A stretch of DNA of 64,000 nucleotides from Promethearchaeota archaeon (GCA_048937405.1 JBHLNF010000002.1:64001-128000), one strand, 5' to 3'; positions 1-64,000 are shown, counted from the stretch's first letter. The notes: generated from the letters alone by a model not told the origin. Numbers and translations are program-made.

Positions 1-2
1 TA

Positions 3-1499
3 GGTGGTTATGTCTGTAACTTTACAACAAATATAACATTTGGTGAAGATAAACAAAAAAAGGAATTTCGGCATGGTATTATTATAGTTGCTACTGGAGC
101 CCATGAATATCAACCGAAGGAAGGTGAATTTCTTTTCGGTAAAGATGATAGAGTAGTTCTACAATCCGATCTAGAGAAAATATTATTTACTGATGAAGAA
201 AAAATCAAGAAATTAAATTCAATAGCAATGATACAGTGCGTAGGTTCAAGAAATGAGGAACATCCTTATTGTAGTAGAATGTGTTGTAGTGAGGCTATTA
301 AAAATGCCTTAAAAGCAAAAGAAATTAATCCAAATATTAATATTATGGTTCTTTATAGGGATATTAGAACATATGGATTTAAAGAAGAATATTACAATTT
401 AGCTAGAGAAAAAGGAATAATTTTTCTAAGATTTAAAGAAGAAAAACCTCCAGAAATTAAATTAGAAAATGGTAACTTAAGTCTTTATATAAAAAAATCT
501 GATATAGGGGATATCAAATTAGATGCTGATTTAGTTGCTCTAAGTGCAGGAATAGTTGCTGATGGCACAGCGAATGAAAATTTGGCAAAAATATTGAAAG
601 TCCCAACCAATGATGATAAATTTTTCTTAGAGGCTCATGTAAAACTACGTCCATCAGATTTTGCAACAGATGGTATATTTTTATGTGGTACTGCTCGGGG
701 AACAGCAACCATTAGGGAAAGCATAGCACAGGCAATGTCAGCAGCTTCCAGAGCTACTACAATTTTATCTAAAGATATTTTAATAACGGAAGGAGTTATT
801 TCCAAGGTTGATCCTGCTTTATGTATTGGTTGTAATAGATGTGCTGAAGTCTGTAACTATGGGGCTGTTGGTGTAAAATATGAAGAAGGGTTAATGATCT
901 CTGAGGTTAATCCTTTACTCTGTAAAGGTTGTGGAGATTGCGCTGCTGAATGCCCAGCTGAGGCTATAACAATGAGTCATTTTGGACGTATTCAAATTGA
1001 ACCAATGATAACTGAGGCTGCTAAGGTGTCAGATTCAGATGGAAGACCAAGAATAGTGGCATTTCTCTGTAATTGGTGTAGTTATGCAGGTGCAGATCTG
1101 GCAGGGGTAAGTCGATATCAATATCCCCCAAATGTAAGAACCATAAGGGTCATGTGTTCAGGTGGCATCCCAAAAAGTTTTATATTACAAGCCTTTTTAG
1201 AAGGTGCTGATGGTGTTTTTGTAGGAGGATGCCATCTTGGTGATTGTCATTATATTGCAGGAAATCAAGACACCTTAAGAAGAACAGAGGAAATTGAGAA
1301 CATTATTGAGTCGCTTGGGATTAACCCAGAAAGATTCCGACGAAAATGGGTTTCTGCGAGTGAAGGAAAAATATTTGCTGAAACAATCACAGAATTCACA
1401 GAAAAATTACAAAAATTAGGACCTATTGAAAATGATTATAAAAAAGAGAAAAGAGAAATAAGTAAGGAAGAAAATAAAGAAATAATTATAACAGAATAA
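3..1499 (+). CDS. hdrA: Heterodisulfide reductase subunit A-like protein (C-terminal part) fused to an MvhD hydrogenase delta domain; 5'-truncated by the window edge
   Basis: Frame is open from base 3 (GGYVCNF...HGIIIVATG), upstream of the 228 ORF start. HdrA motifs IQCVGSR..YCSRMCC, two 4Fe-4S CxxCxxCxxxC motifs, then MvhD motifs FLCNWCSYAGAD, IRVMCSG and GGCHLGDCHY. Confidence 0.92.
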   Translation, partial: GGYVCNFTTNITFGEDKQKKEFRHGIIIVATGAHEYQPKEGEFLFGKDDRVVLQSDLEKILFTDEEKIKKLNSIAMIQCVGSRNEEHPYCSRMCCSEAIKNALKAKEINPNINIMVLYRDIRTYGFKEEYYNLAREKGIIFLRFKEEKPPEIKLENGNLSLYIKKSDIGDIKLDADLVALSAGIVADGTANENLAKILKVPTNDDKFFLEAHVKLRPSDFATDGIFLCGTARGTATIRESIAQAMSAASRATTILSKDILITEGVISKVDPALCIGCNRCAEVCNYGAVGVKYEEGLMISEVNPLLCKGCGDCAAECPAEAITMSHFGRIQIEPMITEAAKVSDSDGRPRIVAFLCNWCSYAGADLAGVSRYQYPPNVRTIRVMCSGGIPKSFILQAFLEGADGVFVGGCHLGDCHYIAGNQDTLRRTEEIENIIESLGINPERFRRKWVSASEGKIFAETITEFTEKLQKLGPIENDYKKEKREISKEENKEIIITE

Positions 1500-1538
1500 G
1501 AAATCTATCAAGTTCAAAAAATTAGGAGATTTTTTAAT

Positions 1539-2237
1539 ATGATAATAACTAAACAAAAAGATATTGAAGAAATATATGAAATGATAAAACCATACTCAAA
1601 AATCCTTGTTGCTGGATGTGATGGTTGTTGTCAACCTCCACGATCAATTAATGAAGCAAAAGTGCTAGCTCAAATGCTCGAATTGAAAGCAAGGAGTGAA
1701 GGAAAAGAACTAAAATGGAAAGCTATCACTGTTTTACGACAGTGCGATGATAGAATTGCAGCAACAACAGTAAGACCATTTATTGAAGAATATGATGCAA
1801 TTGTATCATTAGCATGTGGTTTAGGGGTAGGAATGTTAAATAGAATTGTTCCTTCAATTCTCACTTTTCCAGCACAAAACAGTATGTTTGGTGGAGTAGA
1901 GAATAATGGTGAGAATTATTTTGCTGAATATTGTGAAACTTGTGGAGAATGTTTATTGGGAGTGACAGGTGGTATCTGCCCTATGGCTGGATGTGCTAAA
2001 AATTTGAGCAATGGTCCCTGTGGAGGACAAGTTGAAGGTAAATGTGAAGTAGGTGGCTATATACATGATTGTGCATGGGTAAAAATGTGGGAACGTCTTA
2101 AGAAATTTAATAGACTGGATTTATTTACAAATTATAGACCTCCAAGAAATTATAGGATATGGTCGAGTCCAAGATTCTTACATATTTATGAATCCAGTTC
2201 TAATATAGAAGAACAAAAGAAGGAGGAGAACGTATAA
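1539..2237 (+). CDS. metV: Methylenetetrahydrofolate reductase small subunit MetV (copy 1)
   Basis: GCDGC, RQCD, SLACGLG, CETCGEC..GGICPMAGCAKNLSNGPCGG..KCEV..DCAW Cys pattern; directly upstream of metF; AGGAG SD. Confidence 0.88.
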   Translation: MIITKQKDIEEIYEMIKPYSKILVAGCDGCCQPPRSINEAKVLAQMLELKARSEGKELKWKAITVLRQCDDRIAATTVRPFIEEYDAIVSLACGLGVGMLNRIVPSILTFPAQNSMFGGVENNGENYFAEYCETCGECLLGVTGGICPMAGCAKNLSNGPCGGQVEGKCEVGGYIHDCAWVKMWERLKKFNRLDLFTNYRPPRNYRIWSSPRFLHIYESSSNIEEQKKEENV

Positions 2238-2238
2238 A

Positions 2239-3177
2239 TTGCCAAAAAGACCTGCCTATAGTAATTTAGTAAAGGCGATTAGAGATGGAAAATTCGTCAT
2301 AACGGGTGAACTTGAGCCAGAAAAAGATTATGATATTGGTCATGTCTTGCATTCAGCAGAGGAAATGAAAAAAACTGGTAAAATTATTGCTGCTAATGTT
2401 ACAGATGGACCTCAAGGAGATGCCTATACTTGTTCCATGGTCCCTTGCTACTTAGTTCAAGAAAAAGTTGGGTTAGAAGCAATTTGGCAGATGACAGTAC
2501 GAGATAGAAATCGAATTGCATTATTTGGAGATATATTAGGTGGAACAATATTGGGTCTTAAAAATTTGCTTGCATTAACTGGAGATCATTCTGCTCTCGG
2601 AGATCATCAAAGAGCTAGACCAGTATATGATTTAGATTCTACACAATTAATTGAACTGGTTTCAAAAATGGTGGATGATGGAACTGATTTAGAAGGAAAT
2701 GAAATAAGAGGTGGAAAACCTCAGCTAAATGTGGGATGTGCCGCAAATCCTAATTCCAATCCAAGAGAACCAGAAATCTTAAAAGTTGGTAGAAAGGTAG
2801 GAGTTGGTGCCGATTTTATTCAAACCCAAACTTCATTTGATGTAGATGATGCTAAAGAGTTTTTAAAAGAATTAGAAAGATTTAACACCCCTGTTTTGCT
2901 TGGACTCTTTCCGATCAAAAATTATGGAATTGCCTGGTATTTTAATGAAAATATTCCTGGTGTATCAGTTCCTAAGGAATTTCTTAACGCTTTAAAGAAA
3001 GCAGAAAAAGATAATAAGGGAAACAAACAAGCCAAATATGATGCCATTGATAAAGTTAATTTAGAATTTTATGTACCATTTATTAAAGAAATTAAAAAAA
3101 CAACTAAAGCAGCGGGAATTCATTGCATGGCTGTGCATTATGAAAGATTATTCCAACCGCTCCTTAAAGACTTCTGA
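2239..3177 (+). CDS. metF: Methylenetetrahydrofolate reductase MetF (copy 1)
   Basis: TGELEP, ANVTD, QMTVRDRN, ALTGDH, GADFIQTQ and GIHCM motifs of the MTHFR FAD barrel; TTG start. Confidence 0.9.
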   Translation: MPKRPAYSNLVKAIRDGKFVITGELEPEKDYDIGHVLHSAEEMKKTGKIIAANVTDGPQGDAYTCSMVPCYLVQEKVGLEAIWQMTVRDRNRIALFGDILGGTILGLKNLLALTGDHSALGDHQRARPVYDLDSTQLIELVSKMVDDGTDLEGNEIRGGKPQLNVGCAANPNSNPREPEILKVGRKVGVGADFIQTQTSFDVDDAKEFLKELERFNTPVLLGLFPIKNYGIAWYFNENIPGVSVPKEFLNALKKAEKDNKGNKQAKYDAIDKVNLEFYVPFIKEIKKTTKAAGIHCMAVHYERLFQPLLKDF

Positions 3178-3272
3178 GAATTTGTGGATTAAATTAATGA
3201 TAAACATTATTTTGAAATTTTTAAATAAAAATTTTTTATATTTTTTATAAATAAGAGGAGAGATAATAGTTA

Positions 3273-3740
3273 ATGAAGAATCTTGATGATAAGGATAAAA
3301 GAATTCTTGAAATGCTTCTTGAGGATTCTAGAAGACCGTATCATGATATAGCAAAAGATCCTAAGGTAAATTTGTCTGAATCAACTGTAAGAAAACGAGT
3401 AATTAAGCTTCAGGAAGAAGGAGTGATTGAAAAGTTTACGATAAAAATCTGTCGAGAAGATGAAAGATGCATAATTGCATTCCTTACTCTTATTCCGAAA
3501 AGTTTAGCAGAAACAAAGGAATTATTAAGAGAGGCCCAAGTTCTTCCTCAATGTGAAGAAGTGTATTTCCTTGCAGGGGAATGTGGTGTTTTAGTAAAAG
3601 TTAATGTTCCTGAAATAGTTGAATTAGATGCTTTAATAGAATCATTTCGTGGTCGAGCAGATGTTAGAAGTGTTGAGAGAGTCTGCGTTGTTTTAAGGCC
3701 AATAAAAACAATTAATCAATCTGAAGGCCAAGTTTTCTAA
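3273..3740 (+). CDS. Lrp/AsnC family transcriptional regulator
   Basis: LDDKDKRILEML..DSRRPY..IA..LSESTVRKRV..L.EEGVI HTH plus C-terminal RAM domain. Confidence 0.9.
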   Translation: MKNLDDKDKRILEMLLEDSRRPYHDIAKDPKVNLSESTVRKRVIKLQEEGVIEKFTIKICREDERCIIAFLTLIPKSLAETKELLREAQVLPQCEEVYFLAGECGVLVKVNVPEIVELDALIESFRGRADVRSVERVCVVLRPIKTINQSEGQVF

Positions 3741-3773
3741 TCTAAAGAGTTTATTTAATAATATATTTATCTA

Positions 3774-4367
3774 TCAATTTGCTATCGTAACTAATTTATG
3801 TTTATAATACTTTCTTAGGACTAACCTTAGAATATCTTCAAAGCAACCTAGAACGCCTTCTCCACTAATTGCTATCGTATATCGAGAATCCACGTTTTTA
3901 TATTCATAAAATTTTATTTCATTCAAAAATTCTGTAGGATTGAATTTCTTTGGTAAATCTTGTTTATTAAAAGCAATTATAACAGGAATTTCTTTAAGAG
4001 ATTCACGAAAATAAGAGAGAAGTTCTTTCCAAGATTCCAAATTTCGTTCATAAACCTCTTTTTGAGAATCTAAGACAAAAATTATTCCATCGACCGCTCG
4101 TAGAGTAACTGCCCTCGTAACAAAATAGAAATCTTGACCTGTCGTAGTATAAATATGAAGTTTTAATCTCCAATCCTGATTTTGAAATGTAACTGTTCCA
4201 TAGTCAAAAAACAAAGTTCGGTTTACTGTACTTTCAATACTATGAAGCGCCTCACCTTTACCAAAATGCGAGAATAATGCCTTAATCGAAGTAGTTTTTC
4301 CAGAGAAAGCAGGTCCAAAGTACACTATTTTTATACTGATTGTTTTGTCACAGTGATCTATAATCAT
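3774..4367 (-). CDS. mglA: MglA-family small Ras-like GTPase
   Basis: KIVYFGPAFSGKTT (G1), NRTLFFD (MglA G2 with intrinsic Arg), HIYTTTGQ (MglA-type G3), VDGIIFVLDSQ, NKQD (G4). Confidence 0.85.
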   Translation of the reverse strand: MIIDHCDKTISIKIVYFGPAFSGKTTSIKALFSHFGKGEALHSIESTVNRTLFFDYGTVTFQNQDWRLKLHIYTTTGQDFYFVTRAVTLRAVDGIIFVLDSQKEVYERNLESWKELLSYFRESLKEIPVIIAFNKQDLPKKFNPTEFLNEIKFYEYKNVDSRYTIAISGEGVLGCFEDILRLVLRKYYKHKLVTIAN

Positions 4368-4530
4368 GAAAATAAATCTAAAAATAAGTTTTTAAAAACC
4401 TATTTTTTACTGAAACTGAGAAATATAGATGAAGATTAATATTTTTAATAATATTCTTAAATTAATTATATAAAAGCCCTAAATCTTTAGATCACAATAT
4501 TACAAAAAATTTATTAAATTAAATAGACTT

Positions 4531-4725
4531 ATGTATGGAAAAATCGCAGCAATTTTAACAAATATATGTTTTGCTCTTTCATTTGTCTTAGCGAGAAAGA
4601 TAGATGATGAAGCTACACCAATTTTTCAAAATGCAATAAGATCAGCAGTAGGGCACCTAACTTTTTTTATAATTTGTTTATTTTTTGGTGTTATATTAAT
4701 TCTCTTAGAATTAAAAACTCTGTAA
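4531..4725 (+). pseudogene. Probable N-terminal remnant of an EamA/DMT transporter
   Basis: GKIAAIL..ICFALSFVLARK...PIFQNAIR pattern matches the first two helices of EamA; ends after 64 aa with no evident continuation. Confidence 0.55.
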
Positions 4726-4985
4726 AAGCATTTAAATTAATGCTGAAAAGACTAAAATCTAAAAAATCTTAAATAAATCCAAAGAATTATTCTCGAAATA
4801 TGGATTAAAGTGAGTCTGTTCATCTTTATAGTATTTCTTATTAAAATTTATAGATTCGTCTTTTGTTTATATTTGTACTTTCGCAACATAAACCAATAAA
4901 ATGTTATTAATTTAAATTGAATTTCTTTTTTAATTAATTCGTTAAGGTTCTTCCCAATTGACAAAGATTTAGGGGATTAAATTAT

Positions 4986-5312
4986 ATGATAATTTTAGGA
5001 ATATTTTTATTTATACTTCAAATTTTAGATATTTTTACAACGAATATAGGAATTAAATTAGGGTGTGAGGAAGTTAATCCAGTATTAAGAAAGTCGGTTA
5101 AAAGGGGTGTTCCTGTAAAATTTATAATTCTTAAATTATCATTATCATTATTTCTTAGTTTTCTTTTACTTTTCGGAAATATTGTATTGAATTGGCTCTT
5201 AGTGGGACTGAATATATTTTGCTTTATAGTTGTTCTTAGTAATATAATAAATATCCAGATACAAAAACGATGGAATATTAAATGTGAAATAAAGCACAAG
5301 AATAGTAAATAA
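4986..5312 (+). CDS. Small membrane protein, DUF5658-like
   Basis: LDIFTT.IGI..G.EEVNP motif, LK in helix 2, C-terminal VV.SN; hydrophobic. Confidence 0.65.
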   Translation: MIILGIFLFILQILDIFTTNIGIKLGCEEVNPVLRKSVKRGVPVKFIILKLSLSLFLSFLLLFGNIVLNWLLVGLNIFCFIVVLSNIINIQIQKRWNIKCEIKHKNSK

Positions 5313-5735
5313 ATCTCGCATTCTAGTAATATTTATGAAGACATTAATTCAATGCAAAAATACCCCAGATAAAATTTTACTAATTTATTGAAATATTCTT
5401 TTTTGGCACGACTCTTGTCTTTGGTAACATTATAGTATTTACTTATTAATTCAATAAGAATTTTTGAAAAATTCCTAAGGAGATGCACTTATAGTATAAA
5501 CAAGTCAATAATTTTTCTCATCAAAGCCTATTATTTATATTTTCTTCCAAATATCTTATATACGTGTCCCAAGTCAATTAGAAATGGTAACCTTTTATTC
5601 TAATCCTTTAATCTTTATTAAAATTTTACATTTTTTTTAATAAGAACATTTAGGCTAAAGATTTTTGTAATGGTTAAACTTATAAATAATAAAAATAGTT
5701 TAACTTATTAACTATTTAACTAGGACTCTATTGAA

Positions 5736-5765
5736 TTGAATAGAAGTTCATTGAATAGAAATTCA
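5736..5765. promoter_or_regulatory. Tandem pair of TGAA-N6-TTCA palindromes (candidate operator)
   Basis: ttgaatagaagttca directly followed by ttgaatagaaattca, about 50 bp upstream of the 5814 start. Confidence 0.45.
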
Positions 5766-5813
5766 TTGATTTTGAAATAAGAAATTTATAATTAATGATT
5801 AAAGGTTAAAAAA

Positions 5814-6863
5814 ATGGTAATACAAACTGAAATAACTCAAATGCTAGATATTAAGCATCCTATTGTTGCAGCACCTATGGGACCTTTTTATACTACAAAA
5901 TTAACAGTGGCAGTTTCGGAGGCAGGTGGTTTAGGTGTATTAAGTCACATCAATTTGGATAATACAGTCTCTACAACAGAAGTAAAAGAAAGTATGAAGT
6001 ATGTAGTTGAGCACACGGATAAACCATTTGGCTTAAATATAAGAACAGCAACACTGCAACCCGATGCAATAAAATTATGTCGACAAGTTCCAAAGTTTAT
6101 AATGAATAATCCAAGGATAAAAGAACAATGTAATTATATCATTACTAGCGCAGGTTCACCAAAAATGTTATTTAACAAATACTATGAAACCTTAAAAAAT
6201 AGTACTAATCTAAAACATTTTCATGTTGTTCCATCTTTGGATCTAGCCAAAAAAGTAATAAAGGATGGAGTTGACGGTATTGTCGCTACTGGACATGAAG
6301 GTGGAGGACATAAATCATATGATAATACAAGTACTCTAGTATTACTACAACAAATTAGAAAAGAGTTACCACAGGTACCTTTAATTGCTAGTGGAGGCTA
6401 TGCCACAGGTGAAGGATTAGCTTCTGCTTTAGCTATGGGTGCTGGAGCAATTTCAATGGGAACTAGACTGATTGCTTCAAATGAGTGTGAATTCCATGAC
6501 AATTATAAAAATTTAGTTAAAAATTCTTCCATAGCTGATACTAAATTAGTAACAGGGGTTTTTGGTCCCGCTAGAGTATGGAGAAATAAATATGCAGAGA
6601 GCCATACAGCAGTTTCAAATAAAGAGGAAAAACGTGCCGAAGAAACATCAATAGATATCGTAGTACAAGGAGTAAAAAAATTAGAAAAAGCTTATAGAGG
6701 AAATGTTGATGATGGAATTGTACTCTTAGGACAGAGTTGCGGACTAGTAAATAATATTGAAAGTGTCTCAAACATTATTAATACAATTGTAGATGATGCT
6801 GAGGAATGTTTAAAAAATGCCTATAACCTAGTAAAAATTGAGAAAGAGATTTTAAATGTTTGA
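5814..6863 (+). CDS. Nitronate monooxygenase / FabK-like FMN oxidoreductase
   Basis: HPIVAAPM, AVSEAGGLG, GHEGGGH, PLIASGG..G.GLASALAMGA.AISMGTR motifs. Confidence 0.9.
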   Translation: MVIQTEITQMLDIKHPIVAAPMGPFYTTKLTVAVSEAGGLGVLSHINLDNTVSTTEVKESMKYVVEHTDKPFGLNIRTATLQPDAIKLCRQVPKFIMNNPRIKEQCNYIITSAGSPKMLFNKYYETLKNSTNLKHFHVVPSLDLAKKVIKDGVDGIVATGHEGGGHKSYDNTSTLVLLQQIRKELPQVPLIASGGYATGEGLASALAMGAGAISMGTRLIASNECEFHDNYKNLVKNSSIADTKLVTGVFGPARVWRNKYAESHTAVSNKEEKRAEETSIDIVVQGVKKLEKAYRGNVDDGIVLLGQSCGLVNNIESVSNIINTIVDDAEECLKNAYNLVKIEKEILNV

Positions 6864-7182
6864 TACAGAAAATCCATCTTACTCTCATACTTCTGATATT
6901 GCTGAATTGAATAATCAGTTGTTGTTTGATTATGGAAGTTCTATTAAGCATTGCTTTAATATCGAAAAAAGATCAAACTTTTCTTTTAATTTTTTTAAAT
7001 GATTTAATCATCCTAAATTTGATAAAACCAGCAATACATTCTTAAATGATTTTGAAACTTTATTTTGATATTTTTTTCAATCTTTAACTTAATTTCAGAA
7101 ATTTAATTTATTAGAATTTTTAAATAATAAACCTTGAATAATATCAAAATTAAAAAATTAATAGGACTATACTAAAAATAAG

Positions 7183-8529
7183 TTGATAAAAATGGGAAAG
7201 ATTTTAGATCTTGCTGAGGATCTATGGGTTGGGAAAAAAGACACTTATTCTTATCATCCCTTTGGAGTACCTCGTGGTCTTGAACTCATAAATGAATATA
7301 ATTCGCAACGAACATGGTTTTACCGAGGCTTTTCTAATTCCATAGTAAGAGAGACTAGTGAAGGATTAGTGATTATTGACCCTGGAGCAATTTTTGATGT
7401 TTACTCCAAATTTAAAGCTATACGAGAAGTAACACCCCTACAAGTAAATACCGTAATATATACACATGGGCATGTTGATCATGTTGGAATGAAACCTTAC
7501 CTTGAGGAATGTGAAAATAACAATTGGTCGAAACCTCAAGTTATTGGTCACGAGGCAGTTAGTCATCGTTTCGACCGATATAAGTTAACCGCTTCATGGA
7601 ATGGTTTTATTAATTCAAGACAATTTAGAGGTTCCAATGGTACACCTGCTACACCTACTTATAATATAGATTTTTACTATCCAAATGTTACTTATAATGA
7701 AAAATTAGAAATTCAAATTGGAGATGTGAAAGTCCAATTAAAACACTCAAGAGGAGAAACTGATGATCACACATGGGTGTATTTTCCCGATTCAAAGATA
7801 TTATGCACAGGAGATCTATTCATTTGGGCAATACCGAATGGTGGTAATCCTCAAAAAGTTCAACGCTATGCTCATGAATGGGCTTTAGCATTAAACGAAA
7901 TGAAAGAATATAAACCTGAAATATTATGTCCTGGACACGGAGTTCCAATCGTTGGACAAGAAAGAATTAATGAAGCTTTAGATAACACTGCATTATTGTT
8001 GGAATCACTTCACAATCAAACAATATCCCTTATGAATAAGGGTATATCATTAGATACTATTATTCATACAATAAAAATTCCTGAAGAATTACTTAAAAAA
8101 CCCTATCTTCAACCGGTTTATGATGAACCTGAATTTATTGTAAGAAATATATGGAGATTATTTGGAGGTTGGCATGACGGTACTCCATCTCATTTAAAAC
8201 CTGCTCCTGAAATTGATCAAGCAAAAGAGATTGCAAATCTTGCAGGAGGAGCAAAAAAACTGGCTGAGAGGGCGTTAGAACTTATGAATGCTGGCAAATT
8301 AAGGCTAGCATGTCATATAGCTGAATGGGCTTGGTTAAACTCACCCAATGATAAACATATCAGTGAAATTGCTTCGAAAGTATTTATCACCCGAGCTAAG
8401 TTGGAAAATTCAACTATGGCAGTTGGTATCTATTTAGCAGCAGCTAGAAAAATGGGTGGTAACCCCGAAAAAGAAATGCCTGGGAATACTGTTATGCAAT
8501 CTCAAGAATTAAGAACTAAGAAAAAATAA
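7183..8529 (+). CDS. Alkyl sulfatase (SdsA1/BDS1-like) metallo-beta-lactamase fold protein; likely start ATG 7192
   Basis: THGHVDH, GETDDH, GDLF..PN.GNP, PGHG motifs and C-terminal dimerisation region (RNIWRLFGGW.DG.P..L.P). Confidence 0.85.
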   Translation: MIKMGKILDLAEDLWVGKKDTYSYHPFGVPRGLELINEYNSQRTWFYRGFSNSIVRETSEGLVIIDPGAIFDVYSKFKAIREVTPLQVNTVIYTHGHVDHVGMKPYLEECENNNWSKPQVIGHEAVSHRFDRYKLTASWNGFINSRQFRGSNGTPATPTYNIDFYYPNVTYNEKLEIQIGDVKVQLKHSRGETDDHTWVYFPDSKILCTGDLFIWAIPNGGNPQKVQRYAHEWALALNEMKEYKPEILCPGHGVPIVGQERINEALDNTALLLESLHNQTISLMNKGISLDTIIHTIKIPEELLKKPYLQPVYDEPEFIVRNIWRLFGGWHDGTPSHLKPAPEIDQAKEIANLAGGAKKLAERALELMNAGKLRLACHIAEWAWLNSPNDKHISEIASKVFITRAKLENSTMAVGIYLAAARKMGGNPEKEMPGNTVMQSQELRTKKK

Positions 8530-8775
8530 TTTTAAGAAACTTAGAAATTAGCATGAAATTTTAACAATTCCTCTCACCTACTTTTTTCTTTCCTTGTAAT
8601 ATTTTTAAACTTATTTTTGTTTAGAATCTATTATAGAAAATAGTTTAAAAAAGAATTTAGGTATAAACTAAAAATATTATTAATTTACAAAATTTCTTTT
8701 CTCATCTGTGAACTATTTAAAAAATACATAAGATTTTTTACATGGTTTAAAAACATCTTAAATTTTGTTAGACCC

Positions 8776-9936
8776 ATGATTGAAGAATCCCGAATTAAAG
8801 AAAATCTTAAAAAGTTTGCTTTTCCTCGATTATCTGGAACTGAATTTGAATTTAAAGCATTTAACATGCTAAAAGAGGAAGTAGAAAAGTTAAATCTAGA
8901 ATATGAAATCCAACCATTTACATTTAGTTCTTTTTACTCGAGGATATATCCTAAAATAGCATTTTTATCTGTTACTTTAATTTTTCCTTTATTATATTTA
9001 GAAATTTTGATAGCTATATCTATAATTCCAATACTTATATTACTAATTTTATTGGTTACATCCATATTGTTAACGAGAAATCCTGAAAAAATTCAATTTT
9101 TTTTCAGATTAAGTTCACAGAACCTCCTTGTAAAGATTAAGTCCATTTCAAACGATATTAGGAATAAAGATAGAATTGCTTTGTTCATAAGTCATATAGA
9201 TTCTAAGAGTCAAAGATTTGGAGTCAAAAAACGTATAAGACTAATTAAGCTTTGGATCTCCTCATCAATTACTCTAGTGTTTATCATTATCCTCAAAAAC
9301 TTGATTTTCGTTGAATTTAAAATAATCTTTTATATTATCGGGGTGGTTCCTTTAATAACTAATATATTGTCCTCGATAATAACACTTCTTAACACTACAG
9401 ATAACAAATCTAATGGAGCAATTGATAACGCGTCAGGGATTACCTGCAACTTAGAAATAATTAACTATTACAATATTCCTGAAAATAGATTACAAAATTA
9501 TAATATGTGGTTTCTATTTACTGGCGCTGAGGAATGTGGAACAATGGGTATTAGATTTTTTTATAATAATCTGAAAAATTTTAATCCTAATAAATCAATA
9601 ATTTATGATTTTGAATCCATAGCTAATTATGTATTTCTATGGCCGGGGAAAAATGAAGGGGAGCATGCTAAAAGTATTGATCTACTACTTTTAAATAATG
9701 AAAGAAATCTTCAAATTAATCATTTCCCTTCAAAAAGGGTTCTAGGTACACATTCAGATGGAGGCTTTTTAGGAGATAGGGGTTTTCAAGGATTTGGTAT
9801 TGGAGGTGTGGAATGGTATACTTATATACATACTCCTAATGATACAATCGATAAAATTGACACAAAAATTTTAAAGGACTTATGTCTGGTTCTTACTGAT
9901 GCAATGAAAGAGCACGATTCCAAATTCATTATATAA
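8776..9936 (+). CDS. Membrane-embedded M28 family peptidase
   Basis: SHIDS, GAIDNASG, GAEECG, HSD and HT..DT motifs with inserted TM hairpins. Confidence 0.85.
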   Translation: MIEESRIKENLKKFAFPRLSGTEFEFKAFNMLKEEVEKLNLEYEIQPFTFSSFYSRIYPKIAFLSVTLIFPLLYLEILIAISIIPILILLILLVTSILLTRNPEKIQFFFRLSSQNLLVKIKSISNDIRNKDRIALFISHIDSKSQRFGVKKRIRLIKLWISSSITLVFIIILKNLIFVEFKIIFYIIGVVPLITNILSSIITLLNTTDNKSNGAIDNASGITCNLEIINYYNIPENRLQNYNMWFLFTGAEECGTMGIRFFYNNLKNFNPNKSIIYDFESIANYVFLWPGKNEGEHAKSIDLLLLNNERNLQINHFPSKRVLGTHSDGGFLGDRGFQGFGIGGVEWYTYIHTPNDTIDKIDTKILKDLCLVLTDAMKEHDSKFII

Positions 9937-10133
9937 ATTATAAATAAAACTCGTTTAAAAAGAATTTTTATCACTTGCGTTTTGCTTCAAATGAGAACAT
10001 ATTTTTCATCATTTCTGTCTAAAAAGTCTAAGATAATTTTAAGAAATATTCTTGTTTTAATATGTTCATCATAACGGCTTTTAGATATTTGCCAATCTAA
10101 AATTTAACTTATTAAAAGAAAGATGTAAAAAAT

Positions 10134-10481
10134 TTATAATATATTTTTAATTTTTCTAGCTAACTCTTGAGCATCCGCCTCTGAACTTTCAAGAATCTTG
10201 AACATCTCTTCAGGGGCAACTATTAAAGCCGCATCAATAAGCTTTTGAAAGCCTATTAGGGTATTTATACGCTCATTCTTCTGCAAATGAAAAATTACCA
10301 TCCCTAATTGATTTTTAAGTTTTCCCTTCTCTGAGTTCAATGCTATTCGTAAAAGTGCTGGACATACCTCCTCCAATGTCTCATGACTCACCTTCCGAGC
10401 ATACTCATAAATTTGGGTTCGCTGAATATCTGTGAGTTTTTCAACTTTTTCTTCTATTTTCGTAATACTTTCCATTTTCAT
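10134..10481 (-). CDS. Hypothetical helical protein
   Basis: 115-aa ORF with host-like codon usage and GAAGTGAG upstream; no family recognised. Confidence 0.65.
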   Translation of the reverse strand: MKMESITKIEEKVEKLTDIQRTQIYEYARKVSHETLEEVCPALLRIALNSEKGKLKNQLGMVIFHLQKNERINTLIGFQKLIDAALIVAPEEMFKILESSEADAQELARKIKNIL

Positions 10482-11064
10482 TACTCACTTCCTACTTTTT
10501 TGATTTTAATTTTTTCTTTTTTTATATTTTTTTGCTATTTCTATAATTATCACTCTTATATTTAAATGTTTTCCGTCAGAATTCCTCTCAAAAAGTACGG
10601 AAAAAGTCATAATCAAAATTATAATATTTTTTATTGCAACAAAATGACGAAAAAATTATTTTTGATTTTAATCAATTTTTTTTGACAAAACAGTACTATT
10701 ATTCTTTTTAATCTAGACCTGAAGAAATAAAATCGGAATGTATTTAACCGAAAAATGCATACTTTGATATAGATAGTAACTTCTCAGTCATATGACGACC
10801 AAAAAATGATCAACAACAAACACTCTTCTTTTACCCATCGATAGAATCGATCACAATTGCCGTTTTCCATAACTAAAAACCGTTATTATATCGAATTATA
10901 AATGATTAAAATTGATAAAACTAATTATTATATTCATTAATTCTGGAGGAATTATATAAAAGATTGATCGTTATATCGCAACATTATGATCGGAAAGCGT
11001 CAATTTTATATACTGTTTTTTATTTTCATAAATTGTAGAACAAAAAAGTGAACGAGGAATTAAA

Positions 11065-11334
11065 ATGAATTTTGATGAGAAGGAAGAAAAGTTGGATAGA
11101 GTAATGGAGAGATATAAAAATATTCGGGAAGCTTTAGCAGGGTTAAGCGATATAATCACGATAAAATTTAATGAAAAAGACTTCTATTATGCCGCTGCAG
11201 TTGATAATTTAAAAGCGTTGCATGATAATATAGTAGAAGTCTTAAAATCTTCTTTTACACCTCGTGAGATTCGGATTCGATTAAGGGAATTGGAGTTTGA
11301 TGAGCAAGAAGCCGAGAAAGTGTTTCCATTATAA
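11065..11334 (+). CDS. Hypothetical 89-aa protein whose 3' end is duplicated downstream
   Basis: GAGG SD, host-like composition, helical; 3' 93 bp are repeated at 14342-14434. Confidence 0.7.
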   Translation: MNFDEKEEKLDRVMERYKNIREALAGLSDIITIKFNEKDFYYAAAVDNLKALHDNIVEVLKSSFTPREIRIRLRELEFDEQEAEKVFPL

Positions 11335-11335
11335 A
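11243..11335 (+). repeat. 93-bp direct repeat, copy 1 (3' end of 11065-11334)
   Basis: taaaatcttcttttac...gagattcggattcgattaag...gagcaagaagccgagaaa...ttataaa; 85/93 identical to copy 2 by manual alignment. Confidence 0.9.
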
Positions 11336-11591
11336 TATGAAAAATCTGTTTTTGTCATATTATTTTGATTTAAATTTTTAGAAGAAAAAAGCTATATTTT
11401 AGTTATAGTTACATTACTTTCATTATTCTACTGATTTAAAAAACTTATTATTTAATTTCACCAAATTTTGGAGTATAGAAATTTTAAGTAGATGACATAT
11501 TTGATCGTTTCTGATATTAGAATTAGTATTTTATAGTCTGTTATATTATAACAATGTTTTCTACAAAATGAATATGCTCTAAAATTGTTCT

Positions 11592-14249
11592 TCAATAATA
11601 TATAGGAAATAATACTACTTGAGGTAAAAAGAAGAATTGGAAAATTAATGAATATAAAGGTAAATTAGTTAGAAAAGTTAAGTATAAAATATACTGGAGT
11701 ACTATGGCTGGTAAAACACTATTCGCTTTAAAACTTAAATATGCAAATAAAGAACTTATAGTAAAAATGATTGGTACAATAATGCCAGCATACAAAAATA
11801 AAAGAATAACTAAATAACTAAATGGCATATAAGATGGATTTTCAAAAAAAATTAAAAATACCAATGTTATACTAGAAAAAAGGGAAAATAATAAACTATC
11901 AAATAATATTGCTTTTTTGGCATTATAGATCTCCAAAAAAATTGTTAAAATAATACCATGAAAAAATATTTCTTGCCAAAATATATTGGAGAATATTAAA
12001 CCTACATTAAAAATCTCATAGTAATCTATGAAAATAAATGGTATTTGGATACGCAGAGCAAGAAATAATGAATATATTATTGAAAATACAAAAAATGGAA
12101 CTAGAAGAATCCAAAAAAAATATTTTAACCGTGTTTTAGGCCAACCAATTTTAAAACCCGCTAAGTATTGAGGGATTGGGTGAACTTCAGTTTGTAATTT
12201 AACGATTTTAGTAATTATAATAATAAATACTACAATAGAACTTAAATTATAAATTGATAATATTAAAAATATTAACCACCAATCAATATAATAAAAATAA
12301 TAATAATAAGGCAAAAATGATTGAATTAAAAATCTTAATAAGTAGATGGTCCCAAAATACAATGCTATTAATATAAGAAGGGTTTTCCCTGGATTATTTG
12401 AAAAATATGTAATTTTAACTTCTTTTATAAATTCAGGTTTAAAGTTAGGGAGAGTTTTTAATTTTGGAATATGAGGAAAAATTGTGTTTAATAGAAGGAT
12501 GATAAAGAAAAGCCCTATAATCGAACCTGATAAAAAATAATAAATTAAATTAAGAAATTCTTCATAAACAAAAGACACAATAAAGCAAAATATTATTCCA
12601 AATGATACAAGATATTGTATTCCTATAATTAACCCCCATTTTTGATAACGACTTTCTGGATTAACCTCTTCAATAACATAATAACTTCTAAATTTACTGA
12701 AAAATAGAATTCTAAGATTAAATGTCAGAAGAATAAAAAACCAACTTAATGGGAGGCAAGTTATTACTGTCAACAGTAGACCTAAGAATTTGTCTGAAGA
12801 AATAAATAGTAAAACTGGACAAAAAACAGCAAGAGTTTGAAGAAAAATTAATAAAATTATCTTCGCTTTAGCTCGTTGGCGATAATTGATAGGTAATGAA
12901 GCAAGAATAGATTCTCCAGAAGTTTCTATGTTTATTATGCCATTTACTATCATTATTGAGATAACTGGGAAAATTATTAACAGGCATATAAAATTTGAAA
13001 AGTAATCTCTCTCTATCAGGAATTCTTCTTCGATACTAGTAATATTAAAAAAGAATATAAAAAGACATGAAAAAACTATTGGCGTTATCATAGCAGAAAA
13101 CGATTTAAGATCTCTCAAAGCAATGGATAAATCTTTTCGTAGATAAGCTATAGTTGGCGATCGTGTTTTAATTTTGACTTGGGGTTCTTCTGTGAACGTA
13201 TCAGCTTTAATCCCTCTCTTAATTTCTTTAAATTTAGAATAAGTAGTCCTTTCAAGAGATTTTGATGCTTGTAAATGAATCAAGCAAGTTAAACAAATAA
13301 ATATTATTAATCCAATAAACATATTTATACAGAAAACCATAGGCATTTGTTTATTCATAATAAAAAATGAGATCAAGCAACTTGGATTAATTGGATATGG
13401 TATCATACTAATAACTGTAATTAGTTTTGAAATGTCATTAATTTCAATAATTATATTGACAAAATTATCAAGTGAAAATAATAACCACTGTATCATATAA
13501 ATTCCTCCAAGAATTATTATCACATGACTCAGATTATGAATAACTTGAATAGTAAATCCTCCTTTAGAGCTAATCTCATTAAAATTTGAGATTCTATTAA
13601 GTCTTTCTCCAAATATAATAACGATATCGAAAGAAAATATAAGATTCAATATTGAAACTATGAGAGATACGAAAAAAACAAGGATACTTTCAGTAAAAAT
13701 GAATAATGTAATTGGTGATGCTAAGATTATAACTACTATTGGAATATCAAAAGTTCGAAAAAGAGTTAAAAAAGATAATTTTCTTAACTTATCTCTTGGA
13801 ATGGGAAAAGTTTCAAACCATTTAAAATGTTTACCTGAAAATATTATACCAGATTCTAATAAACCCATTAAAAAAAAATTAAAAAATTGTAAGCCAAAGA
13901 ATAATGAAAAGATTATTCCACCAAGCAATATTATTTTATCTATAGAAACGTCAAAAATTAAAAGAGTTTCAATTGTCCTTATATAACTAAATATAGGTAC
14001 AAAAGGTAAAATGCCAAAAACTAATGCATAAATGATTTTATAGATTAATACTTTTATTTTGAGAATGTTTTGGTTTACTGAATATTTTTCCAGAATTGGT
14101 AATTGATATATTCCCTTAGATCGAAGCCATGATTCGAGATAGATTTCTCTATTAATATATTTTGCTAAAGAAAATAAATTAAGTTTACTGTTTGAGAGAA
14201 AATTCTTTTTTCTTTCACTTCTTTTTTTTAAAACGTCTATAAAGGGCAT
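11592..14249 (-). CDS. Large polytopic membrane protein: ABC-2-type permease-like N-terminal region plus degenerate CPBP/CAAX-protease-like C-terminal domain
   Basis: About 20 TM segments; PTIAYLRKDL..ALRD and LASLPI motifs typical of putative ABC exporter permeases; FWQEIFFHGIIL resembles the CPBP EExxxR motif with catalytic residues altered. Confidence 0.6.
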   Translation of the reverse strand: MPFIDVLKKRSERKKNFLSNSKLNLFSLAKYINREIYLESWLRSKGIYQLPILEKYSVNQNILKIKVLIYKIIYALVFGILPFVPIFSYIRTIETLLIFDVSIDKIILLGGIIFSLFFGLQFFNFFLMGLLESGIIFSGKHFKWFETFPIPRDKLRKLSFLTLFRTFDIPIVVIILASPITLFIFTESILVFFVSLIVSILNLIFSFDIVIIFGERLNRISNFNEISSKGGFTIQVIHNLSHVIIILGGIYMIQWLLFSLDNFVNIIIEINDISKLITVISMIPYPINPSCLISFFIMNKQMPMVFCINMFIGLIIFICLTCLIHLQASKSLERTTYSKFKEIKRGIKADTFTEEPQVKIKTRSPTIAYLRKDLSIALRDLKSFSAMITPIVFSCLFIFFFNITSIEEEFLIERDYFSNFICLLIIFPVISIMIVNGIINIETSGESILASLPINYRQRAKAKIILLIFLQTLAVFCPVLLFISSDKFLGLLLTVITCLPLSWFFILLTFNLRILFFSKFRSYYVIEEVNPESRYQKWGLIIGIQYLVSFGIIFCFIVSFVYEEFLNLIYYFLSGSIIGLFFIILLLNTIFPHIPKLKTLPNFKPEFIKEVKITYFSNNPGKTLLILIALYFGTIYLLRFLIQSFLPYYYYFYYIDWWLIFLILSIYNLSSIVVFIIIITKIVKLQTEVHPIPQYLAGFKIGWPKTRLKYFFWILLVPFFVFSIIYSLFLALRIQIPFIFIDYYEIFNVGLIFSNIFWQEIFFHGIILTIFLEIYNAKKAILFDSLLFSLFSSITLVFLIFFENPSYMPFSYLVILLFLYAGIIVPIIFTISSLFAYLSFKANSVLPAIVLQYILYLTFLTNLPLYSLIFQFFFLPQVVLFPIYY

Positions 14250-14341
14250 ATTGGATGTATTTTTAATGAAGTATAATTTGGACCTCTAAAATATGCTATA
14301 TACTATTCCTTTACTTAAAAAATTTCTAAAAAAAAATAAAA

Positions 14342-14434
14342 TAAAATCTTCTTTTACCCCTGGCGAGATTCGGATTCGATTAAGAAAATTGGAGTTTGAT
14401 GAGCAAGAAGCCGAGAAAATATTTCCTTTATAAA
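14342..14434 (+). repeat. 93-bp direct repeat, copy 2 (orphan gene 3' end encoding KSSFTPGEIRIRLRKLEFDEQEAEKIFPL*)
   Basis: Collinear with 11243-11335 at an offset of 3099 bp; has no start of its own. Confidence 0.9.
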
Positions 14435-14584
14435 AAATATAATTTTTAGCTTTAAATTAATTTTTAACTTTTATTTTTTAGATGAGAGTTATTATTTTAA
14501 ATAATTTAATTCCGTAAAATTTCTTTCAGGAGTTTTTCTGTAAATTCTTTAAATTTGTCTATTTTTTACTTTTAGAAAAAAAAT

Positions 14585-14755
14585 TCAGGATGAATTTAAA
14601 TCTACACATAGTTCGTTTGCGATGAGAAGCAAAGCTTTTTTAAGGGAGATAGCTCTATAACAGTTTTTATTTTTCTGTATAACCATGTTATAAAGCTCTT
14701 TTCTTGAAAGACCTGTATCTTTTATTAATTTTATGATAAAATCTTCAACGGTCAT
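14585..14755 (-). CDS. 56-aa protein resembling the DUF2240 / archaeal RPA N-terminal helical module (below the ORF-track cutoff)
   Basis: Manual translation: MTVEDFIIKLIKDTGLSRKELYNMVIQKNKNCYRAISLKKALLLIANELCVDLNSS*; pattern TGLSRxE...IS...AL..IAxEL.V. Confidence 0.55.
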   Translation of the reverse strand: MTVEDFIIKLIKDTGLSRKELYNMVIQKNKNCYRAISLKKALLLIANELCVDLNSS

Positions 14756-15002
14756 TATTATATAAATTTTATAATCTTAACTTTTTATGTCGTATGTCTC
14801 TGTAAATTTTTAAAAATTTTTCTTATGAACTTTCAATATAAAAGTACTTTTTATTTCTTTTTTTATCAATTTTCAATTTTAATTGATTCTTTTAGTCAAT
14901 AGTCAATTTTTTATTTTATATCTTTTTTTTTTAAATAATTCAAATATTTTTGTAAATTTTAAAAAAAATTGCGTCCATAACAAAATTGGGTGAATTTAAA
15001 GT

Positions 15003-16961
15003 ATGAACACACTGGAACATTTATTAAAACCAATTAAAATCAGGACTTTAGAGATTCCAAACCGTTTGGTAATGCCACCTATGGGAACAGGGCTTGGAAA
15101 TTCGGATGGCACGGTAAGTGATGCGAATATAGCCTACATGGCACGTAGGGCTAAGAGTAGAGCAGGACTCATCATTACCGAGATCACGGAGGTACATCCC
15201 TCGGGATCGGTGAGTCCCGTCTGCTTGGGCATATGGGATGACAAATTTATCCCTGGGCTGAGCAAGTTGGCTGCCGTGGTGCATGCAGAGGGGAGCAAGA
15301 TAGCTATGCAACTCCATCACTGTGGTCGTGAGAGCTATTTGAAGACAAAGAACCATACCGCAATTGGTCCGTCCGCTGTACCAAGTTATATTTATGGATT
15401 TTTGGGCAGTCCACGCGAGATGACCTTAGCAGAGATAAAGGAAACCATCGTTTCCTTCGGTACAGCAGCCAAACGCGCGGTAGTTGCTGGTTTTGATGCG
15501 GTCGAGCTCCATGGTGCGCATGGTTACCTTCTCATGCAATTTCTGTCAGCTCACTCCAATAAACGTACCGACGAGTATGGCGGGGACTTCAAGGCACGGG
15601 CCCGCTTCATGATCGAGTGCTTACAAGAGGTACGCAATCAGGTAGGCAGTGGCTTCCCCATCTCAATAAGGCTATCAGGCGAGGAATGCATCGTGGATGG
15701 ATACAAAATCAACGATATCAAGACTATCATCCCGGACTTGGTCAATGCGGGTGCGGACATTATTCACGTGTCATTTAGTACCCATGCAAATTTTAAAGTA
15801 AGTACTGATACCCCGAATGCGAGTGCCCCGGTGGAATATGAACAGGGATTCAAGGTGAATCTTGCTCGTCAGATCAAGGAAGTTACCAAGGTTCCGGTTA
15901 TTGCAGTCGGGCGTTTCACGGATCCTTATTTCATGGACAAAGTAATCGAGCGGGGGGATGCAGATTTCGTTGCTGTAGGGCGTCAGCATCTTGCAGATCC
16001 AGATTTTCTAAAGAATGCCCGAGAGGGGCATCCAGAAGACACTTTCGAGTGCCTAGCCTGCAATCAGGGGTGTATTGAACGAGAGATAATAGAAGTTAAA
16101 TCTATCCGCTGTGCTATCAACCCAGAAACTGGTCAAGAAACGATATATCCTCAAAAACGAGCTGACAAGAGTCGAACGGTATGGATTGTGGGCGGAGGCC
16201 CAGCTGGTCTTATGGCAGCATTTGAGACTGCTCGGTTAGGACACAAGGTCACCCTCTTCGAGCGGGAAAAGAATACCGGTGGGCAGATTCGATATGCCCA
16301 ACAAGCGCCTCATAAGGCGGTATATGGAAGGTGGATTAACACGCTCACCCGCAGATGCACAAAAAATAGAGCGATCATTAAAACTGGAACTGAAGTTACC
16401 GAAAAGATGATTGAACAGGGCAAGCCAGAAGTCGTTATTCTGGCTAGTGGTGCTGATAAAGCCGAATGTCCCGTAGAGGGGATCACGAATTCGATCGTGT
16501 GCGATGCATGGCAGATTTTAAATGGTGAAGTTAAACCTAAAAACCACGCTTTGGTCATCGGTGGCGGTCTAGTCGGCATGGAAACAGCAGACTTCCTTTG
16601 CGAGAAAGGGATTGAAGACGTAACATTGGTCGAGATTTTAACCAAACCGCCGGTGACTCCCATTTCTGCTCATGGTACAATGTTATACCGACGGTTGAAT
16701 GCTGCGGGAGCAAAACTCATGTTCAATACCCAAATCCAAAAGATCGAGGCAGCATCTGTTGTTATAAGTATTGACGGGAAAGAACACCGGCTTGAACCCA
16801 TCGACCAGGTAATAGTAGCAGTTGGGGTCACACCGAGGAACGACCTTAAAGAATTTCTCAAACAGAAGGGAATCCGCCATTTCATCGTCGGAGATGCGGA
16901 CAAACCCCGCCGTATTATTGAAGCGACCGAAGAAGGCGCAAAAGCGGCCTGGCAGATCTAA
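15003..16961 (+). CDS. NADH:flavin oxidoreductase (Old Yellow Enzyme barrel + 4Fe-4S + FAD/NAD domains; enoate/dienoyl-CoA reductase-like)
   Basis: NRLVMPPM, ELHGAHGYL..QF.S..SN.RTDEYGG, CLACNQGC..CAINP, GGGPAG and GGGLVG motifs; GC content far above the flanks. Confidence 0.92.
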   Translation: MNTLEHLLKPIKIRTLEIPNRLVMPPMGTGLGNSDGTVSDANIAYMARRAKSRAGLIITEITEVHPSGSVSPVCLGIWDDKFIPGLSKLAAVVHAEGSKIAMQLHHCGRESYLKTKNHTAIGPSAVPSYIYGFLGSPREMTLAEIKETIVSFGTAAKRAVVAGFDAVELHGAHGYLLMQFLSAHSNKRTDEYGGDFKARARFMIECLQEVRNQVGSGFPISIRLSGEECIVDGYKINDIKTIIPDLVNAGADIIHVSFSTHANFKVSTDTPNASAPVEYEQGFKVNLARQIKEVTKVPVIAVGRFTDPYFMDKVIERGDADFVAVGRQHLADPDFLKNAREGHPEDTFECLACNQGCIEREIIEVKSIRCAINPETGQETIYPQKRADKSRTVWIVGGGPAGLMAAFETARLGHKVTLFEREKNTGGQIRYAQQAPHKAVYGRWINTLTRRCTKNRAIIKTGTEVTEKMIEQGKPEVVILASGADKAECPVEGITNSIVCDAWQILNGEVKPKNHALVIGGGLVGMETADFLCEKGIEDVTLVEILTKPPVTPISAHGTMLYRRLNAAGAKLMFNTQIQKIEAASVVISIDGKEHRLEPIDQVIVAVGVTPRNDLKEFLKQKGIRHFIVGDADKPRRIIEATEEGAKAAWQI

Positions 16962-17065
16962 TCCGGAGACTAAGGTTGGACAGTAACCTTGATCTTCAGA
17001 AATAATTTATGTTGTCTCTTGAAATATTCCTTAATTTTTTAAAAATTAATATTGTGATTAAAATT

Positions 17066-17743
17066 CTAATTGTTAACTATACTCTTTCCTTTTTCCAAAC
17101 CCAAATGCAAAGCTTTAATATTTTTATCTGGATCTCTCAACCATTCTTTAATTACTTCCTCATAATGCTCAATTTCTATAAAAGGTATCTTTTCTGTAGC
17201 ATGTGCAAATCCTAACATTATTAAGTTAACTTGTTGGTTTGAATTGAACTCATCTAAAGATAACTTAGTAGCATTCATAAAATATACTTCATGTGAGTAT
17301 CCTTTTAAAATTTCTTCAATTTTTTCTAAAGAAGGATATTTTTCGAGATCCGCAGTTATCATTATACCAGGAATTGTTCTTGAATTGAGTACAAATGCTG
17401 TTTTGTTAGAAGCAAAAATTCCTCTTCTTAACGCTTCCACAGGTTCAAAGCAAATATATAAATCCGCATCTCCATAACATATCAATGGTGAATGGAGGTT
17501 TTTTCTCTCATCTTCAAAAACTTCTTTCTGATATCTTGTATGACTGGTAATCGCTCCTTCGCGCTGTGCGAGCCCATGCATGTTTTGAATAAGCTTGAAA
17601 CAAGCTTATTATTCACTTCCAAAGGCTCGCTTTATTCCTGCTTTTTGAGCTGCGAACTCAATTAATCTCTTTAAAGTAATAACTCCCTGCCCGGCAGTTC
17701 CAGCTATTACTATATTTATTATATCTGTTTCTTTAAATTTCAC
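17066..17743 (-). CDS. iorB: Indolepyruvate:ferredoxin oxidoreductase beta subunit, interrupted by a 30-nt insertion (exons 17743-17612 and 17581-17066; 215 aa if spliced)
   Basis: GTG start at 17743 overlaps the iorA stop, with a GAGGT SD. Exon 1 is MKFKETDIINIVIAGTAGQGVITL...AFGSE; exon 2 is MHGLAQREG..SH.R...GDADL..FEPVEALR...NLIMLG. Both are in the same frame, separated by TAA TAA. Confidence 0.85.
17582..17611 (-). other. Candidate BHB-type mRNA intron (30-nt hairpin insertion) in iorB
   Basis: mRNA UAAUAAGCUUGUUUCAAGCUUAUUCAAAAC contains a perfect 10-bp stem (AAUAAGCUUG/CAAGCUUAUU); removal restores GSE-MHG; flanking exons pair (GCGAGCCU/GGGCUCGC). Confidence 0.6.
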
Positions 17744-19676
17744 GAAAAGGTACCTCTTCTGCTAATAAATTTATTATAGATTTATGTATTGCCCCATTTG
17801 GACAAATTTGGTAGCATACACCACATTTTATGCATCTATCTTGGTCAATTTGCATTTCTTCTATACCATTTGTTTCAACTCTTCTGATGGCGGGACAGCT
17901 TAAAATCCTTGCACATTCATAACACAATTGGCAACCAGCAATAAAATACGAAACATCTTGCACTCTTTTTCCTTCTCTTTCTAACGTTCTAATTTGTTCC
18001 ATTCGCCACCTATGTGCTTGAAGGCCACATTCTCTTTTAACAATGATTACCTTAAAACCATCTGTTTCTAATGCGTCTTCAATGGATTTTACAAGTTTTT
18101 TAGGATTATATGAATCTTCTACTCTTAACCAAGAAACTCCAATTGCTTTACATATATCTTCGATAGAAAATCCTTTATTTAATAAATATCTGAGAACATC
18201 ATTTTGATGTCCTGTCATTGCTGTCCATGAGTTTTCAAAAATGATTAGCAATACATTTGAATTATAACCTACTGCTTCAGCTAAAGGAGGCATACCAGTA
18301 TGGAAGAATGTAGAATCTCCTATCATAGCAATCACCTTTTGATCGGTTTTAGTAGACATCCCTATAGCAGCACTAATTCCACCGGACATACAAATCACCA
18401 AATCACTACATTGCTGTGGCGGAAAAAATGACATTACATAACACCCTATATCTCCGCTAATTATAGTGTTTTCTAGATGATTGGTAGCTTTTAATATTGC
18501 ATATAATGTAGCTCTCTCGGGACATCCAGTACAGAATGTAGGAAATCTGCTAGGTATTATATCTTTATAAGAATTAAAGTAATCAATAGCTTTATTCATC
18601 TGCTCATTAGGTGATTTATTAAAAATCTTCGCTAGACTTGTTGCTACTAATCCTGTAGAAAATTCATTGTATTTTGGAAAGTATTTTTCTCCTATAATCT
18701 CTACCTTAATCTTATGATTGTGGGCAATCTCTGCAATTTTCATTTCCAAAAATGGTTCTAATTCTTCAATTATAACTACTTTCTCAAGTTTCTCTATAAA
18801 ATTCACGATTTCTCCATAATTTAAAGGATATATCATTCCAAGCTTAAAAACTGGTACGTCTTCTAGAGCCAATTGATTCAGAGCTTCCATTGTATAACCA
18901 AATGGCATTCCACTAGTAATAATTCCAATTTTATTCTCTCCAGGAATTATTTTATTTACCCCTAGGTTTGGGATCGCTTCTCGAAGTTTTTCAATTCGCT
19001 CGTATAAGCGAATGTGATTATTGATTGCATGAGGAGGGAGAGAATTAAATTTAGGAATATTTCTAATGAATTCACCTTTAGCAATTCCTTTTACTAAAGG
19101 TTCAAGTTTTACAAAACCTCTTGAGTGTGCACTTCTAGTACTCATTCGAAAATTCATGACTAAATCATATTTCTGTGACAGTTCAAATGCGAGTTTAATC
19201 CAATCCTTGCATTCCTGTGGAGTATGAGGTTCAAAAGTGGGAAGGTGCAACATCCATGCATAAAAACGCTCATTTTGTTCTTGATGTGATCCTAAAGAAC
19301 CTGGATCAGAGCCAATTGAAACAACCATTGCTCCTGGATTTGGTCCATTTAATGCAATTACACTTAAGGCATCACTAGCAACATTTAATCCTACGTGTTT
19401 CATGGGATTTAAACTTTTACATCCTGTCCAAGCGGCGCCAGCACAAGCAGATGTCGCAACTGCTTCATTGACAGCCCAGTGATGGACTAAATATTCCCTA
19501 AATTCAGGACTATCTCTTAATGCTTGATGAAAGTATTCTCCAATATCACTAGTGGGAGTACCAGGATATTGAGAGACGTAAGATACACCTGCTTCGAGGC
19601 ATCCCCTTACGAGAGCCTCATTTCCAAGCATTAATACTCTACCTTCTTCCTTAGAAAAACGAATATCTTTAATCAT
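17733..19676 (-). CDS. iorA: Indolepyruvate:ferredoxin oxidoreductase alpha subunit
   Basis: LGNEALVRG..YPGTP, NEAVA, MKHVGLNVASD, SDPG...EQ, FCTGCP.R, GDIGCY, IGDSTFFHTG (TPP), TAMTGHQ, C-terminal ferredoxin. Confidence 0.95.
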   Translation of the reverse strand: MIKDIRFSKEEGRVLMLGNEALVRGCLEAGVSYVSQYPGTPTSDIGEYFHQALRDSPEFREYLVHHWAVNEAVATSACAGAAWTGCKSLNPMKHVGLNVASDALSVIALNGPNPGAMVVSIGSDPGSLGSHQEQNERFYAWMLHLPTFEPHTPQECKDWIKLAFELSQKYDLVMNFRMSTRSAHSRGFVKLEPLVKGIAKGEFIRNIPKFNSLPPHAINNHIRLYERIEKLREAIPNLGVNKIIPGENKIGIITSGMPFGYTMEALNQLALEDVPVFKLGMIYPLNYGEIVNFIEKLEKVVIIEELEPFLEMKIAEIAHNHKIKVEIIGEKYFPKYNEFSTGLVATSLAKIFNKSPNEQMNKAIDYFNSYKDIIPSRFPTFCTGCPERATLYAILKATNHLENTIISGDIGCYVMSFFPPQQCSDLVICMSGGISAAIGMSTKTDQKVIAMIGDSTFFHTGMPPLAEAVGYNSNVLLIIFENSWTAMTGHQNDVLRYLLNKGFSIEDICKAIGVSWLRVEDSYNPKKLVKSIEDALETDGFKVIIVKRECGLQAHRWRMEQIRTLEREGKRVQDVSYFIAGCQLCYECARILSCPAIRRVETNGIEEMQIDQDRCIKCGVCYQICPNGAIHKSIINLLAEEVPFREI

Positions 19677-19981
19677 AAATCTTCTCGGAAATTATATTTT
19701 AAGAATTCTTTATGAAATTAACAATAAAAATTATGGCATAATTGTGAATAAGTCTTTAGAATATAATAGAATCTATCTATCCTTGGATTAAGAGAGAATA
19801 GAATTGGAGAAATTATTCATACTCCAATTAGGATTTTCCTTTACATAGTTGAAAATTATCCTTTTTAATCTTTTCCTTTTTGAAAAAGTTACATTTAATA
19901 ATTCAAAACAATAAATATAATGATTAATTTCAATAATTATTGAATACAATCAAAATTAATTTAGTAAGAATAGAGTAAAAA

Positions 19982-20647
19982 ATGACAATAATTACTACAA
20001 AAAAGCCCTTTGAAGAAATTTTAGGTGCCTTACAAAAGGTAAAAAAGATTGGAATTGTGTCTTGCGGTAGTTGTGCTGCAATGTGTCAAACTGGAGGGAC
20101 AGAGGGTGCAAAAGAAATGGCTGAGAAATTGGAGCAGGAAGGATTTGAAGTTGTTGTTACAATAGTACCCGAGGAAGTATGTGATAATAGAGTTATGATG
20201 AAGGATTTCCGACAAATTGATGAAGATTTAAAGAATATCGATGCGATCTTAACATTAAGCTGTGGTCTCGGAGTTGCGAGTATTACTAAAGTCTTAGAAA
20301 GGAAATATTCTCATATCCCTGTCTTTATTGGAACAAATACAGAGTTCATGGGGATGACAGAACGGATTGGTCGTTTTTACATGAGATGTCGTGGATGTGG
20401 TGCTTGCTTATTGAACGAAACAGGGGGAATCTGTCCAATTACAACTTGTGCTAAATCACTTATGAATGGTCCTTGTGGTGGAATGGTTAAAGGTAAATGT
20501 GAAGTCGGCAATTATGAAAAAGATTGTGGTTGGGTATTAATCTATAACCGTTTGAAAGAATTAGGACGATTAGATTTATATACAAAATTACGAGATCCAG
20601 TAGATTGGAGCGAATCTGGTCATCAGAGAGAGGTAGTATGGAGGTAA
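19982..20647 (+). CDS. metV: Methylenetetrahydrofolate reductase small subunit MetV (copy 2)
   Basis: CGSCAAMCQTGG, LSCGLG, CRGCGAC.LNETGGICPITTCAKSLMNGPCGG..GKCEV..DCGW. Confidence 0.9.
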   Translation: MTIITTKKPFEEILGALQKVKKIGIVSCGSCAAMCQTGGTEGAKEMAEKLEQEGFEVVVTIVPEEVCDNRVMMKDFRQIDEDLKNIDAILTLSCGLGVASITKVLERKYSHIPVFIGTNTEFMGMTERIGRFYMRCRGCGACLLNETGGICPITTCAKSLMNGPCGGMVKGKCEVGNYEKDCGWVLIYNRLKELGRLDLYTKLRDPVDWSESGHQREVVWR

Positions 20648-20652
20648 TTGGT

Positions 20653-21582
20653 ATGGCAGAAAAGAAAGTTTATTCAAAATTAGGTGATATGATAGCAAAA
20701 GGAGAATTTGTATTAACAGGTGAATTAGAACCTGAAAAGACCTGTGATCTCTCCCACACTATCCAGGAAGCTCGAGAAATGGCTCCATACGTAGTTGCTG
20801 CAAATGTGACAGATAGTCCTTTAGCAATTGTTACTATTAACTCAATGGCAGCTTCCCATATTATTCAAAGAGAAACTGGATTAGAATGTGTATGGCAATT
20901 GACAGTAAGAGATTGTAATAAAATAGGTATTGCTGGACAAATTATGGGTGCACAAGCATTAGGATTAAATAATATTCTCTCACTTACAGGTGATCATACA
21001 GCATTAGGGGATTGTCCAGAATCGAAGCCAGTATTTGATTTAGATTCGGCTACTTTGATTAAATTAATACGAGAAATGGTTGATAAAGGTTCCATTAATG
21101 GGCATGAAATCGAGCATCCACCAAAAATGCATGTCGGAGGTGCTGCAAATCCAAACGCTGATCCTATGGAAGCAGAAATCTTAAAAATAGGTCGAAAAGC
21201 AGAAGCAGGAGTAGAATTTATACAAACTCAAGTAGTTTATGATATTGATATGACAATTGAATTTTTAAGAGAAATAAAAAAATATAATGTTCCTGTATTT
21301 CTAGGAATTTTCCCAATGAAGTCTTATGGAATAGCTAAAGGATTTGATACATTTGTTCCAGGTGTTGATGTACCAAAAGATATTCTTGAAAGATGGAAAC
21401 GAGTTAAAACTGACGTTACTGATAAGAAAGAGCAAAAAGATACCTATGACCAATTAAATTATGAATTTTTTAAACCTTTCATAACTGAATTAAAATCTAA
21501 AGGTTTACTTTCGGGCGTTCATTGTATGGCTGTTCACTACACCAGAATTTTTCCAAAGTTAGTTGAAGTAGTTAAAGGTTAA
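20653..21582 (+). CDS. metF: Methylenetetrahydrofolate reductase MetF (copy 2); start set at ATG 20653
   Basis: Paralog of 2239-3177 (TGELEPEK, ANVTD, QLTVRD, LTGDH, FIQTQ, GVHCMAVHY); GGAGGT SD before 20653. Confidence 0.9.
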   Translation: MAEKKVYSKLGDMIAKGEFVLTGELEPEKTCDLSHTIQEAREMAPYVVAANVTDSPLAIVTINSMAASHIIQRETGLECVWQLTVRDCNKIGIAGQIMGAQALGLNNILSLTGDHTALGDCPESKPVFDLDSATLIKLIREMVDKGSINGHEIEHPPKMHVGGAANPNADPMEAEILKIGRKAEAGVEFIQTQVVYDIDMTIEFLREIKKYNVPVFLGIFPMKSYGIAKGFDTFVPGVDVPKDILERWKRVKTDVTDKKEQKDTYDQLNYEFFKPFITELKSKGLLSGVHCMAVHYTRIFPKLVEVVKG

Positions 21583-21722
21583 AACATACAAGGAAAAATC
21601 ATCTTTTTTTTTATCTTTATCTTTTATTTCAAAGAGTCAAACTGAAAAATATTAAGTCAAAATTATTAATAAGGCGCAATTATTAATCCAAATAAATTAA
21701 TTCTTGGAGGTAAGAAATAATT

Positions 21723-22148
21723 ATGTCTAAAGAAATTCAGGAGTATATGAAAAACCGTTTGGGATATAATGATGAAGAAATGAAAATTTTTATGGAAAAT
21801 CCAAAGAATATAGAAATTCTTAAGAAGGGTCCCAATCTAGTTAATAAGACAATTGTAATAGAAGTTGTCGAGTCGCATGGCTGTAACGTCCAACATAAAG
21901 TTGGAGATAAGTTTTATTTTAATGGTTTTGGAACTTTACTGACAAAACTATGTCCAAAAGAAATTTGCATGTCTGCCTTATGCGCAGCAGAGAATTTAGT
22001 ATACGCTGCTTCCATGCTTATGCTTGCAGATAAAGATCCAGATGAAATGCTCTTAAATAGAGTAGGTTGTCCCGATGTGGGATTAAAATGTGGCGGTTGG
22101 GGCAATATTGTTATGGAAATGAAAGTAATAGATCGTAAAGATATTTAA
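21723..22148 (+). CDS. TIGR04076-like small Cys-containing protein
   Basis: IEVVES.GC...HKVGDKF...CxxA...GCPD...VMEM pattern; GGAGGT SD. Confidence 0.6.
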   Translation: MSKEIQEYMKNRLGYNDEEMKIFMENPKNIEILKKGPNLVNKTIVIEVVESHGCNVQHKVGDKFYFNGFGTLLTKLCPKEICMSALCAAENLVYAASMLMLADKDPDEMLLNRVGCPDVGLKCGGWGNIVMEMKVIDRKDI

Positions 22149-22175
22149 TTACTGATTATTTAATTTTGTTTATTT

Positions 22176-23264
22176 TTATATTTTTATAGCTTTACCAACC
22201 TTTAAGTCAGTATAAGCCTTTTTAAATGTATCCTTGAATGCATTGATACTTTCCACACTACTATCATGGGGTGAAAGTGCAACTAATTTAGGATTCCTAG
22301 CTTTTAGATAATCTAATGCATTACTCAAATCATCTTTTTGCCAAGGCTCCCATGGTGGCCTTTTTGTCATTATAAATTTATGTATGGGCAATCCTGACCA
22401 AATATTTTCTTCGCTTGGAAATCTTGGTATAGGTAAATGTAATCCTCCAATAATTCCATAAATAGGTGTATCGAATAGTAATTCAACACGATCTATTAAC
22501 TTTTTTACTCCTTGATGCCCACAACCTACAATTACTACAATACCTTTTCCCTCAACATTTACTGCCATAGCTTGTTCATAAATATCTTTAAAAAAGAACA
22601 AAGGATTATGTATAGGACCGATTGAAGCTATTCCCTTCGTTATAACCTCTGGACCTTTCACATGACTTAACTTAGCCGTGGGATGCGTCATTTCAACTGG
22701 AGTAAAAGCTTTCACATGGCTTAGGTTTGATTGAATATCTGAAAGTGAAAATGTATTCTGCTGAGCCCATTTTAACCCTCCTACATGATCACCATGTAAG
22801 TGTGAAATAAAAATATATTTTATTTCATCTATACTGATACCTAATGCCTCCATATTTTTCAGAAGGGGTGAAGGGTGCTTTCTATTCGGATTTAAACCAG
22901 TATCATATAAAATACAAATATCATCTGCTTTAATATAATAGGAAACTCCATTTTCAGTAAATAAATTGTTTTCAGCGTGATAGTCAATAAGAGGAATTAT
23001 TTCCAAATTTTTAACAGCACCCATATCATCCAATTTATTGAACTTAGCATTAATCCAATCATTTTCGATTATTTGTGTATTCTTTTCAAACCTTTTATTC
23101 AGTATAATTAAGTTGAAAAGTGGAAGAGACATTTGGAAAGCTCGCGTTAGTTCCCTTTCGGAAAGTTTTTCACCATCAATTATTTTCGATATAATTTCTC
23201 GGTCCTTAATTAAAGGATATTGTTTGATCAATGCTTTGATTTCTTCTAGTTTAATAAAACTCAC
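22176..23264 (-). CDS. Metallo-beta-lactamase fold hydrolase (MJ0301-like subfamily)
   Basis: TENGVSY.I, ILYDTG, ISHLHGDHVGG, EQAM, VGCGH.G, IIGGLH motifs. Confidence 0.85.
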   Translation of the reverse strand: MSFIKLEEIKALIKQYPLIKDREIISKIIDGEKLSERELTRAFQMSLPLFNLIILNKRFEKNTQIIENDWINAKFNKLDDMGAVKNLEIIPLIDYHAENNLFTENGVSYYIKADDICILYDTGLNPNRKHPSPLLKNMEALGISIDEIKYIFISHLHGDHVGGLKWAQQNTFSLSDIQSNLSHVKAFTPVEMTHPTAKLSHVKGPEVITKGIASIGPIHNPLFFFKDIYEQAMAVNVEGKGIVVIVGCGHQGVKKLIDRVELLFDTPIYGIIGGLHLPIPRFPSEENIWSGLPIHKFIMTKRPPWEPWQKDDLSNALDYLKARNPKLVALSPHDSSVESINAFKDTFKKAYTDLKVGKAIKI

Positions 23265-23387
23265 TTTTTTATCCCAATTTTATATTTTAGTTTAATTTAA
23301 TATTTTTTCAAACTTTTTTATTTCTTATTATAGTTAAAAATTCATTCACATGTTAGATTTAAAAATTAAATAATTAAAAAACCTCCT

Positions 23388-24113
23388 TTGGGTGTTATAT
23401 TTTTGAGTTCAAGACAAGAAGAACATATAGTCGGAGGAGGTAAGATTCGTTGTGTTATTTTAGGACTAAATGATGGTTTAATATCAACATTTACTCTATT
23501 AGTTGGAGTAGCAGCAGCTACCTTGGCAGCAACAGGCGGTAATTCCATTGTAATATTGACGGGTTTTGCTGCGATGGTTTCAGGAGCCATAAGTATGGGT
23601 CTTGGTGAGTATATTTCAAGTAAATCTGAATATAATTATATTAAAAATGAATTAAAAAAAGAGAAAGCAGAATTGGAATTATTCCCAGAAGAAGAAGCAG
23701 AGGAAGTAAGGGAGATTTTTGAAAAAATGGGGCTAAAAGGAGAGACTCTTAGTGCTTGTGTAGATACAATTACTTCGGATAAACAAGTTTGGTTAGACTT
23801 TTTAACTAAAAGTGAGTTGGGATTAGAACAACCAGAAAATCCTATTTTAGGGGCTATATTAACATTTTTTTCATTTGTGTCTGGTTCATTTTTAACATTA
23901 TTTGCATATTTTTTTAACTTAGGTATAATTTCGCTGGTATTATCCTCAATGATATCTTTTACAATGTTATTTATTGTAGGAGTTCTAAAGACTAGAATTA
24001 CGGGAGAAAATAAAATTAGAAGTGGATTAGAGATGGTTATTATTGGAATCGTTGCGTTTATAGCATCATACGGAATAGGTACAATACTTGAGCAATTAAT
24101 ATCTGTAGCCTAA
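23388..24113 (+). CDS. VIT1/CCC1 family iron/manganese transporter; likely start TTG 23403
   Basis: ILGLNDGL, SGAISMGLGEYIS.KSE, acidic cytoplasmic loop, ELGL..P.NP. Confidence 0.92.
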   Translation: MGVIFLSSRQEEHIVGGGKIRCVILGLNDGLISTFTLLVGVAAATLAATGGNSIVILTGFAAMVSGAISMGLGEYISSKSEYNYIKNELKKEKAELELFPEEEAEEVREIFEKMGLKGETLSACVDTITSDKQVWLDFLTKSELGLEQPENPILGAILTFFSFVSGSFLTLFAYFFNLGIISLVLSSMISFTMLFIVGVLKTRITGENKIRSGLEMVIIGIVAFIASYGIGTILEQLISVA

Positions 24114-24128
24114 ATAAAAAAATTAAGT

Positions 24129-24695
24129 TTAGTATTCTTTAAAGAATTTTTGACTATGTTCGCATATTGGGCAAATTGAGGGAGGTACTTCAAATTCCAC
24201 ATTTCCACAGATCTGACATACAAAAATTTTCAATTTTTCAAAAGACTTATTATTCTCTAATAATTTTAAGTACATTGAAAACAATTTAGCATGTATTTTC
24301 TCAGCCTTTCTTGCTAATGAAAAGGACAATTCAGTAACTTCACTTCCCTCTTTTTTAGAATTTTTTATAAAGTTTTTATACATTTTCTTAGTTTCATAAG
24401 TTTCTCCATTAATAGCATCAATTAAATTTGCCTTTGTATCTTTAATTTGGTCTTTTAAATTGGTTTCATTCACTTCGATGAAATTTTCTATGTTAACATC
24501 TGTATCAGTAAGAACTTTCAAAGCTCTTGTATGGTTTTTAATATGAATTGCTTCTGCAGCTGAAATGGCTTCAAATAAATGAGCAACCTCCGGAAGATTT
24601 TCTTCTCTTGCTTTTTCAGCATATAATTCATATTTTCTTTTAGCATTACTTTCTCCGTTAATAGCTTCTTTTAAATTTTGAATAACGATTGACAT
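24129..24695 (-). CDS. rbr: Rubrerythrin
   Basis: NLKEAINGESNA..KY, AEAIH, GETYE...MY, AEKIH diiron ligands; C-terminal rubredoxin-like CQICG..CPIC. Confidence 0.93.
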   Translation of the reverse strand: MSIVIQNLKEAINGESNAKRKYELYAEKAREENLPEVAHLFEAISAAEAIHIKNHTRALKVLTDTDVNIENFIEVNETNLKDQIKDTKANLIDAINGETYETKKMYKNFIKNSKKEGSEVTELSFSLARKAEKIHAKLFSMYLKLLENNKSFEKLKIFVCQICGNVEFEVPPSICPICEHSQKFFKEY

Positions 24696-25124
24696 TTTAA
24701 TTAATTCAAATAGTTAATATTTATTATTTTGATGATTTAGGAATTTACACTATTCTATATTATTTTTTCCTTAATATAGTAAAAAAATTAGAAAATATTA
24801 TTGAAAAATTATAATGTTAGAATTTCATCCAAAATTATTTACTTTTTTTCGGTAAAAACATTCCTACCCGTTTTCTATATTCTATATAAGATTCTCCATA
24901 TCTTAAAATCAAAACTTTTTCTTCCTCTTTACAAAAACATAAAAATATAGGAAACTAAACTATAGAATATAGAAATAGAAATGTAGAATTTAACAGTAAA
25001 GCAACTATACCCCTTTTTTTTTCTAATTTTGCTGGTGCAATACTTAAAAAAAAAAAGCCATCAATAGTGTTGAGATAATTAATATTAAGAAATTAATCAA
25101 TTCTATCATACAATCTTCTAAAAG

Positions 25125-26147
25125 CTAACTGTAATATAATAATTTTCCATTTTTCTTAACACTCTTAACTTTCTCTTGAGCTTGTAGATAAAAAAGATGA
25201 CCTAAAACTTCGCTTAGTGCCATATATGAATTCATTTCATCTAGATCCTCTCCAAAGTGGATTTGAGATATTTCATATGCTGTCAATGGTTTATCTTTAA
25301 TTACACTTGAAATTTCACTCAATCTCCTTTTATGATGATCTTTTATCTGTAATATTCTTTCGTGAGGATTAAAAATGATATCTTGATGGGCAGGTAAAAT
25401 AATCTTAGGATTTAACTTATCTATCTTATCTAATGATTCTAAGTAGTATTTTAATATATTTTCAAAATCATAGTCTTTATATTGTTCTGCTAAGTAATCA
25501 GGTATTAAATAATTTCCAATATGAGGTGTAATTCTGCTAAGAATATGATCCCCCGAGAATAGAATTTGTTTTTGTCTATCATAAATACAAATATGACCAA
25601 AACTATGACCAGGGGTCCAAATAATTTCTAATCTATCGAATATTAAATCTCCATCATGTATAATAATATCCGGTTTTTGATATTCTAAGAATCTTGGCCA
25701 AAAAGTAAAAAAATATACTATTCTATCCCCTTGTTTTTCACTCATTCCATATTTTATTAGTTGTTTTACTTCTTCTTTTGCTTTGTTTTCAATAATTTTT
25801 AAATTATTCTTGGAAGTTTCCCATTTCAATAGTTCATGAGTTATGTCGTGCATTAAGATTTTAAGGTTAGGATTCTTTTTTTTGAGAATTCGGATTAGTC
25901 CTATATGGTCAGTATGTAAATGAGTAATAATGCAGTAGTCAATATTTTGTATAGATGTATTTAATTCTTCGAAAGCTGCAAATAAATTATTCTTCCAATT
26001 TCCCATATTCAAACCAGAATCAATTAATATATTTTTTCCATTTACCTTAAACAGATAAACACAAACATATTTAACGGGAAAAGGAACATCTATTTTAATC
26101 TGATTGATGCCATCAATTTCTTTTAATTCAAATTTAGAACTAGACAA
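25125..26147 (-). CDS. Metallo-beta-lactamase fold hydrolase with C-terminal winged helix
   Basis: LIDSG, THLHTDH, TPGHSFGH, FSGDH, LPAH; C-terminal LTAYEIS..HL.YL. Confidence 0.88.
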   Translation of the reverse strand: MSSSKFELKEIDGINQIKIDVPFPVKYVCVYLFKVNGKNILIDSGLNMGNWKNNLFAAFEELNTSIQNIDYCIITHLHTDHIGLIRILKKKNPNLKILMHDITHELLKWETSKNNLKIIENKAKEEVKQLIKYGMSEKQGDRIVYFFTFWPRFLEYQKPDIIIHDGDLIFDRLEIIWTPGHSFGHICIYDRQKQILFSGDHILSRITPHIGNYLIPDYLAEQYKDYDFENILKYYLESLDKIDKLNPKIILPAHQDIIFNPHERILQIKDHHKRRLSEISSVIKDKPLTAYEISQIHFGEDLDEMNSYMALSEVLGHLFYLQAQEKVKSVKKNGKLLYYS

Positions 26148-26275
26148 AATTATTACTACTAATATCTTTATTAATTAGAAAAAATTTTGAGAATTTTTGT
26201 ACTTTCTGAATTTTAAATTATACAATAATTTGATTTAAAATTAATAATTAAAAGTTCAAAAGAAAAGATTTAGGA

Positions 26276-27055
26276 TTAAAATTTGGTTTTTTTCTGAAAT
26301 ACCATGATACCAAGGAGTATGAAGAAGAAGGCAAATGCAACAATAATTAACAAACCACTCCATATTGGGAATACAGTTGCTTTAGCGGTTATTCCTATTA
26401 ATGAACCATTATATAGAACATCGTCTAATCCATCTCCCAGCACAGTTATTTGAAGATATAATTGTTTAGCCCAAAATGGTGGTGTGAAAAAAACTATAGG
26501 ACTTTCAAAAGGGACGAATGAACCAGAAAGAAATAGCATTGGCATATAGTAAAAAATTGCCATAGCGTTGGCAACTTCAGGATTCTTCGCTATACCAGAG
26601 ATAATAATACCAATTCCAACTGATGAAATACCAAATAGAACTGCAATAAAGAATCCGATTACTAATTCAAAAATTCCTTTATATGGAATTTGAAGTATAC
26701 CATATCCTAAGATGAACATAATTAGAATTTGAAGTGAGACCAGAAAAGTTTCCGATAATAAAGCTCCAAAAAATAAATTTTTTCTGCCAGTAGGCATTGT
26801 ATCTAATCGTTCTAGCATTCCAGAAGATTTGTCTACTGAAAATGATATAGCAGAACTAGTCGTACTTGCTGCTACCGCATATACTATCATTCCGGGGAAA
26901 CTAAATTGGAAATCTTCACCTCCAAAAAGAAAATAAAACATTACCGTAAACATAACAGCAAATCCAAGAGAAAAAACTAAATATTCCCAATGACGGGTTT
27001 TATCTTTAATATTTTTAATCATTATTTGGATTGCTTTATTTTCTAACAAATTCAT
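26276..27055 (-). CDS. ABC-2 type exporter permease
   Basis: Six TM segments, DKSSGMLERL.TMP and FLSG.FVP motifs; adjacent to ATPase. Confidence 0.88.
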   Translation of the reverse strand: MNLLENKAIQIMIKNIKDKTRHWEYLVFSLGFAVMFTVMFYFLFGGEDFQFSFPGMIVYAVAASTTSSAISFSVDKSSGMLERLDTMPTGRKNLFFGALLSETFLVSLQILIMFILGYGILQIPYKGIFELVIGFFIAVLFGISSVGIGIIISGIAKNPEVANAMAIFYYMPMLFLSGSFVPFESPIVFFTPPFWAKQLYLQITVLGDGLDDVLYNGSLIGITAKATVFPIWSGLLIIVAFAFFFILLGIMVFQKKTKF

Positions 27056-27056
27056 T

Positions 27057-28028
27057 TTAATCTCTCAACCTCCTTCCCGTTAAGTTTAGAAACACATCTT
27101 CAAGTGCGTTTTGTCTAAACTTCATATTTTCAACCTCATCTATGTTTTCAATAAGTCCTTGTTGTAAAAGTTTTACAAGATTTTTCAGACCACCCTGAAA
27201 AGAAATAAATAATGATTTTTTATCCTTTCGGAGAATTTCACTCGAATTAGTAACAAATGGAATGTTTTCTATATTATTTTTTACTACTTCAAGATCTTCT
27301 CTGTCAATGAAAGAGACTTCTAATACATTATCACTCCCATATTTCTCTTTCAATTCAGTTGGAGTTCCCACAGCAATTATCTTACCTTGATCTATAATTG
27401 CGACACGATCACTTAAAGAATCCGCCTCAACCATATCATGTGTCATAAGTATAATTGTAACATCCTTATTTTTTAAATCTCTAATAAAATCCCAAACCAA
27501 TCTTCTTGCTTGAGGATCAAGACCCGCTGTGGGTTCATCAAGAAATAGAATTTCTGGTTCGAAGATTAATGCCATTGCAAGATTTAAACGTCTTTTCATA
27601 CCACCTGAGAAGTGTTTTGACCAATCTTTCCTTCCCGCTATACCAAATTCTTCTAGAAGCTTAGTAGTTTTTTCTTTTGCTTCTCTACGAGGAACTCCAT
27701 GCATAGCAGCCACGAACTCAACATTTTCTTCGGCCCTTAAGACATCATAAATTGTAATATCTTGTGGACAAACACCAATTTTCTTGACAATTTCCTTTTT
27801 ACTAGTTAGAATACTATATCCATTAATATTAGCATACCCAGCAGTAGGAGTTAAAACAGTGGTTAACATGCGTACTAATGTAGTTTTTCCTGCACCATTC
27901 GGACCAAGAATGCTAAACAATTCACCTTTATTAATCTTTAAGGATACGCCATCAACTGCTTTAACCTCTTTAAAATACTTCTTAAGATCCTTGATTTCAA
28001 TCGCAATATAATCTGTACTTACACTCAT
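27057..28028 (-). CDS. ABC exporter ATP-binding protein (DrrA-like)
   Basis: GPNGAGKTT, FSGGMKRR, LFLDEPTAGLDP, THDM.EA. Confidence 0.95.
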   Translation of the reverse strand: MSVSTDYIAIEIKDLKKYFKEVKAVDGVSLKINKGELFSILGPNGAGKTTLVRMLTTVLTPTAGYANINGYSILTSKKEIVKKIGVCPQDITIYDVLRAEENVEFVAAMHGVPRREAKEKTTKLLEEFGIAGRKDWSKHFSGGMKRRLNLAMALIFEPEILFLDEPTAGLDPQARRLVWDFIRDLKNKDVTIILMTHDMVEADSLSDRVAIIDQGKIIAVGTPTELKEKYGSDNVLEVSFIDREDLEVVKNNIENIPFVTNSSEILRKDKKSLFISFQGGLKNLVKLLQQGLIENIDEVENMKFRQNALEDVFLNLTGRRLRD

Positions 28029-28353
28029 TATTACAAATTAAATATTTTATTTAGTTTCTATTTTTATGAAAATCAATAATTTGATATAACTTTATTATTT
28101 AAAAAGAAGGGAGTCCAGATTTTAATTTTTATCTGAACATGCTCTTATCTTTTTTATTTACCAATTAAATATTAGAAAATTAAATATTAGAATATGGATA
28201 CTTAAGAGAGTGGTGTTTCAGTAATTTTTTTTTACCAAATTTAAAATTGAAAATAATAACTTAATTTCTATTTAATACACTATTATTCAAATTAATACTA
28301 ATTTAAATACAACCTCTTTTTCTAAATATAATATCATTATAACACAAATTTAA

Positions 28354-29631
28354 ATGATTAAGATGGATGAAATAGAATCAAATAAAAATGAAAACAATGA
28401 TAATCTTTCAAAAAAGATTGAAAAAAGTGATTATCTTTATCAAAGGAAACCCGTACATTTGAATGTAGAAAGTGCAGACGATAAATTCGACGTAGTTGTA
28501 CCAAAAAAGAATCTTATTGTTCTAATTGCGATTTTTATAGTGCTCTTCTTTATCCAATTCTATTATTTTAGTGGACTTTATTATAAGCTTATGTTTCCAG
28601 ATGAACCTTTTAATCCGGGGGACTTCTATTGGTGGGCGCCTTTAGTGTTTATCGTTATTGCGATTATTCCTATATTAGCTTGGGGTCAGATTGGGGCTCG
28701 ATTTGCCTCTAGAAGCATGGTAAAATATTTGAGAAAAACAGTATCGAAAATAAGACCGAAACCAGTAGAAATTCTTTTGGGATATCCTCTAAGAACCAAA
28801 GATATATATTATCTCGAAACATATCCCATGGATTTAAACTTAGGAAAAGGAGTTGCTAGCATAAAGATTTTTATCAAGAGGGTCTTGAATGTATTGTTTC
28901 TTTCCATGGGTATGAGTGTTGTCATTTCTCAAGCAGTAGCACCATATCTTTATGGCCCAGTTATTGAGTGGGATCCTGATTTGTATTTTAATATCGAAGA
29001 AATGATTATTGATCTTACGATTTATTTAGGACCTTTTACTTTACTGATCCTCATGTTTGTTATGCCTGTATTTTGGGTTGCTGAAGATACTCAAGCTTAT
29101 CGTGTTAACGAATACCAAGATTCTGTCCGATTAGGTTATTATTTGAGAACTGGAATATTAAGTAAAATTCTTGGATTCTTTGGATTAGTTATTGTATTTA
29201 ATTTGGCTCAAGAATTTGCTTCCGCTCTTTTAGCTGAAGGTGAAGCAATTGAACCTTCGCTTTTAATGAGTTCTCCAGGACTTGCGATTCAAGTGTATAC
29301 AACAACTCTTATCTGGTTTTTACTTATCCTCGGAATGTGTGCAGCAATTCCATTTTTAGTTACACTAGTATATTTATCCTTTTATCATGAAAGATGGGTA
29401 AATAACGTAAGAGTTAAGGCGAGTGAATTTATGGAACTTGGAACATTTGAAGTTCGAGAACCCTTGGAAGCCAATTTGAAATATATGAGAAATTTTGAAA
29501 TGATCGATGAAACTGGTGGGTTTTTCCAAACTACAATTGGAAGGATAATTCTTATCATATTGATTATAGTCGTTTCCTTAATATGTTTCTATCTTGCATT
29601 TATATTGGGTTTCGAAGGAGCTTTATTTTAG
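28354..29631 (+). CDS. Hypothetical multi-pass membrane protein
   Basis: 425-aa ORF with about 7 hydrophobic segments; no family recognised. Confidence 0.7.
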   Translation: MIKMDEIESNKNENNDNLSKKIEKSDYLYQRKPVHLNVESADDKFDVVVPKKNLIVLIAIFIVLFFIQFYYFSGLYYKLMFPDEPFNPGDFYWWAPLVFIVIAIIPILAWGQIGARFASRSMVKYLRKTVSKIRPKPVEILLGYPLRTKDIYYLETYPMDLNLGKGVASIKIFIKRVLNVLFLSMGMSVVISQAVAPYLYGPVIEWDPDLYFNIEEMIIDLTIYLGPFTLLILMFVMPVFWVAEDTQAYRVNEYQDSVRLGYYLRTGILSKILGFFGLVIVFNLAQEFASALLAEGEAIEPSLLMSSPGLAIQVYTTTLIWFLLILGMCAAIPFLVTLVYLSFYHERWVNNVRVKASEFMELGTFEVREPLEANLKYMRNFEMIDETGGFFQTTIGRIILIILIIVVSLICFYLAFILGFEGALF

Positions 29632-29828
29632 TAAAATTGAATGATTTCTAAATTTCTTTTCAATTTTTTTTAAGAATAAATTCTAATTAAAATAAATAGT
29701 TATATTAGATTTGAAAAACTGGTAATTTCTGAGTATCTTCAACTGATGAGTATTATTCAATAATATTAAAAATGAATAGTACTATTATTCTAATTACATA
29801 ATTTTGAATAATAATACTATTTAAAAAG

Positions 29829-31322
29829 ATGATAATTAAAATGCAAAAAAGCTTAGAAAAGGATTTAGCCAAAATTCTCAAAAAAGAGAAATTTCAAGCA
29901 AATATGATAAGTTATATGTCGAAAGTAGGAAAATTATTACTCTTCATACTTCCCGTGGCTCTTGTTTTAGTTACAATCCTAACTTTAATAGCCCAACTAG
30001 ATATTACTGATATTACATTGAATATAATTTTCTACGTTATTTTAGCGGTTTATTTATTCAATTCAGTGATGCTATTGTTAGGAGCTAATTCTACTGAATC
30101 TTCTCTTAAATTACGGTTAAAATTCGAAAGGAAAAGGGGTAGGCCTATTGATAGTCTCGATGGTTTTGATTTATTAGCTAATAATGTTAAAAGAGTTACA
30201 AATCTATTAAAATTCATTTCTCTTATTTGTTTTATTGCTCTTGTATTATTTATAGTAATGATTTTCCTTGGGGATCTTAATTTAGGATTTGCTGCAGCGG
30301 GATTTTCTTTAGTAGGTTTTGGATTAGCAATTTTAATCCGAAGTTTAAATTTGAATATACACGATGTAAATGGACTTCAAGATTTCTATAAACCTACTAC
30401 ACACCAGATTTTCTTAGATAATTTTTTCGCCGAAATTCTTTCAAATCACTTAGATCCAGTTACATTCCTGAAATGGGATGAATATTTAGCAGAATTAAAT
30501 AAAATTTTGAAGCCTGATTTCATTCAGAAAATTAAAGAAACTGAACCAGATGAGTTACCTATTACATTTGCAATCGAGAGAATATTATTTCTTTATTATT
30601 TGAAATTTCAGGAAGTTTTATCAGAAGATCAATTAATACAAGAATTAAAAGAAATTATTAATGTAGATTCGGATAATTTCGATGTGGAGAAAGGGATATT
30701 CATGGAAGAAAGATGGTACTTCTCTATGAGTGACATTGTTAAACTATTCGATTATATTAGAAAATTCAATCCTGGCTTTTTCAATATAATTGATAGATTA
30801 CAACTGGAATTAGCTGATAATATAGAACGAATCTCAAAAGATCCAATTTATATGGATTCGACAGCGCAAGAAGTAGTTTATCTGAATAGTGAACTCAATA
30901 TTTTCTGCTACCTCTATAATAACGCTTCAGAGGCAAAAAAGTACATTATAAAAATTAATGCACCTGGATTTGAACCCAATAAATTAAAACTTGACATTGA
31001 AGTGGAAGGAAGAGGTACATTCATGATACCAGATAAACCTATTCCGCTAATATCCTCTGAAAGTAATGATATTGTAAGTGTATTATCAACAATGTTGGAA
31101 AATGGAGATACTACTTGGTTAACTTTAGAGCCTAGAGAAACTGGAGAACAAACAGTTCAAATTTTCTTACTCTCTGAAGATGGAACTATAATTGAAGGAA
31201 AAACACGTGTTGTCAAAGTTTCTAAAAATATAAAAGATTATATCAAAAAATTGAGTTCTATTGGCTCTCTTCTTGGTGGTCTTGCTGTACCCCTTGCTAA
31301 AATCCTCCCTTCAATGTTATAG
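29829..31322 (+). CDS. Hypothetical membrane protein (4 N-terminal TMs, helical domain, beta-rich C-terminal domain)
   Basis: 497-aa ORF with host-like codon usage; no family recognised. Confidence 0.7.
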   Translation: MIIKMQKSLEKDLAKILKKEKFQANMISYMSKVGKLLLFILPVALVLVTILTLIAQLDITDITLNIIFYVILAVYLFNSVMLLLGANSTESSLKLRLKFERKRGRPIDSLDGFDLLANNVKRVTNLLKFISLICFIALVLFIVMIFLGDLNLGFAAAGFSLVGFGLAILIRSLNLNIHDVNGLQDFYKPTTHQIFLDNFFAEILSNHLDPVTFLKWDEYLAELNKILKPDFIQKIKETEPDELPITFAIERILFLYYLKFQEVLSEDQLIQELKEIINVDSDNFDVEKGIFMEERWYFSMSDIVKLFDYIRKFNPGFFNIIDRLQLELADNIERISKDPIYMDSTAQEVVYLNSELNIFCYLYNNASEAKKYIIKINAPGFEPNKLKLDIEVEGRGTFMIPDKPIPLISSESNDIVSVLSTMLENGDTTWLTLEPRETGEQTVQIFLLSEDGTIIEGKTRVVKVSKNIKDYIKKLSSIGSLLGGLAVPLAKILPSML

Positions 31323-31544
31323 AAAATAGCTTCATTTTCTTTTATTTTTTTCCTTTATTCTTAAATTTTATCAAATCTATATGAAATTGTTCAAAATCAA
31401 GAGCTTTTCACATAGATTTAAATAATATAAATAGACTATATATTTGTTTTAATAAAAGCAATATTTTAAAATGCCAAAACGAAATTCTATTGATCTTAAT
31501 ATGGAGGGTCATATCAATTTATAAAATTTAATAGGTAAAAATTA

Positions 31545-33419
31545 TTGAGTGAATCAGAACTTTATCAAACTGAGGAAAAATTTAAGGAACTCTTTGAAAA
31601 TATAAATTCTGCGGTTGTAATTTATGAATCAATAAACAATGGGAAAGATTTTATATACAAACAGATGAATAGGGCAGCTTTAGATCTATTTAAAAGCTCT
31701 AGGAAAAATATTATTGATAAAAATATTATCGATATATTTCCCGGTTTGGAAGAATTTGGTTTAATAGATGCTTTAAGAAGGGTAAGGAAAACAGGTACAT
31801 CAGAGCATTTTCCAATATCTCTTTATAAAGACGAGAGAATTTCTGGTTGGACTGAAATATATATCTATAAATTACCTTCAGAAAGAGTGGTTGCTATATT
31901 TGAACCAATGACAAAACTCATTGAAAAAGAACAAGAATTAAAAGAAACTAAATTAAAATTTAGTACATTAGCTGATCAATCATTAATGGGAATATATATT
32001 CTTCAAGAAAATAAAATAATTTATGCTAATCAAAAGCTTGCAGATATAATGGGATTTGATTATGAGGAACTTATGAATATGAATTTGGAAGACCTATTAA
32101 TTCATGTACATCCAGATGATAGAGAATTCGTTAAAAAACAAATAATTAAAAAACAAAATGGAAAGAAAGATGTAATGGATCAATATCAATTCCGCTACCT
32201 TAAACCATCAGGAGAATTATTATGGATTGAAGTTTATTCAAGAACAATTACTTATGAAGGCAAGTCTGCTAATTTTGTAACATTTCTTGATAACACCGAA
32301 AAAAAGCAGATGGAGGATGCTCTACAAAAATCTGAACGTGAAAAATCAGTTATTTTAGAAAGTCTTTTTGAGCATATAGTCTACCAAACGACAGATAATA
32401 CTATGCTATGGGTAAATAAGGCAGCTGCTGATTCAGTAAATATGAAACCAGAAGAATTGATTGGACGTAAATGTTACCAAATTTGGAATGTTTTAGATGA
32501 ACCTTGCGAAGGATGTCCAATAAGAAAGTGTATTATCAGTAAAAAACCTGAAACAAATGAAATAACTACACCAGATGGGAGAATATGGTCGGTTTCAGGG
32601 TATCCTGTTAAGGATGATGGCAATAACGTCATTGCTGTTGTTGAATCTACTTTGAATATAACAGAAGAAAAAACTGCAGAAAGAAAAGTAAAAAACTCCG
32701 AAGAAAAATATAAAAAAGCATATTATCAAGCAAATCTTTATAAAGACATTTTTGCTCATGATATTAATAATATATTGCAAAACATTAGCTCTTCAGTTGA
32801 GCTTAGTTCTCTTTATCTGAATAACCCTGAAAAACTAAACACTATTAAAGAATTATATGAAATAATAGATGAACAAGTAAACAGAGGGAAAAAGTTAATA
32901 GCCAATGTAAGAAAGATAACTGAAATTGATGAATCGGAGATTGTTTTAGAAAAAGTTGACGCTATAGTTTTATTAAATAAAGCAATTGAATTTATAAATA
33001 ATAGTTTTCAAACGAGAAATATTGATATTCAAATTAATACTGTTATTAAAAAAACTGATGTAATTGCTAATAATTTTTTATTAGATGTGTTTGAAAACAT
33101 TTTAATTAATGCGGTTAGATATAATAACAAACCCAATATTGAAATCATTATTGATATTAGTATAGAACAGAAGGAAGATAAAAATTATCTTAAAATAGAA
33201 TTCAAAGATAATGGAGAAGGTATATCGGATTATCGGAAGAATACGATATTCGAGAGAGGATTACGAAGACGTTATAAAACTAAAGGAATGGGGCTTGGAT
33301 TATCACTTGTAAGAAAAATAATAGATACCTATAAAGGAGATATCTGGGTTGAAGATCGAGTTAAAGGTAATCATAAACAAGGTAGCAATTTTATAGTTTT
33401 AATTCCAACTAACCACTAA
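31545..33419 (+). CDS. Cytoplasmic multi-PAS sensor histidine kinase
   Basis: Three PAS domains, H-box FAHDINN, N-box NILINAVRY, DNGEGI and GMGLGL. Confidence 0.92.
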   Translation: MSESELYQTEEKFKELFENINSAVVIYESINNGKDFIYKQMNRAALDLFKSSRKNIIDKNIIDIFPGLEEFGLIDALRRVRKTGTSEHFPISLYKDERISGWTEIYIYKLPSERVVAIFEPMTKLIEKEQELKETKLKFSTLADQSLMGIYILQENKIIYANQKLADIMGFDYEELMNMNLEDLLIHVHPDDREFVKKQIIKKQNGKKDVMDQYQFRYLKPSGELLWIEVYSRTITYEGKSANFVTFLDNTEKKQMEDALQKSEREKSVILESLFEHIVYQTTDNTMLWVNKAAADSVNMKPEELIGRKCYQIWNVLDEPCEGCPIRKCIISKKPETNEITTPDGRIWSVSGYPVKDDGNNVIAVVESTLNITEEKTAERKVKNSEEKYKKAYYQANLYKDIFAHDINNILQNISSSVELSSLYLNNPEKLNTIKELYEIIDEQVNRGKKLIANVRKITEIDESEIVLEKVDAIVLLNKAIEFINNSFQTRNIDIQINTVIKKTDVIANNFLLDVFENILINAVRYNNKPNIEIIIDISIEQKEDKNYLKIEFKDNGEGISDYRKNTIFERGLRRRYKTKGMGLGLSLVRKIIDTYKGDIWVEDRVKGNHKQGSNFIVLIPTNH

Positions 33420-33505
33420 TTATCTATAGCTTTCTGAATTGTTAGGGAAATATTCTTTATTTTATTACTATAAACTTTAAAAATGATATAGATAAAAATG
33501 AAAAT

Positions 33506-35026
33506 ATGGAAATATATGACATTGTAGTAATTGGTAGTGGAGTGGGATTAAGTGTTTTAAACGTTGGTATTCAAATGGGAATGAAATGTGCTCTTGTAGA
33601 AAATAATAAAATGGGAGGTACATGTTTAACAAGAGGATGCATTCCCTCAAAAGTACTGGTCCATCCAGCTGATTTAATTCGAGAATCTCAGCATGCTCAA
33701 AAAGTTGGAATTAATTTCAATGTAGAAGATATCAATTGGGATTTAATTGCTGAAAGAATGTGGTCTCAAATCGATGAGAGTAATATAATGGAACAAGGAC
33801 TATCATCAATCCCAAATTTGAAAGTCTATAAGGGTATCGGAGAATTTAGTGGAGATTACGAAATGATAGTTAAGGATACTGAATCTGGCCGAGAATTCGC
33901 TCATTTTAAAGGTGAAAGGTTTGTAATAGCTTCAGGAGCAAGGTCTTTCATACCACCAATTCAAGGAATTGAAAATATTGATTACATTACAAATGAAACC
34001 TTCTTTGGAAAAAAATTTCCGAAAAAACCATGGAAGAGTCTTATAATTATTGGTGGTGGAGTTATAGCCGCAGAATTTGCTCATATCTTCTCGGCAATGG
34101 GTACTGAAGTCACTATTGTAGAAATGCTTCCGCGTTTGGTTGTAACGGAAGAACCAGAAATCAGTAGACTTTTAGCGAAAAACTTTAGAAATTATATGAA
34201 TGTCTTATTAAATGAAAAGGCAGTAAAAGTATATGAGAAGAAAGGACAAAAAATCGTTTTATTAAAAAATACACAAACAAGTGAAGAAAAGGAAATAAAA
34301 GCAGAAGAAATTCTTATTGCGACAGGTCGTCAATCAAATGCAGATCTATTAAAAGTTGAAAACACTGGTGTTAAAACTAATGAAAAAGGTTGGATAAAAA
34401 CTAATTCTTATCTCGAAACCAGTAAAAAGAATATATGGTGTATTGGTGATGCTAACGGACTTTATCAATTTCGTCACAAAGCAAACTATGAAGCAGAAAT
34501 TTGTACAAATAATATTTTTGGACCTGAAAATCAAAAAAAATCAGTAGAATATTCTGCAGTTCCATGGGCAATATTTACATACCCACAAATAGGTCATGTT
34601 GGAATGACTCAAGAAGAAGCCATTGAAAAAGGGTATAAAATTTTCATAGCTATGAAAAATTACTCTACAGTAGCAAAAGGGTTCGCAATGGGTTATGAAG
34701 CTGGTCAAGAAGATGATGGGTTTGTAAAATTAATTGTTGATAAATCTTATAGAATATTAGGTGCACATGTTATTGGCCCTCATGCAGCCTTATTAGTCCA
34801 ACCATTTGTATATTTGATGAACGCAGGATTTACTTGTAGTTTACCTGAATCTAAGGATGATGGAGACCTTCTTAAAATTCAAAGAGCATGTCCAGAAGCA
34901 GGTTCATTTATGCCTATCTATCATTCAATGGTTATTCACCCATCACTTAATGAAGTAACAGGTTGGGCAATCGGAAATTTGAAGCCAATTAATATTAAAA
35001 TGAGTCACCATGATCATCATAATTAA
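33506..35026 (+). CDS. Pyridine nucleotide-disulfide oxidoreductase class I (dihydrolipoamide dehydrogenase / mycothione-reductase-like)
   Basis: GGTCLTRGCIPSK redox disulfide, GGGVIAAE, IGD, C-terminal IHPSLNE. Confidence 0.9.
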   Translation: MEIYDIVVIGSGVGLSVLNVGIQMGMKCALVENNKMGGTCLTRGCIPSKVLVHPADLIRESQHAQKVGINFNVEDINWDLIAERMWSQIDESNIMEQGLSSIPNLKVYKGIGEFSGDYEMIVKDTESGREFAHFKGERFVIASGARSFIPPIQGIENIDYITNETFFGKKFPKKPWKSLIIIGGGVIAAEFAHIFSAMGTEVTIVEMLPRLVVTEEPEISRLLAKNFRNYMNVLLNEKAVKVYEKKGQKIVLLKNTQTSEEKEIKAEEILIATGRQSNADLLKVENTGVKTNEKGWIKTNSYLETSKKNIWCIGDANGLYQFRHKANYEAEICTNNIFGPENQKKSVEYSAVPWAIFTYPQIGHVGMTQEEAIEKGYKIFIAMKNYSTVAKGFAMGYEAGQEDDGFVKLIVDKSYRILGAHVIGPHAALLVQPFVYLMNAGFTCSLPESKDDGDLLKIQRACPEAGSFMPIYHSMVIHPSLNEVTGWAIGNLKPINIKMSHHDHHN

Positions 35027-35303
35027 TATCCCTAATTAAGTTTGCTTTCTTTTTTCAAACTAATTTTTTTTCTGTTATTATAAACCTATGCTAAACTCTA
35101 GATTTAAAAGGAAAATATAGATTAATTAATCAAGTGAATTAACCTTTTTGTTAGAAATAAAGTAAAGTCACAGAATCAGAGTCCAGTGATACCAGAAGGT
35201 ATCTAAACAATAGTATCTCATACGCTTTATTTTTCTTCTTTTACCAACTCAAAATAAAATCAACCACTAACTATATAGATTCTTAATCTAATATAAGGAT
35301 CAG

Positions 35304-37259
35304 ATGGTGTTAAAAAAAATTGATTCCAAAAATTGCAATGTAATTGGACAAATCTTTACTCCAAATTATATTGCTAAATTTATGGTTAAGAATATATTAG
35401 ACTATATCGAATCATTTAGAAAAAAACCTCACTCGTTAACTGTTTTAGAACCTTCAGTAGGAGAAGGAATTTTTTTAAGATATCTTTTAGATTATGGTTT
35501 TTCCAATATAACAGCCTATGAAATTGATATTAATTTGAAGGAAGTTCTTTTAGACTCTTATCCACAAATAAATTTTAAATTCGAAAATTTCTTAAGTTCA
35601 GATCCAAATGAAAAGTTTGATATTATAATAGGAAATCCACCTTATTTAGGTCAAAATTACAATGCAGAATTATTTCAAGATTATGTCAAAAAATATCCTA
35701 TTTGTGATAAATATTTTTCAGGAAATATGGATTTGTTTTATTATTTTATTCATTTAGGAATAGAAAAGTTGAATTCTGGAGGTATTCTGACATTTATTAC
35801 AACAAATTATTGGATTACTAAATCTAAAAAAACAGGCATAAAACTTCTTAAACCACATGTGTTAGAAGAGTGTTATTTACTTCAATATTTAGATCTATCT
35901 CACTTAAAACTATTTGATGATGCGAAAGGACAACATAACTGTATTTTTGTTTTACAAAAGAAAACTAAACAAGAAAAATTACAGAAATTAAACAAAAATA
36001 TTAAAGTAATCCAATTATTTGAAGGCAATGACACAAACAAAAAAAATGAATCGTTTAATGAACAGAGTTTCAAAGAACTTACTAATAATAATAAAGTGAA
36101 TCACGTAAAAAGATACTTATCTGCATTAACCAATAATGATTTAAAGAAAGATGAAAGTTGGAACTTAATTTATCCACGTGAAGTGAAGATTGTTGTTGAT
36201 AAGATTGAAAATGTTTGTAAGATTGATGGGATAATTTCTAATCTCAGCAATTATTTTTCAATACGTAATGGAATGATTCTTATTAAGGATTCAATATTTA
36301 TTTTAAATGAGAGAAAAAATTTAACAGTCAAAAATAACGATTTTTTTATCCACATTAATGGAAAATTACTAAAACTCAATGAATTTGAAAAAACTCGCCT
36401 TAAAAAAGTATATAAGAGCAAGTCCATTGAACCATTTGGTTATAGTCATGAAGAATATGTAGGTTATGTTATCTATTTTAATAAAGATGAGTTTAAGGTA
36501 AAAAGTGTTGATAAACGGAATCTTCTACTAAAAACGAAATATCCTAATTTATCAGAATATATATTACAATTTGAAAAAGTACTAAAGGAAATCTTAATAA
36601 ATGCAAAAGAAAATCCAAGAGATATTTATTTTCCAAGAAGAGGTTCCTTTATTCGTCAATATAATGACATAAATAAAGAAAATTTAATAGATCTTGAACC
36701 ATATTATGATAAAGGTGAGAAACTCTTCTTTAAATTTATCTCAAAGGATAATATTTTTGGATATTCGAATAACTCATATTATGCTACATCTGATACTTAT
36801 TTTTTATGGCCTAAATTCATGGATGATAATCTTGATATTCTCTTTCTCCTTGCTTATCTAAATTCTAAACTCGTAAATTTCCTGTTTATAGCAAAAAATA
36901 TTTCTATAAAAAGAAGTAAAACTAAGCTTGAACAGGGGTTACCGGTACCCCATCTAACTAATTTCAAAAATAAGAAAAATGAACCTACTATAGAACTAAT
37001 AAAGATACTTACTTACTCTTTAGTAAATAAGTCTGGACAAAATCCTAATAAAAATAAAGAAAAAACTATTGAGAGAATAATTAAATCAGACTATTTTTCC
37101 TTAATTAAAAACAATGAATTAAAAGAAAAGGTCATTATAGCACTAAAAAGAAATGATAGTAGTAGTATTAAATCATCAATAGATAAGTTATTCTTTCAGC
37201 TATTTGACTTAAATGAAGATCTCATAAATAATTTATTAAAAAAATATTATAATCATTAA
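35304..37259 (+). CDS. N6-adenine DNA methyltransferase (gamma class, TaqI/Eco57I-like), no cognate endonuclease nearby
   Basis: GQIFTP (motif X), VLEPSVGEGIF (motif I), IIGNPPY (motif IV), C-terminal LLAYLNSKL. Confidence 0.88.
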   Translation: MVLKKIDSKNCNVIGQIFTPNYIAKFMVKNILDYIESFRKKPHSLTVLEPSVGEGIFLRYLLDYGFSNITAYEIDINLKEVLLDSYPQINFKFENFLSSDPNEKFDIIIGNPPYLGQNYNAELFQDYVKKYPICDKYFSGNMDLFYYFIHLGIEKLNSGGILTFITTNYWITKSKKTGIKLLKPHVLEECYLLQYLDLSHLKLFDDAKGQHNCIFVLQKKTKQEKLQKLNKNIKVIQLFEGNDTNKKNESFNEQSFKELTNNNKVNHVKRYLSALTNNDLKKDESWNLIYPREVKIVVDKIENVCKIDGIISNLSNYFSIRNGMILIKDSIFILNERKNLTVKNNDFFIHINGKLLKLNEFEKTRLKKVYKSKSIEPFGYSHEEYVGYVIYFNKDEFKVKSVDKRNLLLKTKYPNLSEYILQFEKVLKEILINAKENPRDIYFPRRGSFIRQYNDINKENLIDLEPYYDKGEKLFFKFISKDNIFGYSNNSYYATSDTYFLWPKFMDDNLDILFLLAYLNSKLVNFLFIAKNISIKRSKTKLEQGLPVPHLTNFKNKKNEPTIELIKILTYSLVNKSGQNPNKNKEKTIERIIKSDYFSLIKNNELKEKVIIALKRNDSSSIKSSIDKLFFQLFDLNEDLINNLLKKYYNH

Positions 37260-37374
37260 AATAGCAATATCTAATGCCTTGTTTCCTTATTTTTCAGAAT
37301 CGATAGGTTTTTATAGATAAATTTGCATATTTAAATTGACAACAAAAGGTTGACAGAAATAATCATAATTCAAG

Positions 37375-37995
37375 GTGAGAAATGTATTGGATGATTTTGA
37401 TGATTTTATTGATGAATTTAAAAAAAATTTTAAAATAAATTCAGATATATTTGATATAGATTTTATTTTTATTCCAGAATCTAAAAATAATTTAGAAATA
37501 AAACCTGAAAATAAGAATATAAAGGGATTTAAAGTATCATATCATTTTGAATCAGGAATGGATAAACCTGACATAAAGATTGAGGGAAATATTGATGAAA
37601 ACAGAATTCGAGAACTATTGAAAGGTATGGACATGTCTAAATATCCCAAATTAAAAAAGATGTTTGAAAGAAAATCAGTAAGTGAATATGATGCTAATAT
37701 GCTTTCTTTAGAAACTCAAGAAAGTAAGGAAAATTTTGAATATTTAGAACCACAAACAGAAATAAATGATTATAAAGATTATTCTGAAATTGTTTTTGAA
37801 ATTCCTGGAATAAGTAGAGAAGATATTGAAATTAATTTTAATGATTTAGGAAATCAGCTAAGAATTAAAGCAGAGAATAAAAATAGAAAATATATGAAAA
37901 CTGTTAAATTACCTTTCATTTCTTCACTCAAAGACTATGATATTGAAGTTAAAAATGGTTTAGCAATTATAATAGCTAAGGAATCAGATAAATGA
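37375..37995 (+). CDS. hsp20: Small heat-shock protein (archaeal Hsp20); likely start TTG 37387
   Basis: EP.TEI...IVFEIPG..REDI, KY.KTVKLP, KNG alpha-crystallin motifs; GGTGA SD before 37387. Confidence 0.85.
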   Translation: MRNVLDDFDDFIDEFKKNFKINSDIFDIDFIFIPESKNNLEIKPENKNIKGFKVSYHFESGMDKPDIKIEGNIDENRIRELLKGMDMSKYPKLKKMFERKSVSEYDANMLSLETQESKENFEYLEPQTEINDYKDYSEIVFEIPGISREDIEINFNDLGNQLRIKAENKNRKYMKTVKLPFISSLKDYDIEVKNGLAIIIAKESDK

Positions 37996-38063
37996 ATATT
38001 TATAATTGAGAATAATCAATTCAATAATTAGTGTGTTTAGTAAAATAGAAGTGATAAAATTAG

Positions 38064-40289
38064 ATGAGTGGGATTACACGAGAATATAAGGGAGACGGAA
38101 AAAAAGTAAGAATTAAAGATGCATATAAAGGAGATGCTGGGAGAGGTAGGATAAGAATTGATCCAGATGTTATTGATGAACTTAAACTAAGAACTGGTGA
38201 TGTAATTGAAATTTCCCATAATGCTGCAGGAAAGAAAACTGCTGCTTTACTATTTCCTGGAAAGTTAGAAGATGCTGGCACAAATACGATTAGAATAGAT
38301 TCTTCATTGAGAAGGAATATTGGTGCTTCCTTAGACGATATTGTTGAAATCAAAAAAATTGAAGCAAGTTTAGCAGACAGAATAACTTTCGCAGGAATGG
38401 AAGAATCGGTTATTTTAAGAAGATCAGATCAATTGGTAAGAATGTTGGAAAACCGTGTTATTACCAAAGGTGATATTTTAAGTTTTAATGCGATGGGTCG
38501 TAGGATTGATTTTATAGTTATGGATTATTCACCCAGAGCAGCAGCAGTCAGGATTCATTTAGACACTAAAATTACTATTTCAGAGAAAACTCATAGAGAA
38601 TTTGAGGAATTAGAGGCACGAAGAGTTAGCTATGAGGATATAGGTGGACTAGAAGAAGAAATTCAAAAAATCCGAGAAATGATTGAATTACCAATAAGAC
38701 ATCCAGAATTATTCAAAAGAATAGGTATTGATCCTCCAAAAGGTGTATTATTACATGGACCTCCAGGAACTGGAAAGACTTTATTGGCTAGAGCTGTTGC
38801 TTATGAAACTGAAGCACATTTTATAACTATAAGTGGACCAGAAATTATGAGTAAATTTTATGGTCAAAGTGAAGAAAATCTCCGAAAAGTATTTGAAGAA
38901 GCAAAGGAAATGGCACCATCCATAATATTTATCGATGAGTTAGATTCAATTGCACCTAAGAGAGGAGAAGTTACTGGTGAAGTTGAGAGAAGGGTAGTTG
39001 CCCAATTGCTTTCATTATTGGATGGTTTAGAAGGAAGAGGAGAAATTATTGTTATAGGAGCAACCAATAGAGTAAATGACATTGATCCTGCACTTAGGCG
39101 TCCCGGGAGATTTGACCGTGAAATCGAGATTGGAGTTCCTGATACAGATGGGAGATATGAAATTTTATTAATTCACACTCGTGGAATGCCCCTTTATAAT
39201 GATGTTGATCTTCGCACTATGGCTGAAAAAACACATGGCTTCGTTGGTGCAGATGTTGAAGCATTAGCGAAAGAAGCCGCTATGTTAGCCATAAGAGAAC
39301 TTTTACCTAAAATTGATTTAGACAAACCCATTCCTCCTGAAGTTTTAAGTGATCTCCAAATTAAAATGAAAAATTTTGAAACTTCTTTAAATAGTATTGA
39401 ACCTTCAGCTTTAAGAGAGGTATTAATCAGTCAACCTACTGAAACTTGGGAAGATATCGGGGGCTTAGAAGACGCAAAACAACAATTAAGGGAAATAATT
39501 GAATGGCCACTAAAATATCCTGAATTATATAAACACTTAAATTCAAAACCACCAAATGGAATTCTTCTCTTTGGACCCCCAGGAACTGGAAAAACATTAT
39601 TAGCAAAAGCTTTAGCTCATGAAAGTGAAGTCAATTTTATTTCAGTAAAAGGTCCTGAATTTTTATCTAAATGGGTAGGTGAGAGCGAAAAAGCGGTTAG
39701 AGAAACTTTTCGAAAGGCAAGGGCGGCAGCTCCTTGTATTATTTTTTTCGATGAAATTGATGCTATTGCAGGAATGCGAGGTAGATTTTCAAGCTCTCAA
39801 GTAACTGAACAAGTTGTTTCACAATTATTAACTGAAATGGACGGATTAGAGGGATTAAAGGATGTAATTTTACTTGCTGCCACTAATAGAGCAGACATGT
39901 TAGACCCCGCATTACTACGATCAGGCCGTTTTGGGAGACATGTCGAGATACCGATGCCAGATAAAGAGGCTCGTATTGAGATCTTCAAAATCCATCTTAA
40001 AAATAAACCTTTAGCTAAAGATGTGAACATTGAGCAAATGGCACACGAACTTGAAGGGTACACTGGAGCAGATATTCAAGCAATTTGTGAAGAAGCTACT
40101 CTCTTAACAATTCGTAACGCAGTTACAAATAGAAATGTTGATACCAAAAATGCAGATTCTGTTAAAATTGTAAAAATTACAAAAGATGAATTTACTGAAT
40201 CAATCGAAAAAATTTTAAAATCAGCAGACAAAGCTAAAAAATCTCATGAAATGTATGCAAAAGAACCTTCAGAAGAATTATACAGATAA
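38064..40289 (+). CDS. cdc48: CDC48/VCP (p97) family AAA+ ATPase
   Basis: N domain plus two AAA modules (GPPGTGKT twice; FIDELD and FFDEID; [11 protein letters not shown]); C-terminal LYR HbYX motif. Confidence 0.96.
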
Positions 40290-40323
40290 AATTTTACAAA
40301 AATTAAATAGATTTTATAATTAA

Positions 40324-41124
40324 TTGGGAGTGATAATAATGGAATTGGAAGAACAAGAAGGAAGAAAACACTTTCTAAGTATTGATATTCTCCTTGAAAT
40401 ATTGGGAAATCCTACAAGAAGAATAATTTTATCAAAATTATCTAAGGTTCCATTAGGTGCATCGGAATTGGCAGCTTCATTTGGGAAAAAGATCTCTAGA
40501 CAGGCTATTCACAGTCAACTAAAAATGCTTTCTGATACGGGAATAATTGAAAGTGTAGGTGATGATCCTCGAAATATTAAGTATCGTATTAAAAGTAATC
40601 TTTCCTTAAGAATTGATATCACACCAGATTATTACAATATAAGCTATAATGTTTCTAAGAGTGATAATTTGAATAATATCTTTAAACTAAAAGATACAGG
40701 ATATCATGTAGACTATAAAAAGATTAAGTCTCCTAATAAGAAACTTAGATTTTTAGGAGAAAGAATAAAAGAAATTGAAGAAAATATTAAATCTTTAGAA
40801 ATAGAAAGGGATTCATTATTACGTAGTAAAGGTTGTTTTATAGTTGAACTTAAAAATATCATCCGAGATCAATATGAAGAAGATCTTATGAAAAAAGAAC
40901 AACCTAACTTAGAAAAGGAAATTTTTTATACACTTTTTTACAATCCTATGAAATATTTCAATCGAATAAACATTGATAATTTATTAGATGATATGTTCTT
41001 CTCAGAAATGGGACCTATTAGGAGAGATCAACATAAAGTTTCTATAAGACATTTACTCCGGGATTTGTCTAATTTGATGGACTTCGTACGTGAGGATGAT
41101 GATGATTGGTTTTTTGATATTTAA
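40324..41124 (+). CDS. ArsR-type winged-helix regulator with coiled coil (probable heat-shock regulator); likely start ATG 40339
   Basis: LEILGNPTRRIIL..L...ASELA...ISRQAIHSQLK.L...GII; lies in the hsp20-cdc48 operon. Confidence 0.8.
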   Translation: MGVIIMELEEQEGRKHFLSIDILLEILGNPTRRIILSKLSKVPLGASELAASFGKKISRQAIHSQLKMLSDTGIIESVGDDPRNIKYRIKSNLSLRIDITPDYYNISYNVSKSDNLNNIFKLKDTGYHVDYKKIKSPNKKLRFLGERIKEIEENIKSLEIERDSLLRSKGCFIVELKNIIRDQYEEDLMKKEQPNLEKEIFYTLFYNPMKYFNRINIDNLLDDMFFSEMGPIRRDQHKVSIRHLLRDLSNLMDFVREDDDDWFFDI

Positions 41125-41168
41125 TCTTAATTACTTAAAGTAGAAATTAATAAAATATAATCTTACGT

Positions 41169-41669
41169 ATGAATCTAGAAGAATTAAAACATGAAATGCC
41201 CAAGATTTTTGAACAAGTAAAGAAAGATGTTAAAAAGATTTATGGACGTCACCGAGCAGGTTTAAGTCTAGGACTAGTAAAAATGGGTATCTATAGAGGT
41301 GGTTTTATTGGTGGAATGCATTTTCACCCGGGTACTGATATTCTAATGAATATAACACCACTTGAGATTATTTTACAAGAACAATCTTATGAAATTGTAT
41401 GGGCTTATACATATCATATTCTAATGCATGAATATATTCATTCGTTAGGTATTTTAGATGAACAGCAATGCAGAGTTATTACTTTAAGAATAAGTGAGAA
41501 AATTTTTAAAGATGCAAACCATCCTGCTATAATTCTAGCCCAAAATGGTATTGGAACATATTTTCCAAATTTACATTTAAAATATGCCCCACCAGATCTT
41601 AAACCTGATGGAATTCCAATTGATTATATTTACAATTTTGATAATGAGAGTTATGATTATTACTCTTGA
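41169..41669 (+). CDS. Small putative zinc metalloprotein (HExxH)
   Basis: YHILMHEYIHSLG..DE motif. Confidence 0.65.
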   Translation: MNLEELKHEMPKIFEQVKKDVKKIYGRHRAGLSLGLVKMGIYRGGFIGGMHFHPGTDILMNITPLEIILQEQSYEIVWAYTYHILMHEYIHSLGILDEQQCRVITLRISEKIFKDANHPAIILAQNGIGTYFPNLHLKYAPPDLKPDGIPIDYIYNFDNESYDYYS

Positions 41670-41704
41670 TTATATCAATAAAATAATTTTCTTACATAAA
41701 ATTT

Positions 41705-42085
41705 TCATGAATGTGTTAAATCAACTGTGCTTAAACATTTCTTTAAAGCATTTATTAACATTTGGTGCGTAAATGGTTTATCCAAAAAACCCATTGCTCC
41801 ATTTGAATATACCTCATCTTTAATAGTTTTATCAGCACTTGCAAAAATAATTCTCGAATTATGATCTATTTGCAATATTTCCTTTAAAGCTTCTAAACCA
41901 TTTTTTATCGGCATTCTATAGTCTAATATTATTATATCTGGTTTTACAGTAAATGAACTAAACATTTTTATTGCTTCCTCTCCATTATTAGCAATTCCTA
42001 ATAATTGAAATCCATCCATTTCTAATAAGAGCTCATACAATCTTTGAAGATCTCTATCATCTTCAGCAATAAAAATTGTTTTTAT
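41705..42085 (-). CDS. Single-domain CheY-like response regulator; N-terminus extends beyond the ORF-track start, probable ATA start
   Basis: In-frame IKTIFIAEDDRDLQRL upstream of TTG 42040; PDIIILDYRMP..NG, IFASA, FLDKPF. Confidence 0.85.
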   Translation of the reverse strand: MKTIFIAEDDRDLQRLYELLLEMDGFQLLGIANNGEEAIKMFSSFTVKPDIIILDYRMPIKNGLEALKEILQIDHNSRIIFASADKTIKDEVYSNGAMGFLDKPFTHQMLINALKKCLSTVDLTHS

Positions 42086-42350
42086 TCTTATATCACCATT
42101 GATCTATTTAGCCCCGCTAATATATTGATTATTCTAGATTAATCAAAATATTAATTTCATATTCTCAAAATACAAAACTATAACAGTAATCATAATATTT
42201 ATGCTTTAACTTTTAAAATATAAGTTGTGAAATGGTTTTTTATATAATTTAATGAAACACTGTTGTGATAAATAATTGAAATTATTATCGAAAGTTTTTT
42301 TTACACTTTAAATTTACAAGATCTTAGACCTCTCATAGAAATCTAGAAAG

Positions 42351-43436
42351 GTGGAGAAAAAAATTTCAAAAATAGCATCTGAGGATGAATCCGCTACTGG
42401 AGAAGAGGAATCCATCATAAAAAATATAGAAATTACACCAGATCAATTAATACTTAAATGGAAGTTCCAAAATGTCGATAAGAAACTCACATATGATATA
42501 AGACGATGCATAGGGTGTTCTTTATGTAAAATTGTATGCCCTGTTGATGCTATAGAACTCGGTCCTATTCCTGATATTGCTCAAGGAATCTTAGATGAAA
42601 ATAATCCAAAAATTCTAATTGATCATGAAAAATGCTGTTATTGCATGCTATGTGCTATTATTTGTCCAAATGATGCATTTCATGAAAATATTCTACCCGA
42701 AGATCAAATCAATATTGATGAATTTCCCTCTATTGAGAAATTCTTCAAAATAGATTTGGATAAATGTATAGAGGATTCCAAAAATGAGATCTGTAATCTA
42801 TGCTTATCAGTAAGAGATAGACATAACATAAAAGATTATTATAAAATTCAAAAAGAGTGTCCAGTTAACTGTTTTTCAATCAATTCTCCAATAAAAGGAG
42901 AAATAATTATAAAAAAAAATATGCTTCATAAGTGCGATCCTCAAGGATGTAAAGCTTGTGTTAATATTTGCCCTACGGAATCTTTTTTTATTCCAGAGAG
43001 TGCTGAAGATGTCAAAAAATATGGTAAAATTGCTTGTAATGAGGATGAATGTTTTTATTGTGGAGCATGTGAAAATTCTTGCCCCGATGATTTAATAATA
43101 GTCGATAGAAAAGAAGTAATTATAAAAGATCCAAAAAAAAAGGGAAATTATCCCTGGATTCAAGGATGGATAAAGAGTATAAAAGATATAATTCAGAAAA
43201 GATTAATTCAAGGTAAACGCCAAATAGAAATCCCAATTATTGCAGAAGAAGTTAAAAAAGTAAAGGAAAGGATAGAAGAAACAGTCCCTCAGTTATCAAA
43301 AGAAGATAAAAAAAAATTATCTGAATTGAACGAGAAAATTCAAGCTTTTCTTAGTTCTCCTAAAATAAGATACTGGATAAAGGATAAAAAAACTGATAAA
43401 ATCATAAAAGAACTAAAGAAATCTTTAAATAAATGA
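42351..43436 (+). CDS. Polyferredoxin (FwdF-like 4Fe-4S protein)
   Basis: CIGCSLCKIVCP, CCYCMLCAIICP, CDPQGCKACVNICP, CFYCGACENSCP. Confidence 0.88.
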   Translation: MEKKISKIASEDESATGEEESIIKNIEITPDQLILKWKFQNVDKKLTYDIRRCIGCSLCKIVCPVDAIELGPIPDIAQGILDENNPKILIDHEKCCYCMLCAIICPNDAFHENILPEDQINIDEFPSIEKFFKIDLDKCIEDSKNEICNLCLSVRDRHNIKDYYKIQKECPVNCFSINSPIKGEIIIKKNMLHKCDPQGCKACVNICPTESFFIPESAEDVKKYGKIACNEDECFYCGACENSCPDDLIIVDRKEVIIKDPKKKGNYPWIQGWIKSIKDIIQKRLIQGKRQIEIPIIAEEVKKVKERIEETVPQLSKEDKKKLSELNEKIQAFLSSPKIRYWIKDKKTDKIIKELKKSLNK

Positions 43437-43455
43437 AATTTAAGCTAGAATTAGC

Positions 43456-44166
43456 TTAGCTTGAATATATTCTCCTTTCATGAATTGATTTATAAAAACC
43501 AAGAACAACACCAATTAAAGAGGGTATAAAAGCAATAAGCCAATAAAAAGTTACCCACAAACAATTCAAATCATCCTTTAAAGCCCAATAAATTGAACCT
43601 GTTATGTAATAAGATGAAATCATAAAAATTGGTAAACTTGCCACAAGAAGTAAATAATATTTTATTTTCTTGTTTTTACCATTCTTAATTGCCTTTTTAT
43701 ATTTTATGGGTTGAAATTTATATGAATATATGCCATATAACCCATAAAGGCAAATAACGATCCCAATCGGAATTATCGAAAATACTCCTAATGCAAAACC
43801 TGTGAAAGTATAAATAGAAGCAAGTATAGCTATTATGGGGGTAAAGATAACCATTAATAATGATTTATAGTAATTTATTTTCAAGTCTTTATCTTCTTCT
43901 GAAATTATTTTTCCTGATATTAATCTATACATTATTATCCCATATAATCCATAGAACTCAATTACAATTCCTATCGGAATTCCAATGAGAATGAGATAAA
44001 AAAACAGGGATTCTATAAAATACCAAACAAAAGCAATTATTAAAGGTGTAATGATAACCATTATAATAGATATATAGCAAATTACTTTTATTTTCCTATC
44101 TGTTATTTTAACTTCTTGAGAGAGCTCTTCTTTTAAATTATTTTCTTCTTCAGAAATTCTTTTCAC
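43456..44166 (-). CDS. Hypothetical membrane protein built from repeated TM hairpins
   Basis: Internal repeat MVIITP...IPIGIVIEFYGLYGI versus MVIFTP...IPIGIVICLYGLYGI. Confidence 0.7.
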   Translation of the reverse strand: MKRISEEENNLKEELSQEVKITDRKIKVICYISIIMVIITPLIIAFVWYFIESLFFYLILIGIPIGIVIEFYGLYGIIMYRLISGKIISEEDKDLKINYYKSLLMVIFTPIIAILASIYTFTGFALGVFSIIPIGIVICLYGLYGIYSYKFQPIKYKKAIKNGKNKKIKYYLLLVASLPIFMISSYYITGSIYWALKDDLNCLWVTFYWLIAFIPSLIGVVLGFYKSIHERRIYSS

Positions 44167-44259
44167 CTCTAGTATTTGGATTTTCTAAAGAATTCTATTC
44201 AAATTTATTATAGGTAAAAAAAATATTTAAGTGTTTAGAGATATATTTAATTTCAGAAT

Positions 44260-45417
44260 CTATTTTTTCATTTTAAAAACTAGGACAGCAAGTATTAGAA
44301 ATACCAAGGTTAAGAGAAGCATTATTAGAAAATCCATGAAAAACATATCTAAGCCAAAGCCGTTAATCATAATTGCTCTGCTAATCCTAATTGAATACGT
44401 CATAGGGATAAAATAAGAAACATATTGAAATATTACTGGAAATGAGTTTATTGGAAAGATAAATCCTGAAAAGAACATTGAAGGAATTAGAAGCAAAGGA
44501 ATGAATTGAAATGCTTGAAGCTCGCTTTGGGCAAAAGCAGAAGCAAAAATACCTAATCCGACACATGACATTGCATAAATAAAGAGGATAAAAAACAACA
44601 ATAAAATATTTCCAAGAATATGGATTTGGAAAAATACTACTGAAATTAATAGCAAAAGAACACTTTGGACTAATGCAATTAATGAATTCCCTATTAAATA
44701 CCCTAACATTATTTCTGTCTTTGAAGTCGTTGTTGCTTTAACTCTATACAATGTTCCTGTCAATTTCTCCTTAGTAAATCCCCCCGTAACTGTTAAAATC
44801 ATGAATAAGAAAAGAGCAAAACTGAGGATTCCTGGCCCAAGAGAATCAATCGGTCTTAGATCTGGATCCCCTGCGACATAATTAAGATTTAATTTTAAAT
44901 GAGATTCCTCACCTGAAATCTCAAGTAATACTGTTCCAATAACTTCAGAGAGTGCACCTATTACGGAACTTATCGTCTGTTGATCACTTCCATCTAAATA
45001 TGTTGATATTTGAATACTTTTTGAAAAATTCGGCATATTTTCCGTAAAGTTTTCAGGAATAACGATTAGAGCATAATAATCGTTCCCTCCATAAATTTTT
45101 GGAATCTCTTCTGAAAGATTAAAAGTAGTTGAATTCAACAAATGAATATCTACTCTATCATCTTCCTCAAGCTTTTCTATGAAAACTTCAGAGAATTTTG
45201 TGTCATTAATCCCCAAATAAGGTATACCCACTCCACCCTTATCTAAATTAACAATTTTAATAGGTACATGACTTACTGGTCGTCCAAAGGCATATCCAAA
45301 AAGGAACATCAAGAAGATAGGCATCATAATGAGTAAACCTACCGTCCGTTTATCATGTATTAATGCTTGGAGATTTTTCCGTGTAATTGCTACAATTCTT
45401 CTAAAACTAATACTCAT
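44260..45417 (-). CDS. ABC-2 type exporter permease (YbhR/YbhS-like)
   Basis: IVNLDKG extracellular domain, KEKLTGTL, FSGFIFPI..FP..Q..SY.IP.TY. Confidence 0.9.
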   Translation of the reverse strand: MSISFRRIVAITRKNLQALIHDKRTVGLLIMMPIFLMFLFGYAFGRPVSHVPIKIVNLDKGGVGIPYLGINDTKFSEVFIEKLEEDDRVDIHLLNSTTFNLSEEIPKIYGGNDYYALIVIPENFTENMPNFSKSIQISTYLDGSDQQTISSVIGALSEVIGTVLLEISGEESHLKLNLNYVAGDPDLRPIDSLGPGILSFALFLFMILTVTGGFTKEKLTGTLYRVKATTTSKTEIMLGYLIGNSLIALVQSVLLLLISVVFFQIHILGNILLLFFILFIYAMSCVGLGIFASAFAQSELQAFQFIPLLLIPSMFFSGFIFPINSFPVIFQYVSYFIPMTYSIRISRAIMINGFGLDMFFMDFLIMLLLTLVFLILAVLVFKMKK

Positions 45418-46187
45418 GCTTTTGAACCCCCGAGCATTTTCTTCTCCATCTCTGGATGGGTGTAATAGATAAAAACTTCCTCCATATCCGGCAGGTCTTC
45501 AAGATTTTTGAGTTTTTTAACATTCTCCATTAATTCTAAAGGTGTTCCAGAGATTACTATCTTTTTATTCATCAAACCAATTCGGTCACAATTAATTGAT
45601 TCTGCTAAATAATGAGTGGTAATGAGAATAGTGACTCCATCCTCTTTTGAAATTTTCTTAAAATAATTCCAGAATTCAATTCTAAGTTCAGGATCAACTC
45701 CTACAGTAGGTTCATCTAAAATTAAAATTTCTGGTTTGTGGAGTAGCGCAACCGCAAGGGAACATCGCCTTTGCATCCCTCCTGAACATTTAGAAATTAA
45801 CCTTTTTTTATATTCTTTAAGTTCAATCAATTCAAGAACTTCATTAATACGAGAATAGAGCACAGCTTTTGGAATTTTATATAAATTACCAAAGAATTTT
45901 AGGTTTTGCTCAACTGTCAGATCTAAATATAGAGAGAGCTCTTGGGGCATAAAACCAATTTTAGGATAAACTTCATTTATCTTTTTAGGAATCTCTTTTC
46001 CATCAATCGTTATTTTGGCTCCCGGATTCGGATCTAATATATCTAATAATGTTAAGATGGTTGTTGTTTTTCCTGAACCGTTAGGTCCAATGAGACCAAA
46101 TATTTCACCTTTTTGGATATTAATATTGAGATTCTCTACAGCTTTGAAACTTCCAAAAGATTTTGAAAGATTTGATATTTCGATCAT
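45414..46187 (-). CDS. ABC exporter ATP-binding protein
   Basis: GPNGSGKTT, SGGMQRR, ILDEPTVGVDP, TTHYL.E; ATGA overlap with the permease. Confidence 0.95.
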   Translation of the reverse strand: MIEISNLSKSFGSFKAVENLNINIQKGEIFGLIGPNGSGKTTTILTLLDILDPNPGAKITIDGKEIPKKINEVYPKIGFMPQELSLYLDLTVEQNLKFFGNLYKIPKAVLYSRINEVLELIELKEYKKRLISKCSGGMQRRCSLAVALLHKPEILILDEPTVGVDPELRIEFWNYFKKISKEDGVTILITTHYLAESINCDRIGLMNKKIVISGTPLELMENVKKLKNLEDLPDMEEVFIYYTHPEMEKKMLGGSKA

Positions 46188-46580
46188 ATCGTACTATAAG
46201 AAATTTATAATTTTGAGATTAATATTTAATAAAATTTAAAGTTATAAAATTAATATTCCTATTCAAAATTAAGTTATATATATTTCTGAAGTCACTTTCA
46301 AAAATTATTTCTAATAATAAATATCTAAACCATGGAAGATATCATAAATGTTTTTTGTTTAGAGAAAAAACATTTATAATTTCCATCATACTCTCAATTT
46401 CTTAACACTGTAAAGCATAAAATAAGCGTGTTAATAATCTACGAGTTGAAAAATCTAATCTACCTCTTTTTTTCAATCTCAATGATCTTTCTAACGATTT
46501 TACAAAAAATTTAAATAATGAGATGTAGAATTATATATAATTTACGAAATCAAAAAAAAAAGTTAAAAATTTAATGTTGT

Positions 46581-49208
46581 GTGATTAAATCGATGAAAAA
46601 CAAAAAGTTTGGCTTGTATTTAGCTTTGCTAATATCTTCTTTGACGTTGTTAAACATTTCAACCTTTATACCCTCACTTCAAAGACAAAAAGAAACACCC
46701 AATAACATGGAATTTTCAGAACTTACCACTTCAGCTCCGAATGACTTTATCTCAGTTTGGGATACGAGGTTAACAAGTGGGGACTCTAGTTTTAGTGATC
46801 AAGTGAGATTACCACTATATTTGGGTGGAACCTATAATTTTACAGTTTCTTGGGGCGATGGAAGCAATAATACTATTACTGACTATTATGATCCTGCTAT
46901 TACACATACATATACTTTAGAAGATGTTTATACTATTACAATTAATGGTACATTGATTGGGTGGAGTTTTGATTATTCGGGAGATTACTTGAAGATACTT
47001 GAAATTCAACAATGGGGTTGTCTACAATTAGGAAATTCGGGATATTATTTTGCTGGATGCTCCAATTTAGTAATCACTGCTTTTGATAGTTTGAACTTGA
47101 CTGGAACAAAAAATTTATGTTGTGCTTTCGGTGAATGCGAGAATCTGGGGAGTAGTGGTAATATGAACAGCTGGAACGTCTCGGGTGTAACAGATATGAG
47201 TTATATGTTCTCCTTTGCTTCTTCCTTTAACCAGCCTTTAGATAAATGGAATGTTTCGGGTGTGACAGATATTAGTGGGATGTTTTCAGTTGCCTCTTCC
47301 TTTAACCAATCGATTGGCAACTGGAACCTCTCCGGTGTTACAGACATGAGTCAGATGTTCTATTATGCTTCTTCTTTTAACCAACCGATTGGCAACTGGA
47401 ACTTCTCGGGTGTTACAGATATGGGTTGGATGTTTTCAGGTGCTTCTTCCTTTAACCAGCCTCTAGATAAATGGAACGTCTCTAGTGTTACCCAAATGAG
47501 TGGGATGTTCTCAGGTGCCTCTTCCTTTAACCAACCTATAGGTAAATGGAATGTCTCGAGTGTGACATATATGTATGATATGTTTTCAGATGCTTCTTCC
47601 TTTAATCAGTCTATAGGTAATTGGAACGTCTCAAGTGTTAAAGATATGAGTTGGATGTTTTCAGATGCTACTTCCTTTAACCAGCCTATAGGCAACTGGA
47701 ACGTCTCGAGTGTGACAGTTATGAGTTATATGTTCTACCACGCTACCTCGTTTAATCAATCGATTGGTAGCTGGAACGTTTCGAGTGTGAAAAACATGAA
47801 TGGGATGTTCTCCCGAGCTTCTTCCTTTAACCAACCGATTGGTAGTTGGAACACCTCAAGTGTTACAAATATGTATGATATGTTCTACCAAGCTTCCTCG
47901 TTTAATCAGTCGATTGGTAGCTGGAACGTTTCGAGTGTGACAGACATGAGTGGGATGTTTTCAGGTGCTTCTTCCTTTAACCAGCCTATAGACAAATGGA
48001 ACGTCTCAAGTGTGACAGACATGAGTTGGATGTTTTCAGGTGCTTCTTCCTTTAACCAGCCTTTAGACAAATGGAACGTCTCAAGTGTGACATATATGTA
48101 TGGGATGTTCTATTATGCTTCTTCCTTTAACCAGCCTATAGACAAATGGAACGTCTCGAGTGTGACAGATATGAGTTCGATGTTCTCATATGCTTCTTCC
48201 TTTAACCAACCGATTGGCAACTGGAACGTCTCAAGTGTGACATATATGTATGGGATGTTCTCAGGTGCTGCTTCTTTTAACCAACCAATTGGCAGCTGGA
48301 ACGTCTCAAGCGTAACAGACATGAGTTATATGTTCTATCAAACTTCTTCCTTTAACCAACCAATTGGCAGCTGGAACGTCTCAAGTGTTACAAACATGTA
48401 TAGGATGTTCTCCCGAGCTTCTTCCTTTAACCAACCTATAGGTAATTGGGACGTCTCGAATGTTACAGACATGCGTTATATGTTCGAAAGTGCTTATTCC
48501 TTTAACCAGGCTTTAGCTAACTGGAATGTCTCGAGTGTTACAAACATGTATAGGATGTTCTCATATGCTTATTCCTTTAACCAGCCTATAGGTAATTGGG
48601 ACGTCTCAAGTGTTACAGACATGAGTTATATGTTCTCAGGTGCTACATTATCAATGTCTAATTATGATAATTTATTAGTAGGTTGGTCCCAGTTATCATT
48701 ACAAAGTTATGTCTATTTTGATGGAGGTTATTCAAAATATAGTGATGTAGGAGCAGATGCTAAACAAGCTATCATTACTAACTTTAATTGGACTATTAAG
48801 GATGGGGGATATGCATTACCGGGAGCTTTTACACTATATCCCGAAGCAGAAACTCCTGATACTGATGGTGAATTTTATCTCACCTGGTCTATTTCAGCTA
48901 GAGCAGATAATTACTCACTTTATTGTTATTCTAGTTGCATTACAGAGATTAACGAAAGTTGTCTTATAGCTGAGGGGCTTACCTTTTTAACGTTAAAGTT
49001 AAGCAATTATTCGGATGGTACATATTATTTCATTGTGGTTGCGTATAATGAGTATGATCATATATTTTCAAACTGTGTTAAGGTTGAGGTGGAGACAGAA
49101 AAAAAATCTTCTGCAATTCCAGGTTATGATATCTTTACAATAATATGGATTTCAAGCGTCATATGTCTTTTTTTGATAAAAAAAAGAATATCTAAAAAAA
49201 CTAATTAA
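46581..49208 (+). CDS. BspA/DUF285 leucine-rich-repeat surface protein with N-terminal PKD-like domain and Loki-CTERM-type anchor
   Basis: Signal-like N-terminus, VSWGDG, 20 x 25-aa W(N/D)VSxVTxMxxMFxxAxSFNQxI repeats, YDNLLVGWS cap, Fn3-like domain, IPGY-TM-KKR tail. Confidence 0.92.
47166..48644 (+). repeat. 75-bp coding tandem repeat, 19 full units plus 1 partial
   Basis: Units at exact 75-nt spacing (47166 + 19 x 75 = 48591, ggtaattggg); conserved gcttcttcctttaacca and tggaacgtctc cores. Confidence 0.93.
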
Positions 49209-49307
49209 TTTTTTTATTTTTTTTAAATCCTTTTTCTTTAAATATTTTGAGTTATAAATAGGTTATCTTAAGCATATACTTCTACACAAATATAAGGAAA
49301 TGATTGG

Positions 49308-49601
49308 ATGATAATAAAAACTAAAATAAAATCTCATAAAAAGGATAATAGAAAAGTGGTCATAGCCTGGATACAAAAACATAAAGATTTTGATAAGGAT
49401 CTTAAGGAGCTTTTGAATTTTTTTAAAGATCAAGTCAAATATACCTTAATCAATAGAATCCATCAATATTATAAAATTACATCTAATAATCCCGCTATTA
49501 TGTTTTCACTTATTTCCTCTATACACGATATAATTGCTGAAAGTTATTTCAATACTGAAGAATCAATCGAACTTCAAGAATCAGTAAATTTTCAATTATA
49601 A
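49308..49601 (+). CDS. Hypothetical 97-aa protein
   Basis: ORF with plausible SD, converging on tRNA-Pro. Confidence 0.6.
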   Translation: MIIKTKIKSHKKDNRKVVIAWIQKHKDFDKDLKELLNFFKDQVKYTLINRIHQYYKITSNNPAIMFSLISSIHDIIAESYFNTEESIELQESVNFQL

Positions 49602-49609
49602 ATTAAAAA

Positions 49610-49711
49610 TGGGAGGGGAGGGATTTGAACCCCCGACCCCTTGGTCCCAAACCAAGATTCACGCCATAGAGAAAGACTCTATAGTATCATACCAAGCTAG
49701 ACCACCCTCCC
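49610..49711 (-). tRNA. tRNA-Pro(UGG) with a 28-nt intron at non-canonical position 25/26 (intron 49658-49685)
   Basis: GGGAGGG/CCCTCCC acceptor stem, GTCT-AGCTTGGTA-TGAT D arm, CTTGG-TTTGGGA-CCAAG anticodon arm, GGGGG-TTCAAAT-CCCTC T arm; no encoded CCA; hBHBh' motif at the intron junctions. Confidence 0.93.
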
Positions 49712-49876
49712 ATTAATAATTCAGCGATTTTATTCAAAGGATTAATAAAATCTCTGTTTTAAAAGTGGAGAATACTATTTATAAATCTTGATATAGATTC
49801 TAATTATTATATAATACAAACAATAAAAATTAAAATATTTTATCAATTTACGTTTTTTTTAGAAAAAGAATACATT

Positions 49877-51763
49877 TTAGTTTTTATTCAGTGGTAATGA
49901 AAAACAAAACCTTGCTCCCTTATTTCGTCCTTCAGACTCAACCCATATTTCTCCACCATGTAATTCAACTATTTTTTTTGAAGTATACAAACCCATTCCC
50001 GTTCCCTCTGTACCAATATCCCAACCTTGACCGTATCTTTCAATTTTTCCAAATTGTTTAAAAATTTTTTTTTGCTCATCTTCAGATAGACCAATACCGT
50101 TATCTTGAACAGAAATAATTATATTATCCTTAGTTTCTTTAGCTTGAACTCTAATCTCTCCATATGGAGGAGTGTATTTTATAGCATTAATGATTAAATG
50201 AGTTACAACTTCATAAATTCTCTCTTTCTCAAAATCAAGATACAATTTATCGGGTAAATCTAATTTTATAAAATGATTTCTCGTCTTTGCTAACCCTCGC
50301 AAATCCTTTACACAAAATTTAATTAGAAATGATAAATCTTCATTTCTTGGTTGAAATTGGTATTTACCTGAATCTAACAATGTAGTTTTCAGAAGTTTGT
50401 TGATGATTGTTTCAAGTTGTTCAGTACCTTGTCTTATCTCCTGCAGAATTGATAATATGTCATTATCCAATTTTTCTTTATGTAATTCTAGTAAAAGTTC
50501 GGTAAATCCTTTAATTGAAATAAGAGGCGTCTTTAATTCATGCGAAGTCCTCTCAAGTAATTCTGTTTTTAATTGGTTAATTTCTCTTAACTCTCTCTCT
50601 GCATTTTGTCTTTCAGTTATATCTCTTATCATTGCCATTATATAATTTTTGTTTTCAAGCTTAAAACTACTTAAGGAAATCTCTGTATCAAAGAGGGTTC
50701 CATCTTTCTTCATATGTTTCCAATAGAATCTTTGAGGTTCGCCTAAAAGAGATTTTTCAATAAATTCATTAGCTTTCTTAATTGAATCTTTTCCATCTGG
50801 TTGCTTTATAGGTGATAATTTCCAGGGAGGAAGTCCCATTATCTCATCTTTATTATTATATTTAAATAATTTTACAAAAATATCATTACAATCAACAATA
50901 TTCTTCTCATCCATTATTCCAATAGGCTCATTAGCCCCATTAAAAATCATCCGATATTTTTCTTCAGATTGCTTCAGTAATTCCTCAGCTTTTTTTTTTT
51001 CAGTGATATCTATTATTGTTGCTAAATTAGCGGGTCTTCCATCATATTCAATAGATTTTGAGAAATTTTCTATCCAAATTATCTCTCCAGATTTTTTAAT
51101 CCCTCGATATTGGTAATGAACGCTTACATCTTTTTCTCCTTTCTGTTTTTTGGATAGTTGATTTAGTACAAGTTCGCTATCCTCTGGATGTATTGCACCA
51201 ACAGCATCTTTCAATTCCCAATCTATCATTTCTTCAATAGTATATCCAAAAATATTCGCATAGACTTTATTTATATATTTAATTTTATTGTCTTGAGCAA
51301 TAACAATTCCCATAAGAGATTGTTCTGCGATTCTTCTAAACTTTTCTTCAGATTCCTTTAATTTTTGTTCAATATGTTTTTTGTTAGAAATATCTCTCAA
51401 AACACTAACTAATTTTACTTTATCATTTATTCTTACTAAAGTTCCCTTAATATAAACAGGAATATAATAACCTTTTCTATTTCTAACTCTAAATTCCGTG
51501 TCAACTATAATTTCTTCCTGTATAGCTTTTTCAAAAGTTTCCATGATATGGGACCTATCGTCAGGATGGATATAATTAAAAATAGAACTTCCAATTACTT
51601 CTTCAGTGTTGTATCCAAACATGTCTTTAAAGTGGGGACTAACATAGCTAAAAGTACCATCAAGATCAATTTCAGCAATAATATCTAGAATATTATTGAT
51701 AATAAATTGGTATTTCTCAGCTGGTTCTTTTATAATACTATTTAATTCAGTCGTGAAAAACAC
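49877..51763 (-). CDS. Multi-PAS sensor histidine kinase
   Basis: Three PAS/PAC domains, SHELKTPL, NAIKYT, DNGIG, GTGMGL. Confidence 0.93.
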   Translation of the reverse strand: MFFTTELNSIIKEPAEKYQFIINNILDIIAEIDLDGTFSYVSPHFKDMFGYNTEEVIGSSIFNYIHPDDRSHIMETFEKAIQEEIIVDTEFRVRNRKGYYIPVYIKGTLVRINDKVKLVSVLRDISNKKHIEQKLKESEEKFRRIAEQSLMGIVIAQDNKIKYINKVYANIFGYTIEEMIDWELKDAVGAIHPEDSELVLNQLSKKQKGEKDVSVHYQYRGIKKSGEIIWIENFSKSIEYDGRPANLATIIDITEKKKAEELLKQSEEKYRMIFNGANEPIGIMDEKNIVDCNDIFVKLFKYNNKDEIMGLPPWKLSPIKQPDGKDSIKKANEFIEKSLLGEPQRFYWKHMKKDGTLFDTEISLSSFKLENKNYIMAMIRDITERQNAERELREINQLKTELLERTSHELKTPLISIKGFTELLLELHKEKLDNDILSILQEIRQGTEQLETIINKLLKTTLLDSGKYQFQPRNEDLSFLIKFCVKDLRGLAKTRNHFIKLDLPDKLYLDFEKERIYEVVTHLIINAIKYTPPYGEIRVQAKETKDNIIISVQDNGIGLSEDEQKKIFKQFGKIERYGQGWDIGTEGTGMGLYTSKKIVELHGGEIWVESEGRNKGARFCFSLPLNKN

Positions 51764-51933
51764 AACCCAGTTAATACGTTGATCTCACTTATTAAAGATT
51801 GAATAATATGGATAATTCGTTACGAATAATTTAGAAGTTACTTACTTATTTAATAATTAGCATTTAAGAGTTTAATCATAATTTCTATTAGATATTTTTT
51901 TATTAGAATAATAATATATTTATATAAATTAAT

Positions 51934-52509
51934 ATGAAGAGATCTATTGGAATATTAAAGATAGGATATATCACTCCATCATTTTTGGTCAAATTAAAGA
52001 AAAACCTCCAAAAATCATTTAAAAAATTTGATTTATCAATAAAGATTATACTGGAAGCTCTTCCTTTAGAAAAAGCAGACTATAATCAAGAAAAAGGGCA
52101 ATATAAAGCTTCTAAGATTTTAAATAAAATTGAAGATAACTATCAGAACAGCCGATTTTTTCGGATTTTGGGTGTAATAGATGAAGATATTTATTCAAGG
52201 GCCTTAAATTTTGTATTTGGTCTTGCGAAATATCCAAAAAACAGAAATTCTGAAAAGCCAGTAGTTGCGTTAATATCAATTGCAAGACTTAAAGAAACTT
52301 TTTATAATAGAATTGAAAATCCTTCTCTTTTTGAATTAAGAATACTAAAAGAAGCAATACACGAAATTGGACACACATTTAGTTTAGAACACTGTTCTCA
52401 ACTCTGTATCATGAAATTTTCAAATTCTTTAGCAGATACTGATAAGAAACCTCCAATTTTTTGTGATATATGTCATAATAAATTAAACAAATTTTTCAAA
52501 AGTCTCTAA
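51934..52509 (+). CDS. amzA: Archaemetzincin (M54 Zn metalloprotease)
   Basis: LNFVFGLA, KEAIHEIGHTFSLEHC...CIMKFSNS..DTD.K...FCDIC. Confidence 0.9.
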   Translation: MKRSIGILKIGYITPSFLVKLKKNLQKSFKKFDLSIKIILEALPLEKADYNQEKGQYKASKILNKIEDNYQNSRFFRILGVIDEDIYSRALNFVFGLAKYPKNRNSEKPVVALISIARLKETFYNRIENPSLFELRILKEAIHEIGHTFSLEHCSQLCIMKFSNSLADTDKKPPIFCDICHNKLNKFFKSL

Positions 52510-52517
52510 GTTTCTTA

Positions 52518-53519
52518 TTAAAATCTTTTCTTAAATTTAAAAAAAAGATCTTCACTAATTTTTAAAATTTTCTTATTATTCTTTACTAATTTTATTAAAT
52601 CAGATGATATATTCTTTAAACCAAAGTAAACACCAGCTAAACTCCCTCCAATTGCTCCTACAGTGTCACTATCACCTCCCGCAGTAGCAAGTTCAAAAAT
52701 ACACTCTTTAAAGGAAGAAAGCCTCTTTAAAAATATGAAAATTGCGCATACAACTGTACTAATAGTATAAGGATGAACGAATGCTTGACCTAAATATTGT
52801 TCAATAAAAAAAGGTGATTTCACTCCAGCTTGAGAAAATTTTATTAATCCAGATTCAATTGGCATATCTAAATTTGATTTCAATTTCATTAGAATTTCTA
52901 TAAATTCCTCCCAAATTTCATCTTGCGAATTTGAAATCGAATTAATTATTACTTTAAAAAATTCATCTATCGAAAAGCCAGATTCAGGATTTTTATTTAT
53001 TAAAAATGCAATAGCCCTAGCAATGACTATAGCTCCAGCTGAAGCAGCAGGATGAGAATGAGTAATTATGCTTGATTTTATAGCAGCTGCTTTTAATGAT
53101 TTTATATCCTTACTATAAAATAATCCAATCGGAGCAATTCTCATAGTGGTACCATTCCCGCCCGAGTTAGAAGCAGCTTGTTTCCAATCAATACCATATT
53201 TTAATTTACGTATAGAAGAAATACACCCATATCCTGGTCCAATGGGGGGATCATCTAACCAATTTATAAATTCTCTGATAAAATATTCGTGATTGAAACC
53301 ATTTCCTTTAATTAAAGCTTCAGCAGTATGAATTGTTAATTGAGAATCATCAGTATAAGTATTAAATAATTTTTTATTATTATAAACAAATTCTTCAAAA
53401 TCTTCGAAATAAGAATATATTTCAGAACGAAGTTTCCCTTCAAAAGGATGTCCTAAAGTATCTCCGATGGTTACACCCAATAGACATCCTTGAAATTTAT
53501 CTAAAAGATCGATTTTCAT
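52518..53519 (-). CDS. ADP-ribosylglycohydrolase (DraG/ARH family)
   Basis: GCLLG..IGD.LG.PFE, YTDDSQ, GNG..MRIAP, THSHP, GGDSDTVGAI.G. Confidence 0.92.
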   Translation of the reverse strand: MKIDLLDKFQGCLLGVTIGDTLGHPFEGKLRSEIYSYFEDFEEFVYNNKKLFNTYTDDSQLTIHTAEALIKGNGFNHEYFIREFINWLDDPPIGPGYGCISSIRKLKYGIDWKQAASNSGGNGTTMRIAPIGLFYSKDIKSLKAAAIKSSIITHSHPAASAGAIVIARAIAFLINKNPESGFSIDEFFKVIINSISNSQDEIWEEFIEILMKLKSNLDMPIESGLIKFSQAGVKSPFFIEQYLGQAFVHPYTISTVVCAIFIFLKRLSSFKECIFELATAGGDSDTVGAIGGSLAGVYFGLKNISSDLIKLVKNNKKILKISEDLFFKFKKRF

Positions 53520-53619
53520 ATTATCTAAAAATTGAGGTAGAATTATAAAATACTCGTTTTTAATTCTTTTAATTTTTATGTTTCATCAAAAGATTTACCG
53601 ACAGCTTTTAAATATCAAA

Positions 53620-55878
53620 TTATATTGCTTCTGGAATTGATAATATAAAATTACTTCCCTTTGAAAAATCTCCTTTAACACGATCCTCAACTCTAATTTT
53701 TGCTTTATAAGAATCTAAAATTCTCTTTACAAGCAAAAGTCCCAATCCAATACCTGAAGGAGTTCCTTCTTTTTTATATTCTCTACTAAAAATTAGTTGT
53801 TTCATTGAATCTGGAATACCTATACCATTATCTATAAATTCAAATTTAATGAATTGAATTCCATTTAACGTTTCCTCAGAGATTTTAATAATAACCTCAA
53901 CAAAAGGATTATTATTATGCTGGATAGCATTAGTAAGAATATTAACAAAAACATCTTTCAACAATTCATTCGCTTTTACAAAATAATTTTCTTTAGCTGA
54001 ATCAATTTTGATCTCAATTTTTTTCTGAGTAAAGTTATTTTTGACTGAATTAAATGATTCTATTAATATGTTGAAGGTGTTAATTGAAAATAAAGAACTA
54101 AATAACTCATCAGTTTTAGAAAGCTCTTGAACATTTGCTACTAACATTTTCCCTCTGATTACTTGTTCATAAATAAGATTTATAATTTCTTCAAGAGATT
54201 GTTTTCTGTGGGGATTAGCAGAAAATATTTTAACTAACTCTACAGATGTTAAGATGTTTTGCATTATGTTATTAATGTCATGAGTAAAAACATCTTTATA
54301 TAAATTACTGCGATTAAAAGCACTACGATACTTTTCCTCTGATTCTTTCAATTTTTTATTAGCATTTACACGTTCAGTTATATCCTTTACGTATTCAATT
54401 ACGCCAATTACTTTATTATCTTGTTGTTTTAAGGGAAATGAAGTAAGTTCAATCCAACCTATAGGATTCTCTTCAGAAGGATAAGGTACCGTTGAAATAT
54501 GCTTTTGTCCTGATTCTAATGTTAATATTGAAGGACACCATGGACATGGTAATTTTCTTTTTTGGTATATATCATAACATTTTTTTCCAATTAATCCTCC
54601 ATCACGATCATACATTTCTTGCATCCAATAATTTACACGTATAATGTTTAAATCCTTATCGAGAATACTTAATCCATCCTGCATTCCATCAAAAATATTC
54701 TGGAGGAATTTTTCATTTTTTTTTAATTCTTCTTCAGCAATTTTACGTTCATTAATGTCTCTGGTAATCATAAGAATTTTTACTTTACCGTCATTATCTA
54801 TAAATGTCTTACCATTTGTTTCTGTCCAAATATAATGACCATCTTTATGAGCAATCCTGGCTACAACAAAACCTTCTCCTTGTTTGAATGTGCTTCTCAT
54901 TACCTTAATTACCTTTTCTCTATCTTCTGGATGGACTAATTCAAATACATTTTTATTTCCAAGATCTTTATATGAATAACCCATTACTTTTTTATGAATT
55001 TTTTCATTAATATATTCAATTATACCCATTTCATTCACAACTGAAATTAAATCATTAAGATTCTCAGTAAGAAGTCGATATTTTTCCTCAGATTTTTTTA
55101 AATTCTCTTCCACTTTTTTACGATGTGTAATATCTAAGGCAGTGAATGTAACTCCCGCAGTCAGATCATTCGGATTAATTGGAGCTGATCTTATTAAAAC
55201 ATCAATTATTTTTCCATCTTTTCGTTTAAACTTGATCTCACCCATACCAATTCCATGATTTTGCATTTGATTATATTTATCTCTACCAACATATTCGTAA
55301 TCTTCATCTGTAACATATAGCATTCTAGCACTCCTACCAAGGAGCTCATCACGGGTATAACCAACGAGTTCACAAAACTGGGTATTTACCTGAACAAATA
55401 TACGATTAATAACAACTCCTATACCTGTAGGTGTTGTTTTAAAAATACTTTCTAAAGTCGCCTGATGATCTTTTAATATTTTTTCTGCTTGTTTGCGTTC
55501 AGAAATATCCTCACCTGAACTGAGGGTACCTATAATATTCATAGCTCCATCATATAAAACGCTATTATGCCATGCTATAACCTTCTCTTCTCCTTTTTTT
55601 GTAACTATAGGATTTTCAAAAAACTCTACGGCCTTCATCTCTCCCTTCATTATTTTTTGGAATACCCTTGACACCTGATCTTTTAAACGAGGAGGAATAC
55701 ATTTTTCAAACCAATTTTGGCCAATTAATTCTCCCTCTTTATATTCAAGAACTTCATATCCTTTTTTATTTAATAATGTAATCTCTCCATTCCTATTGAG
55801 AGCAATAATAATAACTCCTACTAAATCTAAATATAATTCTGCTTGGATATGCTCCAAATACTGATGAAATTCACTCAT
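53620..55878 (-). CDS. Multi-PAS sensor histidine kinase
   Basis: Four PAS domains, FTHDINN H-box, NAIQHN, DNGIGI, GIGLGL; same kinase subtype as 31545-33419. Confidence 0.92.
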   Translation of the reverse strand: MSEFHQYLEHIQAELYLDLVGVIIIALNRNGEITLLNKKGYEVLEYKEGELIGQNWFEKCIPPRLKDQVSRVFQKIMKGEMKAVEFFENPIVTKKGEEKVIAWHNSVLYDGAMNIIGTLSSGEDISERKQAEKILKDHQATLESIFKTTPTGIGVVINRIFVQVNTQFCELVGYTRDELLGRSARMLYVTDEDYEYVGRDKYNQMQNHGIGMGEIKFKRKDGKIIDVLIRSAPINPNDLTAGVTFTALDITHRKKVEENLKKSEEKYRLLTENLNDLISVVNEMGIIEYINEKIHKKVMGYSYKDLGNKNVFELVHPEDREKVIKVMRSTFKQGEGFVVARIAHKDGHYIWTETNGKTFIDNDGKVKILMITRDINERKIAEEELKKNEKFLQNIFDGMQDGLSILDKDLNIIRVNYWMQEMYDRDGGLIGKKCYDIYQKRKLPCPWCPSILTLESGQKHISTVPYPSEENPIGWIELTSFPLKQQDNKVIGVIEYVKDITERVNANKKLKESEEKYRSAFNRSNLYKDVFTHDINNIMQNILTSVELVKIFSANPHRKQSLEEIINLIYEQVIRGKMLVANVQELSKTDELFSSLFSINTFNILIESFNSVKNNFTQKKIEIKIDSAKENYFVKANELLKDVFVNILTNAIQHNNNPFVEVIIKISEETLNGIQFIKFEFIDNGIGIPDSMKQLIFSREYKKEGTPSGIGLGLLLVKRILDSYKAKIRVEDRVKGDFSKGSNFILSIPEAI

Positions 55879-56159
55879 ATTAGAATAATCGCCCCTTCTA
55901 TTTTTTTTAAATTAACAAAAATGTAAAAAATAATTTCTATACCATATCAAATAAAAAAATCTTGATATTTAAGATTATTTATAAAAAAAAAAAATGAGTA
56001 TAAGGTTATGAAATCTTCACTATATTCTATAAAGAATAAAATAGTTTTCATTAAATACACGTGATTTAATTTTGTCATAATCTTATTAATAAGTTTTATA
56101 TATTATTTATACTAATTAATGCTTTAGCTATTCATAAAAAATATTTAGATGAATTATTT

Positions 56160-57059
56160 ATGTCTGGAATTGAAAAATTAAAAAATGTAATCACTGCAAT
56201 GATTACACCTTTTAATGCGGATCTAATGCTTGATGAGGAGAAATATAGAGAATTTATACAATTTCAAATTAATAGTGGTTCTCAAATTTTAACTATGGGT
56301 ACAACCGGAGAGAGTGCTACAATGTCACATGAAGAACACCATATGGCAATGGATATTGCTGTTGATGAAGCTAAAAAGAGTAATAAAAATCCTTTTGTTT
56401 TAGCAGGAACTGGTAGTAATTCTACGAAAGAAGCAATTTCCTTATCCCAATATGCTGAAAAAGCAGGAGTTAATGGTGTTTTGATTGTTGTTCCCTATTA
56501 TAATAAACCAGTTCAGCATAGTTTGATAGATCATTTTTCAGCTATTGCAGATTCTATCTCTATTCCTATAATTTTGTATAATGTTCCGAGTCGTACAGGA
56601 AGAAATTTGGAACCTGATACAATTTCAAAATTAGCTTACTCAAAAGACAACATAGTTGGAATAAAATGTGCTAGTGGAGATATTGACCAAATAACTAAAA
56701 TTATTAAAACCACTCCAGATGATTTTATTGTATTAAGTGGAGATGATAGTATGACTTATCATATTATGGCACTAGGAGGAAAAGGAGTTATAAGTGTTGC
56801 TTCTAATATTATTCCATCAAGGTTGGTTGAATTTACAAACAGTATGCTTAATAACGACTGGATAAAAGCAAGAAAGATGCAACTAGATTTATATGATTTA
56901 TTCAAAGTTCTATTCGTTGAAACTAATCCTGGTCCAGTAAAATATGCCGCTGAAATTATGGGTTTAATGGATAAAAGAATGAGATTACCAATGACTCCTC
57001 CATTAGAAGAGAATCAAAAGAAAATAAAAAATGTTTTACAGAATTTAAATCTAATTTAA
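56160..57059 (+). CDS. dapA: 4-hydroxy-tetrahydrodipicolinate synthase
   Basis: GTTGES, GTGSNST, PYYNKP, YNVPSRT, GIK, SGDD, ETNPGPVK. Confidence 0.95.
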   Translation: MSGIEKLKNVITAMITPFNADLMLDEEKYREFIQFQINSGSQILTMGTTGESATMSHEEHHMAMDIAVDEAKKSNKNPFVLAGTGSNSTKEAISLSQYAEKAGVNGVLIVVPYYNKPVQHSLIDHFSAIADSISIPIILYNVPSRTGRNLEPDTISKLAYSKDNIVGIKCASGDIDQITKIIKTTPDDFIVLSGDDSMTYHIMALGGKGVISVASNIIPSRLVEFTNSMLNNDWIKARKMQLDLYDLFKVLFVETNPGPVKYAAEIMGLMDKRMRLPMTPPLEENQKKIKNVLQNLNLI

Positions 57060-57079
57060 TTAATACCTGAGGTTTAAAT

Positions 57080-57901
57080 ATGATAAAATTATTGATCATA
57101 GGACCGACAGGCTCAATGGGGATGTTAATCAGTAGATTAGCATTAAAAGATAATGAGATTGAAATTGTTGCAGCTTGTGACGTAGAAAGTATTGGAAAGG
57201 AATTAGGTATAGTCATAGGAACAAACGATCCAAACAAGATCAGCATTACTGATATAAATAATCTTCAAAAAATTATTGATGAAACCCACCCTGATGTGGC
57301 AGTAGATTTTACTATAGCAAAAGCTACTGAAAAAAATTGTATGATATGTGTTGAGAACGGAATTAGATGTGTTATTGGCACAACAGCAATGTCGGAGGAA
57401 TTTCTTTCTAAATTTGAAGAACTTGTAGTACAAAAAAAAGCACCAGCAGTTATATCTCCTAATATGGCTACAGGTGTTAACATTTTCTTCAAAATGGCTT
57501 CAATATTAACAAATTATTTATCTGAATGGGATATTGAAGTGATTGAAAGTCATCATCATCGTAAGGTAGACGTACCCTCTGGGACAGCAATGAAGATTGC
57601 AAATATAATCTGTGATACTCTTGGTTGTAATCCAGAAGAAACTATAAAATTCGGACGTTCAAAAGGACCTAATAAAAGGAAAGTGGGTGCTAAGAACGAA
57701 ATAGGAGTACATGCTATTCGTGGAGGTGATATTGTAGGAGATCATACTGTTTTATATGCTGGTCCTGGAGAAAGAATTGAATTAAAACATCAAGCTCACA
57801 GTCGAGAATGTTTTGCTGATGGTTCTATTAAAGCAATAAAATTTATAGCAAAAGCAAAAGAAAATAAGATTTACTCCACAAGTGAAGTTCTCGGGTTATA
57901 A
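57080..57901 (+). CDS. dapB: 4-hydroxy-tetrahydrodipicolinate reductase
   Basis: VDFT, VIGTT, PNMATGVN, ESHHHRKVDVPSGTA, IRGGDIVGDH, HQAHSR..FA.G. Confidence 0.95.
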   Translation: MIKLLIIGPTGSMGMLISRLALKDNEIEIVAACDVESIGKELGIVIGTNDPNKISITDINNLQKIIDETHPDVAVDFTIAKATEKNCMICVENGIRCVIGTTAMSEEFLSKFEELVVQKKAPAVISPNMATGVNIFFKMASILTNYLSEWDIEVIESHHHRKVDVPSGTAMKIANIICDTLGCNPEETIKFGRSKGPNKRKVGAKNEIGVHAIRGGDIVGDHTVLYAGPGERIELKHQAHSRECFADGSIKAIKFIAKAKENKIYSTSEVLGL

Positions 57902-57980
57902 CTAATAATTTTCTTAGAAAAAATCTTGTATATAAGATGAAATTCTAAAAAAGATCAGTACTGATCAGTATTTCCATTTA

Positions 57981-58325
57981 TCAACTCGCAAATTTCTCAT
58001 TATAAACCAAGAAAATCAGAATTACTCCGGAGAATATTAATGTTAATATATAATAAGAACAAAACTGCATTATGACAAATCCAATTAAAACATAAAATAA
58101 ACCAATATAACCTATAATGGGTTTATTTATATTTTCTTTAATACTAAGATAAAGCCCAATAATACTTTCAAAAAACCCTAATATCAAAAAGGGTAAAATA
58201 AATATGGAATATAAATCAACCCATCCTTCCATACTTAATGCTATAGGCACCAATATGAAGAAATAAATTATAACATTTAAAAAACCGATAAATATAATTA
58301 ATATACCAATTTTGATGTACCTTAT
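57981..58325 (-). CDS. Small four-TM membrane protein (114 aa if initiated at ATA 58325)
   Basis: Frame is open upstream of the TTG 58253 ORF start through a further hydrophobic helix (IRYIKIGILIIFIGFLNVIIYFFIL) back to an AGGTGAT SD. Confidence 0.6.
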   Translation of the reverse strand: MRYIKIGILIIFIGFLNVIIYFFILVPIALSMEGWVDLYSIFILPFLILGFFESIIGLYLSIKENINKPIIGYIGLFYVLIGFVIMQFCSYYILTLIFSGVILIFLVYNEKFAS

Positions 58326-58678
58326 AAAGTGATCACCTTTAAAACAATAATTTCGGATATTCTTTAGTATATTGATGATAATCTAATTTATAAAATAGTT
58401 TATTTGTATATTTTTTTATCAAAAGAAAAAATTATGGAAAGTAGACTATTTCTTCATGAAAGTAATGAGATAAAATTATAAATTATTATCAGTGCAGATC
58501 AGTATTATCATTAATCTTCTTAGTTTAGGAACTAAATGTTGATTTCATAACGCCAACACTTCATCGAGAGTATTAAAGGGTATCCAAGCCTTAATATTCC
58601 CACTTTTTATAATTTTATCTCAATATTAAAATAATAGATTAAAATTTTAATTTTATTGTTTCAAATAACGAAATGATA

Positions 58679-59992
58679 CTATTTTAGATACTCGGGAACT
58701 GATTGTGTCCTCAGTAAATCATCAAAAGTTTCTTCTCTACGGATTTTAAAAGTTTTTCCATCATTTATCAAAATCTCTGCGGGTCTGGGTCTTGAATTAT
58801 ATGGACTGCTCATAGTAAAACCATATGCACCAGCATCTAATATTGCTAGGTAATCTCCCTCATTTAATTCTGGTAAATCTCGTTCTTTACCGAGCACATC
58901 TCCAGATTCACATATTGGACCGACAATATCGTATTTTGAAATTTCTTTTTTATCCCTTTCTTTGCATGGAACTATGTGATGATATGATCCATATAAAGTC
59001 GGACGAATCAGTGTATTAAATCCGGCATCTATTCCTGCAAATAATTTGAATCCATTATCTTTTATAGTATTAATCTGTGTTAGAATAATGCTTGATTCAG
59101 CAGAAATATACCGACCAGGTTCAATATATAGAAACGGTTCTCCAATATCGGCTTTTTCAACTAATGCTTTAAAATTTTGCAATACAATTTCACTATACAA
59201 ATTTATATTTAATGGATTTGCATCAGGTTGATAGGGAATACCAAGACCACCACCAAAATCAACAAATTCAAAATAAATACCCAATTCCCTTCCTATTTTT
59301 TCTACCACTGAAAGAAATTTTTCGATAGGTTTTTCATAATCTTTCGCATCAATGATTCCTGAACCAATATGCTGATGAATACCAAATTTTCTAAATCCTA
59401 ATCTCTGTGCTTCTGAATATGCTTTAATCACTTGGTTTTCTAAAATTCCAAATTTTATTTTTTTTCCTGCTGTAATTGTATGAGGATGATGACCTGCTCC
59501 AAATTCGGGATTAAATCTAAAAGAAACGATCTTCTTCTCTTTTTCTAAGCTTTCATGAATCTTAGCTAGCCTTTTTAATTGACTAAAACTATCCAAATTC
59601 ACTAGTATCTCTTGTTTTATTGCAAATTCGAAATCCTCATTTGTAAACATATTTCCCGTATAAATTATTCGATCTGGTGGAACATTTGATTTCAAACAGG
59701 TAAATATCTCACCAATTGAGGTACAATCAAAAAATGATCCTTCAGAACTTAATATTTTTAAAATAGCCAAATTAATATTCGATTTTACAGCAAAATATAT
59801 TCTGTTTTTTTTATAGACTGAATTTAATTTTTCTTTTAATTCTCGATATCTTTTACGAACCATCTGTTCATTCATGATATAAATTGGAGTTTTAAATTCT
59901 TCAGCTATTTCGATCGTATTCATATTTGCAAAGTATAATATTCCATCCCTATATTCCAAATCTTTATGTCTTAACCAATCAATATATTTCAT
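58679..59992 (-). CDS. lysA: Diaminopimelate decarboxylase
   Basis: FAVKSN (PLP Lys), KFG, HQHIGS, DFGGG.G, IEPGR, GPICESGD, GAYG..MSS.YNSRP. Confidence 0.96.
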   Translation of the reverse strand: MKYIDWLRHKDLEYRDGILYFANMNTIEIAEEFKTPIYIMNEQMVRKRYRELKEKLNSVYKKNRIYFAVKSNINLAILKILSSEGSFFDCTSIGEIFTCLKSNVPPDRIIYTGNMFTNEDFEFAIKQEILVNLDSFSQLKRLAKIHESLEKEKKIVSFRFNPEFGAGHHPHTITAGKKIKFGILENQVIKAYSEAQRLGFRKFGIHQHIGSGIIDAKDYEKPIEKFLSVVEKIGRELGIYFEFVDFGGGLGIPYQPDANPLNINLYSEIVLQNFKALVEKADIGEPFLYIEPGRYISAESSIILTQINTIKDNGFKLFAGIDAGFNTLIRPTLYGSYHHIVPCKERDKKEISKYDIVGPICESGDVLGKERDLPELNEGDYLAILDAGAYGFTMSSPYNSRPRPAEILINDGKTFKIRREETFDDLLRTQSVPEYLK

Positions 59993-60048
59993 AATTTCAA
60001 TAAAATGGTATATAATTCTTATTTAATATAAATTTATAATTTATATCT

Positions 60049-60921
60049 TTAAATTTCAATACTCGCTATATTCCCATCAAAAACTTTTTCAGCTGGACCT
60101 TCCATGAAAACAGTTCTCCCAGTATATGTGATTTTCAAATCCCCTCCGTCATTATGCACAATTATTGGTATATTTTTATTAAAAAGACCTAATATCGAAC
60201 CCGCTACAACACTAGCACAAGCTCCTGTTCCACATGATTTAGTAATACCTACACCTCTTTCAAATACTCGTACTATACTCTCTTCTTTGGAAATTACTTT
60301 CACAAATTCAACATTTGTTTTATTTGGAAAATGACGATTAGATTCTATTGCTGCTCCATACATATTCAATTTTTCATCATCAATATCTTCTTCAATAAAG
60401 ATAATGGCATGTGGATTTCCCATTGAGACGGCTGTAAAATTAAATATTTTATCTAAAACAACTAGCGGTTCATTAACACATCGATCTACTTTGCTTTCTA
60501 AAAGTACAGGGATTTCTTCACAATTCAAAATTGGTGGTCCCATATCAATTTCTACAGTTTTAACTTTGTTATTAACAACCGTGAGTTTAGCAACCATTAT
60601 TCCTTTGAGAGTCTCGATTTTAATCTTATCTTTCTTAACGATATTATTTTCATAGACATATTTTGAAAAGCACCTTATTCCATTTCCACACATCTCTGCT
60701 TCTGATCCGTCGTTGTTAAATATTCTCATTTTTACATCAGCATTTTGAGAGGTACATACAAAAATTAACCCATCTGCTCCGACTGAAAAATGAATTTCGC
60801 ATAATTTATGTGCTAACAAGGACCTATTATCCTCAGGAATCTCCCATTTAGAGTCATCAATGATAATATAATCATTTCCTAAGCCATGATATTTTCCAAA
60901 TTCCAAATTTTCTAATCTCAA
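60049..60921 (-). CDS. dapF: Diaminopimelate epimerase
   Basis: KYHGLGND, GADG, NNDGSEAEMCGNGIRC, SMGNPH, NVEF, ERGVG.T.SCGTGA. Confidence 0.96.
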   Translation of the reverse strand: MRLENLEFGKYHGLGNDYIIIDDSKWEIPEDNRSLLAHKLCEIHFSVGADGLIFVCTSQNADVKMRIFNNDGSEAEMCGNGIRCFSKYVYENNIVKKDKIKIETLKGIMVAKLTVVNNKVKTVEIDMGPPILNCEEIPVLLESKVDRCVNEPLVVLDKIFNFTAVSMGNPHAIIFIEEDIDDEKLNMYGAAIESNRHFPNKTNVEFVKVISKEESIVRVFERGVGITKSCGTGACASVVAGSILGLFNKNIPIIVHNDGGDLKITYTGRTVFMEGPAEKVFDGNIASIEI

Positions 60922-60994
60922 TTTGAAATCATTCCGAGTATTGATTAAACTTTATTTAATTTAATAATATCAACAATAAAATTTAAATGTTATT

Positions 60995-61018
60995 TGTGTA
61001 TATATACAAATATACACA
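60995..61018. promoter_or_regulatory. 9-bp inverted repeat TGTGTATAT-N6-ATATACACA (candidate operator)
   Basis: Perfect arms at 60995-61003 and 61010-61018, in the divergent dapF / TrmB-like regulator intergenic region. Confidence 0.5.
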
Positions 61019-61038
61019 TATCAATATAATTTTATTTC

Positions 61039-61956
61039 ATGAGAGAAGAGAATTTTGTTGAATTGTTAGAAAATATTGGACTAACTCATAATCAATCGTT
61101 AATCTATTTCACATTATTAAAAGCTGGGAAGAATGGAAGCATAGTACGTGAGTTAGATCATGCTACTGATATTAAAAGAACTAATATATACCCTATTTTA
61201 CATGAATTAATTGATCTTGGGTGTATTATTGAAGGGGGATATGCTGAAAAATCAAAAAATGCAACAATTTATATTGCAATTGAACCAAAAAAATTGGTTG
61301 ATCAACTCATTCAAAAAAAAAGAGATCAAATTGATCACTTACAAAGATTTAAAGAATCACATGTAAAATCATTGCAAACTATATTTCAAGAAGGCATTGA
61401 AATAATTCTTGATGATATTGATCCCATTTTGAAAAAGTATTTTGAACCACTAGTTATGACTGGTTGGAAAATACATTCCTACATTAAAAGAAAAGAGATT
61501 CCAATGCTTGATTATGAAGTCTATGACTGTATGCTCTATGCACCTCATGCTAGAGTTTTAAAAGACTGTAGCTTCCACTTGTTCATATTTGGTTATGAGA
61601 TACAAAATGATCCAAATACCCTCCAATTCTTTTCTCAAAATTTAAAGAGAAAAACGAAAGAAATAAAATCCTATTTTTTTGACATTAAACAAATTCAGTT
61701 ACTTGATGAAAAAGTTAAATTTTTCAATAATACGTTTCTAAGCTATAAAATGCTCGTTAAAACTAGTGACCTCAAGAATTCAAAATATTTTTCTGAGGAA
61801 TTAAAAGAAACTATAGATATGAAAAAAAATGAGTATTTTGAGATTGGAAAAGTAGTTATGATTCCTGCTAAGAATAAATTATTTTATTTATGGGCTGAAT
61901 CAAACCAAATTTTAAGTGAAATTATTGAACCCATAATTAGGATTGAAAAATTATGA
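61039..61956 (+). CDS. TrmB-family winged-helix transcriptional regulator with uncharacterised C-terminal domain
   Basis: LENIGLT..QS.IY.TLL...EL...TDIKRTNIY.IL.EL...G...Y.A..P. Confidence 0.8.
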   Translation: MREENFVELLENIGLTHNQSLIYFTLLKAGKNGSIVRELDHATDIKRTNIYPILHELIDLGCIIEGGYAEKSKNATIYIAIEPKKLVDQLIQKKRDQIDHLQRFKESHVKSLQTIFQEGIEIILDDIDPILKKYFEPLVMTGWKIHSYIKRKEIPMLDYEVYDCMLYAPHARVLKDCSFHLFIFGYEIQNDPNTLQFFSQNLKRKTKEIKSYFFDIKQIQLLDEKVKFFNNTFLSYKMLVKTSDLKNSKYFSEELKETIDMKKNEYFEIGKVVMIPAKNKLFYLWAESNQILSEIIEPIIRIEKL

Positions 61957-62159
61957 TTAACCTATATATGTTTCAAGGTATTTTTTAAAATGAATATACT
62001 ATTAATAATTATTAGGTTGATAAGTTTAATCTCTATCTTCAGTATATATATCCTATTAGGATTTTTTAATCCGTAAAAAAAAATCTAAAGTGAATTTTAA
62101 TTAATATTTTTAATTATAATTTACTATATTTTTTTTAACTAGAGAATATAACATCTATT

Positions 62160-62708
62160 ATGAATAATAAAAAGATATTTGTATCACTATTTTTGTTGTT
62201 CTTATTAGTTCCAATTACTAGTGTTACAGCAGATCCAAAAATAGAGAGTTTAAAAGATGGAAATTATATTTTTTTCCTAATCGATTTAGATGAGGATAGC
62301 CACCTTGAGTTAAATATTACTCGTAGTGGAAGTGGAAATTTCACTCTTTTTTTGTTTGATTCACGACCATCAGATTCATATGTAAATGAGGATAATTCTT
62401 TAAAACCAAATATTTTCACTCAATCTAAAACAGTTGATTATAGTCTAGATGATAATCCATATATCTTTTATACTGCTAACAAAAGTAAGATATACTATAT
62501 AGAAATCATACTTGTAAGCGGTGGACCAGATGCTTTTACTTTAACATATATGAGATATTTTGCCAATTATACCAAAAATGCTAAAGAATTAATAAGATAT
62601 TATCTCCCTATCATTCCTGGCTTTCAATTTGAATATATATTGATTTCACTTATTTTTACAATAGGAGTTGCCTATATTTTTTTATCAAAGAAGAAAATTC
62701 GAAAATAA
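62160..62708 (+). CDS. Secreted protein with Loki-CTERM-type anchor
   Basis: Signal peptide MNNKKIF...VTA, beta-rich domain, IIPGF-TM-KKKIRK tail. Confidence 0.75.
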   Translation: MNNKKIFVSLFLLFLLVPITSVTADPKIESLKDGNYIFFLIDLDEDSHLELNITRSGSGNFTLFLFDSRPSDSYVNEDNSLKPNIFTQSKTVDYSLDDNPYIFYTANKSKIYYIEIILVSGGPDAFTLTYMRYFANYTKNAKELIRYYLPIIPGFQFEYILISLIFTIGVAYIFLSKKKIRK

Positions 62709-62769
62709 AAAAAAATATAATCTAAATTTGTTTCCTACAGTTATTAATAATTAAAATCTAAAAAATTTC

Positions 62770-63753
62770 TTAATTACCTTCCCAGCCTGCTAATCTTGCA
62801 AAAAGATACCAACACCCATACGCTTTCAAATTAGCACTAAGAGGCTCCGAATGAACTGCTCCGCAATGATACCAATCACCACCATGATAATAATCATGAG
62901 CTGTATCTGAAGCACTTGTCATCTCAGTTTTCCCATCTACCCATTCTGTTGCCCAATTTCCTCCAACATAACTACAATCATCATTTACATTCTTATCAAG
63001 AAAATAGTTATCATCTGGATCATAACTTTCAATATCAGCAAAATCGAATAAGAATCTATTATGAGTCCTGCAGTGTTCTCGAATCATTTCATTTTGCAAA
63101 TTATTCGTTCCCCCTATTCCCTCTCCATCAACGTGACCAGTCATAAACACAAATTGTACCTCATTCGATGGATCTCTTCCTTTTGAACCTCCGGCTGAAT
63201 ACATAGCAATTAAATTTTCCATATGTTCAATATATTTTGTTACATTATGTCCCGCAATATTACACCAAGACCACATAATAACATTAGTTCCAGGATTATC
63301 CGTGTGATCTAAATATTCTTCTGTTGCTGCTGCCCACGCATCATCATTAGGATTTCCGAGGTCCTCTGCCCAAGTTGCTAAGAGAGTATCAGCAAAACCA
63401 CTATAAAAATCGAAAAACGCTAGAATTGAATCATCAGAGATCCCATCTTCACCAAATGCATAAGTACCATTACCTCCCATAAAGTATTCTAATCCCTCCA
63501 TACCATCAGTTAATTGACTTCCATGAGATGTATGTCCATAAGCAATATTAAGACTCTCTTTAGTAATATTTATCCATTCAATTGGAATAATCAATAAATC
63601 CTCCAAATGCGCATGATTATGGTTAATTATAAAAGTTCCTGAAGGTGATTGATCATTATCTTCAGATCCGCTATTTATCATCCCATAAACTATTACTCCA
63701 CCGATAGCTGCCACAAAGATTACTATTATAATAAAAATCGATTTCCCTTTCAT
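62770..63753 (-). CDS. Membrane-anchored extracellular hypothetical protein (possible SGNH-like hydrolase)
   Basis: N-terminal TM, acidic domain with AYGHTSHGSQL, MWSWC, FVFMTGH, LFDFADIESYDPD and C..HS..L motifs. Confidence 0.65.
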   Translation of the reverse strand: MKGKSIFIIIVIFVAAIGGVIVYGMINSGSEDNDQSPSGTFIINHNHAHLEDLLIIPIEWINITKESLNIAYGHTSHGSQLTDGMEGLEYFMGGNGTYAFGEDGISDDSILAFFDFYSGFADTLLATWAEDLGNPNDDAWAAATEEYLDHTDNPGTNVIMWSWCNIAGHNVTKYIEHMENLIAMYSAGGSKGRDPSNEVQFVFMTGHVDGEGIGGTNNLQNEMIREHCRTHNRFLFDFADIESYDPDDNYFLDKNVNDDCSYVGGNWATEWVDGKTEMTSASDTAHDYYHGGDWYHCGAVHSEPLSANLKAYGCWYLFARLAGWEGN

Positions 63754-64000
63754 AAAATATCAGTTTTTAGCAAAATCAATTAAATTCATATTTTTAATAT
63801 ACATAATGTATCGAATATTAAAATTTAATTAAACTTCATTTAGGAATCAATTAGCATTTGTTTTTTACACATCTAAGGCTATTTCTACAAATATAGCAAG
63901 CAGAAATATCTAATGACGAAAATCGACATATATGTCTTATAAATCATTGAAGATTTCAATAAACAAATTTTATATTTTTTATAATGTTTTTTTCTACATC

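What the first reader, a model, noticed from the sequence alone, without database searches (positions are those of the whole stretch)
17540..17743. Candidate bulge-helix-bulge intron in a protein-coding gene (iorB) of a probable Asgard archaeon
Seen: the minus-strand mRNA reads ...AAG CGA GCC UUU GGA AGU GAA | UAAUAAGCUUGUUUCAAGCUUAUUCAAAAC | AUG CAU GGG CUC GCA.... (1) The 30-nt insert (17611-17582) holds two in-frame stops, yet both halves of iorB and all of iorA are otherwise intact. (2) Removing exactly these 30 nt restores the IorB signature GSE-x-HG-x-AQR. (3) The insert parses as 1 nt + a 23-nt perfect hairpin (10-bp stem, UUU loop) + 4 nt + 2 nt. This is the BHB intron geometry, with cuts after the second base of two 3-nt bulges (AA^U and AC^A). 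(4) In that register the exons pair with each other (GCGAGCCU/GGGCUCGC, plus UUCGC-A-GCU/AGC-GCGAA further out), using GC-rich codons unusual for this genome. Caveat: the central 4-nt helix AGUG/CAAA has only 2 Watson-Crick pairs, so the motif is relaxed. Established: archaeal EndA and RtcB splice BHB introns, and mRNA examples are rare (crenarchaeal cbf5 is the classic case). Inference: iorB expression depends on tRNA-type splicing. I am not aware of this being described for a metabolic gene in Asgard archaea.
Basis: partly seen in the sequence, partly recalled or inferred. Interest (0 to 1): 0.92.

Follow-up and report, generated by a model that had tools for sequence, protein, structure and literature searches.

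The report
tRNA-type mini-intron in Asgard iorB
The only iorB gene of this Loki-type Asgard archaeon is broken by a 30-base insert shaped like a tRNA intron, and related species show the insert is conserved and very probably spliced out of the mRNA, which the papers I searched document only for the crenarchaeal gene cbf5.

Summary
On the minus strand, iorB is split at window 17611-17582 by 30 nt that start with UAA UAA and hold a perfect 10-bp hairpin.

- Spread: 17 of 54 orthologous loci (14 distinct sequences, Promethearchaeota MAGs and independent assemblies) carry a 30- or 31-nt insert at the same GSE|MHG site. The other 37 are cleanly uninterrupted.
- Structure: RNAalifold, given no hint, predicts two 3-nt bulges around a 4-bp helix, with flanking helices. 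Cutting after the second nucleotide of each bulge reproduces the borders deduced from protein homology.
- Covariation: ten pairs show compensatory changes. One links the synonymous Ser codon AGU/AGC to A/G in the insert.
- Selection: interrupted genes have dN/dS about 0.10, the same as intact ones.
- Machinery: the genome encodes an alpha/beta EndA pair and RtcB.

This genome's own central helix has only 2 of 4 pairs. Exon 2 starts with AUG, so two-piece expression is not excluded.

Earlier notes of this scan report the same ~30-nt introns in other genes of this genome. I confirmed the same layout by eye in uppS and mevalonate kinase. It is a new member of the cbf5-type kind.

The parts
17733..19676 (-). 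iorA, indolepyruvate:ferredoxin oxidoreductase alpha subunit, intact 647-aa ORF; its end overlaps the iorB start
   Evidence: ORF list; Pfam TPP_enzyme_C, POR_N and Fer4
17612..17743 (-). iorB exon 1: GTG start, 44 codons, ends ...K R A F G S E
   Evidence: Aligns to the N-terminus of uninterrupted orthologues, including GTAGQGV. A GAGGT Shine-Dalgarno-like motif lies upstream of the GTG.
17623..17630 (-). 5' strand of the outer exon-exon helix h (GCGAGCCU)
   Evidence: Pairs with 17575-17568. Helix kept at mean 7.5 of 8 pairs in intron-bearing orthologues versus 4.9 of 8 in intron-less ones. Compensatory C-G/U-A at alignment columns 6/59.
17618..17622 (-). Inner part of helix h, 5' strand (UUGGA): 3 of 5 positions pair with UGCAU of exon 2
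   Evidence: these columns are invariant in all 14 sequences
17614..17617 (-). 5' strand of the central 4-bp helix H (AGUG, last exon-1 bases but two)
   Evidence: Pairs with the insert's CAAA here (2 of 4) and with CACU, CAUU, CGCU, CGUU or UACU in relatives. AGU/AGC covaries with A/G: U-A in 11, C-G in 3.
17611..17613 (-). Bulge 1 (A A ^ U); inferred 5' cut between 17612 and 17611
   Evidence: 3-nt bulge in the consensus fold, columns 18-20. The cut position is inferred from canonical tRNA BHB geometry and matches the homology border.
17582..17611 (-). The 30-nt intron (UAAUAAGCUUGUUUCAAGCUUAUUCAAAAC), with in-frame UAA UAA at 17611-17606
   Evidence: Absent from 37 orthologous loci and present as 30 or 31 nt in 17.
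17588..17610 (-). Intron hairpin h' (10-bp stem, UUU loop)
   Evidence: The hairpin is kept in all 14 distinct copies, with changes on both sides at 7 of 9 pairs.
17584..17587 (-). 3' strand of central helix H (CAAA)
   Evidence: Weak in this genome and in its nearest relative L026 (A.A and G.A mismatches).
17581..17583 (-). Bulge 2 (A C ^ A); inferred 3' cut between 17582 and 17581
   Evidence: 3-nt bulge, columns 49-51 of the consensus fold; matches the homology border
17568..17580 (-). 3' strand of helix h in exon 2 (UGCAU + GGGCUCGC)
17066..17581 (-). iorB exon 2: 171 codons plus stop, starts AUG CAU GGG (M H G L A Q R E G A...)
   Evidence: Pfam PF01558, profile positions 29-173. Public annotations call this piece alone as a 171-176-aa protein.

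Best explanation
The 30 nt at window 17611-17582 are an archaeal bulge-helix-bulge (BHB) intron inside the iorB coding sequence.

Proposed mechanism:
1. In the iorAB transcript, exon 1 pairs with exon 2 to form helix h.
2. The last exon-1 bases, AGUG, pair with the 3' end of the insert to form the 4-bp helix H.
3. The rest of the insert forms hairpin h'. This leaves two 3-nt bulges on opposite strands.
4. The alpha-beta splicing endonuclease EndA cuts after the second nucleotide of each bulge (AA^U and AC^A).
5. RtcB joins the exons. The joint GAA|AUG gives full-length IorB (215 aa) with the GSEMHGLAQR motif restored.
6. Unspliced mRNA stops at UAA UAA after residue 44.

Shown here: the insert, its conservation at one site, the covarying structure, purifying selection on both exons, and the presence of the enzymes. 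Inferred: cleavage, ligation, and any regulatory use.

History: the intron was probably gained once near the base of this genus-level clade and then lost precisely several times.
For: 1. Same-site inserts of 30 or 31 nt occur in 17 of 54 orthologous loci (14 distinct sequences) from independent MAGs and assemblies. They include a contig whose protein carries a Loki's Castle (LCGC14) name. The other 37 loci are uninterrupted. Nine of the 17 inserts are 31 nt and shift the frame.
2. RNAalifold predicts hBHBh' de novo. The 3-nt bulges are at columns 18-20 and 49-51, with a 4-bp helix between them.
3. The canonical cut sites coincide with the borders deduced from protein alignment.
4. 93.5% of cells are paired, against 19-49% when the 3' partners are slid by 1-3 columns. 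Ten pairs change on both sides. 0 of 500 shuffles reach the observed percentage paired or covariation score.
5. In helix H, the exon's Ser codon AGU or AGC pairs with A or G of the insert: 11 U-A, 3 C-G, no exception.
6. The exon-exon helix has 7.5 of 8 pairs in intron-bearing genes and 4.9 of 8 in intron-less ones. It is built from codons rare in this genome, and intron-bearing genes never use UUA for the Leu codon.
7. Median dN/dS is 0.096 for interrupted genes and 0.094 for intact ones; own versus L026 is 0.073. All exons are open.
8. iorB is single-copy here.
9. The genome has an EndA paralogue that keeps the catalytic His (best match PDB 3p1z_B), a second paralogue that lacks it, and one RtcB. 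Asgard EndA is reported as the broad-specificity (alpha-beta)2 type (PMC5829648).
10. Two other genes of this genome carry inserts with the same 1 + 23/24 + 4 + 2 layout at conserved motifs: uppS at DG|NRR and mevalonate kinase at FGE|HFVVYG. In both, exon 2 has no start codon at the junction, so removal at the RNA level is the only simple reading.
Against: - No RNA evidence was obtained.
- In this genome and its nearest relative L026, the central helix has only 2 standard pairs (AGUG/CAAA). The single-sequence MFE fold prefers a slightly different local pairing.
- Helix h has two mismatches next to the bulge.
- Exon 2 begins with AUG in all 16 distinct intron-bearing loci scored and exon 1 is followed by a stop. 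Separate translation of two pieces is therefore formally possible.
- BHB-like motifs at ORF ends are common by chance in this AT-rich genome.
- The sequences are related, so the shuffle statistics overstate independence. A test on independent pairs was underpowered.
Confidence: 0.84

Rival explanations
1. Naturally split gene. IorB is made as two polypeptides, 44 aa and 171 aa, that assemble. The 30 nt are an intercistronic spacer with a conserved hairpin and are never removed.
For: Exon 1 is followed at once by stop codons, and exon 2 starts with AUG in every intron-bearing copy. Public annotations call two ORFs. This model also predicts selection on both pieces.
Against: - A spacer has no reason to keep two 3-nt bulges around a 4-bp helix made with exon 1, to covary with a synonymous Ser codon, or to keep an exon-exon helix built from rare codons.
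- The insert has no Shine-Dalgarno-like motif, whereas iorB's own GTG has GAGGT upstream.
- Met at this position is also found in outgroup orthologues without the insert.
- Same-layout inserts in uppS and mevalonate kinase are followed by exon 2 without a start codon at the junction.
- The split would cut the POR domain after its first 28 profile positions.
Confidence: 0.08
2. Dual use. Most transcripts are spliced, but unspliced mRNA also yields the C-terminal piece from the conserved AUG, so splicing tunes the amount of complete IorB.
For: AUG is invariant in intron-bearing copies, while intron-less genes of the same clade also have D, S, H or Q at that position. A regulatory role was proposed for the cbf5 intron (PMC2738675).
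Against: The A and U of this AUG are themselves part of the motif: the third bulge base and the first pair of helix h. Structure alone therefore explains much of the conservation. There is no ribosome-binding motif and no expression data.
Confidence: 0.05
3. Decaying pseudogene, or an insertion or assembly artefact private to this genome.
For: Two in-frame stops lie in an essential-looking motif.
Against: The insert occurs in 14 distinct sequences from independent assemblies and samples. dN/dS is 0.07-0.10 with no other lesion. The hairpin is unique in the genome, so it is not a repeat element.
Confidence: 0.02
4. Translational bypassing: the ribosome hops over the 30 nt, as in phage T4 gene 60.
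For: A stop codon directly follows the take-off position and a hairpin lies in the gap.
Against: No landing codon matches the take-off codon GAA at the 3' border; the inserts end in AAC, UUA, UUC, UCA, UUG and so on. The conserved pairing of exon 1 with the 3' end of the insert has no role in hopping.
Confidence: 0.01

Closest known systems
BHB intron in the cbf5 (pseudouridine synthase) pre-mRNA of Crenarchaeota (Watanabe 2002; Yoshinari 2006; Yokobori 2009, PMC2738675)
   Same: A short intron inside a coding sequence, with a (relaxed) BHB motif partly built from exon sequence. The host has a hetero-oligomeric broad-specificity EndA. Presence is patchy among relatives, implying gain and precise losses, and the gene needs splicing to make the protein.
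   Different: A different phylum (Promethearchaeota, Asgard) and a different kind of gene: a metabolic ferredoxin oxidoreductase subunit rather than an RNA-modification enzyme. Splicing of cbf5 was shown experimentally; here it is inferred. By earlier scan notes and my check of uppS and mevalonate kinase, this intron is one of several ~30-nt introns in the same genome.
Non-canonical BHB introns of Asgard tRNA genes (bioRxiv 10.64898/2026.10.13.758758; the 31-nt intron of Lokiarchaeota tRNA-Sec, PMC4989117)
   Same: The same size class (about 30 nt), the same motif and presumably the same enzymes. In this genome ARAGORN finds only 7 uninterrupted tRNA genes, so the splicing machinery is heavily used.
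   Different: The host RNA is an mRNA. Helix h is made by two coding segments rather than a tRNA stem, so the structure constrains codon choice.
Unconventional HAC1/XBP1 mRNA splicing in eukaryotes (IRE1 cleavage, ligation by Trl1 or RtcB)
   Same: Spliceosome-independent removal of a short intron from an mRNA by endonuclease cuts at stem-loops, followed by tRNA-ligase joining. Only the spliced mRNA gives the full protein.
   Different: A different endonuclease (IRE1, not EndA/TSEN), a different RNA motif, and stress-regulated. The comparison is an analogy drawn from general knowledge and was not tested here.
Translational bypass of phage T4 gene 60
   Same: A short untranslated gap with a stop codon and a hairpin inside a coding sequence.
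   Different: Bypass needs matching take-off and landing codons, which are absent here. The gap stays in the mRNA.

Membership tests
Archaeal BHB intron (substrate of EndA and RtcB) | [quoted passage not shown] | tested here: met
   Unguided RNAalifold consensus of 14 orthologous copies: bulges at columns 18-20 and 49-51, helix 14-17/45-48. 91% of helix-H cells are paired.
Archaeal BHB intron (substrate of EndA and RtcB) | The same motif in this genome's own copy | tested here: inconclusive
   AGUG/CAAA gives only 2 standard pairs plus A.A and G.A. The MFE fold pairs GU with AC instead. This is a relaxed motif that would need a broad-specificity enzyme.
Archaeal BHB intron (substrate of EndA and RtcB) | Flanking helices h (exon-exon) and h' (intron hairpin) | tested here: met
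   h: 11 pairs, 94.8% of cells paired. h': 9 pairs, 92.9% paired, 7 of them with changes on both sides.
Archaeal BHB intron (substrate of EndA and RtcB) | Cuts after the second nucleotide of each bulge give a correct, in-frame product | tested here: met
   The predicted cuts equal the borders obtained independently from uninterrupted orthologues, for the 30-nt and the frame-shifting 31-nt copies alike. The cut rule itself comes from the canonical geometry of tRNA introns at position 37/38 (established knowledge).
Archaeal BHB intron (substrate of EndA and RtcB) | The host encodes the splicing endonuclease and the RtcB ligase | tested here: met
   Two PF01974 genes: one keeps the catalytic His and one has lost it, consistent with alpha plus beta subunits. 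One RtcB gene.
Archaeal BHB intron (substrate of EndA and RtcB) | Spliced RNA, excised or circular intron, or in vitro cleavage observed | not testable with these tools
No spliced-form contig or protein was found in the collections.
cbf5-type pre-mRNA intron (intron inside an archaeal coding sequence) | Interrupts an otherwise intact, selected ORF; relatives have the uninterrupted gene | tested here: met
Split gene (two separately translated cistrons) | Own start codon and ribosome-binding signal for the downstream piece | tested here: inconclusive
   AUG is present in all copies. No Shine-Dalgarno-like motif is conserved in the insert. Initiation without such a motif cannot be excluded.
Programmed translational bypass (T4 gene 60 type) | Matching take-off and landing codons flanking the gap | tested here: not met
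   The take-off codon is GAA; the last codons of the gap differ and never match it.

The most novel reading that the evidence does not exclude
The iorB intron is one member of a genome-wide set of ~30-nt BHB micro-introns in housekeeping and metabolic protein genes of Loki-type Asgard archaea. Other reported members are uppS, mevalonate kinase, AMP phosphorylase and more, usually inside the most conserved motif. If so, routine mRNA splicing by the tRNA-splicing enzymes is part of normal gene expression in the closest archaeal relatives of eukaryotes. Intron-dependent codon constraints and repeated precise intron loss would follow.
Probability: 0.6. Interest if true: 0.88.

Novelty: new member of a known kind. 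Interest (0 to 1): 0.7.

Why it matters
**Published precedent.** In the papers I could search, splicing of a coding sequence by the archaeal tRNA-splicing machinery is documented essentially for one gene, crenarchaeal cbf5. None of them describes such introns in Asgard protein genes.

**What this case adds.** A single-copy metabolic gene is interrupted in its most conserved motif, and the interruption has been maintained across many Promethearchaeota species.
- It shows that "truncated" 171-176-aa IorB entries and 44-aa orphan ORFs in public annotations are mis-calls.
- It shows that RNA structure constrains codon choice in the exons.
- Together with the other cases in this genome, it makes a concrete question testable: how much protein-gene expression in Asgard archaea depends on EndA/RtcB splicing?
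- That bears on ideas about intron tolerance before eukaryogenesis.

Tried and rejected
2. Spliced-form contigs: I scanned metagenome contigs for the joint TTGGAAGYGAA|ATGCAYGGNCTNGC. All 7 hits are relatives of intron-less genes (nearest L057, L058 or L027; 78-97% nucleotide identity), not spliced copies of intron-bearing species.
3. Spliced-form proteins: among the 120 best database proteins, no full-length one is at least 98% identical to an intron-bearing species; the best is 92.5%. The closest full-length protein, P0002, is a genuine intron-less gene with AT-rich codons.
4. Genome-wide census by structure plus ORF junction: real and decoy geometries gave equal numbers (2332 versus 2363 hits; later 522 versus 489 sites). 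No threshold gave clear enrichment. The scan did recover uppS at the right joint. A structure-only census is not feasible in this AT-rich genome.
5. A covariance model of the intron core (R1) found only its own training copies in the genome, and only 150 of about 16,000 candidates were scored.
6. The independent-pairs test of intron presence against the exon-exon helix had only 2 independent pairs on well-supported branches, too few for significance.
8. Repeat or mobile-element reading: the hairpin occurs once in the genome.
9. ARAGORN's intron calls for this genome's tRNAs looked unreliable, so I did not use them as a reference set.

Full report
**Observation**

On the minus strand the window reads ...AAG CGA GCC UUU GGA AGU GAA | UAAUAAGCUUGUUUCAAGCUUAUUCAAAAC | AUG CAU GGG CUC GCA..., with the insert at 17611-17582, exactly as reported.
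- The ORF list gives a 44-codon piece (17743-17612, GTG start) and a 171-codon piece (17581-17066), directly downstream of an intact 647-aa iorA.
- The long piece matches Pfam PF01558 (POR) only from profile position 29. iorA has the expected TPP and ferredoxin domains.
- The 121 nt around the site fold better than all 200 dinucleotide shuffles (z = -3.9). The fold includes the 10-bp hairpin and the 8-bp exon-exon helix.
- The hairpin occurs once in the 4.47-Mb, 29% GC genome, so it is not a repeat element.
- iorB has no close paralogue; the next hit is 30% identical.

**Comparison with relatives**

Searching relatives with exon 2 showed that some orthologues have open frames of about 225 codons and others of about 180. 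Reading the DNA explained this: two species of the same genus carry a 31-nt insert at exactly the GSE|MHG site, and the rest are uninterrupted and read GSEMHGLAQREGA.

A scan of named genome records placed the clade in Promethearchaeota (Loki-type Asgard) and raised the sample to 54 loci.
- 17 loci (14 distinct sequences) carry an insert of 30 or 31 nt at that site; 37 carry none.
- The inserts differ widely in sequence but share one layout: 1 nt, a 23- or 24-nt hairpin, 4 nt, 2 nt.
- The 31-nt copies shift the frame, so they cannot be tolerated insertions that are read through.
- The protein database shows the same split: about 172-aa and about 216-aa forms.
- A contig whose protein carries a Loki's Castle (LCGC14) name, seen in 7 contigs from independent samples, has a 31-nt insert. 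It is annotated as a 44-aa ORF plus a 172-aa ORF.

**Structure**

On the 64-column alignment of the 14 distinct copies, RNAalifold was given no structure. It returned 8 + 2 + 1 pairs of exon-exon helix, a 4-bp helix between the last exon-1 bases and the 3' end of the insert, the insert hairpin, and two 3-nt bulges on opposite strands (columns 18-20 and 49-51). That is the hBHBh' motif.

In canonical pre-tRNA introns at position 37/38, each bulge is cut after its second nucleotide (established knowledge). Applied here, the cuts fall after column 19 and after column 50. Those are the borders found independently from protein homology.

Counting pairs on the named structure:
- 93.5% of cells are paired, against 19-49% when the 3' partners are slid by 1-3 columns.
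- Ten pairs show changes on both sides.
- 0 of 500 shuffles reach the observed percentage paired or covariation score.
- In the central helix, the synonymous Ser codon AGU or AGC in exon 1 pairs with A or G in the insert (11 U-A, 3 C-G, no exception).
- In the exon-exon helix, GCC/GGG alternates with GUC or AUC/GGA (C-G in 5, U-A in 7).

The exon-exon helix has on average 7.5 of 8 pairs in intron-bearing genes and 4.9 of 8 in intron-less ones.
- In this genome it is built from rare codons: CGA 15%, GCC 9%, GGG 12% and CUC 5% of their families.
- Intron-bearing genes never use UUA for the Leu codon, although UUA is 51% of Leu codons genome-wide.
- The sequences are related, so these counts are not independent events. 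A test on independent pairs had too few pairs.

**Function of the interrupted gene**

All intron-bearing copies have open exons of normal length. Median pairwise dN/dS is 0.096 for intron-bearing genes and 0.094 for intron-less ones. This genome against its nearest relative L026 gives 0.073. dS is near saturation for most pairs, so the values are approximate. They still exclude a pseudogene.

On the IorB tree the intron is confined to the genus-level clade and absent from the outgroup families.
- Within the clade it is scattered: 7 changes on the best tree, and at least 2 forced by well-supported branches. The base of the clade is unresolved.
- Some intron-less genes, such as the L057/L058 group and their metagenomic relatives, still keep much of the exon-exon complementarity.
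- I read this as one gain followed by several precise losses, as proposed for cbf5 (PMC2738675). Several gains are not excluded.

**Machinery**

- The genome has two EndA-family genes and one RtcB.
- One EndA paralogue aligns along its length to 3p1z_B, a 186-aa tRNA-splicing endonuclease chain that I recall as the Aeropyrum pernix catalytic subunit. It keeps the catalytic His (GLEHS).
- The other aligns best to the Methanocaldococcus enzyme but has Ser where that His lies. This fits a structural beta subunit.
- This matches the (alpha-beta)2 broad-specificity type reported for Asgard archaea (PMC5829648; bioRxiv 10.64898/2026.10.13.758758).
- ARAGORN finds only 7 uninterrupted tRNA genes in a genome scored 100% complete. 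The one tRNA that Rfam sees in the window is 102 nt long and ARAGORN misses it. The splicing system is therefore in heavy use.

**Context in the same genome**

Earlier notes of this scan report ~30-nt BHB inserts in other genes of this genome. I treated them as leads and checked two by reading the DNA.
- uppS has a 30-nt insert (1 + 23 + 4 + 2) between DG and NRR.
- Mevalonate kinase has a 31-nt insert (1 + 24 + 4 + 2) between FGE and HFVVYG.
- In both, exon 2 has no start codon at the junction. The split-gene reading therefore fails for them, which weakens it for iorB by analogy.
- Other notes claim RNA-supported cases in other Asgard genomes. I did not verify those.

**Rivals**

- A split gene with a structured spacer remains possible, because exon 2 starts with AUG in all copies. 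It does not explain the bulge-helix-bulge geometry, the exon-insert covariation, the rare-codon exon-exon helix, or the lack of a ribosome-binding motif. The A and U of that AUG are themselves motif positions.
- Pseudogene, artefact and mobile element are contradicted.
- Translational bypass lacks a landing codon.

**Weaknesses**

- I could obtain no RNA data.
- I found no spliced-form contig or protein.
- This genome's own central helix, AGUG/CAAA, shared with L026, has only two standard pairs. Its splicing relies on a tolerant enzyme.
- BHB-like parses at ORF ends are as frequent with a decoy geometry as with the real one. Single-sequence parses of this kind should not be trusted without comparison.

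**Literature**

Searches of the held library found the cbf5 work, reviews of EndA, and a 2026 preprint on Asgard tRNA introns. They found nothing on BHB introns in Asgard protein-coding genes.

**Verdict**

This is a real, conserved BHB intron in iorB, very probably spliced by EndA and RtcB (confidence 0.84). It is a new member of the cbf5-type kind, in a new phylum and gene class, and part of what looks like a wider set in this genome.

Noticed in passing
window 49610-49711 (minus strand): Rfam finds a 102-nt tRNA here (anticodon arm CUUGG-UUUGGGA-CCAAG, so Pro/UGG-like). ARAGORN misses it. It carries about 30 extra nt with a hairpin (AUAGAG-UCUUU-CUCUAU) in the D-arm region, which looks like a non-canonical intron of the same size class.
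   Followed up: partly
own genome, all 29 contigs: ARAGORN finds only 7 uninterrupted tRNA genes in a genome scored 100% complete. Its intron-mode calls look unreliable. Most tRNA genes are presumably interrupted at non-canonical sites.
   Followed up: partly
L068:2154-2183 (minus strand; own genome C17, uppS): A 30-nt insert with the same 1 + 23 + 4 + 2 layout splits the DG|NRR motif of the only Prenyltransf/UppS gene. Exon 2 has no start codon at the junction. The central helix AUGG/ACAU has 3 of 4 pairs.
   Followed up: partly
L069:1470-1500 (plus strand; own genome C17, mevalonate kinase): A 31-nt insert (1 + 24 + 4 + 2) splits ILFGE|HFVVYG. Its loop, CUUAAUUCAAG, resembles the loops of several iorB introns (L038, L039, L053), which hints at related or convergent intron sequences.
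   Followed up: partly
L057, L058 and metagenome loci L073, L075-L077, L079: These intron-less iorB genes still keep much of the exon-exon complementarity (GAGCGA.../...GGGCUCGC) and the CGA and CUC codons, as expected after a recent precise intron loss.
   Followed up: partly
L082:141-819; P0003, P0011 and other 171-176-aa database entries: Public gene calls annotate intron-bearing iorB as a 44-aa orphan ORF plus a truncated 171-176-aa '2-oxoacid:acceptor oxidoreductase family protein'. This is a systematic mis-annotation caused by the intron.
   Followed up: yes
record titles of L026, L027, L029, L035, L044 and L059: Records with near-identical iorB genes are labelled Odinarchaeota, Hodarchaeota, Hermodarchaeota or Thorarchaeota, yet they sit inside the same genus-level iorB clade as Promethearchaeota MAGs. 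The submitters' phylum labels look inconsistent.
   Followed up: no
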